The notes under the pieces: model-generated | Told to the model about the DNA's origin: nothing | Databases searched by the model: none | The model's input: only the letters and a program-made list of their open reading frames with translations | Shown here: positions 1 through 64,000 of the stretch, piece after piece | How the letters are laid out: each line of letters starts with the position of its first letter | Position numbering within the stretch: position 1 is the first letter of the stretch | Position numbers and translations under genes: made by a program | IMG/VR virus record: IMGVR_UViG_3300027763_000031 | Span: 1 to 64,000 of that record | DNA: 64,000 nt | Direction: 5' to 3' (one strand) | From: a virus | Lineage: Duplodnaviria; Caudoviricetes

Positions 1-144
1 TTGACACCCGATAGTTAACTCATTGCCGTGAAGCTACCGCTGGAATGTTAAGTTTTGTGTTGACACCCGATAGTTAACTCATTGCCGTGAAGCTACCGCC
101 GTAATGTTAAGTTTTGTAACATCGCACCCGATAGTCAACTCACC
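1..144. repeat. ~59-bp imperfect tandem repeat (2 full copies + partial); related copies at ~567-652
   Basis: ttgacacccgatagttaactcattgccgtgaagctaccgc starts at 1 and 60; gttaagttttgt and cacccgat(a/g)gtcaactcacc recur near 570-650. Confidence 0.85.
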
Positions 145-245
145 GAAGCGCGACACCCGAGGCGCAAACTTACCGAATGTTCACAGACCCGTCGGCACCC
201 CTGGCAACCATGCTATAATTACGAAGCCAACCAACCAAACGGCAA

Positions 246-422
246 ATGGCCACCCTGAACACTAGCAACCAAATCCTAGATTTTTTCGCGGGGCACCCGG
301 ATGTAAGGGTTACTCGCCGGTTCGGTCAGTACCGAGTCCACCGGGTCGAGAATGGCCGCCTCGCTGGCTGCATGGCCACTTACAACCTAGCTGAGCTTAA
401 GGTCTGGGCCGCCCGCTGGTGA
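246..422 (+). CDS. small hypothetical protein (58 aa)
   Basis: ATG 246 to TGA 422, read by hand; preceded by tgctataat -10-like element. Confidence 0.5.
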   Translation: MATLNTSNQILDFFAGHPDVRVTRRFGQYRVHRVENGRLAGCMATYNLAELKVWAARW

Positions 423-870
423 TTTCAGGGGTCTTGCCATCCGCCCCAGTTTCCAGGGCTTTTGTCATGGGTATAATGCTCGGAGCCTAACTCATTGCCA
501 CCGGGTATTGCCATCAGGAAAGCTAGTACAAGTGTATTTCTCCTGTGGTAAACTCCCTGCCCCGATGTGTTAAGTTTTGTATTGCCACCTGGTAATAAAC
601 TCACCGCAATGTTAAGTTTTGTAACATCACACCCGATGGTCAACTCACCGAACCGCAAACCTACCCGAAGCACAACACCACCCGGCAAACTTCGCCCGTA
701 TCGTGTCCTAACTGAAATAGCTCCCAACTCAACTTACTTATCGACCGGACCGCAAATCCACAACATACTGGCCCATAACTCAACTCACGCAATTACTACC
801 GCGTTAGAACTCGCGGGCCCTGACTCGATCATAGTTCGTTGCTCTCGGGAAGGTGACTGGTAGCGTGTAC

Positions 871-930
871 TTGCGTTCATGGCCCTTACGTTCATGGCCC
901 TTGCGTTCACGGTCATTTCACTCACGGTCA
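871..930. repeat. 15-bp imperfect tandem repeat x4
   Basis: ttgcgttcatggccc / ttacgttcatggccc / ttgcgttcacggtca / tttcactcacggtca. Confidence 0.8.
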
Positions 931-969
931 TCGCACGGCAATCCTACGGTAAACCCCCTAGGGCACCCA

Positions 970-998
970 TTGACTTTCGGGGGTAAATTCCCTACAAT
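970..998 (+). promoter_or_regulatory. sigma70-type promoter
   Basis: TTGACT-17 nt-TACAAT upstream of ORF 1068. Confidence 0.7.
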
Positions 999-1067
999 AA
1001 AACAGAATCAGATTGCCTTTGGCCTCATGGTTCACGGCATGGCCCAGAGGCCACAACACCCACTAAA

Positions 1068-1352
1068 ATGACTGACAACTCCGCATTAAAGGCAATCGAA
1101 ACCGCCACCAACCAACCGACCATCAACCTCAAGGTAGATTTCGGTATCCCGAAGGTCCTATCTATACTCACAATGGCATGGTGGTTTGCCGGAATTGCCG
1201 TGGCCCCATGGTTTTGGTGGAAACTCGCAGCTTGCATTCCCCCGGTCGGTATGGTCATTGCCGTCGATCGTGCCCTAACTGTGTATGCCCCGCAAGTTAT
1301 GACCCCTGTCGTCGCAACTCCCGAACCCCAATCACCCGCCATCATAAAATGA
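1068..1352 (+). CDS. hypothetical membrane protein
   Basis: hydrophobic Trp-rich segments; follows promoter. Confidence 0.6.
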   Translation: MTDNSALKAIETATNQPTINLKVDFGIPKVLSILTMAWWFAGIAVAPWFWWKLAACIPPVGMVIAVDRALTVYAPQVMTPVVATPEPQSPAIIK

Positions 1353-1546
1353 ACTCACAACAAGTTGCCCCCATTGGCCCAGCCCCCATTAGCCTGGCAG
1401 AGTGGCAAGAACTTGCCTCGTTAAAGGCAGCAATTGACGGCTACCCCCAGTCAGTTTGCCCTAGCAGGCAAGAGCGATTTACTGAACTCATGGTAAAGTC
1501 CCTGGTGGGCAAAGGTGATCGCCCCCTGGTTGCCCCCAAAGTATAG
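1349..1546 (+). CDS. small hypothetical phage protein
   Basis: ATG at 1349 overlaps upstream stop; EWQEL..LK.AI...P.SV....ERFTEL motif recalled from cyanophage ORFs. Confidence 0.6.
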   Translation: MNSQQVAPIGPAPISLAEWQELASLKAAIDGYPQSVCPSRQERFTELMVKSLVGKGDRPLVAPKV

Positions 1547-1691
1547 GTGATTGGGTTGTGTTCCTCGGGGTGGTCACCCTGGTTGGAACTAATTTGTGGC
1601 ACCGTCTTAGTAACACCAAATAAATAAACCGAACCCCAAACAAAATTACATCCGTCTTCAGACCGATACTCAATTACATAATTATCATAAC

Positions 1692-2255
1692 ATGACACAA
1701 ACAGAATGGGGCACTAAAGTAAGGACCCTAAATCTATCCCAACCTGACGGCAGCACATGCCAATCGGCCTGCATTGCTATGGCAATCGGCAGTAAGGATA
1801 TCTGTGGTATTCGGTCTCAGCTTTTGAAACTAGGGGATGCAGGTCACCCATCTAATATGGGCCAGATTCTTAGGCGTTACAAAGGGGGAAAGTATATCTA
1901 TGACGAAAGTGCTTCCATCAATGATATGGTTGGCTACCTGAAAAATGGTGAATTTCTAATTACTCACGGTTGGTTTACTGATAGCGGTCACGTTATTGCT
2001 CTTGATGGAGTGAGGACCACGGGGGCATCCTCTAAGGGGCACGCTTTCAATGTAAAGGATCCTTGGAGTGAATTTGATGGTCCCACATGGAGCTATAATA
2101 AACCAACGGTAAACTTCTTTGATGGGTTCTATAGCGACCGTATTATTTACGCTGCTTGCGTTGTTGGTACAAATCGGTGGGATTCAATTCGTTATTACTC
2201 CGAGAAAGTACAACCTGATGTCGGTAGGGCATGGGTCCATCGTATTCTTCCGTAG
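1692..2255 (+). CDS. papain-like (peptidase C39-like) cysteine peptidase
   Basis: Q..TCQSACIAM, SGHVI and DPW give a Cys-His-Asp arrangement. Confidence 0.7.
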   Translation: MTQTEWGTKVRTLNLSQPDGSTCQSACIAMAIGSKDICGIRSQLLKLGDAGHPSNMGQILRRYKGGKYIYDESASINDMVGYLKNGEFLITHGWFTDSGHVIALDGVRTTGASSKGHAFNVKDPWSEFDGPTWSYNKPTVNFFDGFYSDRIIYAACVVGTNRWDSIRYYSEKVQPDVGRAWVHRILP

Positions 2256-2444
2256 ATGCTGGTTCCAAACTCCGCTTTGAAATTAGAAGCCCCTGATGCC
2301 AGGGGACCCCTAGAAGCTCTGGATCCCTCAACTCCGTGGTATGAATTCTTGTCGTATTGCGAAGTTTGTCGGAGCCTAGGTGTGACTCCCTCAGTGGGCC
2401 GCTTCATTCGCTATCAAAACTACCTGAAGACAATCACTCGGTAA
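2256..2444 (+). CDS. small hypothetical phage protein
   Basis: abuts upstream stop; DPSTPWYEFLSYCEVC motif. Confidence 0.6.
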   Translation: MLVPNSALKLEAPDARGPLEALDPSTPWYEFLSYCEVCRSLGVTPSVGRFIRYQNYLKTITR

Positions 2445-2458
2445 GATTCTAGGGGAGG

Positions 2459-2487
2459 TTGACTTTAAGGACATGGGTAGCTATAAA
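2459..2487 (+). promoter_or_regulatory. sigma70-type promoter
   Basis: TTGACT-17 nt-TATAAA upstream of ATG 2542. Confidence 0.6.
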
Positions 2488-2541
2488 GAACTATCCAAGC
2501 AGTGGCTCTGATGGACGCCAACTAACACTAATTAACAAACA

Positions 2542-3487
2542 ATGACAAACGAACTCAATAACCCAATGCTAGACCGGGCTAAAGGATGCTTAATCGGACT
2601 CGCAATTGGTGATGCCTTAGGTGCGCCCTCAGAATTCAGTGATAGGGGGTACCTTCAAACCTGTAACCAACTTCCAAGATGGTGGTCCATTCAACCTTAA
2701 AGCAGGCCAATGGACTGATGATACGTCTCAGGCTTTGTGCTTGGCGGATTCCATTCTCTCGGATAAGGGATTCAGCCAAGAAGACTTCCTAAATAGGATG
2801 GTCAATTGGAAGCAGCATGGCCATAACAGTAGCACAGGCGAATGCTTTGATATTGGCATTGGAACTGCTAATGCTTTATGGCATTACGAAAGTACAGGTA
2901 AGGTGCCGCTTAATGCTAATTCAGGGGGTAACGGCAACATAATGAGGCTAGCGCCTGTTGCTATAGCTTATCACAGGGACATTGACAAGGTTCAAGAAAT
3001 TGCGAGACTATCAAGCTTAACAACTCATGGACATAACTCGGCACTAACTTGTGCCAATCTCTTGGGCATCATGCTAAGGGCTCATATTACTGGGGACCAT
3101 GTTGAAGGTGACTTTCCCCTACCTAGGCGCACCGAAGATGACCCGCACGAATCAACCCTATGCAGCAATACGATATATAAATTGTCAAGTGCGGCAACAT
3201 CCGATGAAAGTGAGTGGCATAACATAAGCGGATTCTCAACCGATACCCTGTGTGCGGCTATGTATTGTTTCTTCAATACTGAGTCCTTCAAAGAATGTGT
3301 ATTAACTGCGGTTAATCTAGGCGGCGACACAGATAGCGTAGGTGCTGTAGCGGGTCAAATTGCCGGGGCGTATTATGGGCTTTCTGGCATACCCCCAAAA
3401 TTCATTGATGGGTTGCAGGACAGTGGCAAGTTTCTGAATTTGGCAGAACAATTATTTAACTTACACCGAAACAAAAATGAAAACTGA
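2542..3487 (+). CDS. ADP-ribosylglycohydrolase (DraG/ARH family), with a 1-nt frameshift at the G5 run 2645-2649
   Basis: DRAKGCLIGLAIGDALGAPSEF reads in the frame from 2542; GQWTDDT, GNGNIMRLAP and NLGGDTDSVGAVAGQIAGA read in the next frame. Confidence 0.85.
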
Positions 3488-4217
3488 AACGCAGAGGGGT
3501 AAATTCATCGCCTTCGAAGGTATCGACGGCTGTGGAAAGACAACCCAACTAGCAACTATCGCTGATTGGTTGTGGTCAAGTGGTTTATTGCCAGAAGGGG
3601 CACAGGTTGTAGAAACTCGTGCGCCGGGTTGTTTGCCTGCTATTAGGACCTTACTTAAAGATCCTGCCACTGCGTTAACCCCTAGAGCCGAACTCCTATT
3701 GATGATGGCTGATAGAGCCCAACATGTGGAGACTGTAATTAAGCCCGAACTTGAAAGAGGCAATTGGGTATTATGTGACCGTTTCTATACCAGCACCATG
3801 GCATACCAAGGGTGGGGTAGAGCCTTAGGGTGGCAAGCCGTTAAGCAAGCACATGAACTTGCGTGTGGTTTGTTTTATCCAGACTTTGAGATTTACTTTG
3901 ATGTTCCAGCTGATGAAGCTGCATTGAGGGTTGAAAGGCGGAATAAGCAATTGAGACAAGAACATGGTAGGAAACCCGATGTCAAAGATCGGTTCGAGTC
4001 CCAAGGGAGACCATTTATGGACCGGGTTATTGAAGGTTACGACAATGCAAGTAAGTTACCTTTTATTAAGGAGTATCCACATGTTACAATCGATGGGTGT
4101 TGCGATATCGGCAAGGTAACTGAGTATTGCAAGGATGCCATTGCCAACTTTGTTGCTGCCTTAGATGTGGTCAGTACCCCCATGGTGATTAGCCCGACCC
4201 GGTATAAGGTCATGTAG
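3477..4217 (+). CDS. tmk: thymidylate kinase
   Basis: FIAFEGIDGCGKTTQ, ADRAQH, LCDRF..ST.AYQG, DRFE. Confidence 0.93.
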   Translation: MKTETQRGKFIAFEGIDGCGKTTQLATIADWLWSSGLLPEGAQVVETRAPGCLPAIRTLLKDPATALTPRAELLLMMADRAQHVETVIKPELERGNWVLCDRFYTSTMAYQGWGRALGWQAVKQAHELACGLFYPDFEIYFDVPADEAALRVERRNKQLRQEHGRKPDVKDRFESQGRPFMDRVIEGYDNASKLPFIKEYPHVTIDGCCDIGKVTEYCKDAIANFVAALDVVSTPMVISPTRYKVM

Positions 4218-4270
4218 TAAATCGGCCCCTGCTTTTGTAGACCGTGATGAGCGGTACCAATGAAACCTAG

Positions 4271-4312
4271 ATACATACATACATACATACATACATACAT
4301 ACATACATACAT
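4271..4312. repeat. (ATAC)10 microsatellite, intergenic
   Basis: perfect tetranucleotide run just upstream of ORF 4334. Confidence 0.95.
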
Positions 4313-4333
4313 CCCCCTAAACTCAAAAGCAAA

Positions 4334-4696
4334 ATGAAACCTTTTCTTCATGGGCGAAAACATGCCAAGAAGTACGGCGGATCTCCAGACGATTACGCTG
4401 ACATTGACGACTTCATCGACAGTAGTAAAATTGCGTTCCCCGATATTCGGCACCGTGCGTTGTTGCACTCTTCTTTCGGGTGTTTCATCGTCGAGCAAAT
4501 GTTCGGGCGCACCCGGATCAACTCTGCGGGAGTAACTTACTCTCCGCGAGACATTGCTGAAGATCACATTATTCAGGATCTGGGGTTTATTCCCACAGTC
4601 GAGAATTACCTGAACAATATGGTTGTCCAACCATGGATGTCAGGAACTAACAAATCACCAAACAAACAGACTAAATTCATCCCAATCGGAGATTAA
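4334..4696 (+). CDS. conserved phage hypothetical protein (DUF6915-like)
   Basis: KYGG.PDDY..I..FIDSSK....DIRHRALLH...RDIAEDHI.QDLG.IP. Confidence 0.65.
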   Translation: MKPFLHGRKHAKKYGGSPDDYADIDDFIDSSKIAFPDIRHRALLHSSFGCFIVEQMFGRTRINSAGVTYSPRDIAEDHIIQDLGFIPTVENYLNNMVVQPWMSGTNKSPNKQTKFIPIGD

Positions 4697-4699
4697 ACC

Positions 4700-5179
4700 A
4701 TGACTCAATCCCTTGACTCCCTTATTCAAGATTTTACCTCTTACCAAGAGCAATTCAGGAAATTAGCTACGGAAAAACTTAAAGAGTTCTTCGTAAAATT
4801 CTGGGAAGAGAACCCTGCTATTGAAGCTGTAACTTGGAACCAATACGCGCCTTATTTCAACGATGGGGACCCGTGCGAATTCAGTGTGAATGATCCTTAC
4901 TTCACGAATGCCGAAGGAAAAGATCTTGAGGATATCACCCCGTGGGGTGAATACGACGGGGAAAAAGAGGACATTTGGTCTGAGTATTCGTTCACATGTA
5001 AATATGGAGAGGTTATTATCCCCGAAGGAGTAGACCCCATCTCAACAAAATCTCTTTCTTCTCTTTTAACCTCAAAGGTTATGGAAACGATTATGGAGGC
5101 AACCTTCGGGTCAGACAACACCGTAATTGCAACACGGGAGGGGTTCCAGGTGAATGACTTTTCGGGGGATCATGATTGA
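4700..5179 (+). CDS. conserved phage hypothetical protein
   Basis: WNQYAPYFNDGDPCEF motif; tightly coupled to upstream gene. Confidence 0.7.
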   Translation: MTQSLDSLIQDFTSYQEQFRKLATEKLKEFFVKFWEENPAIEAVTWNQYAPYFNDGDPCEFSVNDPYFTNAEGKDLEDITPWGEYDGEKEDIWSEYSFTCKYGEVIIPEGVDPISTKSLSSLLTSKVMETIMEATFGSDNTVIATREGFQVNDFSGDHD

Positions 5180-5300
5180 CTATACTGTGAAAGGCTTGTA
5201 ACTGATTCTTAATGTGAAGCCTAACCAGTGGTGATCAATCCCGACGGCAATCCCAAAGCAGGGTGCAGGGTAAACCCTAATTGCACGGCTAACAAGCAGC

Positions 5301-5864
5301 ATGGGGCAGGACGGCCCAAAAATAACAGAGGTCCACCCAACCCCTTTAGCCCCCCTAGCGCTATTACTCGAATGGGTCAGATCACCACTGGTAGACTCCA
5401 CCCTGAATGCCAATCAAATTGGCAATCTCAAGGGGTATACGCCTAGTGCATTAAATTGGTTGGTTGAAAATGAATATGTGGTTAGGTTCCATCGTGGTGG
5501 AGGAATGTTTAGGCCAGGCCCCCGCAGAACCAAAGTGGCGTCATATCCTGAACTTATCCGGGCTAGACTAGGTTTAAAGAAACCCAACCTAAAACCAAGC
5601 ACCATCCGATATTACAACTCTGTGCTAGGCATACGGCAACCTGAGGGTCTATTTAGAGTCAATGCAAAAGGTTTGCCTGCTATGTTTGAAGGTATCTTCG
5701 GGTTACCGCACCGGGTAAATGCAACCACATTCGCGAAAACTCATCAGCTACCAACCGCAAAAGTCAAAGAATGGTTTAGAGATTTAGTGAGGTCAGATCG
5801 GGCATCTATCGTCGCAGTTAGGGGCAAGCGACTGATTGTTTGCCGGGTGGAAACCGAACCTTGA
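5301..5864 (+). CDS. basic hypothetical protein
   Basis: 187-aa ORF, Arg/Lys-rich. Confidence 0.5.
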   Translation: MGQDGPKITEVHPTPLAPLALLLEWVRSPLVDSTLNANQIGNLKGYTPSALNWLVENEYVVRFHRGGGMFRPGPRRTKVASYPELIRARLGLKKPNLKPSTIRYYNSVLGIRQPEGLFRVNAKGLPAMFEGIFGLPHRVNATTFAKTHQLPTAKVKEWFRDLVRSDRASIVAVRGKRLIVCRVETEP

Positions 5865-5908
5865 CTCTGTGGTGGGACTCGTTACAATGTCAATGACAAT
5901 GACTTCCT

Positions 5909-6306
<398 letters not shown>

Positions 6307-6426
6307 AATGAATGGTCGCACGCCGAAACTTGACCCTATGCTAACGGCAATCACGCTTGGTTACCTTGATGGGGCCAACGAAAAAATTCTTAACTCGCCA
6401 CAACAACACCCAATCGCAAATAGCAA

Positions 6427-6747
6427 ATGACAACTGTAGAACCACCTGACTATTCGGCAGAAAACTCAAAGCAACCACAGCAAACACAGCAACCACAGCA
6501 AACCGCAATTACGATTAACATACCGACCAACTTTGCCGAAGCTTTTAATTCGCTATCAGAACGAGAGGGGCTAACTCAAGACGAACTATTCATGCGCTCC
6601 CTCGGTCTTTACTCGCTGGCATCTCAAGCTGAGGAAGGAAACTATGCCTTGTCATTCACTCGGATTGAAGGGACTAACGATCTAACCGTCAAGGAAGCCA
6701 TCCGAATCGAAGATGAACCAGAGTCCCGCCTTATTTTACCTCGCTAA
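6427..6747 (+). CDS. hypothetical protein, possible ribbon-helix-helix DNA-binding
   Basis: ITINIP...AEAFNSLSEREGLTQDELFMRSL pattern. Confidence 0.5.
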   Translation: MTTVEPPDYSAENSKQPQQTQQPQQTAITINIPTNFAEAFNSLSEREGLTQDELFMRSLGLYSLASQAEEGNYALSFTRIEGTNDLTVKEAIRIEDEPESRLILPR

Positions 6748-6807
6748 TTGCTATTTGGGGTTATCTACACCATCTATATCACCCACGGTAAACACCTGAC
6801 TCGACCC

Positions 6808-7371
6808 ATGACAAACCACGAAATCTACTTCTCAACTGACATAGAAACTGACGGGCCAATCCCTGGCCCACACAGTATGTTATCTCTGGGGTCAGCTGCT
6901 TTTAGTTCAGATGGTGTTTTGTTAGGGACATTCAGTGCTAACTTAAAAACATTGCCAGGGGCAAAACCAGATCCCAAAACTGCCGAATGGTGGAAGTCTC
7001 AACCTGGGGCTTGGGAGGCGTGCCGGGAAAATGTGCAGGACCCGGCTGATGCCTTAGTTGCCTATATTAAATGGGTAAAGGAACTTTCAGGTAGCGGCAA
7101 ACCTGTATTTGTTGCGTTTCCTGCAGGCTTTGACTTCCTGTTCGTGTATTGGTATATGATTAAATTCGCAGGGGGATCCCCATTTAGCTTCTCTGCCCTA
7201 GATGGCAAGACATATGCTATGGCTCTCTTGAAGAGACCGTACAGGCAATCTACAAAACGTAATTATCCAAAGGCGTGGTTTCCCCCAAAGTCTAACCATA
7301 CTCACATTGCCCTTGACGATGCCATTGAACAGGGCCGCATTTTTTGCAACATGCTGAGGGCTAATAGTTGA
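6808..7371 (+). CDS. DEDD-family 3'-5' exonuclease
   Basis: [26 protein letters not shown]. Confidence 0.85.
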
Positions 7372-7393
7372 CGTGCGGGTAATTCATTATTAG

Positions 7394-7436
7394 GCAACTG
7401 GCAACTAGCAACTAGCAACTGGCAACTGGCAATTAG
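7394..7436. repeat. 7-bp tandem repeat x6 (gcaact[g/a])
   Basis: seen directly, intergenic. Confidence 0.85.
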
Positions 7437-8285
7437 TATATTACAAATGGCAAAATGACACATGACCGACAGCAACTGTCAAAATGACACACTTCAAAGC
7501 AAAACAAACTCGCGTCCTAACGGAACTTGGTAGAGACTTAGTTGATGTATACAATAAGACTCCCGGCTCATCTGGGCCATATGCCAACCCCGAATCCATA
7601 CAAGCAGTGATTGATTTTCTTATGGGGCGTATCGATGGTAAAGAGCAGTGTGATTTTGCAATCTTTAGTGACGATTGACCCCATAAGTCATTACTTTTAA
7701 CTTCCTTACAGCTAAGTATACTCCCCACCCATGAACCATTCAGAAAAAATGCAGGCATATTCCCAGAAGGTAATGGAATCCCATTTGGCCCTATTAAAAG
7801 GCAATACCGAAGCCAGTAATGCCACCTTCAGCGAAGTAAAGCCGATTTGGCTAGATCTGATTTCCGGTGATGGTGAGTAGGCACCTCCCCTAAACAACAT
7901 GGCAATCACATCAAACCACATTAACCCCTTTAGAGAACTGGGAAGTATTGAGTATTGGTCTTTGGCGGGCTTGAGTGAGATGGGCTCAATGCTTTCCCAT
8001 ATTGGGACCTTGGTTAAAGAAGCTCACCATAGGCATAACAGTTCCATAGAATTCACTTTCTACACTGTTGTGAACAGAGAAGACCCCTCCATAAGAAAAC
8101 CATCTATGACCAGTGCTTTAAAACTCCTTAAAGAGTTTGGTTTCGAAGTCTTAGAAAAAACTGTAAAAAAAGGTGACATCATGTGTACACTAAGAATTTC
8201 TTGGCCTCACAATTTTATTACCGATGTGACCCCGCCACCATGCTAAGGTAAGTCCATACCAAACTCAACCAATCCCCAAACAGCA

Positions 8286-9155
8286 ATGAAAAACCCAACA
8301 TTCCTACTCCAAGCCGGTGGGCCACTACCGACAGAAAAAATCGCCTGCAGCTTCTCATGTTACCCTGTCAGGTATTGCTCATTAGAGGAGCTAACAAAGT
8401 TAGACCCCCAAGAAGCAAAAATCCGATATATCCCAGTTGGCTCAGTTGAGTTTGCCAAGGCATATGGTGACCACGTCGGTATCCGGCTACCTGATGATTT
8501 TTCCTATGGGATTTGTGATGGTGATCTGGACAAATTCCTAATGAGGACTATCCGAAGGGGCACCTATGGTGATGCGACCCTAACCGATTTCGTTAAACCC
8601 ATTGAGATAAAGTTGTTCACAGGTAATGTTAAGAGTAACTTAGAATCAGAAGAACTTGGCTTCGTCTCAAATAGCACTCCAGTTTGGATTTCCGAGGCCG
8701 TACCTTTCGGAGCTGAGTTTCGCTTCTATGTTCAGGATTTCATTGGTGGTGGTAAAGTCCAGGGTTGGTCTCGATACGATGATTCAAACATGCAATGCCC
8801 TGAACCCGACTTCGGGTTGGTTGAGGCCATAATGAAAGAATTGGAAGGCAATGGTGCCCCAGGGGCATATACGGTGGACATCGGATGGAGGTGTGATTTA
8901 GGCAGGTATTGCCTAGTCGAGCTTAACGATGCCTGGGCATTAGGTTTGTACGAAAATAACGACCCCCAATCTAACCCCCCTACCCGACAGCAATATGCAG
9001 ATATGCTGGTGTCTAGGTGGCGGCAAATCGTATTTTGTAGCCTTTTAGATGATGCCAATGGGTCTCACGAACGGCTAAGTTGGTCCCATGCTACCGCCGA
9101 GTTATATCATGCCACTGACGACTATGGCGATGATTACGGCGAAACAGCACGATAG
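8286..9155 (+). CDS. ATP-grasp domain protein (DUF4343/R2K-like)
   Basis: PVGSVEF, FVKP...KLFTG, EFRFYV, YTVDIG, LVELNDAWALGLY. Confidence 0.75.
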   Translation: MKNPTFLLQAGGPLPTEKIACSFSCYPVRYCSLEELTKLDPQEAKIRYIPVGSVEFAKAYGDHVGIRLPDDFSYGICDGDLDKFLMRTIRRGTYGDATLTDFVKPIEIKLFTGNVKSNLESEELGFVSNSTPVWISEAVPFGAEFRFYVQDFIGGGKVQGWSRYDDSNMQCPEPDFGLVEAIMKELEGNGAPGAYTVDIGWRCDLGRYCLVELNDAWALGLYENNDPQSNPPTRQQYADMLVSRWRQIVFCSLLDDANGSHERLSWSHATAELYHATDDYGDDYGETAR

Positions 9156-9245
9156 TTACTGCCTATAAGCATCAATAGCCAAACCAAACCACCAATCCGC
9201 CACTTCACCAACCACCAATCACCAACCACCTATCACTAACCCAAA

Positions 9246-9920
9246 ATGACTGAACCCCCATCAATCAAACCATCAGCAATCGAACCCTCGGCAATGGCAA
9301 CCGAACCAAACAGCAAGGACCGAATTTCCCAACTAGAAGAACAAGTTGCATTCCTAATGGGGGAACTAGAAAGAGAACGTAGACGGTCAGATTCCCTGTG
9401 GGGGGCCATCTATGCGGCATTCATTGACGAGGAAAATGGAAAGGAAGAGGCACAGTTTTGGGCTGACCGGATTTCGGCTTTAGTTGCTGATTGGGTTAAC
9501 AACCGCCGGGAGAACCTAAACCAACGCATCATGGCGACGGGAGCAATGCCCCCATATTCTGATTGTCTAAATGAGCTAATCATTAGTATTTCTCCGCCGG
9601 GTTCAACTCCGGCCCCGCTACCTGAATTTAATCCGCTACATGCTCAGCATACGATTGGCACTCAAGCTGCGCCAACATCAGGGTCGTATCCACCGTACCA
9701 GCCATATCAACCCCCCACCCAATTGCCATCGATTCCTACGACCGTGGCAATGACCCCATCCGCACCACAACAAGCTGCAGTAACTGGGGAGCGTATTGCC
9801 CCGCGTGTCAATGTCCCGAGGCCATTTGCTGTGTCGATAGCTGCTAATGTTCCTAATGGTGCTGTCCCTAGTGTAGCCCCTAGTGTAGACCTTAGTGTAA
9901 ACACGGCCGAGGGGATGTAG
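9246..9920 (+). CDS. hypothetical protein (coiled coil + Pro-rich tail)
   Basis: 224-aa ORF. Confidence 0.6.
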   Translation: MTEPPSIKPSAIEPSAMATEPNSKDRISQLEEQVAFLMGELERERRRSDSLWGAIYAAFIDEENGKEEAQFWADRISALVADWVNNRRENLNQRIMATGAMPPYSDCLNELIISISPPGSTPAPLPEFNPLHAQHTIGTQAAPTSGSYPPYQPYQPPTQLPSIPTTVAMTPSAPQQAAVTGERIAPRVNVPRPFAVSIAANVPNGAVPSVAPSVDLSVNTAEGM

Positions 9921-10083
9921 GTTTGGTTTTTGCCCTATACAATTCTTAAGGGGCTATGATGCTTATGTATCCCTATCAACGCAAGCACTTGACAACAAGT
10001 TGCCAATGGCCTAGCTGCATGACTCTAACATCCTGATCCCCGGGAACAAATCCGAAACCAAAATCCAAAAACCCAAAACCAAA

Positions 10084-10629
10084 ATGGCAACCACATACAA
10101 ACCACCCGCACCACTACCACCAAAATGGCAAGGCTACAGCGTCTTTCTCGCTGGCTCTATCGAAATGGGGGCCGCCCCCAATTGGCAGGCTGCCATTGAA
10201 CGTGACCTCGCCGATATTGACATCGCCATCTACAATCCGCGCCGTGACAACTGGGACCCAACATGGGTGCAAAGCGCAGACAATCCCCAGTTTCGTGAAC
10301 AAGTCGAGTGGGAACTTGATGCTCTGGCTCAGGCGAATCTGGTAGTTATGTATTTGGCACCGGGCACCATGAGTCCGATATCGTTGCTGGAGCTTGGGAT
10401 TTACGCTGCTAATGGGGGCAAAAAGCTAGTTGTGTGTTGTCCAGAAGGGTCCCACCGAAAGGGAAACGTTGACATTGTTTGCGAACGTTATGGCATCGAA
10501 CAAGTTGATTCCTTGGATGGGCTTACGGACGCTATTCGGACTTGGTATTACCAGTGGCAAATAATATGGGCGGAAAATGGTTTCGATAACGGATCTAACA
10601 ACATGACCATTAATTCACACTTTAAGTAA
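10084..10629 (+). CDS. nucleoside 2-deoxyribosyltransferase-like protein
   Basis: VFLAGSI, WQ, NPRRDNWD, QVEWEL, SPISLLELG. Confidence 0.85.
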   Translation: MATTYKPPAPLPPKWQGYSVFLAGSIEMGAAPNWQAAIERDLADIDIAIYNPRRDNWDPTWVQSADNPQFREQVEWELDALAQANLVVMYLAPGTMSPISLLELGIYAANGGKKLVVCCPEGSHRKGNVDIVCERYGIEQVDSLDGLTDAIRTWYYQWQIIWAENGFDNGSNNMTINSHFK

Positions 10630-11087
10630 ATGATAACCCCTTTCAACCAACCACCCCATCTCCCTGACTTCGATGATATGGACCCTGACGGGTGTATTGA
10701 GATTTTATTAGGGGAAGACAAGGATGGCTATCAACATCTGGACTATCAGCATGTGGGCCATTATAGGGACGATTGTACCAAACTAGGTAGGACTCGACCC
10801 TGGAGACGAACCAAAGAATGGATCCCTAAAAATCAGGAGTACACCGATGCTGATTTTGCCTGGGCTCTAAGCCGAGTCTTGGAAAACATTCAGACCACCT
10901 ACGATCTGAAGAGTCTCAAAATTGGACTTACTGATGGGGAGTGTGGCCGCATTATGCTTATGAGAGAGCAAGCCAATAAGAAGTCTTCCACCTAGGCTAA
11001 CTAACCCGAACGTCAAAGGGTCGGTAAACCACCCTATACACCCGGACAGAAACACCCTATAATACACTCAGACCCCCCACCTGAACC

Positions 11088-11555
11088 ATGGCAAAACCCG
11101 GCGAACAACTCAACAAAATGCTTGTTCTGGCAGTGAATAATCACTCAGGACAATACGACAAGGGTGGTAAGCCCTATATCCTGCACACGCTTAAGGTGAT
11201 GCACTATCTGAAAACAGAGGATGAGGAATTGATGCAGATGGCGGTCGGCCACGACCTCATTGAAGATACCAAGGTGACGTATGCGGAGTTGCGTGAGTTG
11301 GAGTTTACCCACCGGGTAATCGAAGGCATCCGCGCCCTGACTAAGATTCCGGGGGAAACCTACGATGAATACAAGCACCGTGTGTTTTCCAATGAGGATG
11401 CGATGAGGGTGAAACTATGCGATCTACGACATAACACCGATGTGCGCCGCCTCAAAGGTGTAACTGAGAAGGATATTGCTCGGATGGCGAAATACCATGT
11501 TTTCTACATGGAGATTATGGCCAGATTGCAAGAGATTGATGAAGGTGATTTTTGA
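11088..11555 (+). CDS. HD-domain (p)ppGpp hydrolase-like protein (small alarmone hydrolase/Mesh1-like)
   Basis: HSGQYDKGGKPYILH, HDLIEDT, VKLCDLRHN. Confidence 0.85.
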   Translation: MAKPGEQLNKMLVLAVNNHSGQYDKGGKPYILHTLKVMHYLKTEDEELMQMAVGHDLIEDTKVTYAELRELEFTHRVIEGIRALTKIPGETYDEYKHRVFSNEDAMRVKLCDLRHNTDVRRLKGVTEKDIARMAKYHVFYMEIMARLQEIDEGDF

Positions 11556-14500
11556 TGGAATTTCGATCCTGCAAAAAGCCAGAATGCTACAGCCCTGGCC
11601 GAACAAAGTCCTATGCCGAGATCGCAGAGAACGACTGCTTTACGTGCTTGGAACGGGCCACTTGCCTTGATTTTGGTAGGGACACAGTAATACTGAAACA
11701 ATTCCTTGACATTCTTGACAAGGACATTGAGACTAATCCACAAAATATAAAACCGATTACCGAGCCCCTAGTTGGGAAATTAGGGGATTTGGTCGGGGAT
11801 ATTGAGATCGACCCCGATGCCCCACTAGTAGACGACTGTGAAGTTGACATACCCGGAGAAGACCTACCCTATCCACATCTTCAATACCATCCACCACACC
11901 TCCCCCAACCACCTATAACTATGAAAGAACCCACAAGTCTCAAAGAACCCATAGAAATCCTACTCAGAGTCTTACTAGCAGGAAACACCGTGACTGACGT
12001 TAGTGGAGAGGAATACGGAATGGATGATGAAGGGCACCTCCTCATTAAAGTAAACCGGTCTCACCCTAAATACGCCCCGAATAAAGACCCGGAACCAATT
12101 TGGCTACAAGTGCCATGCGATATTTCTGAGCTTAAGACGATCGCCGATCGCATCGGTAACGATACCCTTTGGTTGAAGGCCTGTGGTATACCGCTAAGGT
12201 CCCAAATATGATACACCCTGGGGAGTATTGGCTAGAACCCCTGCGACAAAGCACAGAACGCATTCGTCAAGAGACGGAAGACATTCGAAAAGAGTCCGAA
12301 GGCATCCGCCGGGAGACTGAACGCATTCGTCAAGAGGCGGAAAATCTCCGCCAACAAAATGCTGCCTTAGAGAAAATCAACCATGAAAAACTCAAGCAAA
12401 TCGTTGAAGCATCCCTTACCAAACCAATAACCATGAAAGACACAGAGTCCCCAACCACGCGTTCTTGAGACGGGCTTTTTTCAGAGAACCTCAATTTTCA
12501 TTCCTGCTGAAAGTTTTGCTGCTCTGAAAAAGCTTCCGGCCAAAATGGGGTCATGAGCCACCTTTTCTGCCGTAACTGTGGGGCCGACGGCCCATCTCAT
12601 GAGCCAGGGGGACCCCTAAACGGACTTAATTTTTACATTGACGGCTGCGGTGTTGCCGTTATTGCCGATGCCTGGAATCGCCGCCCAAACTAAATACATA
12701 CCACCTCCCGATGGCTGACTTAGAACTTGCCCAAGACCCTAAAACTGAAACACCCGACCACTCCGAAAGGAAACGTATTTGCAACCTAGCAACAGCTCAG
12801 GCCAAAACCACCCTAAAGCGAGGTGACAGACTAAGGGTAACCAAATGCCCTGGCACCAAACGATGGATCACCTTTGAGCGCTGGGACGGGGACTGTATCG
12901 TGTCCAAATCGGGAATTGACGACTATCATGCGATTAATATTGATATGGTAAACGACAAAGCTATTAACTTCCCCATACAGCCCGACCCGGCCCCCCTTAA
13001 ATCAATGGCCATGCGATACCGGCACGATTTCGGGCTGCTTGACTCTAAGCACCAAGCTGCTATACTAGTAACGATGCGGCAGCTTTGGGAAGAGGTTGCT
13101 GGCGTCGGGTTCTATCGGCCCCCCATCTGATTGCCTATCCATCGAATACCCCCCGCATAGCCCATCCCCCGCAACAAAATGCAAACCGCCACCTTATACA
13201 CCCTTCAATCTAAAGACATTCTAGTATACGATGACAAGACTCTCAGGTACCTTGACCGTTCTGGGGAAATGTCTCCTCTTCGGGTTGAAGGGGGGCCACC
13301 CTTGTATATTCCCTCATCTTTAAAAGAGACCTACCTACCTTTGCACCATGTGTGTAAATCTTTTAGGGTGACCCAGGGCATCCCTGGAATTTCACCCCCT
13401 GGCCCCTGGAAACGGTATGATTCTCGGAAAGACATAGAAACCTATGACACCATAAATACATACCACCACCTGTTCGCCGTCGAACCTGAACTAGAGGGTA
13501 TCCTATGGCACGTATTTAATGAAGAAAAAGTAGCAGGAAAAATCTCAAAATTAGAGCATGAGAAAAAGGTAGAGGCCGGCAAGTTAGAGAAGAGCCTTGA
13601 AAGCCTCACCCAAACCAGGCAGGAAAAATCTAAACTAGAGGAAAAACTCAACGATGCCTTAAGCACGAATGCCTCTTTGAATGAAAGGTTGCTTTCTGCC
13701 GAGGACGAACTTTTTGATCTCAGGTGGAGGGTTCACAATTTCTGTGAGTACAATGTCTTTAAGCGTCTATGGATTGCGTTCCGCAATGATCTAACACCCT
13801 TTATTGCCAAGGACATTGACCTATAATAAAGATGAATGATGCCTTCGATAAAACCACCAGATGCAACACCGAACATGCTAGAAACATGGTCCGACTTCCA
13901 TTGCGAATACTACAAGTGCAAGATATGCGACCGTAGAATGACTCTTTATTATGATGATATGCGATGAATGCCACCTTTACCTCCTTGAAACATGAAACCA
14001 CATAAACAGCACCAATTACAAGAGGCAATCATTTCCTTTCTTAAGGAACACCCAGGGCGTCACTTCGTTTCAGACGTACACTTTGGAATTAGCGACTATT
14101 TTGCTGATTTTTGTTACAAGCAAGAAGTAGCATGCACCCTATGGAAGTTAAAAGATGAAGGGATTATTAAATATGAGGGAGGCTTCTTTTTTCCCTCACC
14201 AACCAACCATCAAACCACAATGACCAACCTTAACCCGCCGACACTCACCCGAGAACAAATAAACTGTCAAATCCGCATACTCAAGGGGGCATCACCCGAC
14301 CAGAGTATAAACGCCATGCAAGGTTGGATGCTTTCCTTCGAAGAAATCGACTCATTGGTAAAATGGGCGGCCGACATGGAGTTGGAAGCTTGCTGTAAGT
14401 GGCTCGCAGAGCATACAAGGGACGCGATGGCCATCGAGTTTCTCCGCGACGCTCGGCGCCCACAACCTCCGACCCAAAAAGAACAGGCCTTGCGTTTACT

Positions 14501-17500
14501 TGAGACGTACGGTGAATCAGCGGTGAAACTAACACCCGACCAATGCGACATCATTCGCCGCGCACTAGGGGCTACACCTGAGGTTCGCCAATGACAGTGA
14601 CCATCCCAATCTGGCTCTTATTTGTAGGAGGCGGTGCAATTATTGTGACGCTTGCCCTAGCTTGCTTTGGAGCCTTGGCGCTTCGCTACCTTTGATCAAT
14701 TAAACTGCAATGACATTTACATTCACAATTCCACTTTGGCTTCTTTACGGTGCCGCTGGTGCCGTTGGCACAGTGGTCGTAGCAGGAGTTATCTACATAG
14801 GGTTGGCCATATTTATGATGAGCCAACTGCGATGATTGCTGAAGCCACCAATGACCACTGACAATCCCCCATCAATGAATACCAACAGTCCTTTATTTCT
14901 CGTCACCAATTGCGTATTTTCGGGTCCGCCCCCAGAGCCGTATACAAACTGGGAAGAATATTTTAGTAATGTGAGAGAGTGTGGCGTCCTTTACGGCCTA
15001 AAGATAAGCGCCTGCAGATCAATGTACTCAACGCTTGAGCCAAACGAAGAGACCCAATGAGTACAAAAATCCGCCCCAGACTGTGGCAAGCAATAGATAA
15101 CTCTGAGGATGAACTACTGACAATAGAAAGGGAGACGGGCGAGTGTTTTACCGACGGAGACTATAATGCTGCTCGAATCCGGGCTATTCGCGACTGGCTT
15201 GTACCAGAAGAAGAACCATTGGACCACATTTGGTGGGGCGGATTGGTAGAGCATGAGTACAATTTCCGGCAGCAACTTCGAGCCCTGCTCACGTCTGAAG
15301 CTGACTATGCGTTGACATTACAATGACTGAACCAAAGTACCACAACACCGCCGGACACCCTAGAATCGGGGCATTAGCGACGACTGAACCAATGAATAAT
15401 GACCCCTGGATTGACTATTTGGGCGATGGCGTGTATGCCCAGTTTGATGGATATGCCGTCTCACTAATAGTAAATGACCACCGTAATGAGCCTGTGGTTG
15501 TGTTAGAGCCTGATGTGCTTAAGGCACTTAATGACTTTTATGCTAGGGTAGTGGATCACTATGCCTAAGGGTCAAACTGCTGGTAGTAAAAGCACCGCCG
15601 CACCTAGCCTGCCTGCCATAGTAGCTACTGGGGGCCCGCCACCCAAACCCCTCACCTAAAAACCAACCATGCCAACCACCACCGAACCCCTCACCTCCAA
15701 AGCTGCCGCTAACTCAGTCGCCCAAATCGCAGGAAGCCTAAGGCTAAAGGTTCTCAACCACATCCGAACCAAACCTGATGGTGCCACTTGCGACGAGATC
15801 GAACAAGACCTTTCAATGTTGCACCAAACTGCTTCTGCCCGGTGTCGGGAATTAGTGCAAATGGGTCAATTAGAGAAGCGAACCGACCCCTCAACTGGCA
15901 AGGAAACTCAGCGACCCACACGTTCAGGCCGGTCAGCGTCGGTGCTATACGTTAAGAAGCCGGTACTTGCATCGGTGTCTCCATCCATAACACCGTCGCT
16001 AAGCCCCATCGCCAAAGCCTTGCTTGATGCTTTTATTGATGCGGCATGTGGCTCAGACTCAGACCCAACATACGAACCCCGCAAAGGTCTCGCTGCCGCC
16101 CTCCGTGTCCTTGCTGACCTCACGGAATATCCATGGGCCGTTGATTGCGAGACTCTCTACATTCATCCAGAAGAAGTTCGCGCTATTGCCTTAGGATTGG
16201 ATAGTTACAATGGCTGACTCAAGCCACCGCCGCATCCTTGCCGCTTTGCAATTATGGAGAGCGCCCCGTTTCGAAGCCTCAGGCAGCTACCAATACATGA
16301 AGGAACTCCCCTTGGATAACACCGAAAAGGACCAACCAGTACCCTTGTCCTCCACCGCTCAGACCGTATTCGATGCTGCGTGGACTTTGCCTATAACTCT
16401 CGGCGATACCGAAACAACACGTCGCCGCCAAATTGCCGCGTCCCTCCGCGCCGCCGCTGATCTACTTGTTCCAGACCCGGAAATTAGCTCTCAAGGCGGA
16501 ATGCTACTTTCCTGCAAAGATCAACTTTGCGATATTGCCAACGAATTGGATAAACACGATGACTGACAATATCTTAGAAAGATTCAAAGTTGAAGATTTC
16601 GTAAAATGTCGATCTCAAGACACATGGATCTGCGATAATTGCACTAAATGTGGGGATAAAAGATGTTGCCCTGGCCCCCACATTCTATACCGTATTCCTA
16701 AAACTGACTACGCTCTTTGTTCGGATTGCTTAAAACAAGACGGGAGGCTAGGGGTCGGTTAGCCGTCCTTTCTTTCGCAAAGAGGGGGCGCTATACTTGG
16801 TTGCTTAACCACCCCCAAACCATGACCAAACCCACGAAGCTAACATTTGACATTGACCCATACACAGGTGCCGCCGTCTCTCTGGTAGGGTTGCAGATTG
16901 AGGGAATGAGACTTGTTGACATGAAAAGAAAGGGAACAAAGGCTATTTGCACATATCTCCCCCTTGATGTCACAACCCCAGAGGAATAAATGACTCAGTC
17001 ACAACGCGACATCCACAACGGCAACGATTACTTAGAACTGGTAAACCCCTTCCTCGGCGGTGGAACATTCAGTCGGATCGAAGTATATCAGTACGACGAC
17101 TACGAATGGTTCTGGCGAGACTACATGGACCACTACATGGGGCCATACCCCTCGCGCAAAATTGCTGAAGCGGATGCCCGTGACACTTATGAACAAGGAT
17201 GGAAACGATGACTGAATTCACTCCCACCACACAAGCGGTGCTGGGTGCTGCTTACGAGTCAAGGGGATTATGGGACGACCCGGTGCCGGTCATCGTCGCT
17301 GCAGCCCCCCGCGCAGTTGTGAGTAACGCGAAATTTAGAGACACAGTTGGCCTAACTGCTTACGGTGGTTTCTGTCTATTGCGGGACCAACTAGAAGAGA
17401 TTGCTACCGAACTTGAATCCCGACCCTAACCCTATGCCAAACCTCTCACCAACAACCCAATCCGCATGGGATGCTTACAACGACGTTCTCGAACGGGTCG

Positions 17501-18791
17501 GAGTATTCGAAGATCATGGCAATGCCCTCGCTGCGTTTCTCAGGGCTATTATGAATTCAGTGGTCCCCGAAGCCAACTACCCCGTAGAAACACCTTGGGA
17601 AGTCGGCTTTGTTGACCGCGATGCTCAGCTGCGCGGGGATCTCCTTGCAATCGCAACCGAACTTGAAACCCCCCCCCAATAACAACAACCAATGACCAAC
17701 AAACTTGAATTCACCATTGAACCCGAAATAATTGAAGTTCTTTGGCTAACTACGGCAAAAATATCAAACCAGTGGGCAGACGCACTCACAAAATTCATTG
17801 ACGAAATTGGAGGTGACGGCCCTTCTCTTTGGGAATGGAAAGGAATTACCCCGACTCCAGAAAAGATTGTAGAATATCTCCGAGAGTATATCCAGTACCT
17901 TGAGCAAAGTGCTGCCGATGGTGAACTGAATGCCTGTTGTAACGTTATGGAAATAAATGGAGCGTATGTATCTGGGAATGTTCTTCGCGCTATTCGGCGC
18001 CCAAAGTCCCCAACTCTAGACGAGTTAGCTCTACAATTCCTGGGCACCATCGAAAATGACGGCAGGTACTTGCCAGAAATCACAGATACGATTCGCAAGG
18101 CTTTAACTGCCAACTTAAACTCACCGGAATCACAATGACTATCTACGACTTCTTTCTGACGATTGGCCTACTGGTCACCATGGTTACAGTCTACCTATTA
18201 TATTGCCGACAATTACAAATCATCAAAAAACTGCGAACCTTGCATCCAACAATCGCCCCGGATTCCCAAGCCCCCAAGGAACGAAGATTTTCCGAGTCCT
18301 TAAAGGAAATCTGGGAAGTACGAAAAATGCCCGACCCAGAAAGAAAACTCAGAGAGGCTGACGCCAGGATCGAAGCTAGTATGGCAAGGATTCGGGAGCT
18401 TAAAGGAGAAACACGAACAACCTTAGACAGCTTGAGAAGTGGTGGGCAACCAGCCCCAACACGCCAACAAGCACTAACCGCCCTACACGCAATCGCATCC
18501 GGTGCAAATGACATCCGAGAACAGCACCAAGACATTGGGACAATCAAGGCAGCTATCATGGCGGACGTTCGAGTAGACCCGGTATCTGTACTTGACCGCC
18601 TCCCACTCCTTATTGATGCAGACAAAGATGGGCTATGTTGGTGGTGGAGAACTGATGGTACAGGCGTCGAAGGACTTTGGGAGAAATTACAGCATGACAC
18701 CGACATTAAAAATTACAATCTTTCAGACGGAATCTATAAATACACTCACTGGTTGCCGCATTGGGCTATTGTTGACCCAGAATCCCCTTAG
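11552..18791 (+). other. array of ~20 short, tightly packed hypothetical ORFs (e.g. 11552-12211, 12208-12468, 12711-13130, 13179-13826, 13992-14594, 15057-15326, 15323-15568, 16210-16566, 16990-17211, 17208-17429, 17434-17682, 17692-18138, 18135-18791)
   Basis: co-oriented, frequent ATGA stop/start overlaps, paralogous motifs. Confidence 0.7.
15669..16217 (+). CDS. winged-HTH DNA-binding protein fused to a repeated phage module
   Basis: GATCDEIEQDLSMLHQTASARCRELV...RPTRSGRSA. Confidence 0.65.
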   Translation: MPTTTEPLTSKAAANSVAQIAGSLRLKVLNHIRTKPDGATCDEIEQDLSMLHQTASARCRELVQMGQLEKRTDPSTGKETQRPTRSGRSASVLYVKKPVLASVSPSITPSLSPIAKALLDAFIDAACGSDSDPTYEPRKGLAAALRVLADLTEYPWAVDCETLYIHPEEVRAIALGLDSYNG

Positions 18792-18822
18792 ATTGCCCCC
18801 ACCGGCCTTCGGTTATCCGCCC

Positions 18823-18851
18823 TTTACTTGCCGTCTGAGTGAACCTATAAT
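18823..18851 (+). promoter_or_regulatory. sigma70-type promoter directly upstream of tyrS
   Basis: TTTACT-17 nt-TATAAT ending 6 nt before ATG 18858 (near-leaderless transcript). Confidence 0.55.
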
Positions 18852-18857
18852 AGGGGC

Positions 18858-20027
18858 ATGATAAGACCTATACAAAGCGGCATCGTTGATGTACTACCTG
18901 CCACCAACCTAAGCCAATTCCTATCACAACCGAGACGCATCAAGCTTGGATTCGATCCGACTTCAGACTTTTTGCACCTGGGGCATTCTGTACTTCTGAG
19001 AAAGCTCCGTGCCTTCCAGCAAGAGGGTCATACTCCGGTTGTAATTATCGGTGATTTCACTGCTAGGATCGGAGATCCTACAGGCAAAAACACAACTCGC
19101 CCGCAACTTGACCCAGAGATGGTAAGCGCCAATGGGCAGTCCTTTCTGGATACTATGGGAAAATTCCTTGATATGGAAAAATGCGAAATCATATTTAATT
19201 CCACCCACTTAGCATCCCTGCAACTCAACGACATCATCAAGCTCCAGTCTCTAGTGACTGTGCAGCAGCTGCTGGCTAAGCAAGATTTTTCCAGCCGTCT
19301 AAAAAACGAAACACCAATTAGCCTACACGAGTTTATGTACCCGTTGTTGCAAGGTTACGACAGCTTTGTTGTCCAATCAGATGTAGAACTCGGCGGCATT
19401 GACCAAAAGTTCAACATCAGTATCGGACGAACCATCCAAAGGGGACTAGGCTCTGAAGTGCAACAAATAGGACTGCTAATGCCCATTCTTGTGGGTACCG
19501 ACGGCCACCATAAGATGTCAAAAAGCCTTGGGAATACCATCGGAATCAACGAGCACCCTCTCCACATGTTTTCCAAACTGGAGAAAATTCCCGATAGTGC
19601 CGTCAATGAGTTCATCACTTTGCTTACTGATTGTGATCTGGGGGATTTCCCTAGCGACCCACGCGAAAGGCAGCGGCAAATGGCAATCGAAGTTACAGCG
19701 ACCTTTCACGGCATGGACAAAGCCTTAGAGGCCAAACAGAGTGCTGAGGCCATCGTCTTTTCTGGCCTGGCAGGCTCTACCGATAGCAACGTGCCAACCG
19801 CCACTCTCAACGGCATTGTATTTCCCATACCATTAACCAACCTGCTTAAAATACTCAACTTGGTAAAAAGCACAAGCGATGCTAGGCGTAAAATCAGAGC
19901 CGGGTCTGTCTTTTTGTCCGGAATTAAGGTATCGGATGACACCACGATCATCCCTTCAGTGGAAACCCTAAACAATCAAATCATTAGGCTCTCCAAAAAA
20001 GAAATTTATAAATTCACCCTACAATGA
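18858..20027 (+). CDS. tyrS: tyrosyl-tRNA synthetase
   Basis: KLGFDPT..LHLGH, IGDPTGK, YPLLQGYD, ELGGIDQKFN, KMSKSLGN, C-terminal S4-like domain. Confidence 0.96.
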   Translation: MIRPIQSGIVDVLPATNLSQFLSQPRRIKLGFDPTSDFLHLGHSVLLRKLRAFQQEGHTPVVIIGDFTARIGDPTGKNTTRPQLDPEMVSANGQSFLDTMGKFLDMEKCEIIFNSTHLASLQLNDIIKLQSLVTVQQLLAKQDFSSRLKNETPISLHEFMYPLLQGYDSFVVQSDVELGGIDQKFNISIGRTIQRGLGSEVQQIGLLMPILVGTDGHHKMSKSLGNTIGINEHPLHMFSKLEKIPDSAVNEFITLLTDCDLGDFPSDPRERQRQMAIEVTATFHGMDKALEAKQSAEAIVFSGLAGSTDSNVPTATLNGIVFPIPLTNLLKILNLVKSTSDARRKIRAGSVFLSGIKVSDDTTIIPSVETLNNQIIRLSKKEIYKFTLQ

Positions 20028-23000
20028 AATACCTAACCTGGCGAGAGCGGGCCGCTCCGATAATCGCCCATGTCATATCCGAAGTTGGAACCACCGACCT
20101 GAAAATCCTCCGCAGCAAACTTCGAGAGGCTTATCCATTTGGGTTGAGGGAGTATTATCCGTATAAAACATGGTGTGATGAGATTAACCGGCAACTGATT
20201 TCGGAAAAAGTAAAAGCACCGAAGGCCATGCCTGCTGACCCTAACCAAATCACCCTATTTGAATCTTAAGTTGTACAAATGACACTTTCTGAAACTGACC
20301 TTAACCAAATCACCGAATCAATCTGCAACGCAGTTACCAAAGCCCAGTGCCTCTGGGAATGGGACAATGTCAACGATCCACCTTGCCACCCGTCTGATGA
20401 AGATTGGAAAGGGTGTAGTTCGTGCTATGCTAATCGAGAAATCCTAGCCGTTGCCTTCCGGGTCGCTGCGAACCACCTGCGCCCTGAAATTCTCGAAATT
20501 GGACAGTCTTTTATGGACCGATACGATCAAGCACTGAAACAACTGGCTGGAGTGATCGTTGAGGAACTAGAGCAAATTGCCAAACACTTGAAATCTTTTG
20601 ATTATGACTCATCAGAACCTTGATATGCTAACCAAAATTAAAGACTTTGCAGAGGATAACAGAGAACCTCTAATCGCGTTCGGTTTAGTTGGTACTCTAA
20701 TTGCCGGGTGTTCGTTTCTTCTGCTTCAACAGGAAAAAGCTTGGCAACAATTTGTAATTGACCATAATTGCGTAATTGTTGAACGTATCTTAGGGTCACC
20801 TACAATCGGTCATGGTTATGGAATGACTACCTCAGGTCAATTTGGTTATGGGATGGTTATAGGTAACGGATCGGATAAGACATCCTATGACTGTAACGAT
20901 GGAATTAGGTATACCAGATGATTTCACCCACCCCCTTCACTACACGGCTACCCGACCCTGAAAACGATTGCATGTCCCCCTTCATGGAAATCTGGGTGTT
21001 TTGTGATGATGGGTTTTGCGAGTTTGGGTGTTGGAGTTTATGGAAGTACGACCAACTCCTAGATTACCTCGACGACTGCAACGACCTCACTCACTGGTTA
21101 CCATACGACAAAATTCCACACCCAACAGAACAATGACTGACAAAACCCCGCTATAACAACTTACCGAGTGGCAAGAGCTTTCTGATTACTACCTGTCTCT
21201 ATACACAAAAGACTTAGTCGCACCGGAAAATTCCCTGTCTGTGGCTGTAGACCATTGGATGGATCCTATGGCCTTTGACAAAAGTTTCACACTACGGGCG
21301 AGGTGGAAATTAAATGAAAAAGAAACCACTCGTGATATTACTTTTTCAAGGTTCGAGTCTGAAATGAGTAATGGAACTCCGGTAGTCAAAGACGTAAAGA
21401 AACTTGCAGCGTCTATTGCTGAGGATGTAACTAAGGGCTTAGAAGAGGAAATGTTACGTTTCCTGGTCCAGAATGACCACTACAATACTGTCCGCCCATT
21501 GATTATGTCTGAACTTTACAGGCAATGATTACAACATTTCTTTTTCTCCTGGTATACACGGGCATTGCCGGTGCTACCGGATTCTTAATGGGGAGGGTGT
21601 TCTACCGTAATGAAAAGCAACTCCGAAAGATTGAGACTCGGCTCAGGACACATCCAGAGGAAGGTTTTGCAAAAGACGCAGAGAATTTGCGTAGAGACTG
21701 GGAACGAGCGACCGGAATTGTCTCAAGGAGTTTCAACAATCAAGGGAGATGAGCAAAAGTTGCGGATCCTGCATTAGCTTCATAAAGTATAAAAACCCAA
21801 CTTCATCGGGACTATGCGAAAAGTTAGACTGGTCCACCAAGTCAGATTGGGGACGTACCTGCCCCCACTGGGCCCGCAAACGCTACGACCGAAATCAATC
21901 AAAGCATTTAGCCAACAACGAAATAAACAACGAAGTCAAAACAAATGACCCCAACACGACCCTCATACATCCGCTGCATACGACACCCTCACGAGGATCT
22001 CTCAAAGCTGTCATGGTGCGGCCTTCCCTTGAGTAACTTTGACCTTCCTTTCGTAGACATCGACCACGCTGCCCATACTGTCAGGGACGAAGGTCGCCTT
22101 GTCCCCTGCCCAGACTGCATCAATGTGATTGCCTCGCTCCTATTTACTGTAATGGGCTACGCAATTATTGACCCAAAAGCAAAATGACCGAGCTTGACAA
22201 ATTGGCTCACCGAACCCGAACCCTATAGCATCCCCTACTCTGTGGACCCTGCTCAATTTGAGCCCTACGTAAAATGACAAAATTTGATGAAATTGCTAAT
22301 CGCCCAGATCATTCCTGGAACTGGTTTGCTCCAGACGGGTTAAACTCACTCGCATTAGACGGGGGCTTCACAAAAGAGCAACTTTTGGAATTGATACAGG
22401 CCATGGAAAACCCCGATGGCGATCCCGTGGTTTACACCGAAGAAATGGCAGCAGAGGACGACGAGTTACTGGCAAATGTGCCCACTCCACTAAGCACTTC
22501 AACGGGTGGAGACCCTGATGATCCTTCAAGAAATGGGGCAAGTTGATGAACAATGACCCAGACAATGTCTGAAGCACCTACCCCAATTTCCCTGGCCGAC
22601 CGTTTGCCTAGTGACCAAGACTGTGACATTGTTGAATGCTCTGCTTGGAAGATGAGACGCTGCTGGCTAGGAAAACCGCTTTACCATGCCGGAAACAAAC
22701 TATGGATCTGGGAGTGGGCGATTGCTCCAGAGACCCTGAAACTAGCGCCCTGGCCCCATACTCATTGGCTTCCTGCCGATACCGAAACCTTACCTGCCCG
22801 CAATGACTGACACAGAAAGAGCCTTAAAATTGCTTCAATTGCTTGAATCAACGTACCCGTCCACAGACTGGACATCCGTACCTGGGTTCACCCCGGAGCA
22901 AACCCAACTTGTGACAGTATTAATCAAACAACAAGTTTTGGAGGCTATGGATGAGGGGGTGTCCCTTGCGGTTGAAATGATCCGTTTGAGCCCTCCACAT

Positions 23001-24062
23001 CTTACCAAAGATGAAATTGCTAATCTAATTGAAGGTAGTATGCACGACCCCCAATGATTGAAGCTGAACCTTGCGGAATTCTGTTGGCCATCCGAACTGG
23101 GGGGGGCTATTATTTTCTGAAACCGTTAAAATTCCCGAAGCGCTAATGACTGAACCATACACAAAAGAAGAAATGCGCCAGATGTTTCTGGATAACTGCA
23201 AATCGATCGCATCTTATTGGTCCCAGCTAGGGGACATAACCCCAAGAGAAATGTGTGACGGTGTCGTATTTTCCATCTTGGGCGCCATCGATGGTTGCTC
23301 CGGTGGATTTCCTTGTGCTATCGACCTAGTAATGAAACCACATATGGAAGACAAAGACTACCACACCCCAAATGGCGAAAACTGGGTAGAACCGGGCCAA
23401 GTAATTAATGATGATGTAATGCTACATGAGCTATTTGTTAAACCTTTAAGGAAAATGAACGAATCAACCCCTAAACCAACGGACAACCTCTCCCTTGCCG
23501 CGCAGGCGGTTTTGCAAGAGTTTTGGAATGCGCCAGTCTCCCCCGCGAGGAACGTTCAAATTGCCGCCGCTCTTCGTGCTCTTGCACAAGAACTTAAGTA
23601 TGTAGGTATTACTGAAAAGAACATTCTCTCCATCGCCGACGAACTGGAGGGCCCCATTTAATGTCACCTTGTTCATCCTGCATTCACTACCGGGTGGCCA
23701 TAGGCAGCCTTCACCCCATTGAAAGATGGTGCGCTATTTCTGGAGACTGGCTAAGTGCCAGAGACGTATGGCACAACAATCCTGAGGCGTATACCCGAGT
23801 CTGGGGAGTCAAAACAAACGACATCCCCGAGTGCAAGTTTACTATGTCTGCCCGAGAAGTTGGCGAATACGACGAATGGTATGCCTCAAAGATTACTATG
23901 TACTACCGGGAGAATCGTGGAGGATACAAAGGCTTCCACAACGATTTGCGCAATGACCACTGGATAGATGCTTTCAACGAAGAGCGAGAAGTGGCATTAA
24001 ACAACAGTCAGAGGTTCTGGCCCGGTGGTGATCTTCACCACTTTGTACAACGAAAACCCCGA

Positions 24063-24339
24063 GCCATTGCCACCGAGCTGGATGGCCCCAATGTCTGACT
24101 TATCTCCTGCCGCGCAGGCAGTGCTGAATGCGTTCAACGATGAAGCGAAACCAGAGCCACACCATCAACACAAAGCCATCGCCGCCGCTATCCGAGCCGT
24201 GGCAGATCAGGTGGTCCCCCTTGAGCTGAGCCTCCCAGAGCAAGCGCCGATGGACGGCCACACCAGGCAAGACCAGCGCAGCAAGACTCGACGCGAACTC
24301 CTTGCCATTGCCACCGAGCTGGAGGGCCCCAATGTCTGA
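24063..24339 (+). repeat. 36-bp direct repeat (1 mismatch) at 24063-24098 and 24304-24339
   Basis: gccattgccaccgagctgga(t/g)ggccccaatgtctga. Confidence 0.9.
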
Positions 24340-25005
24340 GAGAAACTTTCCAATCCGAGTCGTCGGCGTTGAATACATATGCGACAAGTTCGGGATCGGG
24401 ACCATGGAACCCCATGGTAAAGTATCATGGTTGACGGACCCCGCGCAGTACCCGCACCGTTGCTCCCACTGTGGCGCGACCGCAGTTCTTACCAAGAGAT
24501 ATCCCACTGTGCGCCATTTGCGCGTTGAGACGTAGGAAAATGACCGACAAGCAACCCTACTCCCTATGCGCTGTGCTTCCTAGCGTCGTGTTTCTTTTTT
24601 TGGGTCCTTCCTCGAATAAGTAACCTTGATCATCGCAACAGAACTTGACTCCAACATCTAACTACACCTCCTTCACCCCAAACCCACAATGGCTGACTTA
24701 TCACCTGTCTCCCAAAACCTGGTAAATGCACTATGTCGATGCCGGTACCCTGCGTCTGCAGGCCCTTGCGTGAAGCCGTGTGAAGAATGCCGTGGGCATG
24801 TTGCGTTTATTATCCGGGTATTAACAGAACAGGAACTCCTATGGGAGCATTCCAGACCGAATGATTTTTATGATGACGCTACCGGCGAATTTAATCTGAC
24901 AGAAATAGCACAAAGTCTCCAGCGTCATACCACGCGAAGTAAACTCATGGACATCGCAACAGAACTTGATCTTGACATCAAACTAGATTACCCTATGTCA
25001 AGCCA

Positions 25006-25034
25006 TTGACTTTGGCTGGATCTTTCCCTATAAT
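25006..25034 (+). promoter_or_regulatory. sigma70-type promoter
   Basis: TTGACT-17 nt-TATAAT. Confidence 0.75.
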
Positions 25035-26614
25035 ACTTTCGGTAACTGCAACCGGAATAATTCCAATTCTAATTAGCTAATCCTGCCATAAACATCCCAC
25101 CATAAACACCCCCCACAAGCATGGACACCCTACACATTTACGGCCAAGACGCTTGGCATGATTCTGCTTATATCGTCGGTGACCGACGGTCTCTGGCTGC
25201 ATTACTCGACTGTTTGGCCGAAGCATTAGAATCCAGTGAAGTAACAAAATTCAACTCATTTACAAACGACGGCGAAGGTTACACCATTGAGGTGATTCTC
25301 CTGGGTGAGTCACAGATGGATACGATGCGGTTACCTTACCATGGGGACATTGCTATTGATAATAACCCCGAGAGGATCTGGCCCCACGTTTTAGTTGCGG
25401 CTAACGGGATATTGGGTGAAAGAATTACAAAAAGGGAACAGCTAGTGCCGGGACCACCCGCACCAGAAAAACCCGAATTCCTGGAAGTTTCCGCCAAAGT
25501 CAGGTATTGGGAAGATGCCCATGTTAATGGCGACAGGGACATTGATGGTACAATGATTCCTTTCAGGAATGGTGAATCATGGGCCCCTACAATCCGACTC
25601 AACGATGGTAAAGTCATGGACTGGCCTGAAGGGATGACTGCACGGGTGTATTACAAAGTTTGCGACGAAGGGGAGTATTGGTTGCGTAGTGCATCCCGCA
25701 GATTATTTAAGTGTAGGGACTATTACGTCCCCGACCCTTATCTTTGCCATGGGGACAGGGGGTTTGGGGATTACATCATTCTGAACATTGGCCCCGATGG
25801 CATAATCAAAGATTGGCGCGAGCCCCGATTCGAACCAGATTATTGGGAGCCTGTGCTTCCCTGATTAGTGCCCACCCTGACTTGTTCCAGGACTTTTATG
25901 AATACGACTGTACGGAATACACCTATCATTTCCTATGGTGTTGTTGGGCCCTAAGGTGGGGCATCGCTTTGTATGACGACGCCAAGGGGTTAACCAATGG
26001 TTAAGAACTGCAAGATGTTGTTGATCGGTTGTTGGCATAGGTAACCATCTAATGACAGCACTCGAAAATTTCGGGAGGGGGCGAAGCCCCCGACCAGGGA
26101 CGGGCGCCGCAGGCGATACCCGGCCCACACTACCCCCCACAACCAACCTGCAAAATGATCGCCCCCGTATTAGTCAACTTTGATTAGGGTAGTGAATATA
26201 GTAATGATCAATGCGGCGATTAAGGCTGTGATTGATTAAACCCAAGGTCGGTAAACCGCCCGGAAGCCCTCGGCTTCTCCCCTTGTTTCTGCGTTGCAGA
26301 GCTGCTATCATCGACATGTGAACTCAAAATCTACAGAAGGAATTCAATGACACACGACGAACAACTGCTTGAGGATTTCAATAAAGAAATCTATGCTGAA
26401 AATGGAGCTGGCCCAGTTACGGTGGAACACCTTATTGATACTCTCCGTACTATTAGAAAACATAATAAGGAAGATGTCCCGAAATATCGATTAGGGTACC
26501 GGGAGGGTTACGCCTCCGGTTATAAAATGGGAGTAGAAGGAGCCGAAGCCGATACGATCATGTACGAAGACCTCCGTAAAATGACTATACAGGAACTTGC
26601 TAATTTAATCGGAG

Positions 26615-27859
26615 ATGAAAATTCTTACTAAACCCATGAACACCAAATCACTCAAGACAGTAATTCTGACGCTCACGGTTGCGATGCTATTGACGGCGTC
26701 CCCCGCTTTTGCTGCATCTGCTGGTCGCATCGGCGGTAGTAGCTTTCGCAGCCGCTCTAGTTCTCCGAGCTATAGTCGGCCGAGCTATAGTCGTCCTAGC
26801 TCTCCTAGCTATAGCCGTCGTAGTCCTTCCCCCAGCTATAGTCGTCCTAGCTCCCCAAGTATCAGCCCCATCCATAGTTACTCGGCTCCGTCTTCCCCTA
26901 GCTATAACCGCCCCCCAAGTATCAGTAGTCCCAGCCATAGTTACTCGGCTCCGTCTTCCCCTAGCTATAACCGCCCCAGCTCCCCAAGTATCAGCCCCAG
27001 CCACAGTTACTCAACACCGCGAGCCTACACTCCTTCACCTGTCCCCAGACCCTCTTACAGCCCCCCAAGTCATTCAAGCACTAACATCATCGTCATGCCA
27101 GACTTGACCCCAAATGTTGCACCGGTTACCCCATACTCCTTGCCTTCGCGGGTGACCACAGTCAGTCAACAACCTGCCAATCCGGTGGTTCTTTTGACTC
27201 TGCTTGCTTCGATGGGTGTAGTAATTATTGCAGGCATTCTTTTGTGCGGAGGGTGGGAAGACTTTGTAGACCCGTGGTTAAGCACCCAAAAAGAAAAATT
27301 CAAGAAACTCACAGTAGTGCGTCAACGGGTAGCCCTACTCGCGTCAGCCAAAGACATTCAATCTGACCTAATTCGGATGGCCGAACAAGGAGATACCGAC
27401 AGTTCATACGGCCTTGCCAAGATCCTACAAGAAACAACCCTTGCTCTTCTCCGGCACCCTGATAAGGTCATCTACGCTTGGAGTGACAAAAATAGGGAGT
27501 CCCTTGATGGTGCGGAAGACCTATTTAACCAGTTCTCCATGGAAGAGCGTTCCCGAGCGTCGGAAGAAACTTTGACGAACGTTGACGGTCGTGTCTCCGC
27601 AAGTAAAACGAAAACCCACAAGAAAACCCAAGACAACGAATACATCCTTGTGAATGTCCTGGTAGTTACGAACGAGGATCTTAACCTAAGGCCATCTGAC
27701 TCACATGAGGGCCTAAAGTCAAATCTGGTAGCCCTAGGATCTATTACACCTGATGACCTAGTCGCCCTTGAGATTATCTGGCAACCGGAAGATGAGTATG
27801 ATGTTCTTTCGAAGGAGGAGCTTTTGAGTTTGTATCCTGATTTGAATATTTTGGGGTAA
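26615..27859 (+). CDS. DUF1517 family membrane protein (FLAP1-like)
   Basis: signal peptide then AASAGRIGGSSF, Ser/Pro repeats, TM helix, LQETTLALLRHP, FNQFSMEERS...ETLTNV, LEIIWQPE...LSKEELL..YPDL. Confidence 0.85.
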   Translation: MKILTKPMNTKSLKTVILTLTVAMLLTASPAFAASAGRIGGSSFRSRSSSPSYSRPSYSRPSSPSYSRRSPSPSYSRPSSPSISPIHSYSAPSSPSYNRPPSISSPSHSYSAPSSPSYNRPSSPSISPSHSYSTPRAYTPSPVPRPSYSPPSHSSTNIIVMPDLTPNVAPVTPYSLPSRVTTVSQQPANPVVLLTLLASMGVVIIAGILLCGGWEDFVDPWLSTQKEKFKKLTVVRQRVALLASAKDIQSDLIRMAEQGDTDSSYGLAKILQETTLALLRHPDKVIYAWSDKNRESLDGAEDLFNQFSMEERSRASEETLTNVDGRVSASKTKTHKKTQDNEYILVNVLVVTNEDLNLRPSDSHEGLKSNLVALGSITPDDLVALEIIWQPEDEYDVLSKEELLSLYPDLNILG

Positions 27860-28116
27860 CCTATTGTAAATACGAGCTTATGTAGACAACCTTGAGAATT
27901 ACCTCAATCCGAACCAACCCTAAACCAACCCTAAACTCAATTCAAAATGGAAAAGACTACTCCCCCTGATTTTCGCGCCCTGAGCGCTGAGCTTGTTGGC
28001 GAATTATACCAGGCACGAAACGCTCTTTGGAACTATGACTTTAAAGCCGCTTACAGGGCTGCTAAGTCTGCAGATCTCGCTAGCGCTGCTCTGAAAGAGA
28101 AAAAATAGGAGATAAT

Positions 28117-28752
28117 ATGCAAATTAGATTCATTGGAGATGTCCATGCGAAATGGGGGAAATATAAGGATATCATAAAGGGGTGCGACCGTTCCTTGCAA
28201 GTTGGGGATTTTGGAGTCGGATTCATCAACCCCCGTACCAACAAACCCTATAGCAACCCGCCCTATGACCACATGGCCAAGGGGGAGCACTTCTTCATTC
28301 GTGGAAACCACGATAGTCCCGGGGCTTGCAAGAGAAACCCCTTCTGGATCAAAGACGGTGGGTCTGCCTTTGGCCGCGATGACATCTTTTGTGTTGGCGG
28401 GGCTTTTTCTATTGACAGGGATAGGCGGACCGAAAACTACGATTGGTGGCACGATGAGGAGTTGTCCTATGGTGAATTGTCCAATATAATGGATGCCTAC
28501 GAGTTAATAAAACCGAAAATTGTCGTCACCCATGAGTGTCCAGATTCGGTCATAACCCGTATTTGCCATGAAAAAGGAATACATAAGTATGATATTCCTT
28601 CGGTAACTCGCAGATGCTTCGACAATATGCTTGAAATTCATAAGCCGGACCTATGGGTGCATGGCCATTGGCACCTATCTTCTCGTAAAAATTACAACGG
28701 TGTCGAGATTATTAGCCTTGGTGAATTAGAATACGTTGACATTGATGTTTGA
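28117..28752 (+). CDS. calcineurin-like metallophosphoesterase
   Basis: GDVH, QVGDFG, IRGNHD, VTHECP, HGHWH. Confidence 0.9.
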   Translation: MQIRFIGDVHAKWGKYKDIIKGCDRSLQVGDFGVGFINPRTNKPYSNPPYDHMAKGEHFFIRGNHDSPGACKRNPFWIKDGGSAFGRDDIFCVGGAFSIDRDRRTENYDWWHDEELSYGELSNIMDAYELIKPKIVVTHECPDSVITRICHEKGIHKYDIPSVTRRCFDNMLEIHKPDLWVHGHWHLSSRKNYNGVEIISLGELEYVDIDV

Positions 28753-28812
28753 TGCTGAGGGATTGGTCTAAATAGCCCCATACTTACCCTACTAACTCCA
28801 TTAACCAAACCA

Positions 28813-29010
28813 ATGCCATACCCCACTATCCTACACTGCAAGCAATGCCCCCACTGCAGCACCAACTTGGTGGCGGCCGAAATGCTTTTGCCGGATACGT
28901 GTGGACCGGGTGCATTCCATTCGCGCTTACTTGGGGTTTTGGTTGATGGTAAAGTAGTCGGCTGGAAATGTCCCGATTGCCTGCAGGATGTTTACCTAAA
29001 GCATTCATAA
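28813..29010 (+). CDS. small Zn-finger-like protein
   Basis: CPHC...WKCPDC. Confidence 0.55.
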   Translation: MPYPTILHCKQCPHCSTNLVAAEMLLPDTCGPGAFHSRLLGVLVDGKVVGWKCPDCLQDVYLKHS

Positions 29011-29089
29011 CCTCCGACCCCCATTGACTTTTGACTTCCGGCTAATACAATACCCCGGATTGCCATTATTTCCACAAACTAAACCAACA

Positions 29090-29653
29090 ATGCAAACTAC
29101 TGTAATTAATCTATTTGGTGGCCCAGGTACGGGTAAATCCACTGCTGCACCCGACATCTACAGCGAACTCAAGAAACAAGGCGAAAGCGCAGAACTTGTC
29201 CGCGAATATGTCAAACACTGGGCTTACACAAAGAGAAAAATCGGGAAGTACGACCAATTGTACCTACTAGGTAAACAATCCCATTATGAGTCTTTCCTGT
29301 ATGGCACCGTGAGGTACATTGTCACTGACTCCCCGGTATTGCTTGCCGGGTTTTATGCCACCTATTATCACGGTGTGATATCTGGATATGTTGATGAGGC
29401 GGCTAAGGGGTTTGTAAACCACTCTACTAATGACGGTGTGGTGCATTTGAATTTCCTATTAAGTAGAGATTTCCCATATGATCCCCAAGGCAGATATGAA
29501 TCTGAAGAAGACGCTTTACGTTTGGATGGGCACCTTGAGGAGTATCTTAATTCGTTTTCAACTGAGTACGGCAAAAGTTTTACTCCTGTTCGGGTAAAAG
29601 CATCGGAAGCCAAGGAAACAATCCTTGACTATCTGGATTTTTACCTAGACTAA
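29090..29653 (+). CDS. P-loop NTPase/kinase (AAA_28/NadR-like)
   Basis: INLFGGPGTGKST, EYVK, IVTDSP, YDPQGR. Confidence 0.75.
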   Translation: MQTTVINLFGGPGTGKSTAAPDIYSELKKQGESAELVREYVKHWAYTKRKIGKYDQLYLLGKQSHYESFLYGTVRYIVTDSPVLLAGFYATYYHGVISGYVDEAAKGFVNHSTNDGVVHLNFLLSRDFPYDPQGRYESEEDALRLDGHLEEYLNSFSTEYGKSFTPVRVKASEAKETILDYLDFYLD

Positions 29654-29660
29654 TGCTAAA

Positions 29661-30203
29661 ATGACGCCGACTCAGGAGCAATTTGTAAGATGGTGCGAGG
29701 ACTATTACTTTGACAATCGGCTGGAACCTGGTAATCCTTGCCATGGGGATTGGGAGTCTTGTCATTATCCTGTCCCAAAATGCTTGGGGGGAAGTAATAC
29801 TGTTCTTCTGCTCAAAGAGCACCATGCTATTCAAGGTGTTTTGCAGTCAGAGGAGTGTAACCACCCTTGTATTTGGGGTTGGGAGAAGTCTTACCTTAAG
29901 GCGGAGATTTTATCTCTTTGGCGAAAGTGGATGGGGGTAAAAGCACGTCCATTTACATTCGATAGTGGGAGAAAAGCTCAAAGCCTACGCAGTAAGGAAA
30001 GTTTAAGGAGAGGTTGGGAAAAAATGGTAAGCAAAGACCCTGAGATCCTTAGTAATAGTGGTAAAAAAATGGCTAAAAAAATCAATTCTAGGCGCGTACG
30101 CTGCTTAGTAACTGGAAAAATATCAACACCTGGCCCTCTCACTCTATATCAAACTGCTAGGGGCATTGATCCCTCGCTAAGGGAAGAAATTACTAATGAC
30201 TAA
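29661..30203 (+). CDS. free-standing HNH-like (homing-type) endonuclease
   Basis: ESCHYPVPKCLGGSNTVLLLKEHH resembles EXHHIXPXXXGG..N...L...EH; basic C-terminus. Confidence 0.6.
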   Translation: MTPTQEQFVRWCEDYYFDNRLEPGNPCHGDWESCHYPVPKCLGGSNTVLLLKEHHAIQGVLQSEECNHPCIWGWEKSYLKAEILSLWRKWMGVKARPFTFDSGRKAQSLRSKESLRRGWEKMVSKDPEILSNSGKKMAKKINSRRVRCLVTGKISTPGPLTLYQTARGIDPSLREEITND

Positions 30204-32256
30204 AACTAGGCCAAAAATCACAGAAGTCAATCTCGTCGATCAGCTCAAGGAAGACTATTTGAGCTATAGTATGGCCGTGCTTATCGGGAGGTCGATACCA
30301 GACATCTACGATGGGCTAAAGGCAGTCCAAAGACGCATCCTTCAGACGATGATTGAAGAGGGATTGCTTCCGAATAAACCGTATGTAAAGTGTGCCCGAA
30401 CTACGGGCCTAACTAGTGCCTATTACCATCCCCATGGCTCTGCATACGGGGCCCTCATCAACATGGCTACTCCTTGGAACAATAATGTCCCTTGGATTGA
30501 TTGTCATGGAAATATTGGGAGCACAGTTGACTCCCCCTCAGCAGAAAGGTACCTAGAAAATAGACTACGAATTTCCGCAGTGGAACTTCTTTTACAAGAC
30601 CGGGAAGTGTGGGAAACTAAATCAAACTATGATGGGAGTAAGCGGGAGGCCATCAGGTTTAATACTTCTTTGCCAACCGTTTTGCTAAACGGTGACTCAG
30701 GAATTGCCGTGGGTTTTGCTACTCGTTTGGCTCCCCACAGCTTACGTTCTATCGTAGAAGCCATTAAGTTAATTTGCAAGGATGCCCCCACCGAAAAGGC
30801 CCACCTTGATAATATAAAAAAAGCCAGCCTATCTCTAATTCCTGACTTCCCAACTGGCACCCAAATCGTTCAAGACGAGCAACTAGATGCCTATACCCGA
30901 ACTGGTATCGGGGGCATACGCTGCGTGGCCCGTGTTGAGTCTGGTATTCAGAGAAGGGGCGGAAAAGCCAGGGATCGATCCACCTTGACTTTTACTTGTT
31001 TGCCACCTGGCACCAATCCAGAGAAACTTGGTGAGCAGATCAAGAGTGAGTTAGAAAAAGGACGTATTGAAGGGATCGCTGAAATCACAGATGAAAGTGA
31101 TATTAGCGGAGATCGCCTAGTGGTTGTCACCAAGTCTGGTTCCGATATTAATTTGGTAAAGCAGTTGCTATACACATATACGGACCTAGATTGCAAATAC
31201 TCAGCTAAAACCTTGGTTATCGATGGGTTTAAGCCCGTTGAGTTATCACCGGTACAAATCATCCAACGATGGGTCCAATGGAGATTGGATCGGCTTGATG
31301 TTAAATTTGAACATGAACTGGAGGCAAAAAACAAAAGATTACACATTGTTGATGGTCTCCTAAAGGCTATTGACCGTATGGACCTAGTCATTAAGCGCAT
31401 TCGTGCCGCAAATGACAAATCTGAAGCCAAGCAGTCCCTAATGTCAGCACCGCTTAAATTCACCGAGCAACAAGCTGATGCCATTTTAGAAATGAGGTTG
31501 AGGCAATTAACGGGCCTAGACTTTGATTTGATGTCTTGTGAGAAAAATGAGCTATTGGCTGACATTGAAAGGCTGGAGTCCATGGTGGGGGACAAAGCCA
31601 ATAATGTCAGTGCCCGAAAGTCATACATGTTGGAGGAACTTGCTAGGATCAACAAGCAATATGGGGTCCCCCGCAGGAGCCCTTTGATTGATGTTCCGGT
31701 TGCCGTAGGGGTCCGGTCCAAAGTAGACAACGCAGGGTCTCTTCCTCCGGCCACTACCCCCTCAGGCACCACCCCAATAGCAAAACCACGTTTCTTAAAA
31801 ATCGACATGAAGAAAGGCGTGGTTGAACAGTCTAAGGGTCCCAAGGGTTGCCTGGCCATGGGTTCCACCGACAAGCTAATCCTGATGTGCGAAGACGGAA
31901 CGCTAAAGAAGGTGCCTGCTTCCTATAAGGGGGTAATTTCCACAGGGTATTCACCTGTGGTGCTTGCAAAACCGGAAGCATACGTCTCGGGACGCAAGTA
32001 TTTGGCCGTATTCATGGTTGATGGTCAACTAAGGGCTATGGCCATGGACGGGGAAACCCTGTGTAGAACCACAAGTACAGGCAAACAATGGTTGCCGGAA
32101 GGGGCCACCCTGACATATTTTGGAGAGAAACCATTTACCATCGAATGGGTATCTACAAAGAAAAAACCAACAAAAATTGACCTTTCCATAAAGCTAGGGA
32201 AACCTGGTGCGAAGGGGGCTAAAATTGCGAACTTAACTGAAATTAAACTATCATGA
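30196..32256 (+). CDS. type IIA topoisomerase subunit A (GyrA/ParC-like)
   Basis: YSMAVLIGRSIPDIYDGLKAVQRRIL, YHPHG, HGNIGS, AERY (catalytic Tyr), NG.SGIAVG.AT..APH, PDFPTG, QADAILEMRLRQLTGL. Confidence 0.93.
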   Translation: MTKTRPKITEVNLVDQLKEDYLSYSMAVLIGRSIPDIYDGLKAVQRRILQTMIEEGLLPNKPYVKCARTTGLTSAYYHPHGSAYGALINMATPWNNNVPWIDCHGNIGSTVDSPSAERYLENRLRISAVELLLQDREVWETKSNYDGSKREAIRFNTSLPTVLLNGDSGIAVGFATRLAPHSLRSIVEAIKLICKDAPTEKAHLDNIKKASLSLIPDFPTGTQIVQDEQLDAYTRTGIGGIRCVARVESGIQRRGGKARDRSTLTFTCLPPGTNPEKLGEQIKSELEKGRIEGIAEITDESDISGDRLVVVTKSGSDINLVKQLLYTYTDLDCKYSAKTLVIDGFKPVELSPVQIIQRWVQWRLDRLDVKFEHELEAKNKRLHIVDGLLKAIDRMDLVIKRIRAANDKSEAKQSLMSAPLKFTEQQADAILEMRLRQLTGLDFDLMSCEKNELLADIERLESMVGDKANNVSARKSYMLEELARINKQYGVPRRSPLIDVPVAVGVRSKVDNAGSLPPATTPSGTTPIAKPRFLKIDMKKGVVEQSKGPKGCLAMGSTDKLILMCEDGTLKKVPASYKGVISTGYSPVVLAKPEAYVSGRKYLAVFMVDGQLRAMAMDGETLCRTTSTGKQWLPEGATLTYFGEKPFTIEWVSTKKKPTKIDLSIKLGKPGAKGAKIANLTEIKLS

Positions 32257-33329
32257 TTGAGCCTTACGTTTCCGAAGACCGCTATCAACTGTACCATGGC
32301 AATTGCCTTGATGTATTAAGAGAAATGCCTGATAGCAGTATCGATGCTATTTGTACGGATCCGCCCTATGGCCTGGCATTTATGGGTAAAAAGTGGGATT
32401 ATGACGTGCCAAGTGTGGAAATTTGGCAAGAGTGTTTACGGGTCTTGAAGCCTGGCGGCCATTTACTGTCATTTGCTGGCACGCGCACGCAGCACCGGAT
32501 GGCGGTACGGATTGAGGATGCGGGGTTTGAGATTCGTGATATGATTGCGTGGGTGTACGGAAGTGGATTCAACAAGGTGGGCTACATCAAGGACAGCAAC
32601 GGTGAGACTGTGCGTGATGGTTGGGGAGGCTCCTTAAAGCCCGCCCTAGAGCCGATCACCGTGGCCCGCAAGCCCATCTCAGAGGGCACCGTGGCCGCGA
32701 ACGTGCTGAAACACGGCACCGGGGCGCTGAATGTGGATGGGTGCAGGGTGGGGTGCGGAGGTGGCAGACCGCTGATCATCAGCCACGGCGATGGCTTTGG
32801 CTCTGGCGAGAAAGTTACGGCCTACGGCAATGGTCTCTCTGGCTCACGCCACGGCGGCAGCACCAACCTCGGCCGCTGGCCAGCCAACCTGATCCATTCA
32901 GGTGAAGGCGAAGTGGTGGGGTTGTTTCCGCAATCAAAAGATGGCGTTGCTGTCGGCGGAAAAGGTAGAAGTGCAAGCATCTACGGCAGCAAGACCGGGG
33001 GAGACAAGGGCGTTGATCAGGGCTACGGAGGCGGAGGCAGCGCCGCCCGGTTCTTCTACTGCGCCAAAGCTAATAAAAAAGACAGAAACGAAGGTCTCAA
33101 TGGAGAAACCAACAATCACCCCACAGTCAAACCGACAGATTTAATGCGATACTTGTGCCGCTTAATTACGCCTCCCGGTGGTACCGTACTTGACCCATTC
33201 TTAGGCTCTGGAACAACTGGAAAGGCTTCCCTACTAGAGGGATTCAACTTTATTGGCATTGAAATGGAGGAATCGTACCTCGACATCGCCCAGCAAAGGA
33301 TCCAACAAGTTAGAGAAAACCAAGAGTGA
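32253..33329 (+). CDS. DNA methyltransferase (N6-A/N4-C, beta class)
   Basis: TDPPYG, HPTVKP, LDPFLGSGTTG. Confidence 0.93.
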   Translation: MIEPYVSEDRYQLYHGNCLDVLREMPDSSIDAICTDPPYGLAFMGKKWDYDVPSVEIWQECLRVLKPGGHLLSFAGTRTQHRMAVRIEDAGFEIRDMIAWVYGSGFNKVGYIKDSNGETVRDGWGGSLKPALEPITVARKPISEGTVAANVLKHGTGALNVDGCRVGCGGGRPLIISHGDGFGSGEKVTAYGNGLSGSRHGGSTNLGRWPANLIHSGEGEVVGLFPQSKDGVAVGGKGRSASIYGSKTGGDKGVDQGYGGGGSAARFFYCAKANKKDRNEGLNGETNNHPTVKPTDLMRYLCRLITPPGGTVLDPFLGSGTTGKASLLEGFNFIGIEMEESYLDIAQQRIQQVRENQE

Positions 33330-33388
33330 AACAGGGTAAAACACAAGGGGGGTTTACTTACGGGGCCTCCCTGCTATACTAAGAGTAG

Positions 33389-33958
33389 ATGGACCGAACT
33401 ATGTCAATTGTATACCCTGTCTCCAGATTGTTAGCAAACCCCAAAATCTTCTATGCCATAGCCAACTATCTTGGTGGCCCAGACGGTGACACACTTAAAG
33501 AAGCTTTCTACTCGCTTCTGGAGTTTGATTTCACAGATCAAGAGCCCGAAGACTGTGAATTTGAACCCGAGGAAGTCATGTTTGAGTCGGAAAATGACGG
33601 AGCTATCTTCACCATCCAGCTTGACACTGGTCTAGAATCTCGCTTAGAGGCCGTACAGGATGAAGTCAGGGCTGAAATAACCACTGATGAGGATCTGGCT
33701 AAGACTTCCGCCATTTACAGGGAATTAGTAATAGCCATCGAAGAGGCTGACCCCGATTTAGAAGGTGACATTGCCTTGTGTTCTCCGCCGACACCGGGTA
33801 ATTCATTTTTGTTATCTTCTGAAGGCAAACATTTTATGGGTGATTTTCATCTGCTATCAGACCCTGAAAAGAAATTCAGCTTCATAATCCGGCCATCAGA
33901 TACAACTGAACCCGGAGAACCAGAAAACAAACTAAAAGCAACCATCAAACCAATTTAA
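33389..33958 (+). CDS. acidic hypothetical protein
   Basis: 189-aa ORF preceded by GGGTAAA motif and TGCTATACT. Confidence 0.7.
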   Translation: MDRTMSIVYPVSRLLANPKIFYAIANYLGGPDGDTLKEAFYSLLEFDFTDQEPEDCEFEPEEVMFESENDGAIFTIQLDTGLESRLEAVQDEVRAEITTDEDLAKTSAIYRELVIAIEEADPDLEGDIALCSPPTPGNSFLLSSEGKHFMGDFHLLSDPEKKFSFIIRPSDTTEPGEPENKLKATIKPI

Positions 33959-33959
33959 C

Positions 33960-34883
33960 GTGAACGATTCGATCCTCAAATTAAAAACCAGCGTTCTCTC
34001 CAGTATCCGCAGTGTTGAAAAAGACTTTAATGCTCGCACCCAACTAGATAATAAGACGGTATTATCTCTTGATTATCTAAAAGAAAAAGTTACAAACCTA
34101 TTCTACGAAGTGGAGGCTTACAAGGCACGGCTAGAAAGAGAAATGGGCAGGGAAAACAAGAAGCTAAAGCTTGATATTGAGGGGTTGATGAGTGAAATTC
34201 GTGAACTTAGAAGTGAAAGAGGACTGCCAGACCGGGAAGAAGAGCACGAGCCAGATATGGAAAAGCAAATCGCAACGTCAATATCAATCTTTGAGACTAT
34301 CTTAGATTTAATTTGTGGGGATTCTGACGACTATAAGCTAATGTGCTACTCGGTTTTGTTCCCCAGTGTGTATGAACGCATCAATGAGTGCCGCTCTGAG
34401 TACCTATTTGGTGTGCTCCCTGAAGCTACCATGGATGTCATAAACGACGGTAAAAAAGAACTTGAGTCAATCCGTAAAGATTGTGATACTTATTTGACTG
34501 ACGAAACTGCATGGGAGTATTATATCGACAGGGTAAGCAATTGGTGGAAGAGGGACGCCCTTATTAGACTTTTCGAAGGCAAAGATAAATCATGGGAAAT
34601 CGATGAGCCATTTTCATTCTTCGAAATGAGAAAGTGGCAGCAGCACCCGGAATGCCGCCCCCATGAATTTTCAAAAATTGATGATGTATTTGACATCTAC
34701 AAGAGAAATAGAAAAGATGTATACATAAGTTCAGGTCTTCAGGATTTTGAAGTAAGCTTTCAAAAACTAAACCAATCAATTAATTTCCAACTAGATGCCG
34801 ACCTAGAGGATACGGAATCAACTTGGGTAAGGGGTAAAATTGAAGAAATTGAAAGAGAGGAAGAATGGTACCACTTACAGTAG
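33960..34883 (+). CDS. hypothetical coiled-coil protein
   Basis: 307-aa ORF. Confidence 0.7.
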   Translation: MNDSILKLKTSVLSSIRSVEKDFNARTQLDNKTVLSLDYLKEKVTNLFYEVEAYKARLEREMGRENKKLKLDIEGLMSEIRELRSERGLPDREEEHEPDMEKQIATSISIFETILDLICGDSDDYKLMCYSVLFPSVYERINECRSEYLFGVLPEATMDVINDGKKELESIRKDCDTYLTDETAWEYYIDRVSNWWKRDALIRLFEGKDKSWEIDEPFSFFEMRKWQQHPECRPHEFSKIDDVFDIYKRNRKDVYISSGLQDFEVSFQKLNQSINFQLDADLEDTESTWVRGKIEEIEREEEWYHLQ

Positions 34884-35188
34884 TAATGGCAAAAGCCGTA
34901 GCTGACATTATTGGGGAGGAGTCAGTAAGTGAATACGGCAACATCATAGCCAAGCCTTACATGGGGTGGAGCAACATTTACTCTGCTTACTTCTTAGGCT
35001 CCCCAGGCAATGCCCCCAGTGACACTCTAGGCAGGCCCGTAACATTCAGCTATTACGTCCATAGTTGGCTAGGAAACCAACCACGATGGGCGCAGCCTTC
35101 AAAACGTATATTTGGCAATGGTTTTAGTGCAATCCTTTCCCCAGTCGCCGACAGCCTAGTGCCACCACCTTTGGACTCCGTGTCCTAA
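34865..35188 (+). CDS. hypothetical protein
   Basis: ORF preceded by GGGTAAAA at 34832. Confidence 0.55.
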   Translation: MVPLTVVMAKAVADIIGEESVSEYGNIIAKPYMGWSNIYSAYFLGSPGNAPSDTLGRPVTFSYYVHSWLGNQPRWAQPSKRIFGNGFSAILSPVADSLVPPPLDSVS

Positions 35189-35241
35189 TGGCTAAATAGT
35201 CAAACGGTCAAATAGCCCACAGTCAAATCAACCTAACACCG

Positions 35242-38187
35242 ATGAAAACTACTGCCCTTAACTACCCGGTCTTGTCCGATGACTTGCACCTAAAGATTTT
35301 CGGATCTGACTATAGGCCCGAAATGAATAGCAAGCAAAAGGACCAGGCCGTTTCCCTTTTGAGGAAATTTGGGATTGAGACCCCCGTTGATTATCCCGAA
35401 AGCATCTATGATGGGCCAGTCCCCCTGCCTAGCCTAAAGGCCAACAATATTCGCGACCACTTTGAAAAGATTGCAGAAAATCAAGTTGGACGCTACAAGG
35501 AATTGGGCAATAAATTTGCCAAATGTACCCTACCAAAGATCCCGTCAATCAACGATTTAGTATTTCAACCGGGGTGGACACGGTATGAGCTTATCGGGGA
35601 TGGCCCCAACAAGCAATGGCAAACTAGAAAAGTACCCCACCCCGAGGAAGAAGTATTTACATTCGACACGGAAACTTTCGTTAAAGGTGGAGCCTTTCCC
35701 ATTATTGGAACTGCTCTAAGTGACAGGGCCGCCTATATTTGGTTAGCCGCCGAGCTGATTGACCTTGATATTCCCCAAAATGATTGGGATCAATTTAAAC
35801 TTATTCCAATTGGGACTGACAGGCTTGTTATTGGCCACAATATATCCTATGACCGTGTGAGGGCCCAAGAGGGTTATTCGCTAGATTTTACCAAACCGGA
35901 GAATTTCTACTTTGATACCCTGTCAGCGCACGTTGGCGTATCAGGCTTAGCATCAGGCCAAAGGTGGCTCTATGCACTGGCTGAAAAAGACTTTGATCTG
36001 CTTGATGATGATGAGAAGCGGAAACTCAAGTACTCCCCAGAATGGCTTGACAGGGGGAGCACAAACTCCCTAGTTAAAACATACAACTTCCATGTTCAAC
36101 GGGCAAAAGAATTTTTCTTTGACGATGGGGATGTAAAGCTATTATCAGATTCCGACAAGGAAATTAGGAACATTTTTGTTACCGCTGATACGCTTTCCGA
36201 AATCAATAAGGTACTAGCTGAAACAGTCGATTATGCCATTAAGGACGCTTATTATACTTCGGAATTATTCCAGGCGCTATGGCCAAAATACCTTGATAGC
36301 ACACCATCGATGGTAGGTCTTTGCGGGCATTACCACCTGAATGGGTCTGTGGTGCCATTGGTTGATAATTGGTTCGAATGGGTGCAAGGGGCTGAAGAAG
36401 TCTATAACAGCCATAGCCAGGAAATGACCGGTCTTTGTAAGACTTTGCTATGGGATACTTTCAATTCATGGAAGGAAATAGTAGATAGCCACGAAACAAA
36501 GGAAATCGGGGTCAAAGAAGCAAGTAAATGGGTATCAAAAGACCCGTGGATTCGTCAATTAGATTGGGAAGTGAAGTCTATTAAGGGTGTCTACGCATGG
36601 ATCCCCACTTGGATGAGGCCCTATAAGAAGGACCCTGATAAGAAGATTGGCGTTAAAAGCAAACTATCGCATTTCCTACTGAAACTAAAATGGGAAGGCA
36701 CCCCTATCGTTTGGGAAGATGGACAAGGTTGGTGTTTTACTACGGGGGAAGGCACCCTGGATAGAATCCCACACCCTGAGAAACCCGGCGAAAACGTAGG
36801 CGGCCTATTCTCAAAAGAGTTCGTTACTCACATGGAAGTTGGAAGACTAAGTAGTGACTTACCAGAGGCAAAAAGGGCACTGGAAATTGCCAATGCCATT
36901 AGTTTTTGGACATCAGTTCGTAGCCGGGTTAAAAGCCGTATTGTCATGGGGGCCACCAACCCCTTAGGGAAACCTAACCTCGTTACCCTCCCAGAGATCG
37001 TCTGCCACGGAACCGTCACCCGGAGGGTCGTAGAGAGCCTTATGGCCACCATGTGCTCTACTAAGAGCTGGCGTATCGGAACCGAGCTTAAGACCCGTGT
37101 ACAGGCCCCTGAGGGGTGGAAAATCATTAGTGCGGACTATGACGGCCAAGAGATGCAGATTGCGTCTATCTATAGTGATAAATGGGAAGGTGGTTTCATT
37201 GGGTGTTCGCCCATGGGGTACAATGTGCTTTCGGGTTCTAAAGAGAATGGCACTGATCCTCACACTGCATTGGCTAGAGCGATCTTCCCGGAATTGTATG
37301 GGGGTCTAATTTGGGATAAATCCCTGGGGATCTGCTATAAATATGAGCAAAAACCTGAAGACAGCGATGATTGCCGCTCCCGTGATGGCTACTGGGTGTC
37401 CCCAATCGACAAGGAAAAAGATACCTTGCTTAAAATAGCTAGAGACCTGGCCAAGATTGTAGGATTTGCTACTTTGTACGGCGGGAGCGTCAGAGCCCTT
37501 AGCAACCCAATCCGAATGACTTTCCCCGATAAAGACGAGGATGCAGTCAAGACTTTTGCCCTTAAAGCTATTGCGTCTAAGAAGGGGGTCTTAAGGTTTG
37601 GTAAATACGAAGGTGGATCAGACTCAGGTGCTTTCAATATGATGGAAAGAATTTCCATGGGGCCGGGTACACCCCGGTTGCCGTGTTTGGGGACAAAAAT
37701 ATCAACGGCCATGATGCCATCTGCAGTCGGCAATGATTTTAAAACAGGTAGGACAAATTGGGCAATTCAAGCTTCAGGGTCCGAAATCCTGTCTATCACC
37801 CTAACTGCCGTGGCATGGCTGGCCGAAGAGTTTAAGATCCCCTACCGATTCATAATTAGCATCCATGATGAACTGCATTTCATGACACCGGAAAAATACG
37901 CAGAGCAGTTTGCCGTGTTATTCCAGATTGCCCACCTTTTCACTTGGGGACTATTCCACTACGCGATGGAAATACCCGAATTACCACTGAGCCGTGCGTT
38001 TTTCTCCTCGGTTGCCATTGATGATAGGCTCCGGAAGTCCCCGAAGGAAAATACGGTAACTCCATCTAATCAGCCCGGGGGTGATGAACCACCCGGGGTT
38101 GAATACTCAATGACTCAACTATTTGAATTGGGTGCTGTCAATAAGTTGACTTTCCGGTATGATTCAATTCAGAAAGGACTCATTTAG
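35242..38187 (+). CDS. family A DNA polymerase, mitochondrial Pol-gamma-like
   Basis: Exo FDTET, GHNISYDRVR, FDTLSAH; GTVTRRVVE, RIGTELKTRVQAPEG, ADYDGQE (motif A), RDLAKIVGFATLYG (motif B), RTNWAIQASG, ISIHDE (motif C), AFFSSVAIDDRLRK. Confidence 0.93.
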   Translation: MKTTALNYPVLSDDLHLKIFGSDYRPEMNSKQKDQAVSLLRKFGIETPVDYPESIYDGPVPLPSLKANNIRDHFEKIAENQVGRYKELGNKFAKCTLPKIPSINDLVFQPGWTRYELIGDGPNKQWQTRKVPHPEEEVFTFDTETFVKGGAFPIIGTALSDRAAYIWLAAELIDLDIPQNDWDQFKLIPIGTDRLVIGHNISYDRVRAQEGYSLDFTKPENFYFDTLSAHVGVSGLASGQRWLYALAEKDFDLLDDDEKRKLKYSPEWLDRGSTNSLVKTYNFHVQRAKEFFFDDGDVKLLSDSDKEIRNIFVTADTLSEINKVLAETVDYAIKDAYYTSELFQALWPKYLDSTPSMVGLCGHYHLNGSVVPLVDNWFEWVQGAEEVYNSHSQEMTGLCKTLLWDTFNSWKEIVDSHETKEIGVKEASKWVSKDPWIRQLDWEVKSIKGVYAWIPTWMRPYKKDPDKKIGVKSKLSHFLLKLKWEGTPIVWEDGQGWCFTTGEGTLDRIPHPEKPGENVGGLFSKEFVTHMEVGRLSSDLPEAKRALEIANAISFWTSVRSRVKSRIVMGATNPLGKPNLVTLPEIVCHGTVTRRVVESLMATMCSTKSWRIGTELKTRVQAPEGWKIISADYDGQEMQIASIYSDKWEGGFIGCSPMGYNVLSGSKENGTDPHTALARAIFPELYGGLIWDKSLGICYKYEQKPEDSDDCRSRDGYWVSPIDKEKDTLLKIARDLAKIVGFATLYGGSVRALSNPIRMTFPDKDEDAVKTFALKAIASKKGVLRFGKYEGGSDSGAFNMMERISMGPGTPRLPCLGTKISTAMMPSAVGNDFKTGRTNWAIQASGSEILSITLTAVAWLAEEFKIPYRFIISIHDELHFMTPEKYAEQFAVLFQIAHLFTWGLFHYAMEIPELPLSRAFFSSVAIDDRLRKSPKENTVTPSNQPGGDEPPGVEYSMTQLFELGAVNKLTFRYDSIQKGLI

Positions 38188-38711
38188 CTTTTAACTTACC
38201 TTTAACCAAAACTAATCACCAAAACACCATGTCAACACAACCAAAACTGAAAAAGAATCGCGCTGTTTCTGCCATCGTTATTGCGCATCCCGGCTCCCTA
38301 GGTACCTTCTATATGCCGCAACCTTTCGATAAAAAGGATAAATTTATCCCTTCTTCAGTCGATTGCGCATATAATGCTCTTTACTACTCCGAAGATCAAG
38401 TTGTCCAAATGCTTAAAGCCCTCTGACTATTGGGCACTAAGCCCGTGGGAATTACTACATCTCAACCCAAACAGCAACATGCCATTTCCGCTACCCTTAG
38501 ACCCACAGTTTCGCAAAGAAGTTATCCGTAGTTGGATCGATGATGTTGATGACCGGGTCAATATGGGGGATTTAGACGGGGCTGAAAAAAGCTGGCAGAC
38601 AGCCAATCACCTATATCTCAAACTCCCTGCTGGAAAAGGTGATGCAGAATTGGAAAGGCATCTGGTGGCAAGTAGGGTAAAACTCACTGAGTATCCCTCA
38701 ATAAAAACCAA

Positions 38712-39029
38712 ATGCGAACCGTATCCAACGAAACCACCACAGTAAAGGCTACACCAGCCACTGGGCTTGAGACTTATAGTGAAACTTTGTCTGACGGCCG
38801 AACCCTCACAATTAGGGAAATGACCGGCAGGGATTTAATTTACCTAGAAGAAGAACTTGGTGAATTCAAACAAGCCAAGCAAAGCTTTCTATTGGCCGAA
38901 CGATTAACAATCGGTGAGGATAAAATTTCCTTTGACGAAATTGCTGATCTCCGTCTTTCAGACATCAAAAAAATCAGTGAGTTAGTCGGCAAGGCAATGG
39001 GAGAAGTTGTAGTTGACCCAAAATCTTAA
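38712..39029 (+). CDS. tail assembly chaperone (short, G-like form)
   Basis: TLSDGRTLTIREMTGRDL...; ends just after the slippery heptamer C CCA AAA. Confidence 0.65.
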   Translation: MRTVSNETTTVKATPATGLETYSETLSDGRTLTIREMTGRDLIYLEEELGEFKQAKQSFLLAERLTIGEDKISFDEIADLRLSDIKKISELVGKAMGEVVVDPKS

Positions 39030-39433
39030 TTGAGGATCAAGACGACTTTTCGTATCTTGTAACTATAGACGGGTGGGGGCCATTTCACCTCAGGGAGATA
39101 ACCCCGAAAGACTTCTATAGGGCACAAATCCTCAGGAATGGTGAGAAGAGCTTCCTACCGCTACTTCTAAGGGTGATCTTAAATACCGAAGCTATCGATG
39201 AAACCCCGTCTAAAGTTTTCAAAGTACTAATTGACTGGGCAGTGACAACTATCTTTCAAGAAAATATTCTGTCAGTGGAAAATTGGCTTGAAGTAGCGTT
39301 TCACTTATGCAAACAACGGTGGGATTCATCCATCGATTGGTTGGAAACTCAACCTATGAGTAAAATTAGAGCCATGATTGAAGTCAATAAAAAATATGCC
39401 GAAGAACAAGAGAACTTAATGAAAAAGAAATAA
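39017..39433 (+). CDS. -1 frameshift extension of the tail chaperone (GT-like form)
   Basis: -1 frame opens exactly at the heptamer (TGA at 39014) and stays open to 39433 with no early ATG. Confidence 0.65.
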   Translation, partial: PKILIEDQDDFSYLVTIDGWGPFHLREITPKDFYRAQILRNGEKSFLPLLLRVILNTEAIDETPSKVFKVLIDWAVTTIFQENILSVENWLEVAFHLCKQRWDSSIDWLETQPMSKIRAMIEVNKKYAEEQENLMKKK

Positions 39434-39436
39434 TAA

Positions 39437-39847
39437 ATGAAAATTAAAGTCACCCTAAAGGAACCAGGTTCTATGCAACCCTTTAAATTAGGGTGGTGGG
39501 GTCCGGCCAAAGTGGAATGGGCCCCTGCCCTTCTAGATGATAACAAGGTTAACTGGCCGTCTCAAGTAGATCCCGAAGGGAGACCCTGGATTAAATTAAG
39601 CCCCAACACTATAAAGAAAAGAATTTCTAGTGGGTTTGGAGCTGGCCCCATTTTGAGGCAAACCGGCGAAATGCAAGACTCAGCCACTATTAAACCTTGG
39701 GGTAATAGATTCTTAGTCGATACGACTCCGTGGGGGGTGTTCAACCAATTTGGGACTGAAAAAATGCCCGCCCGCCCATGGATGGGAGTACCAGATAGCT
39801 CCCTTGACAAACTATCTGACATTGCCTGGAAACACATTCTTAAATAA
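39437..39847 (+). CDS. phage virion morphogenesis/tail completion protein (Mu gpG / P2 gpS-like)
   Basis: DPEGRPWIKLSPNT, ILRQTGEM, QFGTEKMPARPWMG. Confidence 0.85.
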   Translation: MKIKVTLKEPGSMQPFKLGWWGPAKVEWAPALLDDNKVNWPSQVDPEGRPWIKLSPNTIKKRISSGFGAGPILRQTGEMQDSATIKPWGNRFLVDTTPWGVFNQFGTEKMPARPWMGVPDSSLDKLSDIAWKHILK

Positions 39848-39849
39848 CC

Positions 39850-40299
39850 ATGACAAGACAACGCGCTAAAGACCCCGTCGGTAAATTTGTTGGCGATGAC
39901 CCAACTACCCCCAATGTAAATGAAGCCTGGGACGAAAATCCAGCTGCTGAAATTGCACCCAATCCAGAAACCCCTGAGCCCCCCGTAGCCATGGTGCCAG
40001 GGCCCACAGAACCCCCTGGTTTAGAGTCCGAATCACACGAATCACACGAACCCGCTGTCATCGATCTGAAAACAGCAGAGAGCACTGCCATTAAGGATAA
40101 ACCCACTAAGGAGTCCATCGAGGCGTCTATTCAAGAGAAACTTTCCAATAGGTTAAACTCCCCGGAAGTAGACCCATTTGTACCTTCGAGTCAACTTAAT
40201 AACGAAGTTAAGGAAGTTTCTAGGGATAATGGCTTCCCCCTAACTCGTGGTACTGAAGTTGGTGCTCGCCTGATGGCAAAAGCAAAAAGAGGAACCTGA
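39850..40299 (+). CDS. hypothetical virion-region protein
   Basis: GKFVGDDPTTPNVNEAW N-terminal motif. Confidence 0.6.
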   Translation: MTRQRAKDPVGKFVGDDPTTPNVNEAWDENPAAEIAPNPETPEPPVAMVPGPTEPPGLESESHESHEPAVIDLKTAESTAIKDKPTKESIEASIQEKLSNRLNSPEVDPFVPSSQLNNEVKEVSRDNGFPLTRGTEVGARLMAKAKRGT

Positions 40300-40302
40300 T
40301 AG

Positions 40303-40668
40303 ATGGCAAACCTAGTTTTTCAATCTGGTTCAACCTGGAGAAGACTGGGTTTTGCTCTATACTCAAACTCCCTTTCATACAGGGAAGTTCTAGATAATAA
40401 TCCCACATGGTCTGTAGTAAAAAATCCCCCTTTAGGGACAATTCTTAACCCGGGTAGTGTTACTGGGTCAGTTACGTCTGTGGGGTTAACCCAACAATCC
40501 CCCGTACTGTCCCCCGTTACAAACTCTGTGGGAGACTTCTTCCCTTTCACTTCTCAAGAGTCTTACGCTGAGTCATTATCGAGATACACCAGATTGTCTT
40601 TAAGTGATGTAGAAAGAAACAACGGTTGGTCAGCCGCTAGTGTTCATTCCGATACTGGCAACCAATAG
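40303..40668 (+). CDS. tail X / LysM-like baseplate protein
   Basis: G.TW..L...LY......REVLDNNP.......PLGTIL. Confidence 0.55.
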   Translation: MANLVFQSGSTWRRLGFALYSNSLSYREVLDNNPTWSVVKNPPLGTILNPGSVTGSVTSVGLTQQSPVLSPVTNSVGDFFPFTSQESYAESLSRYTRLSLSDVERNNGWSAASVHSDTGNQ

Positions 40669-40842
40669 GATAAAACCTCCAATCTTTGGCTAGGGGGTAT
40701 CACTATCCAGGTCAGAAAGGATGTCAATTTAGTGGTGGGTAAATATTAATTGTCCATAAACAATCCTTGGCCTACGGGCACCACCACCGGAGTTATCCCC
40801 GCCGGTACGAGGATTAGGTAAAGGGGGAATACTAAATATAAA

Positions 40843-43800
40843 ATGGCAACTTTCTCTTTTGGCACCACCCCTGGGGCCCCTGGTACATTCATAAACGAAG
40901 TCGCTGGCAATATTACAGCCGCGCCAATCGCAACATTTAACACTGCCTATATGTTGGTGGAGGCTGAGGACTCTGTCCCAGTAAGTCGCTTTCCGTTTAA
41001 CACCCCGGTCGTCATCACTTCTTTAAATGACTATAGGGCCCTAGTAGGCGGAGTACCCACCGAGAAAATCCCCCTCCTTAGCTATAATTGTGTAAATGAA
41101 CTTTTCCTAAATGCTCAACAAGTTGGGGACGTTCGTGTTGTCAGAGTAGGAACACCAACCCAGATTGCTGAAATTGAGTTTCTACCTTCTGGCACCAAAA
41201 TCAATTCCACTGGACTGCCCTCCCAGCTTGAAGCTGGTGACCGGGTATACATCCAAATGATCCTCAATGGCCAAAAGCTAGTGGCTGGGGATGGTTCCAC
41301 TGGTTATACTGCCGATGGCGAGTGGCTCGGTGTCCCTGTTACTATCCCCGTTGGTTATATTGTTGGGGACGAAGTAAATAACCGCAAAATTTCATCTGCA
41401 ATCGTCAACGCATTTGCTGCTGCAATTGAGTCTAATCCTAGCATTAGTAGCTCTGCGTATGTCAGGGAGTCGGGCTTAGTAAATACCCTTTGCCCTGAGA
41501 CAAATTCAGAAAGCGGATTTGCAGTTCTAGCAGCTACAACTTTTGATGGGACCATTCAAGTAGTACCTGAACAATTCATTGTAGGCGCTGCTAAAATCTT
41601 AATGACCGATTGCTATGTGGTTGGAACCATTGATTGTGCCCAGACTAGCCTAGAAAGGGTTCCTCAAGACTATGTTCAGTGCATCAGAACTGCATTTGAC
41701 GGACAACAAGACCAGGGGTATCTGCTATCGCCCACTGCATATGCGCAGTTTGATGCTGCAGGTAGAACTGCCGTGGGAGCTGCTGCTGCGGCCCATTGTG
41801 AAGATGGTAACTTTAAGTGGCTGGCTTTGGCAGATAGTGGCTCGTTCTTAGTCACAGATATCAATAAGTATAAAAACTATATTCCACACCAGCCTGCCGA
41901 AGATTTGGTAATGGGCTTGAAGTATTTGGTTGATAATACCATCTACGAATGGACCGGCAATGACGTTACTTACAGACGTTTGCCATACCAATCCATGATC
42001 CCTGGCCATAGCCCAAAGGTCGCAGTACTGCAATCTACAGCAACTGTAGCCGCTGGCGAGAAGGTCGGCATTTTAGACCCCGCTGTCTTTGCACTGGAGT
42101 CCGTTTCTGGTTTGGCCCAGAATGGCATTTTCGTCGTTGATGGTGCTGTTTGGCCAGTCGGGAAAGAGATTCAAGAGGTGACCATCAGCAACGCTGGTGC
42201 GGACTTCGGCGGATTGTTTGGCATGGGTGAGACTTCAGCTACTGTCTATATCGTAGCACCCCCTTATGATGAGAATCTGTTCTGTGCTTATCCTTCTAAT
42301 AGTAGCACTCAGTATGTCTACATTACAGAAACAGCATCTGAAGCTACTGCAGTATTGACAGCGGTTATGGCTGCTGGGGGCACTGACCTTGTAGCTAACG
42401 GTGTAGCTGCAGCAAATGGAGCTTATGTAGTTAGCACCCCAACCGGATCTACAGCGGTCGTCACCTATGGCACACCAGACTGGAATTGGCCTGTTGAAAT
42501 CCAGGGGCAAACCTCTGACCTGATTCAAAATATCACAGGGGAAACAAAGGGCGTTAATACATTGCACCTTCCTGCAACCCTTCAGGATTCAACCAGAGAC
42601 TATAGACTGAATTTCGTCTCAAGGACTTTATTTGACCCTTCTGAGGGTATCAATTCTTATACCATGGCCGGTAGTACTACTGCTCATGTGTCACTAGACA
42701 TCAATAAGCACGGTCTAGTCAATGGTCAAAAAGTCTTCTTCACGCAAGCTGTTTTGGCTGGCACCACGACTTTGCTAAAGGCAACTACTGCTAACTCCAT
42801 TAATCCCTACTTTGTTAAGGTCATTGATAATGACATCATCCTGCTAGCATCTAGCTATACGGGGTATTTGTCTGGCTCATATATTACTTTCCCATCTGGC
42901 TCTATTTCCACAAAGCCCACCATTTTGTACTCTGGAGTATTAGGTGGTAACTTAACCTCTGTTAATTTGGCCGAACTAACCACCATCCCCCTAATTAGGG
43001 CTCGGAAATATGGTTTAAACAGTGGTATTATCGCAAGCCAGGCTGCTGACGCATCGGTGGCACCAGCCCCCGGAGCTGGCAACCCAACTGTGTCCATGTA
43101 CCTTAATAGGAGTTCCAAGATCCTTGGTGAAGAGTTGATTTTCCCCTATGGTGAAACCACATCTGCTGGATGGCTGCCTACCTTGGCTTTAGTTAACCCT
43201 GGTGCAACGCAGAGTTCAACTCAAAACTATATTTGCACCCCGACTACAACTCAAAACTTTACCTCCCAGGCCTTCATAGTACCAGCTATTGACGCCATTT
43301 ACGGTGGCGACTACGAGGCTAATACTACTGCTAGCACAGGACTTCTTGATGTAGCTTCCCCTTATGCAGTAGCTAGCGGACTGGCTGTTTCTAGCACAGG
43401 CATCAATATTCAGTCTTCTATCAGCCATTTAGGTGGTGTCTACTTCCAAGTGACCTCGGCACCAACAAACTCTGTGGCACCAGACGGTACTACTGCAGTT
43501 AAAGTGGGCGACAGGATCGCCGCAGTGCTTAATGGGGGCAGTTACGACTGGGTTGTGGTCCCTGCTAATAACCTTGGTGGTGATCTTACATCGGTTGGCC
43601 ATGTGTGCCATGGCTCACAAGTCGAACTTGTATTAACCGAAGAGCAAACACCATTAACCAATTTGTGGAACTTTGATGCCATTACATCCACTGAGATTAT
43701 CGATGATGCTTTACGTGGGGTGGGAAATTCAGGAGAACCAGAGGCGGTATTCATAGAGGCAGGTGTCGATAATGTAGCACGCTTGCTAGAGGATAGCCAA

Positions 43801-44493
43801 CGCTACTTTAACGCTTTTGGATTTATTGCCTACTATGGCCCACACATCCTTAATTCAGCGGGTCAGTACATTCCTCTCTCCCCATATGTGGCCGGTGTTG
43901 CACTAAGGCGGTATCGTTCTGAGGGGTTCCAATTCCCTCCAGCTGGCACTAAGTATCAACTTGTCGATGCCGTTAGTGTTCAACTTTCTGTCAACTCAGC
44001 TCAACAGAACCTGTTGAATCCCAGAGGTTGCAACGTTGCTAGGACTTTACCTGGTTATGCTTCTTCTGCGATTTTCATCTGGGGCGGAAGAACTAGGGTT
44101 AACCCTGCTGTCCCCGAACAACGTAAGTTCCAATTTGTCAACACCCGCGTCATCCAGAACGTTGTTTATGGTTCGCTCCGCAGGGTATTTGATAATCAAA
44201 TCTTCTCAGTAATTGATGGCTTTGGAGTTATCTTCAACCAGATTGTCACCATTGGCAACAGCGTCATGGGTCAACTTTACAACGAAGGTGCTCTTTATGG
44301 TGCTAAGCCTTCGGATGCTTTCCAGGTCATCTGCGACGAAAGGATCAACAGGGTCGAAGATCTGGAAAACGGAATCGTCAATGTCCAAGTCTATGATGTC
44401 CCTGTCCCAACAATGGAAAGAATCGATGTTGGATTGATTAGAGTTTCCATTGGTCAAATGAGCAATGAACTTCAATCAAGGGGCTTAGGTTAA
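40843..44493 (+). CDS. tail sheath protein with large insertion domains
   Basis: N-terminal PGTFINE; C-terminal PLSPYVAGV, FPPAG, LLNPRGCN, FIWGGRT, FVNTRVI, PVPTMERI. Confidence 0.88.
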   Translation: MATFSFGTTPGAPGTFINEVAGNITAAPIATFNTAYMLVEAEDSVPVSRFPFNTPVVITSLNDYRALVGGVPTEKIPLLSYNCVNELFLNAQQVGDVRVVRVGTPTQIAEIEFLPSGTKINSTGLPSQLEAGDRVYIQMILNGQKLVAGDGSTGYTADGEWLGVPVTIPVGYIVGDEVNNRKISSAIVNAFAAAIESNPSISSSAYVRESGLVNTLCPETNSESGFAVLAATTFDGTIQVVPEQFIVGAAKILMTDCYVVGTIDCAQTSLERVPQDYVQCIRTAFDGQQDQGYLLSPTAYAQFDAAGRTAVGAAAAAHCEDGNFKWLALADSGSFLVTDINKYKNYIPHQPAEDLVMGLKYLVDNTIYEWTGNDVTYRRLPYQSMIPGHSPKVAVLQSTATVAAGEKVGILDPAVFALESVSGLAQNGIFVVDGAVWPVGKEIQEVTISNAGADFGGLFGMGETSATVYIVAPPYDENLFCAYPSNSSTQYVYITETASEATAVLTAVMAAGGTDLVANGVAAANGAYVVSTPTGSTAVVTYGTPDWNWPVEIQGQTSDLIQNITGETKGVNTLHLPATLQDSTRDYRLNFVSRTLFDPSEGINSYTMAGSTTAHVSLDINKHGLVNGQKVFFTQAVLAGTTTLLKATTANSINPYFVKVIDNDIILLASSYTGYLSGSYITFPSGSISTKPTILYSGVLGGNLTSVNLAELTTIPLIRARKYGLNSGIIASQAADASVAPAPGAGNPTVSMYLNRSSKILGEELIFPYGETTSAGWLPTLALVNPGATQSSTQNYICTPTTTQNFTSQAFIVPAIDAIYGGDYEANTTASTGLLDVASPYAVASGLAVSSTGINIQSSISHLGGVYFQVTSAPTNSVAPDGTTAVKVGDRIAAVLNGGSYDWVVVPANNLGGDLTSVGHVCHGSQVELVLTEEQTPLTNLWNFDAITSTEIIDDALRGVGNSGEPEAVFIEAGVDNVARLLEDSQRYFNAFGFIAYYGPHILNSAGQYIPLSPYVAGVALRRYRSEGFQFPPAGTKYQLVDAVSVQLSVNSAQQNLLNPRGCNVARTLPGYASSAIFIWGGRTRVNPAVPEQRKFQFVNTRVIQNVVYGSLRRVFDNQIFSVIDGFGVIFNQIVTIGNSVMGQLYNEGALYGAKPSDAFQVICDERINRVEDLENGIVNVQVYDVPVPTMERIDVGLIRVSIGQMSNELQSRGLG

Positions 44494-44508
44494 TCTACAA
44501 GAGGGTTA

Positions 44509-44793
44509 ATGAACAAGGAATTAAAGCTACAGATTCCTGACTCTCTTTTTTCTAAGCTAGAGCAAGAAGCTAAGGGGCAGGGTGTTTCATTAGAAGCATT
44601 CTGCCTCTATATGCTAGAAAGCGACAATCAAAGAGTTTCAGAACAACTGACAGATCCATCACTGTACGGGTCTTTACCGAATGGTCAAATTAGGTTAGAA
44701 ATGAAGAAAGTCATGGGAAGTGACTTACCTACAGAGGAGATAAAAAGAAGGGTAAGACAATTAGAGCTTCAAATTCTAAGGTGTTATAGATGA
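44509..44793 (+). CDS. small RHH/CopG-like DNA-binding protein
   Basis: LKLQIPDSLFSKLEQEAKGQGVSLE. Confidence 0.55.
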   Translation: MNKELKLQIPDSLFSKLEQEAKGQGVSLEAFCLYMLESDNQRVSEQLTDPSLYGSLPNGQIRLEMKKVMGSDLPTEEIKRRVRQLELQILRCYR

Positions 44794-45167
44794 GTGTGCC
44801 GCAACCGACATACCCCACTGTAAGGGGCATAGCTTACCCCTTAAGAATTGAAAATGGCAATCTAGCTACAAGTACTGATTTCGAATTGAAATCTCAGGAG
44901 ATCAGAAGTGTAGTAGAGACGAGATTTTTCGAAAGGGTGATGAGAGCTGATTACGGGGTTGGTGACCATACTCTAGATGTAATGGACCCTGGGCAAATTA
45001 ATTCAGAATTTCAAACTTCAATATCATCACAGGTTTCAGGTTTAACTTCTCTCTCTGTTAATGGGGACTGGGTAACCAGGGGGGACGACGGTGTTTATTT
45101 AGTGGCCATTACTTACGCCGTCAACAACATACCTCAACCCCCTGTTCAATTCTCCCTTGGAAACTGA
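44790..45167 (+). CDS. baseplate wedge subunit (gp25/GpW family)
   Basis: GIAYPL, IRSVVETRFFERVMRADYG. Confidence 0.85.
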   Translation: MSVPQPTYPTVRGIAYPLRIENGNLATSTDFELKSQEIRSVVETRFFERVMRADYGVGDHTLDVMDPGQINSEFQTSISSQVSGLTSLSVNGDWVTRGDDGVYLVAITYAVNNIPQPPVQFSLGN

Positions 45168-45243
45168 GTTTCCATGGGGTAAAACCTCTACAGCATAATA
45201 TTTAGTAGCTTGGTCAAACATCATATCAACAAAAGGGAAGGAA

Positions 45244-46983
45244 ATGGCTAAAAGATTTAAGACATCGCCTGTCCCAACCGGTGAAATAAGCTCGTACATC
45301 AGTAACCCGTATGCGCTTAGTTCCATTTACATGTTTGGTTCTAGCTCTCCTTTTACGGGGACTGGTTCCAGCATTGTTCGCCCTAATGACGATCTACTAA
45401 TCCAAAAGGGAGGTAATCGCGCATTATTAACTTACCAAAGGTTGCTATTGGATGAACAAGTCCAGGGTTCTTACTCTAAGTTGCTCCAGGAAGTTACGTC
45501 TAGGCCATGGTATGTTCGGGAATACAGCGATAAACCTGGGGATTTAGCCGTCAGGGACTTTGTAGCAGAAGTTTTAGAGGAGTTGCCAATAGACGATATT
45601 TTCAAGGGCTTAGCCGAAGCCTTAATTGTTGGTTTCAGTGTTGCGGAAGTAATGTGGAAGAAAACCAAGCGGGGTGTCATCCCATTTGATGTTCGAGTTA
45701 GAGATCAGCGCCGATTCGTCTTCCAAGAAGCTGAGGATTCTCAAACAGGTTTTACAATGCGTTGCTTGACATTCAATAGGATGTTTGAAGGTATCGAGCT
45801 ACCTGCGCGTAAATTCATCATCAATAGGTACTGGACTCAGCATAATGGGGATCCCTATGGTTCTTCGATTGGTCGTATTTTATATCCCCTGGTAAAGTTT
45901 AGGAGGAGGGCATTAGAGTCTTATGTGCTCTATGGTGATAGATACGCAACCCCGACTACCGTAGCAACCGCCCCCCTAAGTGCATCAACGGCCGAAATCG
46001 ATAATATTTACGGGATGATCTCTAATTTGTCCCAAGAGACCGCGATGGTTTTACCTGAAGGGTTCGTATTGGATTTTATTAACCCTGAAGGTAGCCCCGA
46101 TGTGTTTAAAGGCTTGATTGACTACCTAGATAAAGTCATTAGCCTTCTGATTTGCGGTGAAAATGAAGCTGGGCAGGCTGAGTCTGGTTCCAGGGCTTCG
46201 TCAATGGTTGCTAACGTAGTTCGAGTGGTGAGGGCATCTGAGATATCAGAAATGATCTGCCATCAACTAACTCAAACTTTGGTAAGGTGGATTGTAGATT
46301 TAAATTTTGGTGCTGATGTTGCATCTCCGACTTTAACTAGGGAGTTCAGAATTGAGGAGTCCCAACTGACACCCGCTGATGTTTCCCTATTGATTCAAAA
46401 TGGTTTCAAACCCCGTAGAGAATGGATTGAGAGACACTTTAGAGTTGATCTGGAAGATGAGGCTAAATCCGCTGAGGGCCAACAGGGTAGCGAAGGTGAA
46501 ACTACGTTTGACCCTGAAAAGGATAAGAACCTGTATGAGTCGATTTTCGGTCCAGAAGATGGTTCGGGTGGGGATGCTGAAGGGGCCCCAGGATCTACCA
46601 CTGAGATGACTCCGGATGATGTGGCCCCAGATGAAGGGGCCTCGGATGAGGGAATTCAGGGTGAAGAAACCCCGGATGAAGAGGCTCCGCCTGAGATGAC
46701 CCCAACTGAAGAAACCCCGGATGAGACGACTCCGAATGAAGAAGCTCCAACAAAGCAACCCCCTGTAGAAAAGAAACCAAAAATAAATAGCAAAGCCAAC
46801 AAAGAGTTAGACTCTTTACTATCCGATTTAGACTCCGCATTGGCTGAAAAACCAGGGGAATCAGAACTGGGAGAAATCCCCAAGGAAGGGTCAAATGAGA
46901 CCGAATCCACAAGTGAAATTTCCGGTAAGGAAATAGACTCTATAATATCAGAGATGGAAAACAAGGTCAAGGGTAAAAAATAA
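45244..46983 (+). CDS. portal protein (DUF935 / Mu gp29-like) with acidic C-terminal tail
   Basis: GFSVAEVMW, GDPYGSSIGR, DRYATP, ISLLICG, LVRWIVDLNFG. Confidence 0.85.
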   Translation: MAKRFKTSPVPTGEISSYISNPYALSSIYMFGSSSPFTGTGSSIVRPNDDLLIQKGGNRALLTYQRLLLDEQVQGSYSKLLQEVTSRPWYVREYSDKPGDLAVRDFVAEVLEELPIDDIFKGLAEALIVGFSVAEVMWKKTKRGVIPFDVRVRDQRRFVFQEAEDSQTGFTMRCLTFNRMFEGIELPARKFIINRYWTQHNGDPYGSSIGRILYPLVKFRRRALESYVLYGDRYATPTTVATAPLSASTAEIDNIYGMISNLSQETAMVLPEGFVLDFINPEGSPDVFKGLIDYLDKVISLLICGENEAGQAESGSRASSMVANVVRVVRASEISEMICHQLTQTLVRWIVDLNFGADVASPTLTREFRIEESQLTPADVSLLIQNGFKPRREWIERHFRVDLEDEAKSAEGQQGSEGETTFDPEKDKNLYESIFGPEDGSGGDAEGAPGSTTEMTPDDVAPDEGASDEGIQGEETPDEEAPPEMTPTEETPDETTPNEEAPTKQPPVEKKPKINSKANKELDSLLSDLDSALAEKPGESELGEIPKEGSNETESTSEISGKEIDSIISEMENKVKGKK

Positions 46984-46985
46984 GC

Positions 46986-49661
46986 ATGAGTAAATCCGAT
47001 AAAAAAGTGTTCTCAAAAAAAGTCCACGTATTTAAAGCTGGCCCCCAAACTAGCGCACAGGGTGTGCAGAGAAACTTCTCTGCTGACGACCTTAAGGAAG
47101 TTGCAAACTCATATGACCCCAAAGTCCATTCAGCCCCCCTTGTAATTGGCCACTCTGGAGATAACGACAGCGTACCTGCTTACGGGTGGATTAAAGGATT
47201 CTCTCAAAAGGGTGATGACTTATATGCAGATGTAGAATTTACGGACGTAGCTAAGGACTTGGTTAGAGGTGGTCATTATAGGAAAGTTTCCATTTCCTTC
47301 TATTCCCCCGATTCCCCCATTAACCCACACAAAGGCAAGTGGAGTGCAAGGCATTTGGCATTGCTCGGAGCTGCACCCCCAGCTGTGAAAGGCTTGGAGC
47401 CATTCTCTTTTAGCGAAGAAGAGGGAGTTTTCGACTTTGCAGTAGCCCTGTCCCCTGACCAACTTTTTGATAAGGACTTAGGACCGACGCTGCTTATAGA
47501 AAAAAGTCCCCTAGAAATGCTAAAAGAAAGACTAGATGAAGTCAAAAGTGAAGTCAATCAGTCCCTACAGCAATTAGAACAAAACCAGGACCAACAAACA
47601 GAATCGGATGTCGGCCAAGGCCAACAACCTGAAACTACAAATTCGGCGGATCAAAACGCCAACCCCGATAACCCTAATCAGCAATTCTCTGAAATGAAAA
47701 AGAACTTGGGGCGCGAAGGCGCTGAAATCACTGAGTCTACTCAAGAAGTAGCCAATCTAGAAACCAAAGCACCAGAAAACAAGCCAAAAATGCCCAAATC
47801 AAAAGTTTCTCCCAAAGCCAAACTTGATGATACCGAAGAAGACGGGGAGTTCAAGGAAGTTACCAAAGGTGGCAAAAAGTCCAAAATGATGGAAGAATCA
47901 CCTGAGGAAGAAGCCATGGAATCTCCTGAAGAAGAAATGGAAGAAGATTCCAAATACGCCGAAAAAGTCAAAGGCAAAATGACCAAAATGCCTATGGAAT
48001 CTCCTGAAGATGAATCAGAAGACGAAGGCACCGAATTCGAGGAAGGCATTAAGCGCCGTGTCTCTAAAGGAGCTGGTGGCCAGGAAGTTCAGGTTGTTGA
48101 GCAAGTATTTGAGGAAGGTATTGATTCTCAGCATAAGGAAGTTTCCAAGTCCAAGAAAAAGAAAGCCCCCAGTCAACCTGTGGACGAAACGGACATGGAC
48201 GAAGAGGAAATGGATGACGAGGATTCAGAGTACAATGAACTAGAGTACGACGAAGTTAGTCACAAAACCGCATCTAATGGGAAAGTATCCTTTGGTACCC
48301 ACAAAGGTGAAACCGGAGATAAAGTTACTGGCCGCTCAGTTACTGCCCGATCCAAAGATGATAGCTACGGAGCCCGTCAAAAGGCTGGTAAAGCCCCAGA
48401 GGAAGACCGCGATGGTGTAACCAGCGATGGTGAACAAGACGAGGACCGTCTCAAAACTGCAAAAAATAGCGAACAAGACGAAGACCGCCTAAAAACTGCC
48501 AGAGAGGAAGATGGTGACAATAGTCAGGAAGGTCGTTGGGCTGGTCAAGATACTATGGCCAAAGATAGAAACAACGATCAGTACGACGATGCCAGCACCA
48601 AGTACCCAGAGAAGCAACGTCCTGGAACTTCTGATGGGGAAGATCCCCATGGCCGCAGCGAAGGGCCCACCCCAGTTTCTAACCTTTCTGAGGAAGACCC
48701 CGACAATCTCGATATGGCAGTAGATGTCAAATCAGTTAAAGGTAACAAAACTTCCCGCGTCATTCACCAATCATCTAGCGACAAAAGACCCCCACTCAAA
48801 GGTGGCCCAATTGCCGACCATGCCGAAGGTGGTGAGCCTGATGAAGAGGGAGTCGGCCGAGAACCGAAATCCGCCAAGACTTCCAGTGGTAAAGCCCCCC
48901 GTGGCCGCGAGGGTGGCCCGACTGATTTCCCAACTCGCTCTGAGGAAGATCCTGATGACCTCGATATGGCAGTTGACCTAAAGGATGCTACCCAAAGTGA
49001 TAAGGTCCGGATTGTTCGTCAGAAGTCCGGTGAGAAGGCATCCGTCAATCATGCTGAAGGTGAAATGTCCCGCCGTAAAAAGGCAGCAGAAGAGGGAGAC
49101 CCGATGACCGTAACAGGCAAGGGTTCGACTTATAAGGAGCCTAAGGGTCCCATGGGAGCTTGTTCTGACGGGGAAGAAGAAGTTAAGTATAGCGGAATGG
49201 GTTCTGCCGGTCAAGCCCGTCCTACAGGGTTCCCAGCCCAAATCTACAAGGAGATCGAAGCCCTTAAGAAAGAAAACGATAGGCTCAAGAAGGAATTCGA
49301 AGAGCAGAAAGTCCATGCCCATAAACAAAGGATTTCCCACTACGTTGAGAATCTTTATAGCGACGGCAAACTGACCAATGCCATCATTCAGCAAGATGAT
49401 TTGCAAAGTTTCTGCGAAGGTTTAGAATTTGGAACCTTGGAATTCTCCGAAGGTGAAACACCAACGTCTAAACTCTTTGGAATCTTAAATCGCCTGCCAA
49501 GCATGGTGCATTTTGGAGAAATTGTTGGACCGGAAGACAAAGCATTTGAAGCAACCTTAGAAAACATGGACCCCCATGAAAGGGCCCTTGAAATGGTAAA
49601 ACGCGGTGAAGCCTCCGACTACTTGGAAGCCATCAAAACTTGCCTTTGGACTTCTAACTGA
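46986..49661 (+). CDS. prohead protease/scaffold protein (Mu-like) with long acidic linker
   Basis: APLVIGH, PAYGWI, YRKVSISFY, HLALLGAAPPAVKGL; C-terminal coiled coil. Confidence 0.85.
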   Translation: MSKSDKKVFSKKVHVFKAGPQTSAQGVQRNFSADDLKEVANSYDPKVHSAPLVIGHSGDNDSVPAYGWIKGFSQKGDDLYADVEFTDVAKDLVRGGHYRKVSISFYSPDSPINPHKGKWSARHLALLGAAPPAVKGLEPFSFSEEEGVFDFAVALSPDQLFDKDLGPTLLIEKSPLEMLKERLDEVKSEVNQSLQQLEQNQDQQTESDVGQGQQPETTNSADQNANPDNPNQQFSEMKKNLGREGAEITESTQEVANLETKAPENKPKMPKSKVSPKAKLDDTEEDGEFKEVTKGGKKSKMMEESPEEEAMESPEEEMEEDSKYAEKVKGKMTKMPMESPEDESEDEGTEFEEGIKRRVSKGAGGQEVQVVEQVFEEGIDSQHKEVSKSKKKKAPSQPVDETDMDEEEMDDEDSEYNELEYDEVSHKTASNGKVSFGTHKGETGDKVTGRSVTARSKDDSYGARQKAGKAPEEDRDGVTSDGEQDEDRLKTAKNSEQDEDRLKTAREEDGDNSQEGRWAGQDTMAKDRNNDQYDDASTKYPEKQRPGTSDGEDPHGRSEGPTPVSNLSEEDPDNLDMAVDVKSVKGNKTSRVIHQSSSDKRPPLKGGPIADHAEGGEPDEEGVGREPKSAKTSSGKAPRGREGGPTDFPTRSEEDPDDLDMAVDLKDATQSDKVRIVRQKSGEKASVNHAEGEMSRRKKAAEEGDPMTVTGKGSTYKEPKGPMGACSDGEEEVKYSGMGSAGQARPTGFPAQIYKEIEALKKENDRLKKEFEEQKVHAHKQRISHYVENLYSDGKLTNAIIQQDDLQSFCEGLEFGTLEFSEGETPTSKLFGILNRLPSMVHFGEIVGPEDKAFEATLENMDPHERALEMVKRGEASDYLEAIKTCLWTSN

Positions 49662-49666
49662 GCTAA

Positions 49667-50428
49667 ATGGATCTCCTTTCCTTAATTGGCTCTGTCACTA
49701 AAAGGAGGGGAGATTTTTTCTCTAATGCCGAATCGCTAGCCAAAAAAGCTAAAACCATCGGGAACCTAGAGAGCATGATGCTCAGGGATTCTAAGCTTTT
49801 AGTTAAGTCTCTTAAGGACAAAGACATAAAGTGGGACGAGTTTTCTCGTGCCATGGTTGACAAAACCTTAGAGGCATCTTTGGCAGGAGTCTACCTTGGG
49901 TCAGCATCATCGAAGCCTAAAGCAAAATTGGAAAAAGCATGGCCAACAGTTGTCGGACAATTGGTGCCACCATTACTTAAATTCCTCGATGTGACAAAGG
50001 CCCGATTTGAAAATAATGCAATCTCTATAGTCGGTGACGAAATGGATTTTGCCTCCAAAGGTCCATCTGGCGACTATGATTGGGACATCCTTGATGATCC
50101 TGATTACGATTCGGAAGATCCTGAGGTTCAGGATGCCATACAGAATTCGATTGATTCCGGTGTGGGGCAAACCTGGCAAGGGGTTTTTTCTAGGGTTTCT
50201 CGCTACCTTGTTACCCCAGCTTACGCATTTTTTCAACTGGGTGATTACCTAGTGAAGGAAGAACAGGGCCACAAGGAAATGATGCGAGTTGCCAAAAAGG
50301 ACAAAAAAACTTGCAAAGAATGCAAAGAATACGAGAAGCTAGGTTGGCAGCCAATCGGTTCCCTACCACTTCCTGGGCAGAGATGCAGATGCTATGGCAG
50401 ATGTAGATGTCTGGTCAATTACCGGTAG
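49667..50428 (+). CDS. putative head morphogenesis/minor capsid protein
   Basis: C-terminal TCKEC...GWQPIGSLPLPG..C.C...CRC. Confidence 0.6.
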   Translation: MDLLSLIGSVTKRRGDFFSNAESLAKKAKTIGNLESMMLRDSKLLVKSLKDKDIKWDEFSRAMVDKTLEASLAGVYLGSASSKPKAKLEKAWPTVVGQLVPPLLKFLDVTKARFENNAISIVGDEMDFASKGPSGDYDWDILDDPDYDSEDPEVQDAIQNSIDSGVGQTWQGVFSRVSRYLVTPAYAFFQLGDYLVKEEQGHKEMMRVAKKDKKTCKECKEYEKLGWQPIGSLPLPGQRCRCYGRCRCLVNYR

Positions 50429-50536
50429 CCCATCAGCAACCCCACGTAAGTGGGGGTAAAACCAATTATCACATCAGCTAGGTGAAAAACAAGTCCTAGA
50501 GTAAACCAAAAGTCAACACATATTAAGAAAAAGATC

Positions 50537-51010
50537 ATGAGTCTAAACATTGCACCCGTTTACGCAAAACAGTACATCAGATATGCTTCCACCTGGCAAG
50601 CCGCTACCGACAACCAAGCTGGTAGTATTGGCGTAGTCGAAATCCCCGAATTTTCGGTTGTCGCTCAAGCAACCTATGCCGGGGCTAATAAGGTTTGCTC
50701 CCCTGGTAATTTAACATCCTTTACCGGGGCTATCGTAGGTGTTAGCCAGTCTTACATCCCGACTGCACTATCTCAACCTCAAACTGCCCGTCAAGTTAGT
50801 GTCGCCAGTAGCGGCTCTTTGATCGTCGAAGTTAGCGCTTCGGCTGTCGCTGCTTTTACCATTGGTAGCCGCCTTTCGGTTGGCACCGACGGTAAAGCGC
50901 TCCCAACCGCCAACAGCGGTGTGAACGTTACCTTAGATGGTACCACTCCACTTATTCGTGAGATTGTTACGATCGGTCGTCGTACCTTGGTTGTTGCGAC
51001 TTTCAACTGA
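50537..51010 (+). CDS. putative head decoration/capsid cement protein
   Basis: small Ala/Gly/Val-rich beta protein directly before the capsid gene; IVGVSQ, SVASSG, FTIGSRLSVGTDGKA. Confidence 0.6.
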   Translation: MSLNIAPVYAKQYIRYASTWQAATDNQAGSIGVVEIPEFSVVAQATYAGANKVCSPGNLTSFTGAIVGVSQSYIPTALSQPQTARQVSVASSGSLIVEVSASAVAAFTIGSRLSVGTDGKALPTANSGVNVTLDGTTPLIREIVTIGRRTLVVATFN

Positions 51011-51032
51011 TTGCTGATTGAATTTTTACTAT

Positions 51033-51058
51033 GGGGCTCCGAAAGGGGCTCCTTTTTT
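51033..51058 (+). terminator. Rho-independent terminator
   Basis: ggggctcc-gaaa-ggggctcc + T6. Confidence 0.85.
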
Positions 51059-51179
51059 ATAGTTAGGCTTCCATTAGCAAAGTGTGGGTATAACTACAGT
51101 GACCCCGAAGTTTTCGGACTTTTGGGTTAGATTGCCAACGCAATCTTTGAAGTCAACCTAGAAAAGGAAATCATCTATT

Positions 51180-54100
51180 ATGATGAATCATGGCGGTTCC
51201 GCTCAAGGGTAACCTTGGGATGAAAATTGGGTGAATTGCTGGGAAGCCTACGGCTTCAAACGAAAGTTTGATGCTATGGTAATCAGCAGCGAAGCGTTTT
51301 CGGGAGAAAACGAACGTTCAACGACTAACAGCATACTACTAGAACAGTAATGAAGCTGACACGAGCGCCCGACTCTTTGCTTAGGTAAAGATGATGATAT
51401 AGTCTGAACTTTGTAGAAATACAAAGATGTGAAGGATAAAGAGCCTTTACGATAACATAATGCTACAACAGACCTACGCAGGGGTCGATCCCATTTTTTA
51501 GAGTGGCTTTGTTTTTAACAAAGAAAATCCGGTGAATTGCTGGGAAGCCTACGGCTTCAAACGAAAGTTTGATGCTATGGTAATCAGCAGCCAAGGCTTT
51601 TAGGGATAAAAGCAAGGTTCAACGACTAGATTAAGTAGCCTAGAACAGGTGAACAATCCACGAGCGCCGGGCGTTTTGTTTACAAAACGATGATATAGTC
51701 TGAACTCTTTGGAAACAAAGAGAGGTAGGGGATAAAGAGCCTCTACGTTAACAAATGTCTCACCACCCTCGCGCAAGGTTTCATGCTACCGTCTACCAAC
51801 ATTGCGAATCAATGAGGTTCCTTCAGGGGGTGACCCCTGTCGAATAATCGGGTGAACTGCTGGGACACCTTACTTTTGCTATGCAAAAGAGGCAATCAGC
51901 AGCCAAGTTTACTTCGGGTCTCTTGTTGCTATAATAAGAGTGAAGTAAGAAGGTTCAACGACTAGAAAGTGACTGACCCAAGAATAATCTTTCCACGAGC
52001 GCCCGACTCTTTGCTTAGGCAAAGATGATGATATAGTCTAAACTGCATGGAAACATGCAGAGCAAAACGTTAAGTTTTGTATATTATTCATAGCACCGGT
52101 GGTAGACACGCCAACTCGTGCAGGACGTATCCTGCGCTTCGGTATTCCATATGCCGCTTAACTCCGTGAGGGGTTATGAAAAATTGGGTGAATTGCTGGG
52201 AAGCCTACGGCTTCAAACGAGAGTTTGAAAGCTATGGTAATCAGCAGCGAAGCCGTCAAGGGATTGACGGAACGTTCAACGACTAGAGTTAGTAATCTAG
52301 AACAGATGAAAACTCCACGAGCGCCTGACGTTTTGTTTACAAAACGATGATATAGTCTGAACTCTTTGGAAACAAAGAGAGGTAGGGGATAAAGAGCCCC
52401 TGCGATAACATAATTGAAGGAACAGTAAATAGCTTGCTGTTGTAAAATTGGGTGAATTGCTGGGAACCCCTAACGTAAAGGCGAGGGAAATCAGCAGCCA
52501 AGTCTACTGCGTCGAGGAATCACTATGATTTCTGTAGTGGAAAGGTTCAACGACTAGACGATGAGTTTCGACAACAATAACTCGTCCACGAGCGCCCGAC
52601 GTTTTGTTTACAAAACGATGATATAGTCTGATCTGCATAGAAACATGCAGAGGTAGGGAATAAAGAGTCTCTACGATAACATGGTGTTGCTATCAACGAC
52701 TTCCGTCGTGCTTACGGTAATTAGTTTGTGCCGTAAATAAATTGGGTGAATTGCTGGGAAGCCTACGGTTTCAAACGAGAGTTTGACGCTATGGTAATCA
52801 GCAGCGAAGCCGTCAAGGGATTGACGGAACGTTCAACGACTAGATTAAGTAGCCTAGAACAGGTGAACAATCCACGAGCGCCCAATGCCCTACATAGTAA
52901 TGTAAGGCAAAGATATAGTCTGACCTACATGGAAACATGTAGAAGCAAGGGATAAAGAACCTTTGCGATAACAAATGACAAACATCCCCTACGTCCAAAG
53001 CCGTTACGACTCCGAGCCTTATGCTCTGGAGCAGGAAGTGGTCGCATGGGAATTGCCTAAATCTTTGGGCCTTGCCGTTGCCTAGTTAGCGCGGTAAGAA
53101 TAATAGGGTGAATTGCTGGAAAGCCCCCAACTTAATGGCCAATCAGCAGCGAAGCGTTTTCGGGAGAAAACGAACGTTCAACGACTAGATTAAGTAGCCT
53201 AGAACAGGTGAACAATCCACGAGCGCCTTACGTCTGACTAACCTTTATAGGGGGGTATAGACGGTGATATAGTCTGAACTGTAAAGATGGTAAATTTACA
53301 GAAACAAAGGATAAAGAGCCTTTGTGATAACAACCTTGGAAGAGGTTAGATCGATAGCCTCCGTCAGTTGAAAAACTGATAGAAAAAACTGGGTGAATTG
53401 CTGGGAAGCCTACGGCTTCAAACGAAAGTTTGATGCTATGGTAATCAGCAGCCAAGGCTTTTAGGGATAAAAGCAAGGTCCAACGACTAACAGCATACTA
53501 CTAGAACAGTAATGAAGCTGACACGAGCGCCCAGCACCCTGATAAGGGTGAAGATATAGTCTGAACTTTCTGGAAACAGAGAGAAGTAAAGGATAAAGAG
53601 CCTTTGCGATAACATTATTGAATCGAGAACGCAGGGGAAGGTTGTAAGGGCCTTCCTTGTGACAAAGGTCACTAAAAATCGGGTGAATTGCTGGGACACC
53701 TTACTTTTGCTACGCAAAAGAGGCAATCAGCAGCCAAGGCTTTTAGGGATAAAAGCAAGGTTCAACGACTAGAGTTAGTAATCTAGAACAGATGAAAACT
53801 CCACGAGCGCCTGATGTCTTACCGTGCTTAACGGTGGGGCAAAGATATAGTCTGAACTCCATGGAAACATGGAGAAGTATGGGATAAAGAGCCCGTACGG
53901 TAACAACATTTTGCCTGCACAAGTGGATTATTTTTTACGAACGATTTCGATCGCAGCGTAGGTCCACTATAAATTGGGTGAATTGCTGGAACCCCCGAGT
54001 GGGCAATCAGCAGCGAAGCCGTCAAGGGATTGACGGAACGTTCAACGACTAACAGCATACTACTAGAACAGTAATGAAGCTGACACGAGCGCCCAATGTC

Positions 54101-55217
54101 TTACAAAGTACAGTAATCGTGTACATAGTGGGGCAATAATATAGTCTGAACATTACCAACAACAAGGTAATGAATCGGCGGATAAAGAGCCGCTGAGTTA
54201 ACAAATGCTACGCGCCATCGAGACTCGCAATGCGATGTCTAGGCTAAACACATTGGCCCTATGAGATTAGTCTCATTTAGAAAATTGGGTGAATTGCTGG
54301 GAAGCCTACGGCTTCAAACGAAAGTTTGATGCTATGGTAATCAGCAGCGAAGCCGTCAAGGGATTGACGGAACGTTCAACGACTAACAGCATACTACTAG
54401 AACAGTAATGAAGCTGACACGAGCGCCCGACGTTTTGTTTACAAAACGATGATATAGTCTGAACTGCATAGAAACATGCAGAAGCAAGGGATAAAGAGCC
54501 CTCGCGATAACATAATGAATGAACAGCTACGAGTACACCGTTGCTCAAGCTGTTTCAGTGACTGGCAGCTACAATCCATACGAGCCCTACAATGGGACTC
54601 CTGGCTCACAAACTGGTCTTGGTTTTACAACCTGGACTACCTTCAACACCGCTTATGGCACAGCCACTGGCCCTGCCGCATGGTCTGGTGCAACCTCTAA
54701 TCCCATTGAGGACATCCTGACCCTGAAGCGTGCTGTTGCCAACCAGATCGGCATTCGTCCGAACTCTGCTGTTCTTGGAACTTCAGTTTTCGACCTCTTG
54801 CTGACCAACGAAGCGATCCTTGATCGTATCAAGTACACCTCCGCCGATAGCATCGACACAGATGTCATCGCTCGCTACTTCGGTCTTGAGCGTGGCCTGC
54901 GCGTAGCTGAAGGGCGTTATTTGGCCAACGACGGCTCCTTGCAGCCTGTCTTCCCCGCCAATGGCATCCTCCTGTTCTACAGCCCCAACGGTCCTTCTGA
55001 TTCGATCATGCCTGCGGGTGGTGCTAATGCTGCGACTCCGGCCTTCAGTTATACTTATCAGTTGACAGGTACCCCAGCCGTCCGTCCCGAGTACTACATT
55101 CGCGAACGCCGTGTCGTGCGTGCTGAAATCACCATCGAACGTGTGGTTAACTTGGTTGGCCTCGGTGCATCTGGTCTTATCGGTTCTGGCGCTATGATCA
55201 CCAACATCTTGTCCTGA
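51180..55217 (+). CDS. major capsid protein, 351 aa, 12 exons: 51180-51188, 51463-51494, 51758-51809, 52087-52143, 52417-52426, 52687-52718, 52978-53058, 53339-53346, 53621-53642, 53914-53928, 54208-54245, 54518-55217
   Basis: joined exons = 1056 nt with no internal stop: MMNLQQTYAGVDPILTTLAQGFMLPSTNIANFIAPVVDTPTRAGRILRFGKEQFAINDFRRAYGTNIPYVQSRYDSEPYALEQEVVAWELPEEVIENAGEGPAQVDLRAIETRNAMSRLMNSYEY...; VDPILT.LAQG, FGKE.F, PIEDI...K..V....GIRPN are capsid-like; position after protease and decoration genes. Confidence 0.9.
51189..51462 (+). ncRNA. group I intron 1 (274 nt, phase 0)
   Basis: P gaattgctgggaa, Q aatcagcag, R gttcaacgacta, S gatatagtc; P1 GAAT/GTTC; ends in G. Confidence 0.9.
51495..51757 (+). 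ncRNA. group I intron 2 (263 nt, phase 2)
   Basis: PQRS core; P1 CCAT/GTGG; P3 ccggtg/cgccgg; ends in G. Confidence 0.9.
51810..52086 (+). ncRNA. group I intron 3 (277 nt, phase 0; apparent terminal A)
   Basis: PQRS core; P1 GAAT/GTTC; P10 ATGAG/TTCAT; atypical 3' domain. Confidence 0.8.
52144..52416 (+). ncRNA. group I intron 4 (273 nt, phase 0)
   Basis: PQRS core; P1 CGGT/GCCG; P10 TTCC/GGAA. Confidence 0.9.
52427..52686 (+). ncRNA. group I intron 5 (260 nt, phase 1)
   Basis: PQRS core; P1 AACAGT/GCTGTT; P10 ATAGC/GCTAT. Confidence 0.9.
52719..52977 (+). ncRNA. group I intron 6 (259 nt, phase 0)
   Basis: PQRS core; P1 TTACGGT/GCCGTAA; P10 GTTTGT/ACAAAC. Confidence 0.92.
53059..53338 (+). 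ncRNA. group I intron 7 (280 nt, phase 0)
   Basis: PQRS core; P1 GCCT/GGGC; P10 TCTTT/GAAGA. Confidence 0.9.
53347..53620 (+). ncRNA. group I intron 8 (274 nt, phase 2)
   Basis: PQRS core; P1 GAGGT/GCCTC; P10 TCGAT/ATCGA. Confidence 0.9.
53643..53913 (+). ncRNA. group I intron 9 (271 nt, phase 0)
   Basis: PQRS core; P1 GGAAGGT/GCCTTCC. Confidence 0.9.
53929..54207 (+). ncRNA. group I intron 10 (279 nt, phase 0)
   Basis: PQRS core; P1 AGTGGAT/GTCCACT with enlarged loop; P10 GCGTAG/CTACGC. Confidence 0.9.
54246..54517 (+). ncRNA. group I intron 11 (272 nt, phase 2)
   Basis: PQRS core; P1 GGCT/GGCC; P10 CATT/AATG. Confidence 0.9.
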
Positions 55218-55245
55218 TAAGGATAGGAAATAAAGAGGTGATCCC

Positions 55246-55689
55246 ATGGCAATTCTCAGACCTTTAACAAAGTCGCAATACGAGGTATCGTTCGTAGCTC
55301 CCAACGGGGTGTCTTTAATCGCTGTTTTTACAAAATTCAGTGGTATCAAAGATTCTTCAGAAAAGAGCGAATACGCCAATGGCACTGGAAACCGAAAGTA
55401 CCATGTCGTTGGCCCACGAACTGCAGATAATGTTACTCTTACTGCTCCGTATGATCCTACGATCTTCAAGCAACTAGAGAACTTCTGGTTAAACTACAAT
55501 TGTCAAGATGTTACCGTTACAGTAACCCCTAGGGACTGTACTGGTACAGGATCTGCTCCAGCCGGTGGCGCGTACACCTGCTACGGTTGTAAATTCCTAT
55601 CAATCACTACTGCCAACGTTGATCGCGACAGCGGAAACGTCCAGGAAATTGAAGTGGAACTGACCGTCAATATTTGGGACAGAACTTGA
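55246..55689 (+). CDS. tail tube protein
   Basis: FTKFSGI, GPRTADNVTLT, V.VTP, Y..YGC, DRDSGNVQEIEVELTV; GAGG SD. Confidence 0.75.
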   Translation: MAILRPLTKSQYEVSFVAPNGVSLIAVFTKFSGIKDSSEKSEYANGTGNRKYHVVGPRTADNVTLTAPYDPTIFKQLENFWLNYNCQDVTVTVTPRDCTGTGSAPAGGAYTCYGCKFLSITTANVDRDSGNVQEIEVELTVNIWDRT

Positions 55690-55707
55690 TTTTGTGGTTC
55701 AGTAATT

Positions 55708-55729
55708 GCCCCCGAAAGGGGGCTTTTTT
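55708..55729 (+). terminator. Rho-independent terminator
   Basis: gccccc-gaaa-gggggc + T6. Confidence 0.9.
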
Positions 55730-55771
55730 GTAGGCAGGGTAAAACATACATAACAGGATTACCAACGGATA

Positions 55772-56263
55772 ATGGCAAAGACAACTTACAGTTCCGCTGT
55801 CATTGTAACCAGTGCATGGTTGAACGGAGCAAAACAAATATTTTTCGATGGCCAAGATTTAGATTGGCACTATGACCCCCTCGGATTGAACTCTCTGGTT
55901 ACGGCTGGTCCGAATGGATTGGATAGTCGGTACATGACTTTAGGTACCAACCAGCCTACGCTATCTAGCTTAAATGAATTCATTTCTGGGGCCCCTATCA
56001 CCGGCAATAAAGTTACCCTAGGTAAATGGTGGTTTGGTTTCCCTACTTTGTTGGATGAAAATAATAATAATGTCAACCCTGAAAATATCAAAGAAAATGC
56101 CCCTAGAAGTTATACGACAAACAATAAATATAATTACGCTAATGGGACACCTACCCCGTCAGTAGCTCAAAAGTTCGGGTCATTGGATGATGCTGACTTA
56201 ATCACCAAGAAAATCTCAGCCGATTTGCTAAACAATTTAGTCATTGACAACGGCGAATACTGA
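55772..56263 (+). CDS. putative structural protein
   Basis: KTTYSSAVIVTSAWLN start, IDNGEY end; virion gene context. Confidence 0.6.
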   Translation: MAKTTYSSAVIVTSAWLNGAKQIFFDGQDLDWHYDPLGLNSLVTAGPNGLDSRYMTLGTNQPTLSSLNEFISGAPITGNKVTLGKWWFGFPTLLDENNNNVNPENIKENAPRSYTTNNKYNYANGTPTPSVAQKFGSLDDADLITKKISADLLNNLVIDNGEY

Positions 56264-56275
56264 TTAGAGGATTAA

Positions 56276-59200
56276 ATGCCAAGATATGCTCCCCTCCCCC
56301 CGGTTTCAATAGACCCAAGGAACGAGGCACAATTAGTTCAAGATGCAGCGCAAAAAGTATACGAGGCGTCTAACAAAACCCTCAATGACTTCAGTGCAGG
56401 GAATCCCCTTGCGGTTCTGTTAGAGGGGCAGGCTTTTTCTCAAGGTGAATTTTTATTTTGGGCGAATCAACTACCAAATAAGATCCTTATCGAATGGATA
56501 GGCCCATTTTTAGGCGCCCTAAGGAGACTAGGTACCCCTGCGACAGCTTTGGTTAGGTTGTCAATAGCACCAAGAAATTCAGACTTATCGGTACCATCCG
56601 GGTCTGTATTTACATCCAACCCCCAATTATCCGGCGGCCAAGGATTTGAATATGTAAGCTCATATAGTGTTACAATACCTGCCGGTAAGACCGAAGTTGA
56701 AATCCCTGTTTATTCTAAATTTGTAGGTAACATCTATAATGTCCCGGCTAATTCAATTACTGGCCCCCCGGACCTCGGGGAAGCTAGCACTGTAGTAACC
56801 AATCCTGAACCTGCGGTAGGAGGCAGTGATGTAGAAACATATGCTCAAGTCCAAGAAAGGTTTTTCTCCCTAATCAGACGCAGGAATCCCGTTAGCCAGG
56901 CAGACTGGGAGAACTTCTTCATAGATATGTTTGGTTTAGGGACTCTGACTTCTGTTCAACCTAATAGAAGTAGCAGATTTGGTTATAATTATTTGTCTGA
57001 CTTCACAAAGCCTAATGGACAAGTTTCTTTCTTTGTGCTTGGACCCAATGGTATAGAATTAACCGATGACCAAATAAGAAGGGGTCAAAATGTAATTAAC
57101 TTCTCGATCCCCATTGAAAATCAAGCCCACCTGTACCCTATTACTCTAAGTCAAACTCAATATAACATAACTCTTGAAGTTGATGCCAATGGTATCTATG
57201 GCTCTAATTATCAGCCTGTAACTTTGAATTTTAGGGATAGGCTCTCCACAGTATTGACCCCTGGAAATGTTTTTCCAACTGATACGAACCCGACCGTAAG
57301 TGATGTTGATGCCGCTTTTTATAATACTTTTGATTCTATCAGCAGGTTCAAAGACCCCCAAATTAACTACTCTGCAGCTTACAATACCCCTGTCCTTCTG
57401 AGTAAAGACGCTGCTATTTATACTAATGTATATGATTTTGAACCCGTAAATACTATTTTAAATAGTGATGATCTCATTGTAGTTAATAACCCTAACCTAT
57501 CATACTACCCAGTAGAAGTAGCATATAGCCCCTATTCAACGAACAAATTCGACCAAACTGTGTACGGTAATCTTGCTTTAAAGCAAATAAAGTTACTCAC
57601 TGCCGGTAGATACAGTTTGGGGGACATTGTGTTCTTCAATAATCAATTATTCGTAGTCCTTGAAAATATAGTAATTGGATCTTCAGCAGATATCCCCAGT
57701 GCTTTTGTAGCTGGAAAAATTTCTTCAGCAAAGACTTATTCTGCATGGGTCGTAAATAACTCTTACCAATATTCACTGGGGACAACAATAGACCCAGAAA
57801 TCGTTGAGTATGACTACTCAGACGGTGAGTTCCTACCTACCACTACTGTCGGAAGATTGGCTTGGCTGGTAGCTCAGAATTTTATCTTATTCCCTTCTAC
57901 TAATGACATTACCGGGGCCCAGACTGAAAATAAAATAGGACCAGCTTTAAATTCTAGCTTGCCAAATAATTATAATCAACTAGTTGAAGGTCAGTCCTAC
58001 TTAGCAGGAACTTGGGTTTACACACCACAGGTTGGGAGCGGTCCGGATGCTGTTTCTGACCCCCATTATAACTATGTGGACGTAACGAAAGGGGCCGTCA
58101 ATAAGTACGCCTATGTAATTGCACCTTTTACTTACGAACCCAATGGAGCACTAACCGTAGATTACTTTAGCGAATTAATAAAGCAAGGCATTATAAGAGA
58201 AGTGTCCGTACTAGATGGCAATGGCGGGCTACCCATTTACAAATACAAACCTAGATTCAAATGTGGGCAGTATTTAGAATACAGGGAAGTTTCAGGTGGG
58301 ACTCCTACCTATTGTATTGCCGCCAAGTACTTCACACCAAGCAGCACATCTATTCAGGACTTAATCAATGATGGCTCAGTGATCAACCTTGCACCTTCAT
58401 TCGAGCTAAGGTCACAATTAGATAATCTAATAGATAATAGCGTATCTGGCAGAATAAAGACGACCAACTTGGTAAACGGGGGGTCAGGTTACCGAAACGG
58501 TGCCTATACTAACCTACCTTTAATATATAGCAACCCAATCAATGGGGTTGGGGTCAACGGGTCTATTAACTTGGTAGTCTCAGGGAATACAATTATTTCC
58601 TACGAGTTATCAGATTTTGGAAGGGGGTTCTCAATTGGCGATGTCCTGACTATAGATAATAGTTACTTGGGCGGTACTGGTAGTGGTTTCCAAATCCAAA
58701 TAACCTCTCTTTACCCCCGGCTGACGGAAATAAATACATTTGTCAGGATGTTTACTTTCTACAGAGGGGACAGAACCTACTTTAGAAATGGTAATTCGGT
58801 AAAATCCTACACAGCTACATCTAGCGTAAGCCCCTTATTTGACTTTCCAATTTACTACAAAAATGGTATTTTCATAGACTCCTCAGAAGCTGGAACAAAT
58901 GAATTTGACCCCCGGGCATACGTCCCATATTTTAATCCAGATTATGTCAAATACGCAGAGGACACCCTTGTAGCAAAGGATGGCAGGAATATCTACAGGG
59001 TAATGAGAGCATTCACACCTCAAACAACGGTAACCAACTGGACAAACATGACAGTCACCAATACGGCCAGATTTGAAGAATTTGCCGATAACCTACTGAG
59101 GTACGTCTCTTTTTACAGGTGTGAAGAGGAAATTATCTCTCAATTTGGATTGGAGACATCCTCGATTAAATTAGGCGCAGCTCAAATAACATTAGTGCCA

Positions 59201-59356
59201 CGTAATACAGGAAGATTTACCAACTCCAACCAGGAAATCACTTATGTATGGGAGAACCCTAGTTCCAATACAGATGTTCCCCAACTCTCTTGGTATACTG
59301 GGACTACTTTCCCCTACCAACCGCCTGACTATAAAGAAGGGACCTTAAGTCTATGA
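56276..59356 (+). CDS. baseplate J-like protein with long C-terminal extension
   Basis: DPRNE, NDFSAGNP..VLLE, G..YNVPANSI, VTNPEPAVGGSDVET, RRRNPVSQADWE. Confidence 0.8.
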   Translation: MPRYAPLPPVSIDPRNEAQLVQDAAQKVYEASNKTLNDFSAGNPLAVLLEGQAFSQGEFLFWANQLPNKILIEWIGPFLGALRRLGTPATALVRLSIAPRNSDLSVPSGSVFTSNPQLSGGQGFEYVSSYSVTIPAGKTEVEIPVYSKFVGNIYNVPANSITGPPDLGEASTVVTNPEPAVGGSDVETYAQVQERFFSLIRRRNPVSQADWENFFIDMFGLGTLTSVQPNRSSRFGYNYLSDFTKPNGQVSFFVLGPNGIELTDDQIRRGQNVINFSIPIENQAHLYPITLSQTQYNITLEVDANGIYGSNYQPVTLNFRDRLSTVLTPGNVFPTDTNPTVSDVDAAFYNTFDSISRFKDPQINYSAAYNTPVLLSKDAAIYTNVYDFEPVNTILNSDDLIVVNNPNLSYYPVEVAYSPYSTNKFDQTVYGNLALKQIKLLTAGRYSLGDIVFFNNQLFVVLENIVIGSSADIPSAFVAGKISSAKTYSAWVVNNSYQYSLGTTIDPEIVEYDYSDGEFLPTTTVGRLAWLVAQNFILFPSTNDITGAQTENKIGPALNSSLPNNYNQLVEGQSYLAGTWVYTPQVGSGPDAVSDPHYNYVDVTKGAVNKYAYVIAPFTYEPNGALTVDYFSELIKQGIIREVSVLDGNGGLPIYKYKPRFKCGQYLEYREVSGGTPTYCIAAKYFTPSSTSIQDLINDGSVINLAPSFELRSQLDNLIDNSVSGRIKTTNLVNGGSGYRNGAYTNLPLIYSNPINGVGVNGSINLVVSGNTIISYELSDFGRGFSIGDVLTIDNSYLGGTGSGFQIQITSLYPRLTEINTFVRMFTFYRGDRTYFRNGNSVKSYTATSSVSPLFDFPIYYKNGIFIDSSEAGTNEFDPRAYVPYFNPDYVKYAEDTLVAKDGRNIYRVMRAFTPQTTVTNWTNMTVTNTARFEEFADNLLRYVSFYRCEEEIISQFGLETSSIKLGAAQITLVPRNTGRFTNSNQEITYVWENPSSNTDVPQLSWYTGTTFPYQPPDYKEGTLSL

Positions 59357-60648
59357 GCCAGATTATCACGCCTTTAAATGGGGGCAGGGGGGAAATTCAA
59401 ACATCTTCTAATCCTACATTTGGTACTATATTATCCGTCCAGTTTCAAGAGGCTAATAACCTGTTTGAGACACCCACTGAATGGGTACCAGGTGGTAGAC
59501 CTATTTATGGTAGGTTACCTGCTGCATCGGAACGATACTATATTGACTTTGGACTAGATAGAAAGTCTGCCTATGTGTATCTACCGCCTGGAGAAAGTCC
59601 GTTTGGCCCTAATTCCCTAGAAGTTGTTGCTTCAGGGGGTGATAAATTTTTAGTCATCAAGCCTGGAACCGTAGTTTGGGGGCACGGTAATCTTTCCATA
59701 GGTCCAGTCATTATAAATTTAGAATTGGTGGGGATGGCTGATTCCCAATATTTGATAGCTTATAGATTGACCTATGACGATTCCCCCTTCTATGCTTTGT
59801 ATTCTGTAGAGAATTATTCCTTATCTGGTCACGAAATGAATGTCGTCAGTGGCACAGATTTTGAGGTAGGGTGGAGGTTCGTACCTAAATATGCTTTTTG
59901 CGATGATACGACCTTAGAATGGAGAAATTACGATGGAGTATTTCCATATTATTATGGAGCGCCGTACCTATACTGGCAATTCCCCAGGGCGGCTTCTTTT
60001 TCTGAGATAACTTTCCGTTGTCCACCTAACACTGTAATTACAGGTAGCGCCACCCTATCTATAACCAACTGTTTTAACGAAGATCCTGATAACCCTGGAC
60101 AACCGGACCCTAATAGCCCATACTGTCCTGATCCAGATTGGATTTTTGTGGAAACAGTGGAAGTTAGTAGGGATAGTATAGGTCAATTCTTTACGTTTCA
60201 AATTGCAATACCTACTTTTAATACTGGTTGGAAGATCGAGTGGTCTGACCCCGAAATTTCCATACAATCTGTTTCTGTTTCAGGGACTATCTCCCTCCTG
60301 AGGAAACCATCTACGGGTAAATCAGAAGTGTCTCTTGTTGCTCACCCACTGGGTAGTCTGCCATCTACAGTAATTAATAGTGCGGGGGAAGAAGTTCCGG
60401 TCACCTACTGTAAACTTGCTCAAGTTGATATTTCCCCGAGTTATGAAGTAAAGAAAATTTTTGACATCAGAGAGTCTGTAAATGCAGATTACCAACCCAT
60501 TGCAGAATGGCTTACAAGGCCATGGGATGACAACTTGATTAACCTATACGAGCAAGTGGATAATTATTCGGCCCTTTGGATGACCCCTGATACTTGCATG
60601 AATCAAGAATACTTAGCACTATCTGATGATCTAATCATTGTAGAATAA
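59353..60648 (+). CDS. putative baseplate/tail structural protein
   Basis: coupled to baseplate J gene; beta-rich. Confidence 0.55.
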   Translation: MSQIITPLNGGRGEIQTSSNPTFGTILSVQFQEANNLFETPTEWVPGGRPIYGRLPAASERYYIDFGLDRKSAYVYLPPGESPFGPNSLEVVASGGDKFLVIKPGTVVWGHGNLSIGPVIINLELVGMADSQYLIAYRLTYDDSPFYALYSVENYSLSGHEMNVVSGTDFEVGWRFVPKYAFCDDTTLEWRNYDGVFPYYYGAPYLYWQFPRAASFSEITFRCPPNTVITGSATLSITNCFNEDPDNPGQPDPNSPYCPDPDWIFVETVEVSRDSIGQFFTFQIAIPTFNTGWKIEWSDPEISIQSVSVSGTISLLRKPSTGKSEVSLVAHPLGSLPSTVINSAGEEVPVTYCKLAQVDISPSYEVKKIFDIRESVNADYQPIAEWLTRPWDDNLINLYEQVDNYSALWMTPDTCMNQEYLALSDDLIIVE

Positions 60649-60649
60649 A

Positions 60650-63544
60650 ATGACCAAAATTTACCCAAATTTTAACATAGGTGACTACGAACTCTATGGG
60701 TATTCCAACCCATTCCTATCAGAAAGTCAAGCTGCATCTGTCCAACAAGTTGGAACCAGAGTTAGTAACCAATTAGATTGGTTGGCTCAGCTATTAGGTT
60801 GGAGCGGTGATGAATACTGGTTTAGTCTTGTTTCAAACATAGACCAAAAACGACAACTCTTGGGTGGTACTTTCGGTGTTTACAATAGCTCTGTATTCCC
60901 CGCCGTCAAAGAAATTAGGAACTGGGAAGGTTCCATTGTAGTTGAATCTGATAACAGAATTCAAATCGGTCAAATTTTGACATTGGGTGAGTATTCATAC
61001 GAAATAAAGGATGTCCAAAAAAATAGCCAATCCTCATCGTTGTTTATTAGCGAGTTTAATGATCAATTCATACTTGATTATTCTATTGGTAGTCAAATTA
61101 AAATTGATATAGAAAGTTCTCGACCAGCCCCATTCTACAGGCCGACTCCAGGCACCTCTGCTGATGCTTCATTTTTGGTTAGCCTAGTGGATGAGACTGG
61201 TTCCATAGTCCTCCACCCAGATTTCGATAACCAATACTCTTTACCGTATGTATTCAACATATTTTATGTGGGGTCCAGACTATACTTTGATAAACCCGTA
61301 CAGCTTATCTTTTCTGAAGAAGTTACCATAGATCCAACCTATAGTTTTGAAACAAAGTCATGGTTCCTAGACATCCCCCTAAATCTAAAATTAGAAGGTC
61401 TTGGAATTAATGCCCTATTAAAGTATGATGAGTACAGCTCTACTTTCCTGGTACTGCCTTGGTCATTCAATAGCGACTGGAATTGCAAATCCGTCTTAGA
61501 TAATTTTACAGGGGTCTGGGGAAATAAGGGCGGATTTTTACCATTTAATTTCGTATTTGATAGCCTTAGCTTACATGGTTTCGATGAAAGAAACTCTCTG
61601 TATTTGGCGCCAGTGGATAGAAAGATACCTTTTAATGACATTTTAAATTTCATTTACTACCAGAAGGCAACAGTAAGCCCTACTGCCCCGTCTCCAAAAC
61701 AAAATCAAATCTGGTGGAATAGCCAGACAGGATCATTTTCGGTTTACGACGGGGGTGGCTTCAACTGTGGCCCATGGGTGGAGATAGAGTATCCGGAGGA
61801 TGGTAATTTCCCCTTAATTCCTGATTTCTTATTCCCTGATTATAATAGTTTCTCTAGCTATACGGACCCAATTACAGTCGGGGCAGTCGTTAGGATCTTA
61901 GACGCCACTGGGCTATCAGAAGCTGATGGAGTTATAGGTATGTCTGGGGCCATATCTGGTACTTGCCAAATCGACCTGTTCAAACCATCTGATGAGGGGC
62001 ACTGGCAGCTGCAGTCTGTAGTATACCCTGATGAGGCAAACTTTTCCATAGACGCCCCCATTTTACCTGCAAGGGTAATTATCAAACTAGAAAATTCGGT
62101 ATCCCTTAGCCCATCCACTAGTAGCTATGTGATTGCCAATCTATTGGCAAACCTGGGGGGCCCTTACCCCCTGATATTATCAAGGTGGGACAATCAACCC
62201 AGGAGTCCATGGTATATTTCACCCCCGTCCAAATTAAAGTACATCGGAAATACCCGTCTCTTTGGCGATGAGCTACAAAATGGGGAATTATCTTGGGATT
62301 ACAGTAACCCCGACCCACAGGTAAGGGGGGCATCTATCTTCTATTATAATCGGTGGGAGTTAGTAGGCACCCAGTGGGAACTACAAGGAGACTGGGTAGA
62401 CATCAATAGTTTAACCCCTGCTGTCCCATCATCAGCTGTCAATTTTGATGCTGTTAAGGTATTTTGTAACGATGTACCACTGGAGCCATCCATTCCGTAT
62501 CAAACTGAAGACTTCCAAATAATTTTTACAGTTGACAGCCTAAATGGGACTTTTAATTTTTCCTACAATACAATGACTTTCGAGGGAAAAGTTAAACTCC
62601 CGACAGTAATAATAACGGATTCGCTGACTTACACATTTAGACACGACATCTCCAACTTGGTATTCAGTGGGTTACAAATCTACATGTCCCCCAACGTAAT
62701 GGACGCTTCTACTTCTTTGAGAATTTGGAAGACGAAGCCCCTGTATGTGGTTAATTCCGTACCAGAGTTGGATATGCGCGACAATGCCCTCGTGGCGGAT
62801 TTAAATTCAGGAGTAGGTGATGATAACTGGGAGAATTATTTCCTAAGGTTGCCGCCGGCCTACCAAAGGAACGGGCCGGAGTGGCAAAAAGTAAACCTGA
62901 TTTGCCAAGATTTTGGCTTATGGGGGTCTCCTCTATCTCCAGAAGACATGGAGTGTCCCCCTCAGCAGGAACAACCAAGGATTTACGACGATGTGTTTCT
63001 ATACGGTCTAGAACCATCGAGTCCCACTTATCTGTATTCTGAATCTTACTTATATTCCAATGTACGGTACGGCTTAGGTCTGGAAGAGGACTACCTAAAT
63101 GCCGCCATATTGCCGGGTGCGGATATTGACTTTGATGATTTCTCAGGGTCCAAAATAGTGGAATATGCCCCCCTCCACGACCGTAGAGCGACCACTGAAG
63201 CCACATTAGATAAAGTCTATGGGGATTGGGAAGGGGATTACTACAGAGCTGACGAATGCGGAAGACTATCTGGCCACTTGGCTAATGACTTGGAAGATTC
63301 AATTATCGAAAGAATAGACGCCCCACTCTGGGATTCCAGTATCTATAAGATTCCAACTACTTGCGTCATAAACGAAGAATCTTACAGAGTAGACGCCAAC
63401 CACTATAAGGTCGGCTATGCGTATTTTGCTGCTGATTTGTCGGCCGCTGATGAAACTTTCTTCGATCCATTTAATCCCACGTCTTGGAAAAAATGTACGC
63501 AAAGGACTTCCCTCTATTTGACCCCGTGCCCTGATTGCCCATAA
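60650..63544 (+). CDS. large putative tail/baseplate structural protein
   Basis: 964 aa; LDWLAQLLGWSG (wedge I-like) motif; aromatic and acidic. Confidence 0.55.
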   Translation: MTKIYPNFNIGDYELYGYSNPFLSESQAASVQQVGTRVSNQLDWLAQLLGWSGDEYWFSLVSNIDQKRQLLGGTFGVYNSSVFPAVKEIRNWEGSIVVESDNRIQIGQILTLGEYSYEIKDVQKNSQSSSLFISEFNDQFILDYSIGSQIKIDIESSRPAPFYRPTPGTSADASFLVSLVDETGSIVLHPDFDNQYSLPYVFNIFYVGSRLYFDKPVQLIFSEEVTIDPTYSFETKSWFLDIPLNLKLEGLGINALLKYDEYSSTFLVLPWSFNSDWNCKSVLDNFTGVWGNKGGFLPFNFVFDSLSLHGFDERNSLYLAPVDRKIPFNDILNFIYYQKATVSPTAPSPKQNQIWWNSQTGSFSVYDGGGFNCGPWVEIEYPEDGNFPLIPDFLFPDYNSFSSYTDPITVGAVVRILDATGLSEADGVIGMSGAISGTCQIDLFKPSDEGHWQLQSVVYPDEANFSIDAPILPARVIIKLENSVSLSPSTSSYVIANLLANLGGPYPLILSRWDNQPRSPWYISPPSKLKYIGNTRLFGDELQNGELSWDYSNPDPQVRGASIFYYNRWELVGTQWELQGDWVDINSLTPAVPSSAVNFDAVKVFCNDVPLEPSIPYQTEDFQIIFTVDSLNGTFNFSYNTMTFEGKVKLPTVIITDSLTYTFRHDISNLVFSGLQIYMSPNVMDASTSLRIWKTKPLYVVNSVPELDMRDNALVADLNSGVGDDNWENYFLRLPPAYQRNGPEWQKVNLICQDFGLWGSPLSPEDMECPPQQEQPRIYDDVFLYGLEPSSPTYLYSESYLYSNVRYGLGLEEDYLNAAILPGADIDFDDFSGSKIVEYAPLHDRRATTEATLDKVYGDWEGDYYRADECGRLSGHLANDLEDSIIERIDAPLWDSSIYKIPTTCVINEESYRVDANHYKVGYAYFAADLSAADETFFDPFNPTSWKKCTQRTSLYLTPCPDCP

Positions 63545-63597
63545 TTGATCTGTAACAATAAAGTCAGGGTAAAAATCTAACATACAAACAAATTATT

Positions 63598-63933
63598 ATG
63601 ACCACCAAAAGAAAAAACTTGGATGAGACTCAGGATTTGACTCCCGATAGCGCCGAGGGCGCTGAGAGCCTTGGGAGCCTTGGGAACTTTGGGAGCCCCG
63701 AGATCCCTGAAGGCCCTGAACCAATTTTGGAAGTAAGCCCCAAGCAACTAAGCCCAATTCTTAAAGCCCTCTCTAAACCAAAAGTGCCTGAGGAAACTGC
63801 AGAGTTAGACAAAAATGAATTAACTCAATTTCCGATTAGTGACACACAAGTGGCACAAGAAGTAGTTAAAACCCGTCCCCAACCAAAGCGCACCCAACTT
63901 AGAAATACCCCTAGATTCTCAGCGCATAAGTAA
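63598..63933 (+). CDS. hypothetical low-complexity protein
   Basis: preceded by GGGTAAAA at 63567. Confidence 0.55.
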   Translation: MTTKRKNLDETQDLTPDSAEGAESLGSLGNFGSPEIPEGPEPILEVSPKQLSPILKALSKPKVPEETAELDKNELTQFPISDTQVAQEVVKTRPQPKRTQLRNTPRFSAHK

Positions 63934-64000
63934 TGGCACAAAGTCTCAGTTGCATACCGCTAACTCACAATTTAGCCAGGTTGATGCTATTTGCAGAATC

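What the first reader, a model, noticed from the sequence alone, without database searches (positions are those of the whole stretch)
51180..55217. Major capsid gene interrupted by eleven group I introns within its first 119 codons
Seen: the 3.3-kb ORF-poor repeat region holds 11 units with group I P/Q/R/S cores (gaattgctgg, aatcagcag, gttcaacgacta, atatagtc). Each begins after a U that forms a U-G pair in its own P1, and 10 of 11 end in G. Removing them (2982 nt, 74% of the gene) joins 12 exons into a stop-free 351-aa capsid protein across mixed phases (0,2,0,0,1,0,0,2,0,0,2), which is very unlikely by chance. Established: phage group I introns usually number one to a few per gene, mostly in DNA-metabolism genes. 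I know of no comparable density in a capsid gene but could not search. The most abundant virion protein would need 11 splicing events per mRNA.
Basis: partly seen in the sequence, partly recalled or inferred. Interest (0 to 1): 0.97.

Follow-up and report, generated by a model that had tools for sequence, protein, structure and literature searches.

The report
Phage capsid gene with eleven introns
The only coat-protein gene of an uncultured giant lake-water phage is cut into twelve pieces, some only 8 to 10 bases long, by eleven self-splicing group I introns. Lake RNA data show all eleven removed exactly as predicted, which is the heaviest intron load I could find described in print for one phage gene.

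Summary
Observation confirmed and interpretation supported. Rfam finds exactly 11 group I introns in the window (55-101 bits, cut-off 50), all inside 51189-54517. Its first 119 residues are 100% identical, without gaps, to uninterrupted homologues. RNA contigs from three lake metatranscriptome runs carry all 11 joints at the predicted bases, micro-exons of 10, 8 and 15 nt included. The best DNA run carries none of these joints. An IMG/VR contig identical to the window lacks all 11 introns precisely.

All 11 introns lack an ORF. Ten end in G. Intron 3 ends in A and is still spliced at that base.

Relatives carry 0 to 13 introns at about 15 sites. At 7 of the window's 11 sites some relative has a version that holds an ORF; 10 of these ORFs (covering 6 of the 7 sites) were tested and match HNH-type homing endonucleases. 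This is therefore a homing hotspot seen at the endonuclease-lost stage.

The scan has already found this lineage on other DNA (9-, 6- and 2-intron alleles). I found no paper on it. The closest published case is a crAss-like capsid gene in five fragments.

The parts
51180..51188 (+). Exon 1 (9 nt, codons 1-3, includes the start codon)
   Evidence: An RNA contig runs 51110-51188 and then joins to 51463.
51189..51462 (+). Intron 1 (274 nt, phase 0, ends in G, no ORF)
   Evidence: Rfam 91.5 bits. P1 GAAU|C x GGUUC with U.G. RNA joint 51188>51463 in 3 of 3 RNA runs and 0 of 1 DNA run.
51463..51494 (+). Exon 2 (32 nt)
51495..51757 (+). Intron 2 (263 nt, phase 2, ends in G)
   Evidence: Rfam 93.6 bits. 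RNA joint 51494>51758 in 3 of 3 RNA runs.
51758..51809 (+). Exon 3 (52 nt)
51810..52086 (+). Intron 3 (277 nt, phase 0). It ends in A, not G, and lacks the 3' tail shared by the other ten. It keeps a 14-codon remnant of an endonuclease gene start at 51969-52010.
   Evidence: Rfam 94.4 bits. The junction is unique. RNA joint 51809>52087 (skipped ends CA..TA, no ambiguity) in 3 of 3 RNA runs. P10 of 5 bp. The same-site intron ends in G in 7 relatives and in A in G001. Remnant.
52087..52143 (+). Exon 4 (57 nt)
52144..52416 (+). Intron 4 (273 nt, phase 0, ends in G)
   Evidence: Rfam 85.8 bits. RNA joint 52144>52687 with the exon-5 letters kept between, in 3 of 3 RNA runs.
52417..52426 (+). Exon 5 (micro-exon, 10 nt)
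   Evidence: Kept between two joints in RNA contigs of 3 of 3 runs (table 5c).
52427..52686 (+). Intron 5 (260 nt, phase 1, ends in G)
   Evidence: Rfam 94.7 bits. Removed in RNA. One RNA contig, 52446-52686, stops exactly at the intron's last base.
52687..52718 (+). Exon 6 (32 nt)
52719..52977 (+). Intron 6 (259 nt, phase 0, ends in G)
   Evidence: Rfam 89.8 bits. RNA joint 52718>52978 in 3 of 3 RNA runs. P10 of 6 bp.
52978..53058 (+). Exon 7 (81 nt)
53059..53338 (+). Intron 7 (280 nt, phase 0, ends in G)
   Evidence: Rfam 61.3 bits. RNA joint 53058>53621 with the 8 exon-8 letters kept, in 3 of 3 RNA runs. In G001 the same site holds an 861-nt version with an endonuclease ORF.
53339..53346 (+). 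Exon 8 (micro-exon, 8 nt)
   Evidence: Kept between two joints in RNA of 3 of 3 runs (table 5c).
53347..53620 (+). Intron 8 (274 nt, phase 2, ends in G)
   Evidence: Rfam 101 bits, with the P1 U.G placed by the model alignment. Removed in RNA.
53621..53642 (+). Exon 9 (22 nt)
53643..53913 (+). Intron 9 (271 nt, phase 0, ends in G); absent from the near relative G001
   Evidence: Rfam 90.6 bits. RNA joint 53642>54208 with the 15 exon-10 letters kept, in 3 of 3 RNA runs. G001 has exons 9 and 10 fused.
53914..53928 (+). Exon 10 (micro-exon, 15 nt)
   Evidence: Kept between two joints in RNA (table 5c).
53929..54207 (+). Intron 10 (279 nt, phase 0, ends in G)
   Evidence: Rfam 55.1 bits, the lowest but above the cut-off of 50. 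Removed in RNA. P10 of 6 bp.
54208..54245 (+). Exon 11 (38 nt)
54246..54517 (+). Intron 11 (272 nt, phase 2, ends in G)
   Evidence: Rfam 89.2 bits. RNA joint 54245>54518 in 2 of 3 RNA runs. In the third run a contig starting at 54518 carries 16 loose letters that equal the end of exon 11.
54518..55217 (+). Exon 12 (700 nt including the stop codon): the capsid-fold body
   Evidence: Pfam Phage_cap_E and phrog_1005. 100% identical to P0001 and P0002.

Best explanation
This is the single, functional major capsid gene of an uncultured jumbo phage of about 280 kb from lake water. Its nearest cultured capsid relative is Synechococcus phage S-CBWM1. The first 356 coding bases are interrupted by 11 ORF-less group I introns. 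The late transcript is made as a pre-mRNA of about 4 kb. Each intron folds into a conserved P3-P9 core, pairs its own guide sequence with the last 3-8 bases of the upstream exon (U.G at the cleavage site) and usually with the first bases of the downstream exon (P10), and removes itself. The product is an mRNA for a 351-aa protein colinear with intron-less capsids. An in-frame stop codon lies ahead of every catalytic core, so a ribosome on unspliced RNA stops before it can unfold the ribozyme.

The array arose by homing. In related phages the same introns at the same sites carry site-specific HNH-type homing endonuclease genes. The window phage represents the later stage of the homing cycle, in which the sites are occupied and therefore uncuttable and the nuclease genes have been deleted; a remnant survives in intron 3. 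Exchange of modules between the paralogous introns keeps them alike.

Shown here: the introns are real, the junctions are exact, they are removed in RNA, intron presence is polymorphic, and relatives carry endonuclease ORFs. Inferred: self-splicing without protein help, homing as the means of spread, the order of events, and the role of the stop codons.
For: Identity of the introns: 11 of 11 Rfam matches over the cut-off. RNAalifold on the 11 gives P3, P4, P5, P6, P7.1, P8, P9 and P9.1, with 34 of 50 pairs kept through changes on both sides. P1 with U.G in 11 of 11, and contiguous P10 of 3-6 bp from the junction in 7 of 11.

Junctions: the joined frame has 351 aa and is 95.4% identical over 351 aa with 0 gaps to P0007. 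Its N-terminal 119 aa are 100% identical to P0007 and P0021.

Removal in RNA: joints at the predicted bases for all 11 introns in RNA runs X15, X16 and X17, filed under three studies. The score is 3 of 3 runs for 10 introns and 2 of 3 plus a matching loose end for intron 11. None of these joints is seen in DNA run X1. One 748-nt RNA contig has a length that equals exons 4 to 12 joined, and its two listed pieces carry no mismatch to the window.

L020 equals window 47004-51189 at 100%, followed by the exact predicted spliced CDS (alignment score 2112, the maximum for 1056 nt).

Only copy: the complete relative G001 (279,339 bp with terminal repeats) has capsid matches at one locus only.

Homing: I examined 80 viral loci. 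Of these, 57 have an uninterrupted gene (L020 included), 19 are interrupted and 4 are cut by a contig end (with L030 corrected). G001 has 13 introns and L039 has 11. Long versions hold ORFs at the window's sites 9, 41, 93, 273, 281, 303 and 356. Ten of 10 tested ORFs match phrog_655 'homing endonuclease' at E 5e-13 to 5e-30. A profile of 12 of them matches HNH nuclease domains in the PDB (best E 3.8e-4). Same-site nucleases are 59-86% identical and different-site nucleases 20-55%.

Stop codons: there is an in-frame stop before the core in 11 of 11 introns, against 5 of 11 and 8 of 11 in the other two frames.

Module exchange: paralogous introns within the window are up to 89% alike, often more than same-site introns in more distant genomes (61-91%).
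Against: No experiment shows protein-free self-splicing. In-vivo removal would look the same if a host or phage factor helped.

All runs laid were assembled contigs, not raw reads. They show that joined forms exist but say nothing about rates or levels. The RNA samples are not the sample of DNA run X1.

Intron 3 ends in A, which by textbook knowledge should cripple exon ligation. Contigs that still hold the intron 3 to exon 4 boundary appear in all three RNA runs. These could be precursor, a slow intermediate or contaminating DNA.

No endonuclease gene is present in the window's introns (0 of 11). No clear free-standing one was found in the 64 kb either; there are only weak tblastn hits at E 0.003-0.004 at 29700-29876, with no family match. 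Homing is therefore inferred from relatives only.

The stop-codon enrichment is modest (11 of 11 against 13 of 22). Whether L020 derives from RNA or DNA is not stated by the tool.
Confidence: 0.9

Rival explanations
1. The array is kept by selection and is not merely tolerated. Each ORF-less intron breaks the recognition site of one site-specific homing endonuclease carried by co-infecting relatives. The capsid gene is thereby shielded from cutting and from marker replacement, so the introns act as armour in interference competition between phages.
For: Relatives carry nuclease-bearing versions at 7 of the window's 11 sites. Nucleases group by site. The window and its near twin G001 differ at 4 intron sites and in one nuclease ORF although several of their introns are 98-100% identical, which implies recent traffic. 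The introns lie in the part of the protein under the strongest constraint: 99% aa identity against 85% for the rest, measured on 12 intron-free loci. Competition by an intron endonuclease between co-infecting jumbo phages is published (PMC11620839; search listing and abstract only).
Against: Occupied sites are uncuttable under the purely selfish model too, so the pattern does not separate the two. No co-infection data exist. 57 of the 80 relatives' loci examined carry no intron in this gene.
Confidence: 0.3
2. The eleven splicing steps act as a gate on capsid synthesis. Output falls steeply if guanosine cofactor, magnesium or folding conditions are poor, which would tie coat-protein production to the state of the host cell.
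For: This is inference only. Eleven serial reactions multiply any loss of efficiency. The first intron begins 9 nt after the start codon, so ribosome loading and P1 formation must compete.
Against: Close relatives manage with 0 to 13 introns in the same gene. That argues against a tuned regulatory need. I have no data on levels or timing.
Confidence: 0.07
3. The joined RNA and contig L020 come from an intron-less DNA twin of this phage, and the 11-intron allele is a dead copy that is not spliced.
For: Intron-less alleles exist in the lineage. The RNA runs are not from the same sample as DNA run X1. The tool does not say whether L020 is RNA or DNA.
Against: The twin would have to match the window at 4186 of 4186 upstream bases and in all exons while lacking all 11 introns precisely. 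DNA run X1 holds the intron-exon boundaries at depths of 10-18, close to the flanking phage contig at 12.5, and shows none of the 11 joints. The same three RNA runs also contain intron sequence identical to the window. 34 of 50 helix pairs are kept by compensatory change. The complete relative G001 has only the interrupted copy.
Confidence: 0.03
4. Assembly artefact: repeated intron cores caused a chimeric tandem array that does not exist in any one molecule.
For: The cores are repeats longer than common k-mers. Many relatives' contigs break just upstream of the last exon.
Against: Each exon is unique and sits in protein order. DNA contigs with no mismatches join intron, exon and intron across exons 3, 4, 5, 7, 9, 10 and 11 (table 8). 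G001, L039, L029 and others were assembled independently and share the layout.
Confidence: 0.01

Closest known systems
Major capsid gene of a crAss-like Zeta-group phage genome (Yutin et al. 2021, PMC7886860; passages read)
   Same: [quoted passage not shown]
   Different: That gene is in five fragments (four inserts, three with intron-type protein domains), and the maximum reported is 14 introns per whole genome. Here there are 11 introns in one gene (13 in a relative), all ORF-less, with exons down to 8 nt, and removal is seen in RNA. The insertions there were found through endonuclease domains, not ribozyme models. The supplementary tables could not be opened.
Jug jumbo gut phages (PMC12880540; passages read)
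   Same: They are jumbo phages with many short ORF-less group I introns (mean 18.5 per genome, about 206 nt) plus free-standing HNH and other nucleases. Splicing of 37 of 76 introns is supported by metatranscriptome reads.
   Different: Their introns are spread over many genes: terL in 2-3 fragments, also nrdD and the polymerase. No gene with a comparable stack is described in the passages I read. The host (Bacteroides) and habitat also differ.
Single capsid-gene introns: mycobacteriophage LittleE and lactococcal phage Tuc2009 (PMC3706429; passages read)
   Same: A group I intron sits in a capsid subunit gene and is spliced in late expression. The LittleE intron holds an HNH endonuclease gene.
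   Different: One intron per gene, against eleven here.
Staphylococcus phage Twort orf142 with three group I introns; phage T4 td intron (both recalled, not read here)
   Same: Several introns of one family lie in one phage gene with short exons (Twort). An early in-frame stop keeps ribosomes out of the ribozyme (td).
   Different: Three introns against eleven. No micro-exons of 8-10 nt are known to me there.
Intron-rich organellar genes such as fungal mitochondrial cox1 (recalled)
   Same: They show a dozen or more group I introns in one conserved gene, homing endonuclease cycles and occasional micro-exons.
   Different: That is an organelle genome with maturases and nuclear helpers. Here the setting is a virus in a bacterium, where transcription and translation are coupled and the infection cycle sets a time limit.

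Membership tests
Group I intron (Rfam RF00028) | Match to the covariance model above the curated score | tested here: met
   11 of 11, at 55.1-101 bits against a cut-off of 50, full model length.
Group I intron (Rfam RF00028) | Conserved core helices P3-P9 supported by covariation | tested here: met
   RNAalifold on the 11 introns gives 50 pairs, 34 of them with compensatory double changes. The P7 strands GACUA and UAGUC are invariant, so they neither support nor contradict that helix.
Group I intron (Rfam RF00028) | 5' splice site after U, with that U in a U.G wobble pair inside P1 formed with an internal guide | tested here: met
   11 of 11 (intron 4's nearby pairing was read by eye). The guides differ from site to site and match their own exons.
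Group I intron (Rfam RF00028) | Last intron nucleotide is G (omega G) | tested here: not met
   Met in 10 of 11. Intron 3 ends in A, also in G001, while 7 relatives have G at the same site. RNA shows ligation at that very base.
Group I intron (Rfam RF00028) | Precise excision and exon ligation in RNA | tested here: met
   All 11 joints are seen in RNA contigs of three runs and none in the DNA run.
Group I intron (Rfam RF00028) | Guanosine-dependent self-splicing without protein | not testable with these tools
   This needs in vitro transcription and splicing assays.
Subgroup IA of group I introns | Extra P7.1/P7.2 hairpins between P7 and the 3' strand of P3 (criterion recalled from Michel and Westhof) | tested here: inconclusive
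   An insert of about 33 nt at that position forms one predicted helix with covariation (columns 188-191 with 214-217). No subgroup-specific models were available.
Mobile (homing) group I intron | Intron-borne homing endonuclease gene | tested here: not met
   0 of 11 window introns hold an ORF. Relatives' versions at 7 of the 11 sites do. The window introns are therefore nuclease-less derivatives and not autonomous movers.
Mobile (homing) group I intron | Presence or absence polymorphism at identical sites among close relatives | tested here: met
   Relatives carry 0 to 13 introns per gene. 15 well-supported sites were found in 19 interrupted loci plus G001.
Phage_cap_E (lambda gpE-type major capsid protein, PF03864) | Pfam match over the curated cut-off | tested here: met
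   The 3' exon scores 34.8 bits against 22.9. The full-length homologue P0007 scores 40.2 bits. The match covers only profile positions 156-266, so the N-terminal exons are placed by homologues and not by Pfam.
Phage_cap_E (lambda gpE-type major capsid protein, PF03864) | Colinear full length with annotated capsid proteins | tested here: met
   351 aa, 0 gaps to P0007. phrog_1005 'major head protein' positions 142-305 of 315. 63% identity to the annotated capsid protein of Synechococcus phage S-CBWM1.
Phage_cap_E (lambda gpE-type major capsid protein, PF03864) | Presence as the main virion protein | not testable with these tools
   No isolate or proteome is available.

The most novel reading that the evidence does not exclude
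The capsid gene of this phage lineage is a standing battleground. A guild of at least eight site-specific HNH endonucleases rides in introns. ORF-less introns are retained as armour that pre-empts each cut, and the paralogous ribozymes swap modules within a genome. In addition, intron 3 shows that a natural group I ribozyme with an ordinary guanosine pocket can still ligate exons in cells after its terminal G has mutated to A, presumably rescued by a strong 5-bp P10.
Probability: 0.3. Interest if true: 0.9.

Novelty: new variant of a known kind. Interest (0 to 1): 0.82.

Why it matters
Group I introns in phage genes are textbook material, but as one to a few per gene. Here 74% of the most heavily expressed late gene is intron. 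Exons shrink to 8-10 nt, so neighbouring ribozymes must use overlapping bases for P10 and P1. Every mRNA needs eleven correct ribozyme reactions inside a bacterium with coupled translation, yet environmental RNA shows that this works.

This sets a new bound on how much self-splicing load a virus tolerates. It also gives a natural series for studying the homing cycle, ribozyme folding in tandem and concerted evolution of paralogous ribozymes: 0 to 13 introns, with and without nucleases, at about 15 sites. It supplies a natural terminal-A intron that is spliced in vivo.

On the practical side, gene callers report this capsid as a 232-aa fragment, and assemblies break in the array. Capsid-based surveys of lake phages will therefore miss or mis-size this abundant lineage.

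Tried and rejected
The window's own assembly is not held. I used the nearest complete virus record, G001, instead.

The contig of P0001, a 316-aa protein equal to the spliced product from exon 4 onwards, could therefore not be inspected.

My nucleotide spliced-alignment script cannot handle small indels. It gave spurious gaps for the roughly 60 more distant loci (scores near 700). For those I used an open-frame test instead. That test mislabelled L030, which has introns at nt 9, 36 and 74. I left out four doubtful sites as probable alignment artefacts: nt 83 in L027, 276 in L039, and 302 and 331 in L094.

Pfam on the intron ORFs gave only sub-threshold HNH and NUMOD3 hits. A single ORF against the PDB gave nothing. 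The PHROG matches and a 12-sequence profile carried the assignment.

I looked for a trans-acting nuclease in the window. There are only weak tblastn hits at 29700-29876 (E 0.003-0.004), in an ORF at 29661-30203 with no PHROG or Pfam family, so this is unresolved. The primase that holds three more introns in G001 has no counterpart in the 64 kb.

I considered spread by reverse splicing to sites that fit the guide. Three pairs of sites share the last four exon bases: introns 1 and 3, 4 and 6, 8 and 9. By my own arithmetic, 55 pairs and 64 possible three-base words give about 0.9 pairs expected and P of about 0.06. That is too weak to claim.

GenBank phages hold no relative of intron 11 covering 80% or more of it (0 of 142 matching records).

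Depth figures from contigs are not measures of level. In run X17 the joined form has depth 106-152 and the contig that retains intron 3 has 14.8. I treat this only as a hint that intron 3 is slow.

Literature searches that found no description of this lineage or of a phage gene with more than four inserts. One search, on the terminal guanosine, was seen as a listing only and named no natural exception.

Complex prediction, structure prediction and the large protein searches were not needed.

Full report
WHAT IS THERE. Rfam at its curated thresholds finds 11 matches in the 64-kb window. All are Intron_gpI (RF00028), on the + strand, full length, at 55.1-101 bits against a cut-off of 50, and all lie within 51119-54481. 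Nothing else in the window reaches any Rfam threshold. A family HMM built from the 11 finds only those 11 on both strands. The region has no long ORF on the + strand until 54519-55217 (232 aa). That ORF matches Pfam Phage_cap_E (34.8 bits, cut-off 22.9, profile positions 156-266 of 329) and phrog_1005 'major head protein' (E 4e-30, positions 142-305 of 315), so it is the back two-thirds of a capsid protein. Neighbouring genes are a head-maturation protease fusion (46986-49661), a tail-tube-like protein (55246-55689) and a Baseplate_J protein (56276-59356). This is a late structural block.

JUNCTIONS. A search with the 232-aa ORF returned 282 relatives, many of them uninterrupted proteins of 348-356 aa. 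tblastn of one of them (P0007, 351 aa) against the window found all missing N-terminal segments in order between the Rfam hits. I enumerated donor and acceptor positions against the homologue to fix the exons. The exons are 51180-51188, 51463-51494, 51758-51809, 52087-52143, 52417-52426, 52687-52718, 52978-53058, 53339-53346, 53621-53642, 53914-53928, 54208-54245 and 54518-55217. The introns measure 274, 263, 277, 273, 260, 259, 280, 274, 271, 279 and 272 nt, together 2982 nt or 73.8% of the gene. Their phases are 0,2,0,0,1,0,0,2,0,0,2. The joined frame is 1056 nt and 351 aa with no internal stop. It is 95.4% identical to P0007 over all 351 residues with no gap. Its first 119 residues are 100% identical to P0007 and P0021 and gapless against 65 of 65 full-length homologues.

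RNA. Of 24 runs listed for the stretch, six are on record as metatranscriptomes holding 26-43% of its sampled words. I laid three of them (X15, X16, X17, from three studies) and the best DNA holder (X1, 82% of words).

RNA contigs carry these joints: 51188>51463, 51494>51758, 51809>52087, 52144>52687 with the exon-5 letters between, 52718>52978, 53058>53621 with the 8 exon-8 letters between, 53642>54208 with the 15 exon-10 letters between, and 54245>54518. Ten introns are bridged in 3 of 3 RNA runs. Intron 11 is bridged in 2 of 3, and in the third run a contig starting at 54518 has loose letters that equal the end of exon 11. None of these joints occurs in the DNA run.

One RNA contig of 748 nt has a length that equals exons 4 to 12 joined, and its two listed pieces carry no mismatch. 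The DNA run instead holds mismatch-free pieces running intron-exon-intron across exons 3 and 4, 5, 7, 9, 10 and 11, at depths of 10-18. The adjoining 67-kb phage contig has depth 12.5.

Separately, IMG/VR contig L020 (5837 nt) equals window 47004-51189 at 100% and continues with the exact predicted spliced CDS (alignment score 2112, the maximum possible). Eleven precise deletions with no other change in 5.4 kb are hard to explain except as an RNA-derived assembly, but the tool does not state the contig's origin.

Limits: everything laid was contigs, so levels, ends and strand cannot be read. The RNA and DNA runs are also different samples.

ANATOMY. Alignment A1 shows the shared core strings. 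RNAalifold predicts P3, P4, P5, P6, a P7.1-like hairpin, P8, P9 and a 3' hairpin. Thirty-four of 50 pairs are kept through changes on both sides, so the ribozymes are under selection to fold.

The first 25-50 nt differ in every intron. Each offers a P1 in which the last exon U pairs with G, flanked by 3-8 exon pairs (11 of 11). Contiguous P10 pairing of 3-6 bp with the next exon is present in 7 of 11 at the junction register, and by eye in three more with an offset of 1-2 nt. In exon 8 (8 nt) and exon 5 (10 nt) the bases used for the upstream intron's P10 and the downstream intron's P1 overlap by two. The neighbours therefore cannot dock at the same time.

Reading in frame from the exon, every intron has a stop codon ending 2-33 nt in, always ahead of the core. 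This holds for 11 of 11, against 5 of 11 and 8 of 11 in the other frames. A similar arrangement is known from T4 td (recalled).

INTRON 3. Its junction is unique. It ends in A, it lacks the 3' tail common to the other ten, and its P7 strands are the same as in the others. G001 has the identical end. Seven relatives with an intron at this site end in G, including L039, whose tail is otherwise similar, so this is a G-to-A change in this sublineage. RNA from three runs shows ligation at exactly that base. Contigs that still cross the intron 3 to exon 4 boundary occur in all three RNA runs. That is consistent with a slow second step but is not proof. Its P10 is one of the longest, at 5 bp.

RELATIVES. 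The nearest held record, G001, is a complete 279,339-bp virus genome with terminal repeats. It has 17 RF00028 matches, 14 in the capsid locus and 3 in a DNA primase gene. It has capsid homology at one locus only. Spliced alignment gives 13 capsid introns in G001: 10 of the window's 11 sites (not nt 303), plus nt 36, 893 and 926.

I examined 80 IMG/VR loci. Of these, 57 have an uninterrupted gene (L020 included), 19 are interrupted and 4 are cut by the contig end (with L030 corrected). The interrupted ones are mostly the closest relatives, at 87-94% identity in the last exon. Counting only well-aligned loci, I find 15 sites: nt 9, 36, 41, 70/74, 93, 150, 160, 192, 273, 281, 303, 318, 356, 893 and 926.

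Versions of 800-1200 nt hold ORFs at sites 9, 41, 93, 273, 281, 303, 356 and 893. Ten of 10 tested match phrog_655 'homing endonuclease'. A profile of 12 of them hits HNH nuclease domains in the PDB around three invariant histidines. Nucleases at the same site in different phages are 59-86% identical and those at different sites 20-55%. The window's intron 3 keeps 14 codons of the start of the site-93 nuclease.

The window's introns are often more like each other (up to 89% over the ribozyme body) than like same-site introns of more distant genomes (61-91%). A1 shows P5, P6, P7.1 and P8 variants combined in different ways. This points to exchange between paralogues.

The introns sit in the most constrained part of the protein. 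Against 12 intron-free loci, aa identity is 99% for residues 1-119 and 85% for the rest.

HOW IT MOST LIKELY WORKS. Shown: a real array, exact removal in RNA, a single gene copy in a complete relative, site polymorphism, and site-specific nuclease genes in relatives. Inferred: the introns self-splice co-transcriptionally, and the early stop codons keep ribosomes out of unspliced cores. The array was built by repeated homing of nuclease-bearing introns into a highly conserved gene during co-infections, followed by loss of the nuclease genes once the sites were filled. Whether the ORF-less introns are now merely tolerated, or retained because they block cutting by relatives' nucleases, cannot be decided from sequence. 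I give the armour reading about 0.3.

WHAT IS KNOWN. I read passages only of the following papers. Single capsid-gene introns occur in LittleE and Tuc2009 (PMC3706429). [quoted passage not shown] Jug phages have 18.5 short introns per genome, spread over many genes (PMC12880540). Seven full-text searches found nothing on this lineage or on a phage gene with more inserts. Supplements were closed. Twort orf142 (three introns) and intron-rich fungal cox1 genes are recalled, not read.

Within this scan the same lineage has been reported before on other DNA, as alleles with nine, six and two introns and relatives with 0-13 introns. Multi-intron capsid genes of unrelated phages have also been reported. 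My counts agree with those notes. What this window adds is the fullest allele seen in a scanned window, RNA support for every junction from contigs identical to this phage, and in-vivo ligation at the terminal-A intron.

VERDICT. The elements are ordinary group I introns. The arrangement is an extreme, and in its details a new variant, of a known phenomenon.

Noticed in passing
L019 2879-3955 (G001:C1:20378-21454, minus strand): In the complete relative G001, three more introns of the same Rfam family split a DNA primase gene. The flanking ORFs match phrog_25243 at profile positions 11-273 and 342-585. The window holds no primase homologue.
   Followed up: partly
window 29661-30203 (+): A 180-aa ORF between a thymidylate kinase-like gene and a topoisomerase II gene gives weak tblastn hits (E 0.003-0.004) to two intron endonucleases of relatives, but it has no PHROG or Pfam family. 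It might be a free-standing nuclease.
   Followed up: partly
window 51969-52010: Inside intron 3 there are 14 codons that are 93% identical to the start of the site-93 endonuclease of L037 and L039. This is a scar of a deleted nuclease gene.
   Followed up: partly
L028, L030, L031 (CDS nt 74) and L034 (nt 70): A shorter intron of 215 nt, with a different 3' end from the family in the window, sits at a site that is empty in the window.
   Followed up: no
L055, L076, L085, L098: In these loci the capsid gene is uninterrupted, yet 1-2 hits of the window's intron family lie elsewhere upstream in the locus. The family therefore also lives in other genes of more distant relatives.
   Followed up: no
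window 51312-51463, RNA run X15: An RNA contig matches the 3' part of intron 1 and then continues into 25 letters unlike exon 2. This is a near-identical intron at another site or in another phage that is also present in RNA.
   Followed up: no
window 52446-52686, RNA run X15: A 241-nt RNA contig stops exactly at the last base of intron 5, as an excised intron would. A contig end is weak evidence.
   Followed up: no
L020 5743-5837: The last 95 nt of the intron-free contig repeat window 54553-54647, out of order. This is probably an assembly chimera at the contig end.
   Followed up: no
window 46986-49661 (+): In this 891-aa ORF only the first 357 residues or so match a head-maturation protease family (phrog_976). 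The remaining 530 residues are unassigned.
   Followed up: no
window 52142-52687, DNA run X1: A low-depth DNA contig (depth 2) joins exon 4 to exon 6 through 11 letters that differ from exon 5. This is a co-occurring relative that lacks introns 4 and 5.
   Followed up: no

Follow-up and report, generated by a model that had tools for sequence, protein, structure and literature searches.

How a single phage gene could come to hold eleven group I introns built from the same few peripheral hairpins, in a different combination each time, is the question raised by this locus. In the window (the whole 64,000-nucleotide stretch that was analysed, from viral record IMGVR_UViG_3300027763_000031), positions 51189-54517 comprise 11 tandem, ORF-less group I introns of 259-280 nt, all inserted into the first 357 coding nucleotides of the major capsid gene, where the smallest exons measure 8-15 nt (Table 1). 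Rfam's RF00028 gave 11 plus-strand matches (51119-54481; 55-101 bits, the gathering cut-off being 50). The phage is a large cyanophage from fresh water (a lake), the close relatives of which have genomes of about 280 kb, and the array lies at the 5′ end of its major capsid gene. The Pfam family Phage_cap_E matches the ORF of the last exon (E 1.2e-08). Among isolates, Synechococcus phage S-CBWM1 is the nearest; its major capsid protein matches at 67.8% identity across 95% of the protein, in one uninterrupted piece.

All 11 introns are excised from the capsid pre-mRNA in vivo. In contigs of two RNA libraries (X2 and X5), and in an intron-free contig (L001) that matches flanks and exons at 100% identity, the 12 exons are joined exactly into a frame of 351 aa, and the introns are therefore spliced in nature; the RNA contigs skip 11 of the 11 introns, and those joints are absent from the DNA run X1. 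The junctions set from L001 and the RNA contigs place the first and last intron bases where the original prediction had drawn the limits of the array. The base preceding the 5′ splice site is a uridine in every intron, and each P1 guide matches its own insertion site. Intron I3 has an aberrant 3′ tail, ending in A where G is usual, and is spliced nonetheless: its junction (51809>52087) is unambiguous in X2, X5 and L001, single contigs at k=31 contain the intron whole in both X1 and X2, and the same tail is found in haplotypes L122, L124, L126 and L127.

Table 1. Exons, introns and module slots of the capsid gene (window positions; module type in brackets; scores are those of RF00028).
Feature	Position	Strand	Length (nt)	Evidence or score	P5	P6	P7.1 position	P8
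Major capsid protein gene	51180..55217	+	1056 spliced	12 exons, 351 aa; open CDS, Phage_cap_E
Exon 1	51180..51188	+	9	Start codon; junction 51188>51463 in X2/X5 RNA contigs and L001
I1	51189..51462	+	274	91.5 bits; skipped in RNA contigs, not in DNA run X1	51243-51280 (A)	51291-51315 (a)	51328-51359 (alpha)	51370-51396 (y)
Exon 2	51463..51494	+	32	RNA contig and L001 junctions
I2	51495..51757	+	263	93.6 bits	51544-51581 (A)	51592-51616 (b)	51629-51658 (beta)	51669-51692 (x)
Exon 3	51758..51809	+	52	RNA contig and L001 junctions
I3	51810..52086	+	277	94.4 bits	51864-51893 (B)	51904-51952 (long, private)	51965-51993 (private)	52004-52030 (y)
Exon 4	52087..52143	+	57	RNA contig and L001 junctions
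I4	52144..52416	+	273	85.8 bits	52200-52238 (near-A)	52249-52273 (c)	52286-52315 (gamma)	52326-52349 (x)
Micro-exon 5	52417..52426	+	10	Letters present in RNA contigs between 52144 and 52687; also L001
I5	52427..52686	+	260	94.7 bits	52464-52488 (private)	52499-52544 (long, private)	52557-52586 (private)	52597-52620 (x)
Exon 6	52687..52718	+	32	RNA contig and L001 junctions
I6	52719..52977	+	259	89.8 bits	52758-52795 (near-A)	52806-52830 (c)	52843-52872 (beta)	52883-52912 (private)
Exon 7	52978..53058	+	81	RNA contig and L001 junctions
I7	53059..53338	+	280	61.3 bits	53120-53140 (short, private)	53151-53175 (a)	53188-53217 (beta)	53228-53266 (private)
Micro-exon 8	53339..53346	+	8	Letters between 53058 and 53621 in X2 and X5 RNA contigs; also L001
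I8	53347..53620	+	274	101 bits	53405-53442 (A)	53453-53477 (b)	53490-53521 (alpha)	53532-53553 (private)
Exon 9	53621..53642	+	22	RNA contig and L001 junctions
I9	53643..53913	+	271	90.6 bits	53695-53724 (B)	53735-53759 (b)	53772-53801 (gamma)	53812-53844 (private)
Micro-exon 10	53914..53928	+	15	RNA contigs and L001
I10	53929..54207	+	279	55.1 bits	53990-54004 (very short, private)	54015-54039 (c)	54052-54083 (alpha)	54094-54138 (private)
Exon 11	54208..54245	+	38	RNA contig and L001 junctions
I11	54246..54517	+	272	89.2 bits	54301-54338 (A)	54349-54373 (c)	54386-54417 (alpha)	54428-54451 (x)
Exon 12	54518..55217	+	700	C-terminal two thirds of capsid protein

When every intron was cut at five invariant core blocks, the slots between these blocks (P5, P6, the P7.1 position and P8) were found to be filled by a few discrete, fully base-paired variants. 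The consensus fold comprises P3, P4, P5, P6, a helix at the P7.1 position that each intron carries as an extra hairpin, P8, P9 and a further 3′ hairpin, and 34 of its 50 pairs are maintained through changes on both sides. This typing reproduces the groups of introns that the original prediction had assigned to each slot, including those of the post-P7 slot, which is the P7.1 position; the long P5 type is identical in I1, I2, I8 and I11, and differs by 2-3 nt in I4 and I6. All 11 four-slot combinations differ, as had been claimed. The intron-specific P3 covariation proposed for I2, I7 and I8 was also borne out, with the seven predicted P3 pairs intact in all 11 introns, the three outer pairs covarying, and the outer pairs of I2 and of I7 unique to each and complementary. 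Shared modules are identical blocks of 25-38 nt, and the longest identical block common to two introns (90 nt) adjoins unrelated modules. The original prediction had named recombination tests and the comparison of orthologous introns across strains as checks. A PHI-type test on 98 informative columns gave an observed value of 0.470 against 0.743 ± 0.018 after permutation, none of 2000 permutations being as low, which places the mosaic pattern well outside chance, and 61% of the informative site pairs were incompatible. With module types from the window alone, P6 and the P7.1 position form the only strictly tree-incompatible pair among the six slot pairs (three cycles), showing all four combinations of two alleles each, with alleles that differ at many paired positions; the remaining five pairs lack association, yet are formally tree-compatible. 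Module sharing among the window introns showed no decay with distance along the array, and a dependence on proximity is thus unsupported within the array.

The comparison across strains covered five closely related haplotypes, three of which (the window, L123 and L124) are single assemblies, and 65 same-site comparisons of orthologous ORF-less introns. Module type differed at the same site in 32 of the 65 comparisons for P6 and in 22 for P7.1, but in only 7 for P8, 7 for the P9 region, 1 for P5 and 0 for P1-P2. The P6 orthologues were identical in 31 cases, of another type in 32 and intermediate in 2. The exons of the window, L122 and L124 are 98.2-98.7% identical, and P6 differs in 16 of the 29 comparisons among these three haplotypes; taking the strains together, the three P6 alleles are each found at nearly all sites. 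The I8 orthologue in L122 shows 99.5% identity and an unchanged set of modules, and the I9 copy in L123 is 99.3% identical. DNA of run X3 contains an allele that lacks I9 (joint 53642>53914), as do L122, L124 and L127. Because P6 and P7.1 vary at the same site and P1-P2 and P5 never or hardly do, the modules are exchanged as cassettes among paralogous introns, and they move faster than point mutation. According to these population data, the cassettes under active exchange are P6 and the hairpin at the P7.1 position, P5 and P8 being largely site-linked, and the proposal that all four slots reassort independently was therefore overstated.

Sharing within and between genomes points in the same direction. 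Within the window's own genome, types are shared by 16 of 55 intron pairs at P5 and by 10 of 55 at P6, compared with 5 and 3 of 202 pairs, respectively, between the window and other sites of four other genomes, and with 1 of 18 in each case for same-site orthologues in other genomes. Sharing is far higher within the genome than between genomes, a signature of concerted evolution. P6 type c occurred, among the first 120 loci, only in the window (four introns), and was later also found in the close strains L122-L127. As to locality, a complete relative (G002) has three more group I introns some 50 kb away, and none of the modules seen in the window recurs in them. The clade has at least 13 intron sites; in relatives, P8 inserts of 538-739 nt encode HNH proteins, one of which matches NUMOD3 (E 2e-05), and these proteins cluster by insertion site.

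We put the probability at roughly three in four that the sites were colonised by one intron family and that hairpins were then exchanged among the 11 paralogues. An unlikely alternative is that no module moves between sites and that, at each of them, whole introns are substituted through homing or through ordinary homologous recombination of co-infecting strains; old allelic variation would then be reshuffled, and introns at different sites would resemble each other only because the intron once spread among them. At sites 9, 41, 93, 273, 281, 303, 318 and 356, both the presence of an intron and its possession of an endonuclease are polymorphic, the allele without I9 is present in DNA, and phages recombine freely when co-infecting; allelic recombination in co-infected cells, and not exchange between sites, could account for part of the variation between strains. 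However, P6 changes while P1-P2, P5 and mostly P8 stay, and the replaced unit is therefore a hairpin of 25-30 nt, not an intron. Identical hairpins also occupy up to four to six sites per genome and are absent from the orthologous sites in the first set of relatives, and the presence of the three P6 alleles at nearly every site requires repeated transfer between sites. Tree-like divergence without any recombination, with the shared hairpins as retained ancestral states or as convergence under selection for stable helices, has almost no probability in our estimate. The helices are under structural selection and five of the six slot pairs are formally tree-compatible in the window, but this reading is contradicted by the PHI-type test, by the cycles between P6 and P7.1, and by the turnover between strains, where 98-99% identical strains carry different alleles at orthologous sites with only 2 intermediates in 65 comparisons.

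The combinations would be unreal, an objection that the original prediction had itself raised, if short-read assemblers had threaded the repeats of the 11 introns, or of co-occurring strains, out of phase. The introns share exact blocks as long as 90 nt, more than a small assembly k, lake samples contain several strains that differ in their modules, and the window haplotype itself has no replicate; viral contigs gave no match to an exact 196-nt query from I8. The data of the four runs are contigs assembled at k=31, which end at blocks common to several introns, and support for the phasing of the window across its 60-90-nt repeats is therefore indirect. One RNA contig of X2 (54286-54518), which may be a genuine variant or a chimera produced at k=31, has P6 type a in the context of I11, illustrating that short-k assemblies can mis-thread these repeats. 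Nevertheless, two further mosaic haplotypes recur letter for letter in different datasets: L122 matches L129 at every position of a 5071-nt stretch that takes in the entire array, and L126, L127 and L128 are identical over overlaps of 1578 and 1162 nt. In the independent DNA run X3, contigs at k=31 contain the site-36 intron, lack I9 and carry an I7 orthologue with another P6, as in those haplotypes. No more than 9-13 nt of core sequence lie between one slot and the next, so that each pairing of P6 with P7.1 lies inside one read or k-mer, and mis-threading cannot create the tree-incompatible pairings. The exon order is confirmed by the RNA contigs and L001, and P3 joins matching 5′ and 3′ halves in all 11 introns (three with private outer pairs). 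Contigs of X1 that were assembled at k=31 and are free of errors contain I3, together with the unique parts of each of the remaining introns. Taken together, these results make an assembly origin of the mosaic quite improbable.

Several known systems resemble parts of this array. Fungal mitochondrial genes such as cox1 can contain many group I introns, sometimes with micro-exons, and these introns spread by endonuclease-driven invasion followed by endonuclease loss. The window shares the first two of these features and probably the third, but the fungal introns belong to diverse subgroups, are mostly not close paralogues and reside in an organelle rather than a virus; to our knowledge, concerted helix exchange is not the pattern described for them. 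Cluster J mycobacteriophages reportedly have single introns in capsid and tail genes (PMC3706429), and thus resemble the present phage in the interruption of a capsid gene by a spliced intron, although not in number. Phage group I introns in protein-coding genes include those of T4 td, nrdB and sunY, and Staphylococcus phage Twort has three introns in one gene. Here too, paralogous introns lie within one gene and some carry HNH or GIY-YIG homing endonucleases; however, these genes have two or three introns, compared with 11 in 357 nt, exons down to 8 nt and at least 13 sites in the clade of the window, and we know of no description of helix exchange between their paralogous introns. In Twort, the ribonucleotide reductase gene also contains two introns, and PMC3984707 cites work on the reductase introns. 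The omega intron of yeast mitochondrial 21S rRNA and its endonuclease gene are described, in the available part of Wu and Hao (2014, PMC4059233), as mosaics formed by horizontal transfer and gene conversion, with rapid gain and loss of the intron and endonuclease gene and conversion between introns with and without the endonuclease. Both cases thus involve mosaic group I intron sequences ascribed to conversion, but exchange at omega, as presented there, occurs among alleles of one site in different strains or species, whereas in the phage it involves single hairpins and paralogues at different sites of one gene. Huge, intron-rich Jug phages average 18.5 short ORF-less group I introns per genome, according to the available part of PMC12880540, with essential genes split and splicing checked with metatranscriptome reads, features that the present phage shares. 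Host and phage lineage differ, the split Jug phage genes described there are in two or three fragments, and that part of the source reports neither a dense one-gene array nor module exchange.

The proposal that ongoing gene conversion shuffles ribozyme domains is supported as far as ongoing shuffling is concerned, by the strain turnover and the concerted evolution; the choice of conversion over copy-choice is conjectural. Under the preferred reading of hairpin exchange among paralogues, the sites were probably colonised successively by relatives of a single intron with an HNH homing endonuclease in P8, and the endonucleases, still present in orthologous introns of related phages, would have been lost in those of the window. 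Lying about 300 nt apart and having invariant catalytic-core blocks in common, the introns would then recombine with each other, and single peripheral hairpins may be copied whole from intron to intron, P6 and the P7.1-position hairpin, with about three fully compensated alleles each, being most affected. The most likely route would be ectopic (non-allelic) gene conversion, in which a misaligned heteroduplex forms and non-homologous hairpins are repaired independently; alternatively, replication may switch templates, with the core blocks of 9-13 nt and the shared modules next to them as anchors. Classical recombination usually needs far more homology than such 9-13 nt, and this counts against the explanation. 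A hairpin moved as a unit remains self-complementary, and recombinants would therefore still splice and be tolerated, so that swaps may be neutral and would produce a different combination in every intron and every strain. The array is, in this respect, a natural example of shuffled ribozyme parts.

An Rfam scan of the 64-kb window returned 11 matches to RF00028, all on the + strand between 51119 and 54481 and scoring 55–101 bits against a gathering score of 50, and none elsewhere in the window. The ORF 3′ of these matches (54519–55217) matches Pfam Phage_cap_E, and a Mu-type portal is encoded among the neighbouring genes, identifying the host gene as a phage major capsid gene whose 5′ part has been split up. 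A homologue search with this C-terminal ORF yielded no longer homologues, and the full gene was obtained from L001, a related contig without introns that is 100% identical to 47004–51189 and 54518–55730 of the window and matches only short pieces of the region between. The end of L001 (5742–5837) is a 96-nt repeat of window positions 54553–54647, joined after 55730, which looks like an assembly join in an RNA-derived contig. Excision of 11 segments of 259–280 nt leaves an open frame of 1056 nt (351 aa, start at 51180), with exons of 9, 32, 52, 57, 10, 32, 81, 8, 22, 15, 38 and 700 nt in order and all 11 introns (I1–I11) within the first 357 nt of the coding sequence. The junctions, taken from L001 and RNA contigs, place the first and last intron bases exactly at 51189 and 54517, the limits named in the original prediction.

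Coordinates, insertion sites (coding nt) and module types of the 11 introns; near-A, variant of the otherwise identical type A; private, type found in that intron only.
Intron	Position	Strand	Site	P5	P6	P7.1 position	P8
I1	51189–51462	+	9	A	a	alpha	y
I2	51495–51757	+	41	A	b	beta	x
I3	51810–52086	+	93	B	long private	private	y
I4	52144–52416	+	150	near-A	c	gamma	x
I5	52427–52686	+	160	private	long private	private	x
I6	52719–52977	+	192	near-A	c	beta	private
I7	53059–53338	+	273	private	a	beta	private
I8	53347–53620	+	281	A	b	alpha	private
I9	53643–53913	+	303	B	b	gamma	private
I10	53929–54207	+	318	private	c	alpha	private
I11	54246–54517	+	356	A	c	alpha	x

Three of the exons are micro-exons (52417–52426, 10 nt; 53339–53346, 8 nt; 53914–53928, 15 nt). 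Because these few bases act both as 3′ exon for one ribozyme and as P1 substrate for the ribozyme that follows, splicing of neighbouring introns is probably ordered or interdependent. I1 and I3 have the same last four exon bases upstream and the same internal guide (51181–51204; 51802–51825), and I4 and I6 have the last four exon bases and the guide core in common (52136–52160; 52711–52740). These common guides suggest that new sites were picked by their likeness to old ones, via an endonuclease target or reverse splicing.

Splicing in nature was assessed in two DNA runs (X1 and X3) and two RNA runs (X2 and X5), all as k=31 contigs, among 24 public runs listed for the region; the runs containing the region derive from lake and freshwater metagenomes. 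Contigs of both RNA runs carry the joints 51188>51463, 51494>51758, 51809>52087, 52718>52978 and 54245>54518, and also join 52144>52687, 53058>53621 and 53642>54208 through the exact letters of the 10-, 8- and 15-nt exons; L001 likewise joins all junctions. None of the RNA splice joints was present in X1, which covers 90% of the sampled words of the region, indicating that all 11 introns are removed from RNA in the lake samples. A zero-depth bin in the k=31 contigs of X1 (51372–51495) carries no inference. One joint, 53642>53914, from which I9 alone is missing, was present in the DNA run X3 and represents an intron-less allele.

All 11 introns individually exceed the RF00028 gathering score (55.1–101 bits). 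Their RNAalifold consensus contains P3, P4, P6, P8 and P9 together with the base of P5, a P7.1-position helix and a further 3′ hairpin, with 34 of the 50 consensus pairs kept through changes on both sides; P7, as a pseudoknot partner, lies outside this pair scoring. P3 is intact in every intron, and each 5′ splice site has a U at −1 that, by inspection of the sequences, pairs with a site-specific guide in P1. Between the P7 5′ strand and the P3 3′ strand, cmscan flags an insertion of 29–32 nt; it forms a helix supported by two-sided changes in 4/4 pairs, and a single hairpin is evident. Extra P7.1/P7.2 hairpins characterise the IA-like subgroup, to which the introns may belong. The window introns, at 259–280 nt without insert, contain no endonuclease ORF in a peripheral loop, and the sole + strand ORF of at least 60 aa wholly inside an intron (52746–52955, I6) runs across the ribozyme core.

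A terminal G is near-universal in group I introns, and 10 of the 11 introns end in G. I3 (51810–52086) ends in A at 52086, and the joint between exons 3 and 4, seen in X2, X5 and L001, permits no shift. Its 3′ tail is without the hairpin conserved in the other ten introns, and the same tail occurs in L122, L124, L126 and L127, which are contigs of close strains. Six more distant orthologues at coding nt 93 (L009, L012, L015, L018, L020 and L075) end in G and carry another G immediately following the P7 3′ strand, a position (52040) occupied by A in I3. A further change private to I3 lies in the P3–P4 junction block (51857).

Each intron was cut at five invariant core blocks into a site-specific P1–P2 region, four internal slots (P5; P6; the P7.1 position, meaning here the hairpin that lies between P7 and the P3 3′ strand; and P8) and a P9 region. 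The resulting slot listing reproduced every module membership of the original prediction, which had described the introns as mosaics of four independently reassorting slots, and the full combination proved unique to each of the 11 introns. Variants of P6, like those of the P7.1 hairpin, have the same loop and stems that differ with full compensation; they are discrete alleles of one helix and not unrelated inserts. The longest exact blocks common to two introns are 90 nt (I10/I11), 88 nt (I2/I8) and 74 nt (I1/I11). P9 lacks a GAAA loop in two introns, I7 and I10, the same two that have a short P5; P5 thus looks coupled to the loop of P9, which would account for P5 staying with its site.

Recombination within the window was significant, in line with the prediction: 61% of site pairs among 98 gap-free informative columns were incompatible, and a PHI-type statistic of 0.470 compared with 0.743 ± 0.018 under permutation of site order, with 0/2000 permutations as low. 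For P6 and the P7.1 position, all four combinations of a or b with alpha or beta occur (I1, I7, I8 and I2), which amounts to 3 cycles. Each of the five other slot pairs is formally compatible with a tree and shows no association, the shared-both counts lying at or near expectation. The window by itself proves exchange between P6 and P7.1, and the remaining pairs are consistent with free assortment. Module sharing showed no trend with distance along the array, which gives no support to selection keeping neighbouring introns unlike as a protection against mis-pairing or deletion. Adjacent introns have the same P6 type in 2/10 neighbour pairs and the same P7.1 type in 2/10, by our own estimate about what chance would give for three alleles.

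Close strains (L122–L129) were found by a search with the upstream gene, whose protein is 98–99% identical, and their arrays are collinear with that of the window. L122, a 279-kb contig with terminal repeats, is 100% identical to L129 over 5071 nt including the whole array, and L126, L127 and L128 match without any difference over 1578 and 1162 nt; in both cases the contigs come from different datasets.

P6/P7.1 types of orthologous introns in five haplotypes (WIN, the window); -, no intron; HEG, endonuclease-bearing allele; prime, near-identical variant; o, type absent from the window.
Site	WIN	L122	L123	L124	L127
9	a/alpha	a/beta	b/alpha	c/beta	-
41	b/beta	c/beta'	b/gamma	b/gamma	o/gamma
150	c/gamma	b/gamma	-	c/gamma	c/gamma
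192	c/beta	b/beta	b/gamma	b/beta	-
273	a/beta	HEG	a/gamma	b/gamma'	-
318	c/alpha	a/alpha	HEG	c'/alpha	c/alpha
356	c/alpha	c/alpha	-	b/alpha	c/alpha

We compared ORF-less orthologous introns in all ten pairs of these five haplotypes (n=65 comparisons). The type differed in 32/65 for P6 and 22/65 for the P7.1 position, against 0/65 for P1–P2, 1/65 for P5, 7/65 for P8 and 7/65 for the P9 region, so that introns at the same site do carry other modules, in the strain comparison that the original prediction had called for. The P6 of orthologues was identical in 31 comparisons, of another type in 32 and intermediate in 2, and the flanking P1–P2 and P5 kept their type. Sites 93, 281 and 303 kept one combination wherever an ORF-less intron is present. 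The window, L122 and L124 have exons that are 98.2–98.7% identical, yet differ in P6 in 16/29 comparisons and in P7.1 in 8/29. Given all-or-none turnover of P6 between constant flanks at this level of exon identity, the exchanged unit is a single hairpin, moving faster than point substitution.

Assembly chimerism among similar introns or co-occurring strains, named in the original prediction as what would refute it, could produce mosaics of this kind, since shared blocks reach 90 nt and related strains co-occur within the same samples. The k=31 contigs do not phase modules across shared blocks of 60–90 nt, and the phasing of I1, I2, I8, I10 and I11 across the longest shared blocks comes from the window's assembly alone; a scan of metagenome contigs found no contig of the window's strain, and an exact 196-nt query from I8 had 0 matches among viral contigs, which is uninformative on a second copy. 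One RNA contig of X2 (54286–54518) equals I11 except for ten changes at 54354–54369 that turn P6 type c into type a, and may represent another natural variant or a chimera of k=31 assembly. Nevertheless, the pattern is not explained by chimerism: independent datasets yielded two of the mosaic haplotypes letter for letter, and these two differ in P6 at 4/6 shared ORF-less sites. The core between neighbouring slots is only 9–13 nt, so each neighbouring pair of modules falls within one read; exon order is borne out by the RNA contigs and L001; and P3 pairs both halves of every intron, including the private outer pairs of I2, I7 and I8, which pair correctly as the prediction had stated. Moreover, the independent DNA run X3 (k=31 contigs) shows three features of L122-type contigs: the continuation of exon 2 at nt 36 into another intron with a B-like start, the lack of I9, and an orthologue of I7 whose P6 is of another kind.

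A wider set of relatives was obtained by searching viral contigs with the C-terminal ORF (the best 80 of 289), and the spliced coding sequence was aligned to 120 loci with long gaps free. The intron family occupies at least 13 sites (coding nt 9, 36, 41, 70/74, 93, 150, 160, 192, 273, 281, 303, 318 and 356) and is polymorphic for presence: most loci at ~85% capsid protein identity carry none, L010 has five introns, and L020, with an 87% identical protein, has at least eleven. The nt 36 and 70/74 sites are empty in the window and occupied, for example, in L122 (5451–5726) and L009 (1641–1855), respectively; the nt 70/74 introns are only 215 nt long, without recognisable P7.1 and P8 anchors. Among 70 typed introns, 51 were unique. 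P5 types were shared by 16/55 pairs of the window's own introns, 5/202 pairs with other sites in four other genomes and 1/18 pairs of same-site orthologues, and the corresponding values for P6 were 10/55, 3/202 and 1/18. P7.1 (10/55, 26/202 and 5/18) and P8 (7/55, 8/112 and 2/9) showed no within-genome excess. Paralogues are thus more alike than orthologues, as in concerted evolution, for P5 and P6 and not for P7.1 and P8.

At seven window sites, and additionally at site 273 in L122, alleles of relatives carry P8 inserts of 538–739 nt encoding HNH-type proteins, one of which matches NUMOD3 (E 2e-05). Such inserts were found in L009, L012, L015, L017, L018, L020, L057, L062, L066, L075, L079, L087, L098, L122, L123 and L127, and in L010 at 3470–4186 and 4937–5587; the endonuclease ORF has been lost from all window introns. 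L010 and L013 are distinguished solely by whether the site-303 intron contains the ORF. The proteins group according to site, with 59–99% identity within a site and mostly 26–45% between sites, those of sites 303 and 318 being closer to each other, which fits successive colonisation of neighbouring sites by diverging intron–endonuclease pairs. Related contigs (e.g. L002, L003, L005, L006, L022 and L023) often stop a few hundred bases 5′ of the final capsid exon, the outcome to be expected of assemblies that break within the array, and the capsid genes of this clade are likely mis-annotated as short ORFs. In L098 (3437–4461), the match to the last-exon protein spans 1025 nt instead of ~700, which suggests that the 3′ part of this capsid gene contains an insertion, perhaps a further intron. 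The complete 279-kb record of L122 (G002) has 17 RF00028 matches including the capsid array. Matches outside the array include those at 20378–21454 and 72235–73397, some lying just 3′ of the array, either within the 3′ part of the capsid gene or beyond it. Three matches stand in tandem ~50 kb from the array; exchange with this distant cluster was considered and rejected, as it has none of the window's modules, and exchange therefore seems confined to the array.

An identical hairpin at 4–6 sites of one genome, together with the occurrence of all three P6 alleles at most sites across strains, requires transfer between sites; allelic recombination alone is insufficient for this distribution. Two introns might pair out of register from a long shared block, with each non-homologous hairpin bubble then repaired independently, or replication might proceed by copy-choice with the core blocks as microhomology, and we infer that these are the two likeliest routes. 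The original prediction proposed ongoing gene conversion. Its central element, exchange between paralogous introns, is supported by incompatible segments and all-or-none P6 differences; gene conversion itself would stand beside copy-choice as a candidate route. Selection for intact helices would remove recombinants with breakpoints inside a hairpin, and the modules would in that way come to coincide with helices. We favour, with a probability of roughly 0.6, reading the array as a natural, running case of domain shuffling, in which P6 and P7.1 hairpins pass as cassettes between neighbouring paralogous introns at a rate above point substitution, the invariant core serves as anchor, and every strain holds a different functional combination, in addition to 8–10-nt exons shared by two ribozymes and an intron that ligates with a terminal A.

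In the closest isolate, Synechococcus phage S-CBWM1, the capsid protein is 67.8% identical and matches in one uninterrupted piece, indicating that introns are absent there. Staphylococcus phage Twort has genes with two or three group I introns. To our knowledge, the array described here, which packs 11 introns into 357 nt, leaves exons of 8–10 nt and belongs to a family with at least 13 sites across the clade, is the densest group I intron array in any viral or bacterial gene. Earlier reports describe intron-rich huge gut phages with splicing checked by metatranscriptomes (PMC12880540), an intron in the capsid gene of mycobacteriophages (PMC3706429) and mosaic omega introns of yeast mitochondria ascribed to gene conversion between alleles (PMC4059233). 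A search of full-text literature, with partial coverage that omits most subscription journals and is no proof of novelty, found no array of such density and no helix exchange between paralogous phage introns.

Modular RNA architecture has a textbook case in group I ribozymes, for which evidence that peripheral helices are interchangeable comes mostly from engineering. In this array, such swaps appear to have occurred naturally and repeatedly, generating dozens of working chimeras. Comparison of their splicing makes it possible to test directly which helices are truly independent: P6 and P7.1 exchange freely, and P5 seems tied to its partner loop L9 and to its site. Ordinary gene callers miss the capsid gene in such phages, and contigs tend to break in the array, as they do in many relatives (among the best 80 of 289). 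The array lies within the structural gene that an abundant lake cyanophage expresses most highly, and it is spliced under field conditions. This raises the questions of the order of splicing, of how translation is coupled to splicing, and of how the phage tolerates direct repeats able to delete capsid exons.

Follow-up and report, generated by a model that had tools for sequence, protein, structure and literature searches.

Eleven ORF-less group I introns in the major capsid gene of a large freshwater phage: natural splicing and a probable history of homing, endonuclease loss and recombination

Introduction

Introns in the DNA polymerase genes of Bacillus SPO1-type phages carry I-HmuI, and homing is said to have been described by Goddard and Burt as a cycle that leads from invasion through fixation to decay of the endonuclease and loss. 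The cyanophage Pf-WMP3 is reported to encode I-PfoP3I within a group IA2 intron (PMC3428280). For crAss-like phages of the Zeta and Delta groups, the main text describes genomes with as many as 14 introns and a capsid gene broken into five fragments (PMC7886860); for the Jug phages, it describes terL in two to three fragments, with splicing confirmed by metatranscriptome reads (PMC12880540). Spread by reverse splicing has been proposed for the multi-site group I intron families of nuclear rDNA (PMC1299323), and the sea-anemone mitochondrial group I intron ND5-717 is reported to end in A (PMC8146996).

Here we describe a Phage_cap_E major capsid gene that contains 11 ORF-less group I introns within positions 51189–54517 of a 64-kb stretch of DNA (the window) from a large freshwater phage. 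The introns are probably subgroup-IA-like. As in the accounts of mobile subgroup-IA phage introns compared here, they have a small core, putatively of IA type, and an additional segment that separates P7 from P3, occupy an essential phage gene, are optional among relatives and, in those relatives, carry an HNH ORF in a peripheral loop. According to the same accounts, SPO1-type and Pf-WMP3 genes hold one to three introns, whereas a single 1,056-nt coding sequence (CDS) holds 11 here (13 in the nearest relative, G001), with about 15 sites used across the lineage; also unlike those systems, each site has its own endonuclease lineage and all copies in the window are ORF-less. The locus shares with the crAss-like and Jug phages an abundance of group I introns in core genes, that of the capsid among them, and endonuclease domains in the insertions (PMC7886860, PMC12880540), shares with the Jug phages the support of splicing by metatranscriptome data, and departs from the main-text reports in having 12–14 exon pieces in one gene and micro-exons of 5–15 nt. 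Like the nuclear rDNA families, as presented in the source compared (PMC1299323), it consists of related introns that occupy many positions in a single gene and carry short site-matched guides; unlike them, it involves a protein-coding phage gene, endonucleases at most sites and no significant sharing of guide words. The eleven-intron capsid gene is extreme in degree but of a kind already known, with an intron density above that reported for any one gene in the main texts of the phage literature compared.

Architecture of the capsid gene

The CDS (351 codons) is cut into twelve exons, the smallest of 8–10 nt. The 351-aa spliced product is colinear with the uninterrupted, annotated capsid protein of Synechococcus phage S-CBWM1 and aligns with it without gaps over its first 141 residues. 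Exon 12 encodes a protein 63% identical to the S-CBWM1 capsid protein and matches Pfam Phage_cap_E (PF03864; E 1.2e-8, 34.8 bits against a cut-off of 22.9). An initial sequence-only reading placed the start of the array exactly (51189) and its end at 54280, a position still within intron 11 and short of the actual end at 54517. The features are as follows, with scores referring to Rfam RF00028 and exon boundaries, unless otherwise stated, to spliced alignment and RNA contigs.

51180–51188, plus strand, exon 1: 9 nt, ATG start, codons 1–3; RNA contigs join 51188 to 51463
51189–51462, plus strand, intron 1: 274 nt, after CDS nt 9; 91.5 bits; P1 GAAT/GTTC; joint in 3 RNA runs
51463–51494, plus strand, exon 2: 32 nt
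51495–51757, plus strand, intron 2: 263 nt, after CDS nt 41; 93.6 bits; P1 CCAT/GTGG; joint 51494 to 51758 in 3 RNA runs
51758–51809, plus strand, exon 3: 52 nt
51810–52086, plus strand, intron 3: 277 nt, after CDS nt 93; 94.4 bits; P1 GAAT/GTTC, P10 ATGAG/TTCAT
52087–52143, plus strand, exon 4: 57 nt
52144–52416, plus strand, intron 4: 273 nt, after CDS nt 150; 85.8 bits; P1 CGGT/GCCG; removed in RNA contigs
52417–52426, plus strand, micro-exon 5: 10 nt, kept in RNA contigs between joint sides 52144 and 52687
52427–52686, plus strand, intron 5: 260 nt, after CDS nt 160; 94.7 bits; P1 AACAGT/GCTGTT
52687–52718, plus strand, exon 6: 32 nt
52719–52977, plus strand, intron 6: 259 nt, after CDS nt 192; 89.8 bits; P1 7 bp, P10 6 bp; joint 52718 to 52978
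52978–53058, plus strand, exon 7: 81 nt
53059–53338, plus strand, intron 7: 280 nt, after CDS nt 273; 61.3 bits
53339–53346, plus strand, micro-exon 8: 8 nt, kept between joint sides 53058 and 53621 in 3 RNA runs
53347–53620, plus strand, intron 8: 274 nt, after CDS nt 281; 101 bits; P1 GAGGT/GCCTC
53621–53642, plus strand, exon 9: 22 nt
53643–53913, plus strand, intron 9: 271 nt, after CDS nt 303; 90.6 bits; P1 9 bp
53914–53928, plus strand, exon 10: 15 nt, kept between joint sides 53642 and 54208
53929–54207, plus strand, intron 10: 279 nt, after CDS nt 318; 55.1 bits; P1 7 bp, P10 6 bp
54208–54245, plus strand, exon 11: 38 nt
54246–54517, plus strand, intron 11: 272 nt, after CDS nt 356; 89.2 bits
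54518–55217, plus strand, exon 12: 700 nt including the stop codon, 232-aa ORF, intron-free, C-terminal two thirds

Intron detection and structure

RF00028 gave exactly 11 matches on the plus strand (51119–54481; 55.1–101 bits, gathering score 50) and no further match in the remainder of the 64 kb, and a family HMM recovered the same 11 introns and nothing else in the window at E ≤ 1, in agreement with the earlier view that the core occurs nowhere else there. All introns are 259–280 nt long and, as had been proposed, nuclease-free: across all six frames, no intron has a stretch free of stop codons longer than 85 codons, and the family has no homologue elsewhere within the 64 kb. Pairing in helices P3, P4, P6, P7, P9 and P9.1 extends to 98.7% of 451 cells, with compensatory change on both sides of 22 of the 41 pairs; none of 500 shuffles equalled the observed pairing, and chance pairing is excluded as the source of the intron structure. 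In every intron a segment of 30–33 nt separates P7 from P3', a U·G pair is present at the 5' splice site within a P1 of 4–9 bp, and a P10 of 3–7 bp forms with the intron's own 3' exon. The claim of guides complementary to their own exons was borne out in all 11 introns, including GTTTGT/GCCGTAA in intron 6 and GCGTAG/GTCCACT in intron 10. Ten introns end in G, the exception being intron 3, which ends in A.

The description of the cores as almost identical was overstated. Whole-intron identity among the 11 copies is 63–85% (mean 73%), 76 of the 335 alignment columns are invariant, and 100% identity between copies is limited to single helices. A P3–P5 stretch of intron 5 (50–62 nt) is 89–96% identical to sequences of Bacillus and Staphylococcus phages, either introns or unannotated DNA.

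Splicing in nature

The eleven introns are accurately excised in nature and the twelve exons ligated. The RNA evidence consists of assembled contigs from metatranscriptome runs X15, X16 and X17, which represent three coded studies. Contigs from these three runs join all 11 predicted junctions and retain the micro-exons of 10, 8 and 15 nt. The intron 11 joint (54245 to 54518) is present in two of the three runs; in the third, a contig beginning at 54518 is preceded by exon-11 letters. An IMG/VR contig (L021) is 100% identical to positions 47004–51188 plus 54518–55730 of the window, with all 11 introns exactly absent. Metatranscriptome libraries can contain DNA, and the joints might be ascribed to an intron-free DNA variant of identical sequence rather than to spliced RNA, which is unlikely. 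In DNA run X1, the region is covered by intron-containing contigs and none of the splice joints is present. The introns probably self-splice without protein help.

Site occupancy and endonucleases in relatives

The site-by-site mapping of presence and absence proposed by the sequence-only reading was carried out in related capsid genes. Among the 69 relatives with a whole CDS, 52 are intron-free and 17 carry 1–13 introns. The nearest, G001, has 13 introns, two of them with endonucleases; it differs from the window at four sites, lacking intron 9 (the flanking exons are contiguous) and possessing three extra introns. In the complete G001 genome, RF00028 matches are confined to the capsid gene and, with a different core, a primase gene; in 27 further contigs, 175 of the 191 family HMM matches lie ≤1.5 kb from detectable capsid exons. 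Contig ends in DNA run X1 pass straight from exon to exon at sites 150/160 and 192, indicating that the run includes relatives in which sites are empty.

Of the 11 window sites, 8 are occupied in relatives by endonuclease-bearing introns (9, 41, 93, 273, 281, 303, 318 and 356/357); at the other three (150, 160 and 192), none was found among the 81 relatives examined. These versions are about 800–1020 nt long and encode HNH homing endonucleases. They occur at the site of intron 2 in L030, L033 and L034, of intron 8 in L035 and L037, of intron 9 in L030, L034, L040 and L095, of intron 10 in L082, and of intron 11 in L040 (1023 nt). At site 273 (intron 7), the G001 intron measures 861 nt and encodes a phrog_655 endonuclease of 211 aa. 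A scan of ten intron ORFs gave a match to phrog_655 "homing endonuclease" for each (E 4e-12 to 5e-30), and the 26 intron ORFs of at least 100 codons recovered from relatives group by site. Endonucleases at the same site are 52–100% identical, and those at different sites 10–40%, except for 303/318 (50–67%). At least nine site-specific endonuclease lineages circulate among the relatives. The low identity between sites is compatible either with common descent of intron and endonuclease or with repeated endonuclease capture. Decaying ORFs of 107–151 codons are present at sites 9 and 93. The seven introns (six loci) of the mostly intron-free clade are all endonuclease-sized; in the intron-rich clade, the majority are ORF-less yet splicing-competent.

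Exchange of interior modules

The inner helices (P6, P7.x and P8) have been swapped between copies, and the P1/P2 guides are site-specific. At 6 of the 10 sites shared by the window and G001, the orthologues carry different P6 alleles (38–60% identity), and in five of these six cases the window allele is 100% identical to that of an intron at another site. P1/P2, by comparison, is 87–100% identical between orthologues versus 57–71% to the best paralogue. Remnants of endonuclease genes persist: in intron 5, the P7.x segment retains the coding sequence for the 12 N-terminal residues of an endonuclease, matching the N-terminus of the site-303 and site-281 enzymes, and intron 3 likewise keeps an N-terminal remnant. 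Copy-to-copy exchange may itself delete endonuclease genes, as probably happened in intron 7.

Origin of the array

We consider it probable (about 80%) that the array was produced by classical homing, endonuclease loss and recombination between introns. Each intron is a complete ribozyme (P3–P9) with an intact G-binding P7, and the short guide at its 5' end pairs with both of its own flanking exons, forming P1 with the 5' exon (U·G at the cleavage position) and P10 with the 3' exon. The pre-mRNA loses all eleven introns, and the twelve exons, including pieces of 8–15 nt, form one capsid mRNA. The window introns would represent the endonuclease-less stage of a conventional mobile family in which, within the phage population, every insertion site probably has its own diverged HNH endonuclease, encoded by a region that reaches from the linker between P7 and P3 into the loop of P8. 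The genes present and the pattern of occupied and empty sites suggest that these enzymes drive homing into empty sites of co-infecting relatives. The lineage of the window would have lost their genes. Tandem copies repeatedly swap interior helices by recombination or gene conversion, which gives the cores their similar look, and selection for splicing would hold each P1/P10/P2 end matched to its own site.

This history resembles the cycle of Goddard and Burt in its single endonuclease-bearing introns within otherwise empty relatives, its mostly ORF-less intron-rich clade, its decaying ORFs and its empty sites in close relatives. It differs in that many cycles ran side by side within 350 nt, with copies exchanging interior helices. 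The sequence-only reading was right on the anatomy but had regarded classical homing as insufficient; with the old, site-specific endonucleases of relatives, its undescribed route is not needed. The alternative that it had itself named, old endonuclease-bearing introns merely homogenised later, is largely what the relatives show through these enzymes and the interior exchange, the three sites without an endonuclease-bearing version being the exception. Homing leaves unexplained the first arrival of one intron family at about 15 sites in one gene.

That arrival is where guide-directed ectopic spread would have its place: introns would reverse-splice into nearby capsid RNA sites matching the 4–6-nt guide and be fixed in DNA through reverse transcription and recombination, founding many sites, at least 150, 160 and 192. 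Such a route requires a short P1, as is found here, the sites form a tight cluster (P = 6e-6), and the last 4 nt of the 5' exon are common to four site pairs (9/93, 36/318, 150/192 and 281/303), 36/318 sharing 6 nt (P 0.08–0.11). Sites 9 and 93 also have the same guide word, and their introns are best mutual paralogues in P1–P2 within the window (71%). Four pairs sharing 4 nt, however, compare with 1.6–1.8 expected (P = 0.07–0.11), no RVT_1 reverse transcriptase was detected in complete G001 although control genomes responded, 8 of the 11 sites have an old endonuclease of their own, and donors cannot be traced with intron trees because of the recombination in the interior. We regard this route as improbable, and the previously suggested undescribed retargeting mechanism as unneeded. 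Far less credible is a regulatory role in which removal of eleven introns delays or tunes capsid synthesis. Nothing supports such a timer, and the RNA libraries hold contigs of intron sequence as well as spliced contigs. Close relatives with nearly identical proteins carry 0 to 13 introns, indicating that no fixed number is required, and contig data carry no kinetics. Evasion of CRISPR by breaking protospacers in a conserved gene would fit the position of the introns in the most conserved part of the protein, but DNA-targeting spacers could equally hit the introns, themselves repeated and conserved, and the endonuclease data already suffice as an explanation; its likelihood is slighter still.

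Somewhat more likely, though still tentative, is a version of the earlier suggestion of protection from rival-phage nucleases, in which selection keeps the ORF-less introns. ORF-less introns could have been favoured since each destroys the target of a co-infecting relative's endonuclease, and a genome with all sites filled would be safe from the whole nuclease set without paying for nucleases. A matching homing endonuclease cannot cut an occupied site; the number of endonuclease lineages in relatives, the empty-site relatives in run X1 and the mostly ORF-less but splicing-competent introns of the intron-rich clade are all consistent with such stacked protection. Against it, the rarity of precise intron loss predicts equal retention, and the 52 intron-free relatives do well. 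Such protection is compatible with homing.

Clustering in the conserved 5' third

The first third of the gene holds all 11 window sites and 13 of the 15 lineage sites; for the window, 11 of 11 sites in the first 356 of 1056 nt corresponds to P = 6e-6. The reported restriction of introns to the 5' end thus holds within the window, where the 232-codon last exon is intron-free, but not in the lineage, as G001 has two introns there. Homing endonucleases usually exploit conserved targets, and it is in the third of the protein with the highest conservation that the sites fall, which suggests typical endonuclease targeting as the source of the clustering. Residues 1–119 are 98.6% identical to those of the 52 intron-less relatives versus 85% for the rest; at the nucleotide level, the intron-rich third is only modestly less diverse (0.103 versus 0.145), so that the conserved target is mostly a matter of the protein level.

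The terminal A of intron 3

Intron 3 has A instead of the canonical G as its last base, and RNA contigs show ligation there. The joint (51809 to 52087; intron ends CA..TA) is positionally unambiguous and present in 3 RNA runs, and the S-CBWM1 residues FIAPVV are obtained solely with this junction. The orthologues of intron 3 in six relatives end in G, indicating that the terminal A is recent. As in ND5-717, a natural terminal A replaces the conserved G with correct exon ligation in RNA data; ND5-717 is described as obligatory, vertically inherited and organellar, whereas intron 3 belongs to a phage (PMC8146996).

An adaptive immunity stack, recombinational purging of endonucleases and ligation after a terminal A, all taken jointly, seem rather doubtful. 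Were they to hold, nine or more endonucleases would attack one conserved 350 nt of the capsid gene, selection would favour filling each target with a cheap, ORF-less, well-splicing intron, and recombination between tandem copies would purge endonuclease genes while keeping ribozyme cores fit. Choice of the 3' splice site by P10/P9.0 alone would then be possible in a natural bacterial-type intron. The G-binding pair in P7 of intron 3 is unchanged.

Organization of the intron-rich capsid gene

Nearly all long ORFs of the window lie on the + strand, in a phage-like layout. The features of concern here are:

45244-46983: Mu-type portal gene
51189-54517, + strand: the region of group I introns I1-I11 within the major capsid gene
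54519-55217, + strand: last-exon ORF of 232 aa, Phage_cap_E capsid family
55246-55689: gp19-like tail-tube gene

The ORF at 46986-49661 (891 aa), which precedes the capsid gene, contains imperfect internal repeats of 25-35 nt with 86-92% identity, seen as secondary BLAST matches at 47900-49000.

The Rfam group I intron model RF00028 matched the + strand eleven times between 51119 and 54481, at 55.1-101 bits (gathering score 50), and nowhere else in the 64 kb, in agreement with the sequence-only reading, which had confined this core to the capsid gene within the window. With 63% identity, the 232-aa ORF corresponds to the C-terminal two thirds of the capsid protein that Synechococcus phage S-CBWM1 encodes in an uninterrupted gene. 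A splice map was constructed by pairing the U that ends each 5' exon with a G of the guide, using the S-CBWM1 protein as a ruler. It comprises twelve exons of 9, 32, 52, 57, 10, 32, 81, 8, 22, 15, 38 and 700 nt and eleven introns, each of 259-280 nt. The spliced CDS of 1,056 nt encodes 351 aa and aligns with S-CBWM1 without gaps over residues 1-141. Gene callers applied to this region will report just the 232-aa capsid fragment.

All eleven introns form a U.G-closed P1 of 4-9 bp and a P10 of 3-7 bp with their own 3' exon; the guides previously quoted for I6 and I10 were correct. Hairpins immediately 3' of the I1, I3 and I4 splice sites, considered as P1, introduced stop codons or extra residues and were assigned to P2. 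In an alignment of the eleven copies, 98.7% of the 451 cells in P3, P4, P6, P7, P9 and P9.1 are paired, and in 22 of the 41 pairs both partners have changed; none of 500 shuffles attained this. The longest stop-free run within any window intron is 85 codons, so no endonuclease gene fits, as had been claimed.

Evidence for splicing in natural populations

An IMG/VR contig (L021) matches window positions 47004-51188 and 54518-55730 at 100% identity and precisely lacks all eleven introns. After 55730 it carries an appended 96-nt copy of window 54553-54647 (L021 5742-5837), which is probably an assembly artefact.

Assembled contigs, rather than reads, from one DNA run and three metatranscriptome runs were mapped to the region; the three RNA runs represent three coded studies, possibly of a single campaign. 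The RNA runs contain the joints 51188>51463, 51494>51758, 51809>52087, 52718>52978 and 54245>54518, together with three double joints that keep the sequence of the 10-, 8- or 15-nt exon between their two sides. The last of the single joints occurs in two of the three RNA runs, and the third has a contig beginning at 54518 with exon-11 letters as a loose end. None of these joints was found in the DNA run, whose intron-containing contigs span all 30 bins. The joint evidence rests on contigs from RNA libraries that may include DNA; the RNA runs also contain intron sequence, and parts of the region lacking RNA cover carry no evidential weight. In the DNA run, contig ends at 52687 and 52719 run from exon to exon over sites 150/160 and 192 (site N denoting insertion after nucleotide N of the spliced CDS) with differing synonymous bases, indicating that intron-free relatives occur in the same run.

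According to the RNA contigs, exons of 8-15 nt with a ribozyme on either side are spliced correctly in natural populations. Such micro-exon splicing is informative as to how adjacent group I ribozymes fold without mutual interference.

The terminal adenosine of intron 3

The last base of I3 (3' end at 52080-52093) is A, and the sequence there is identical in the nearest relative, G001, a complete phage genome of 279 kb that has terminal repeats. The junction ...GAAT|TTCAT... is the sole one that yields the S-CBWM1 residues FIAPVV, and it is supported by a P1 of 4 bp and, next to this, a P10 of 5 bp. The corresponding joint is present in all three RNA runs, where the skipped segment has the ends CA..TA and its position is unambiguous. 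A junction pair with the canonical U and a terminal G would delete one residue, leaves a P1 of only 3 bp and is rejected by the RNA joints. In six other relatives, the intron at the same position (site 93) ends in G. The guanosine-binding pair in P7 of I3 is unchanged; in the post-P7 region (52031-52043), also identical in G001, P7 is directly followed by A, where the other ten introns have G. A terminal A has also been described in a sea-anemone mitochondrial intron (PMC8146996), and no phage or bacterial example was found in the literature searched. As an exception to a rule of group I catalysis that is nearly universal, I3 is simple and open to testing.

Intron occupancy and endonucleases among relatives

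G001 contains 13 introns in the same capsid gene, ten at sites in common with the window. The counterpart of I9 is missing, with its flanking exons contiguous, and three introns are additional: two lie in the 3' part of the gene, and the third creates a 5-nt exon. The 5-nt exon (CCCAT) lies between the site-36 and site-41 introns on the reverse strand of the G001 stretch L019; the window has no site-36 intron and differs from G001 by two synonymous changes just upstream of that site. Two G001 introns, at sites 273 and 891, contain ORFs of 211 and 216 aa with an HNH-like motif, which match PHROG homing endonucleases at E values of 6e-21 and 5e-30, respectively; neither has a Pfam match at E<=0.01.

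An IMG/VR search with the last exon returned 289 relatives, the best 80 of which were analysed. Together with G001, 68 of these 80 gave 69 whole-CDS loci, 52 intron-free and 17 with 1-13 introns. The spliced aligner misplaces boundaries in the truncated or diverged loci L022-L024, L027 and L028; its 'site 70/74' was corrected to 75 and its G001 '893' to 891, and its 'site 322' in L040 is misplaced. Apart from the values given here, these rows did not enter the site counts. Four contigs (L029, L031, L032 and L035) have a shorter intron of the same family, 215 nt long, at site 75, which is unoccupied in the window and in G001.

Introns of 800-1020 nt occur at sites 9, 41, 93, 281, 303, 318 and 357 in assorted relatives, and all eight of the ORFs scanned from them match phrog_655. 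These long introns, along with that at site 273 in G001, provide endonuclease-bearing counterparts for eight of the eleven window sites; at sites 150, 160 and 192, no such version was seen among the relatives examined. The 26 intron ORFs cluster by site, with identities of 52-100% within and 10-40% between sites, the exception being the site-303 and site-318 endonucleases, which are 50-67% identical. In a tree built from the 3' part of the gene, which is free of introns, the window's clade has 12 leaves, every one of them with introns, mostly ORF-less; the other 58 leaves comprise 52 that are empty and 6 with one or two introns, and all seven introns outside the clade are of endonuclease size.

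Exchange of ribozyme modules

The cores had been described as almost identical, but whole-intron identity is 63-85%, with a mean of 73%. The interior helices each come in a small number of distinct forms, and every intron has its own combination of these. At six of the ten sites common to the window and G001, the P6 forms of the orthologues differ (38-60% identity), and at five of these six an intron at some other site has a P6 with 100% identity to the window form. The P7-P3 linker shows the same swap pattern at three of the ten sites. At the P1/P2 end, in contrast, orthologues are 87-100% identical and the best paralogue just 57-71%. Moreover, guides follow synonymous exon changes across relatives: at site 281, ...GAAGT occurs with GGCTTC and ...GAGGT with GCCTC. 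The interior patterns are those that recombination or gene conversion between tandem copies would be expected to produce, and the guide ends are as expected if selection holds each guide to its own site.

Window I7 and the endonuclease-bearing I7 of G001 differ over P6, the linker and P8. The P6 and linker of window I7 are identical to those of other ORF-less copies, which suggests that its endonuclease gene may have been removed by conversion from a paralogue. I5 still encodes the first residues of endonucleases resembling those of sites 303/281, as does I3 those of a site-41-like enzyme.

Distribution and routes of spread

Outside the introns, no endonuclease of the intron family was found in the window. 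Crude motif patterns for HNH, GIY-YIG and LAGLIDADG found nothing in its six frames, and the endonuclease family HMM gave no window match below E 0.1. Matches by phmmer inside the introns all came from one ORF overlapping the ribozyme core, and the ORF at 29661-30203, a weak tblastn hit (E 0.004) lacking a PHROG match, was dropped. The endonucleases of this family in G001 are just the two intronic ones plus one weak match.

An exact 24-nt core word led to 27 further IMG/VR stretches, in which capsid exons can be detected no more than 1.5 kb away from 175 of 191 family HMM matches; the remaining 16 are farther upstream or at contig ends. The other RF00028 matches in G001 are only three introns, whose core is different and which split a DNA primase gene (phrog_25243; about G001 20378-21454, within stretch L020, G001:C1:17500-24500); no homologue of this gene was found in the window.

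The introns had also been said to cluster only at the 5' end. This holds for the window, where none of the eleven sites lies beyond nt 356 of the 1,056-nt CDS (P=6e-6), but not for G001, with its two 3'-part introns. Across the lineage, 13 of 15 placeable sites lie within the first 357 nt; the lineage binomial test was computed with 14 of 16. The protein encoded by the intron-rich third is 98.6% identical to that of the 52 intron-less relatives, and the rest is 85% identical.

The array described in the sequence-only reading is confirmed and is striking, but the undescribed retargeting route proposed there is unneeded, given endonuclease versions at eight of the eleven sites. Spread directed by the guides themselves would predict sites with common 5'-exon words. 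Four pairs of sites share 4 nt and one pair shares 6 nt, a degree of sharing within the range of chance (P 0.07-0.11, not significant), and a search of G001 for a reverse transcriptase that might serve such spread found none. The ORF-less copies may be retained as protection against the endonucleases of relatives.

Comparison with other intron-rich phages

Group I introns of phages that carry HNH endonucleases are well established, as is the homing cycle. Intron-rich phage genomes are likewise known among crAss-like phages (PMC7886860) and Jug phages (PMC12880540). Genomes of the former have as many as 14 introns, a genome-wide density that the study itself terms unprecedented (PMC7886860), and the latter have a mean of 18.5, with terL in two to three fragments (PMC12880540). 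The capsid array fits this known framework of phage introns, homing and intron-rich genomes. It differs in density: the window and G001 have 11-13 introns per 1-kb gene, whereas a capsid gene in five fragments is shown for crAss-like phages (PMC7886860), and the per-gene value exceeds whatever the main texts compared state for one phage gene. Pseudanabaena phage PA-SR01 was set aside as irrelevant, as introns appear solely in an endonuclease annotation in the text compared (PMC10286775).

Features beyond that framework are this per-gene density, the correctly spliced micro-exons, the many site-specific endonuclease lineages within 350 nt, the visible shuffling of ribozyme modules and the terminal A of I3. 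No report of this capsid-gene intron array was found in the literature searched, which covered few subscription journals and, for the two studies of intron-rich phages, the main texts. The dozens of related contigs, with 0-13 introns and with or without endonucleases, constitute a natural experiment on the homing cycle, endonuclease loss through recombination between paralogous introns, and co-evolution of guides with synonymous exon positions.

When the region was compared with phage records by megablast, the matches were confined to 50-62 nt of Bacillus and Staphylococcus phage introns. The P3-P5 part of I5 (52441-52502) is 94-96% identical over 50-51 nt to Bacillus/Staphylococcus phages, just one of whose matching records has an annotated group I intron, and the same stretch is 89% identical over 62 nt to phage SEP9.
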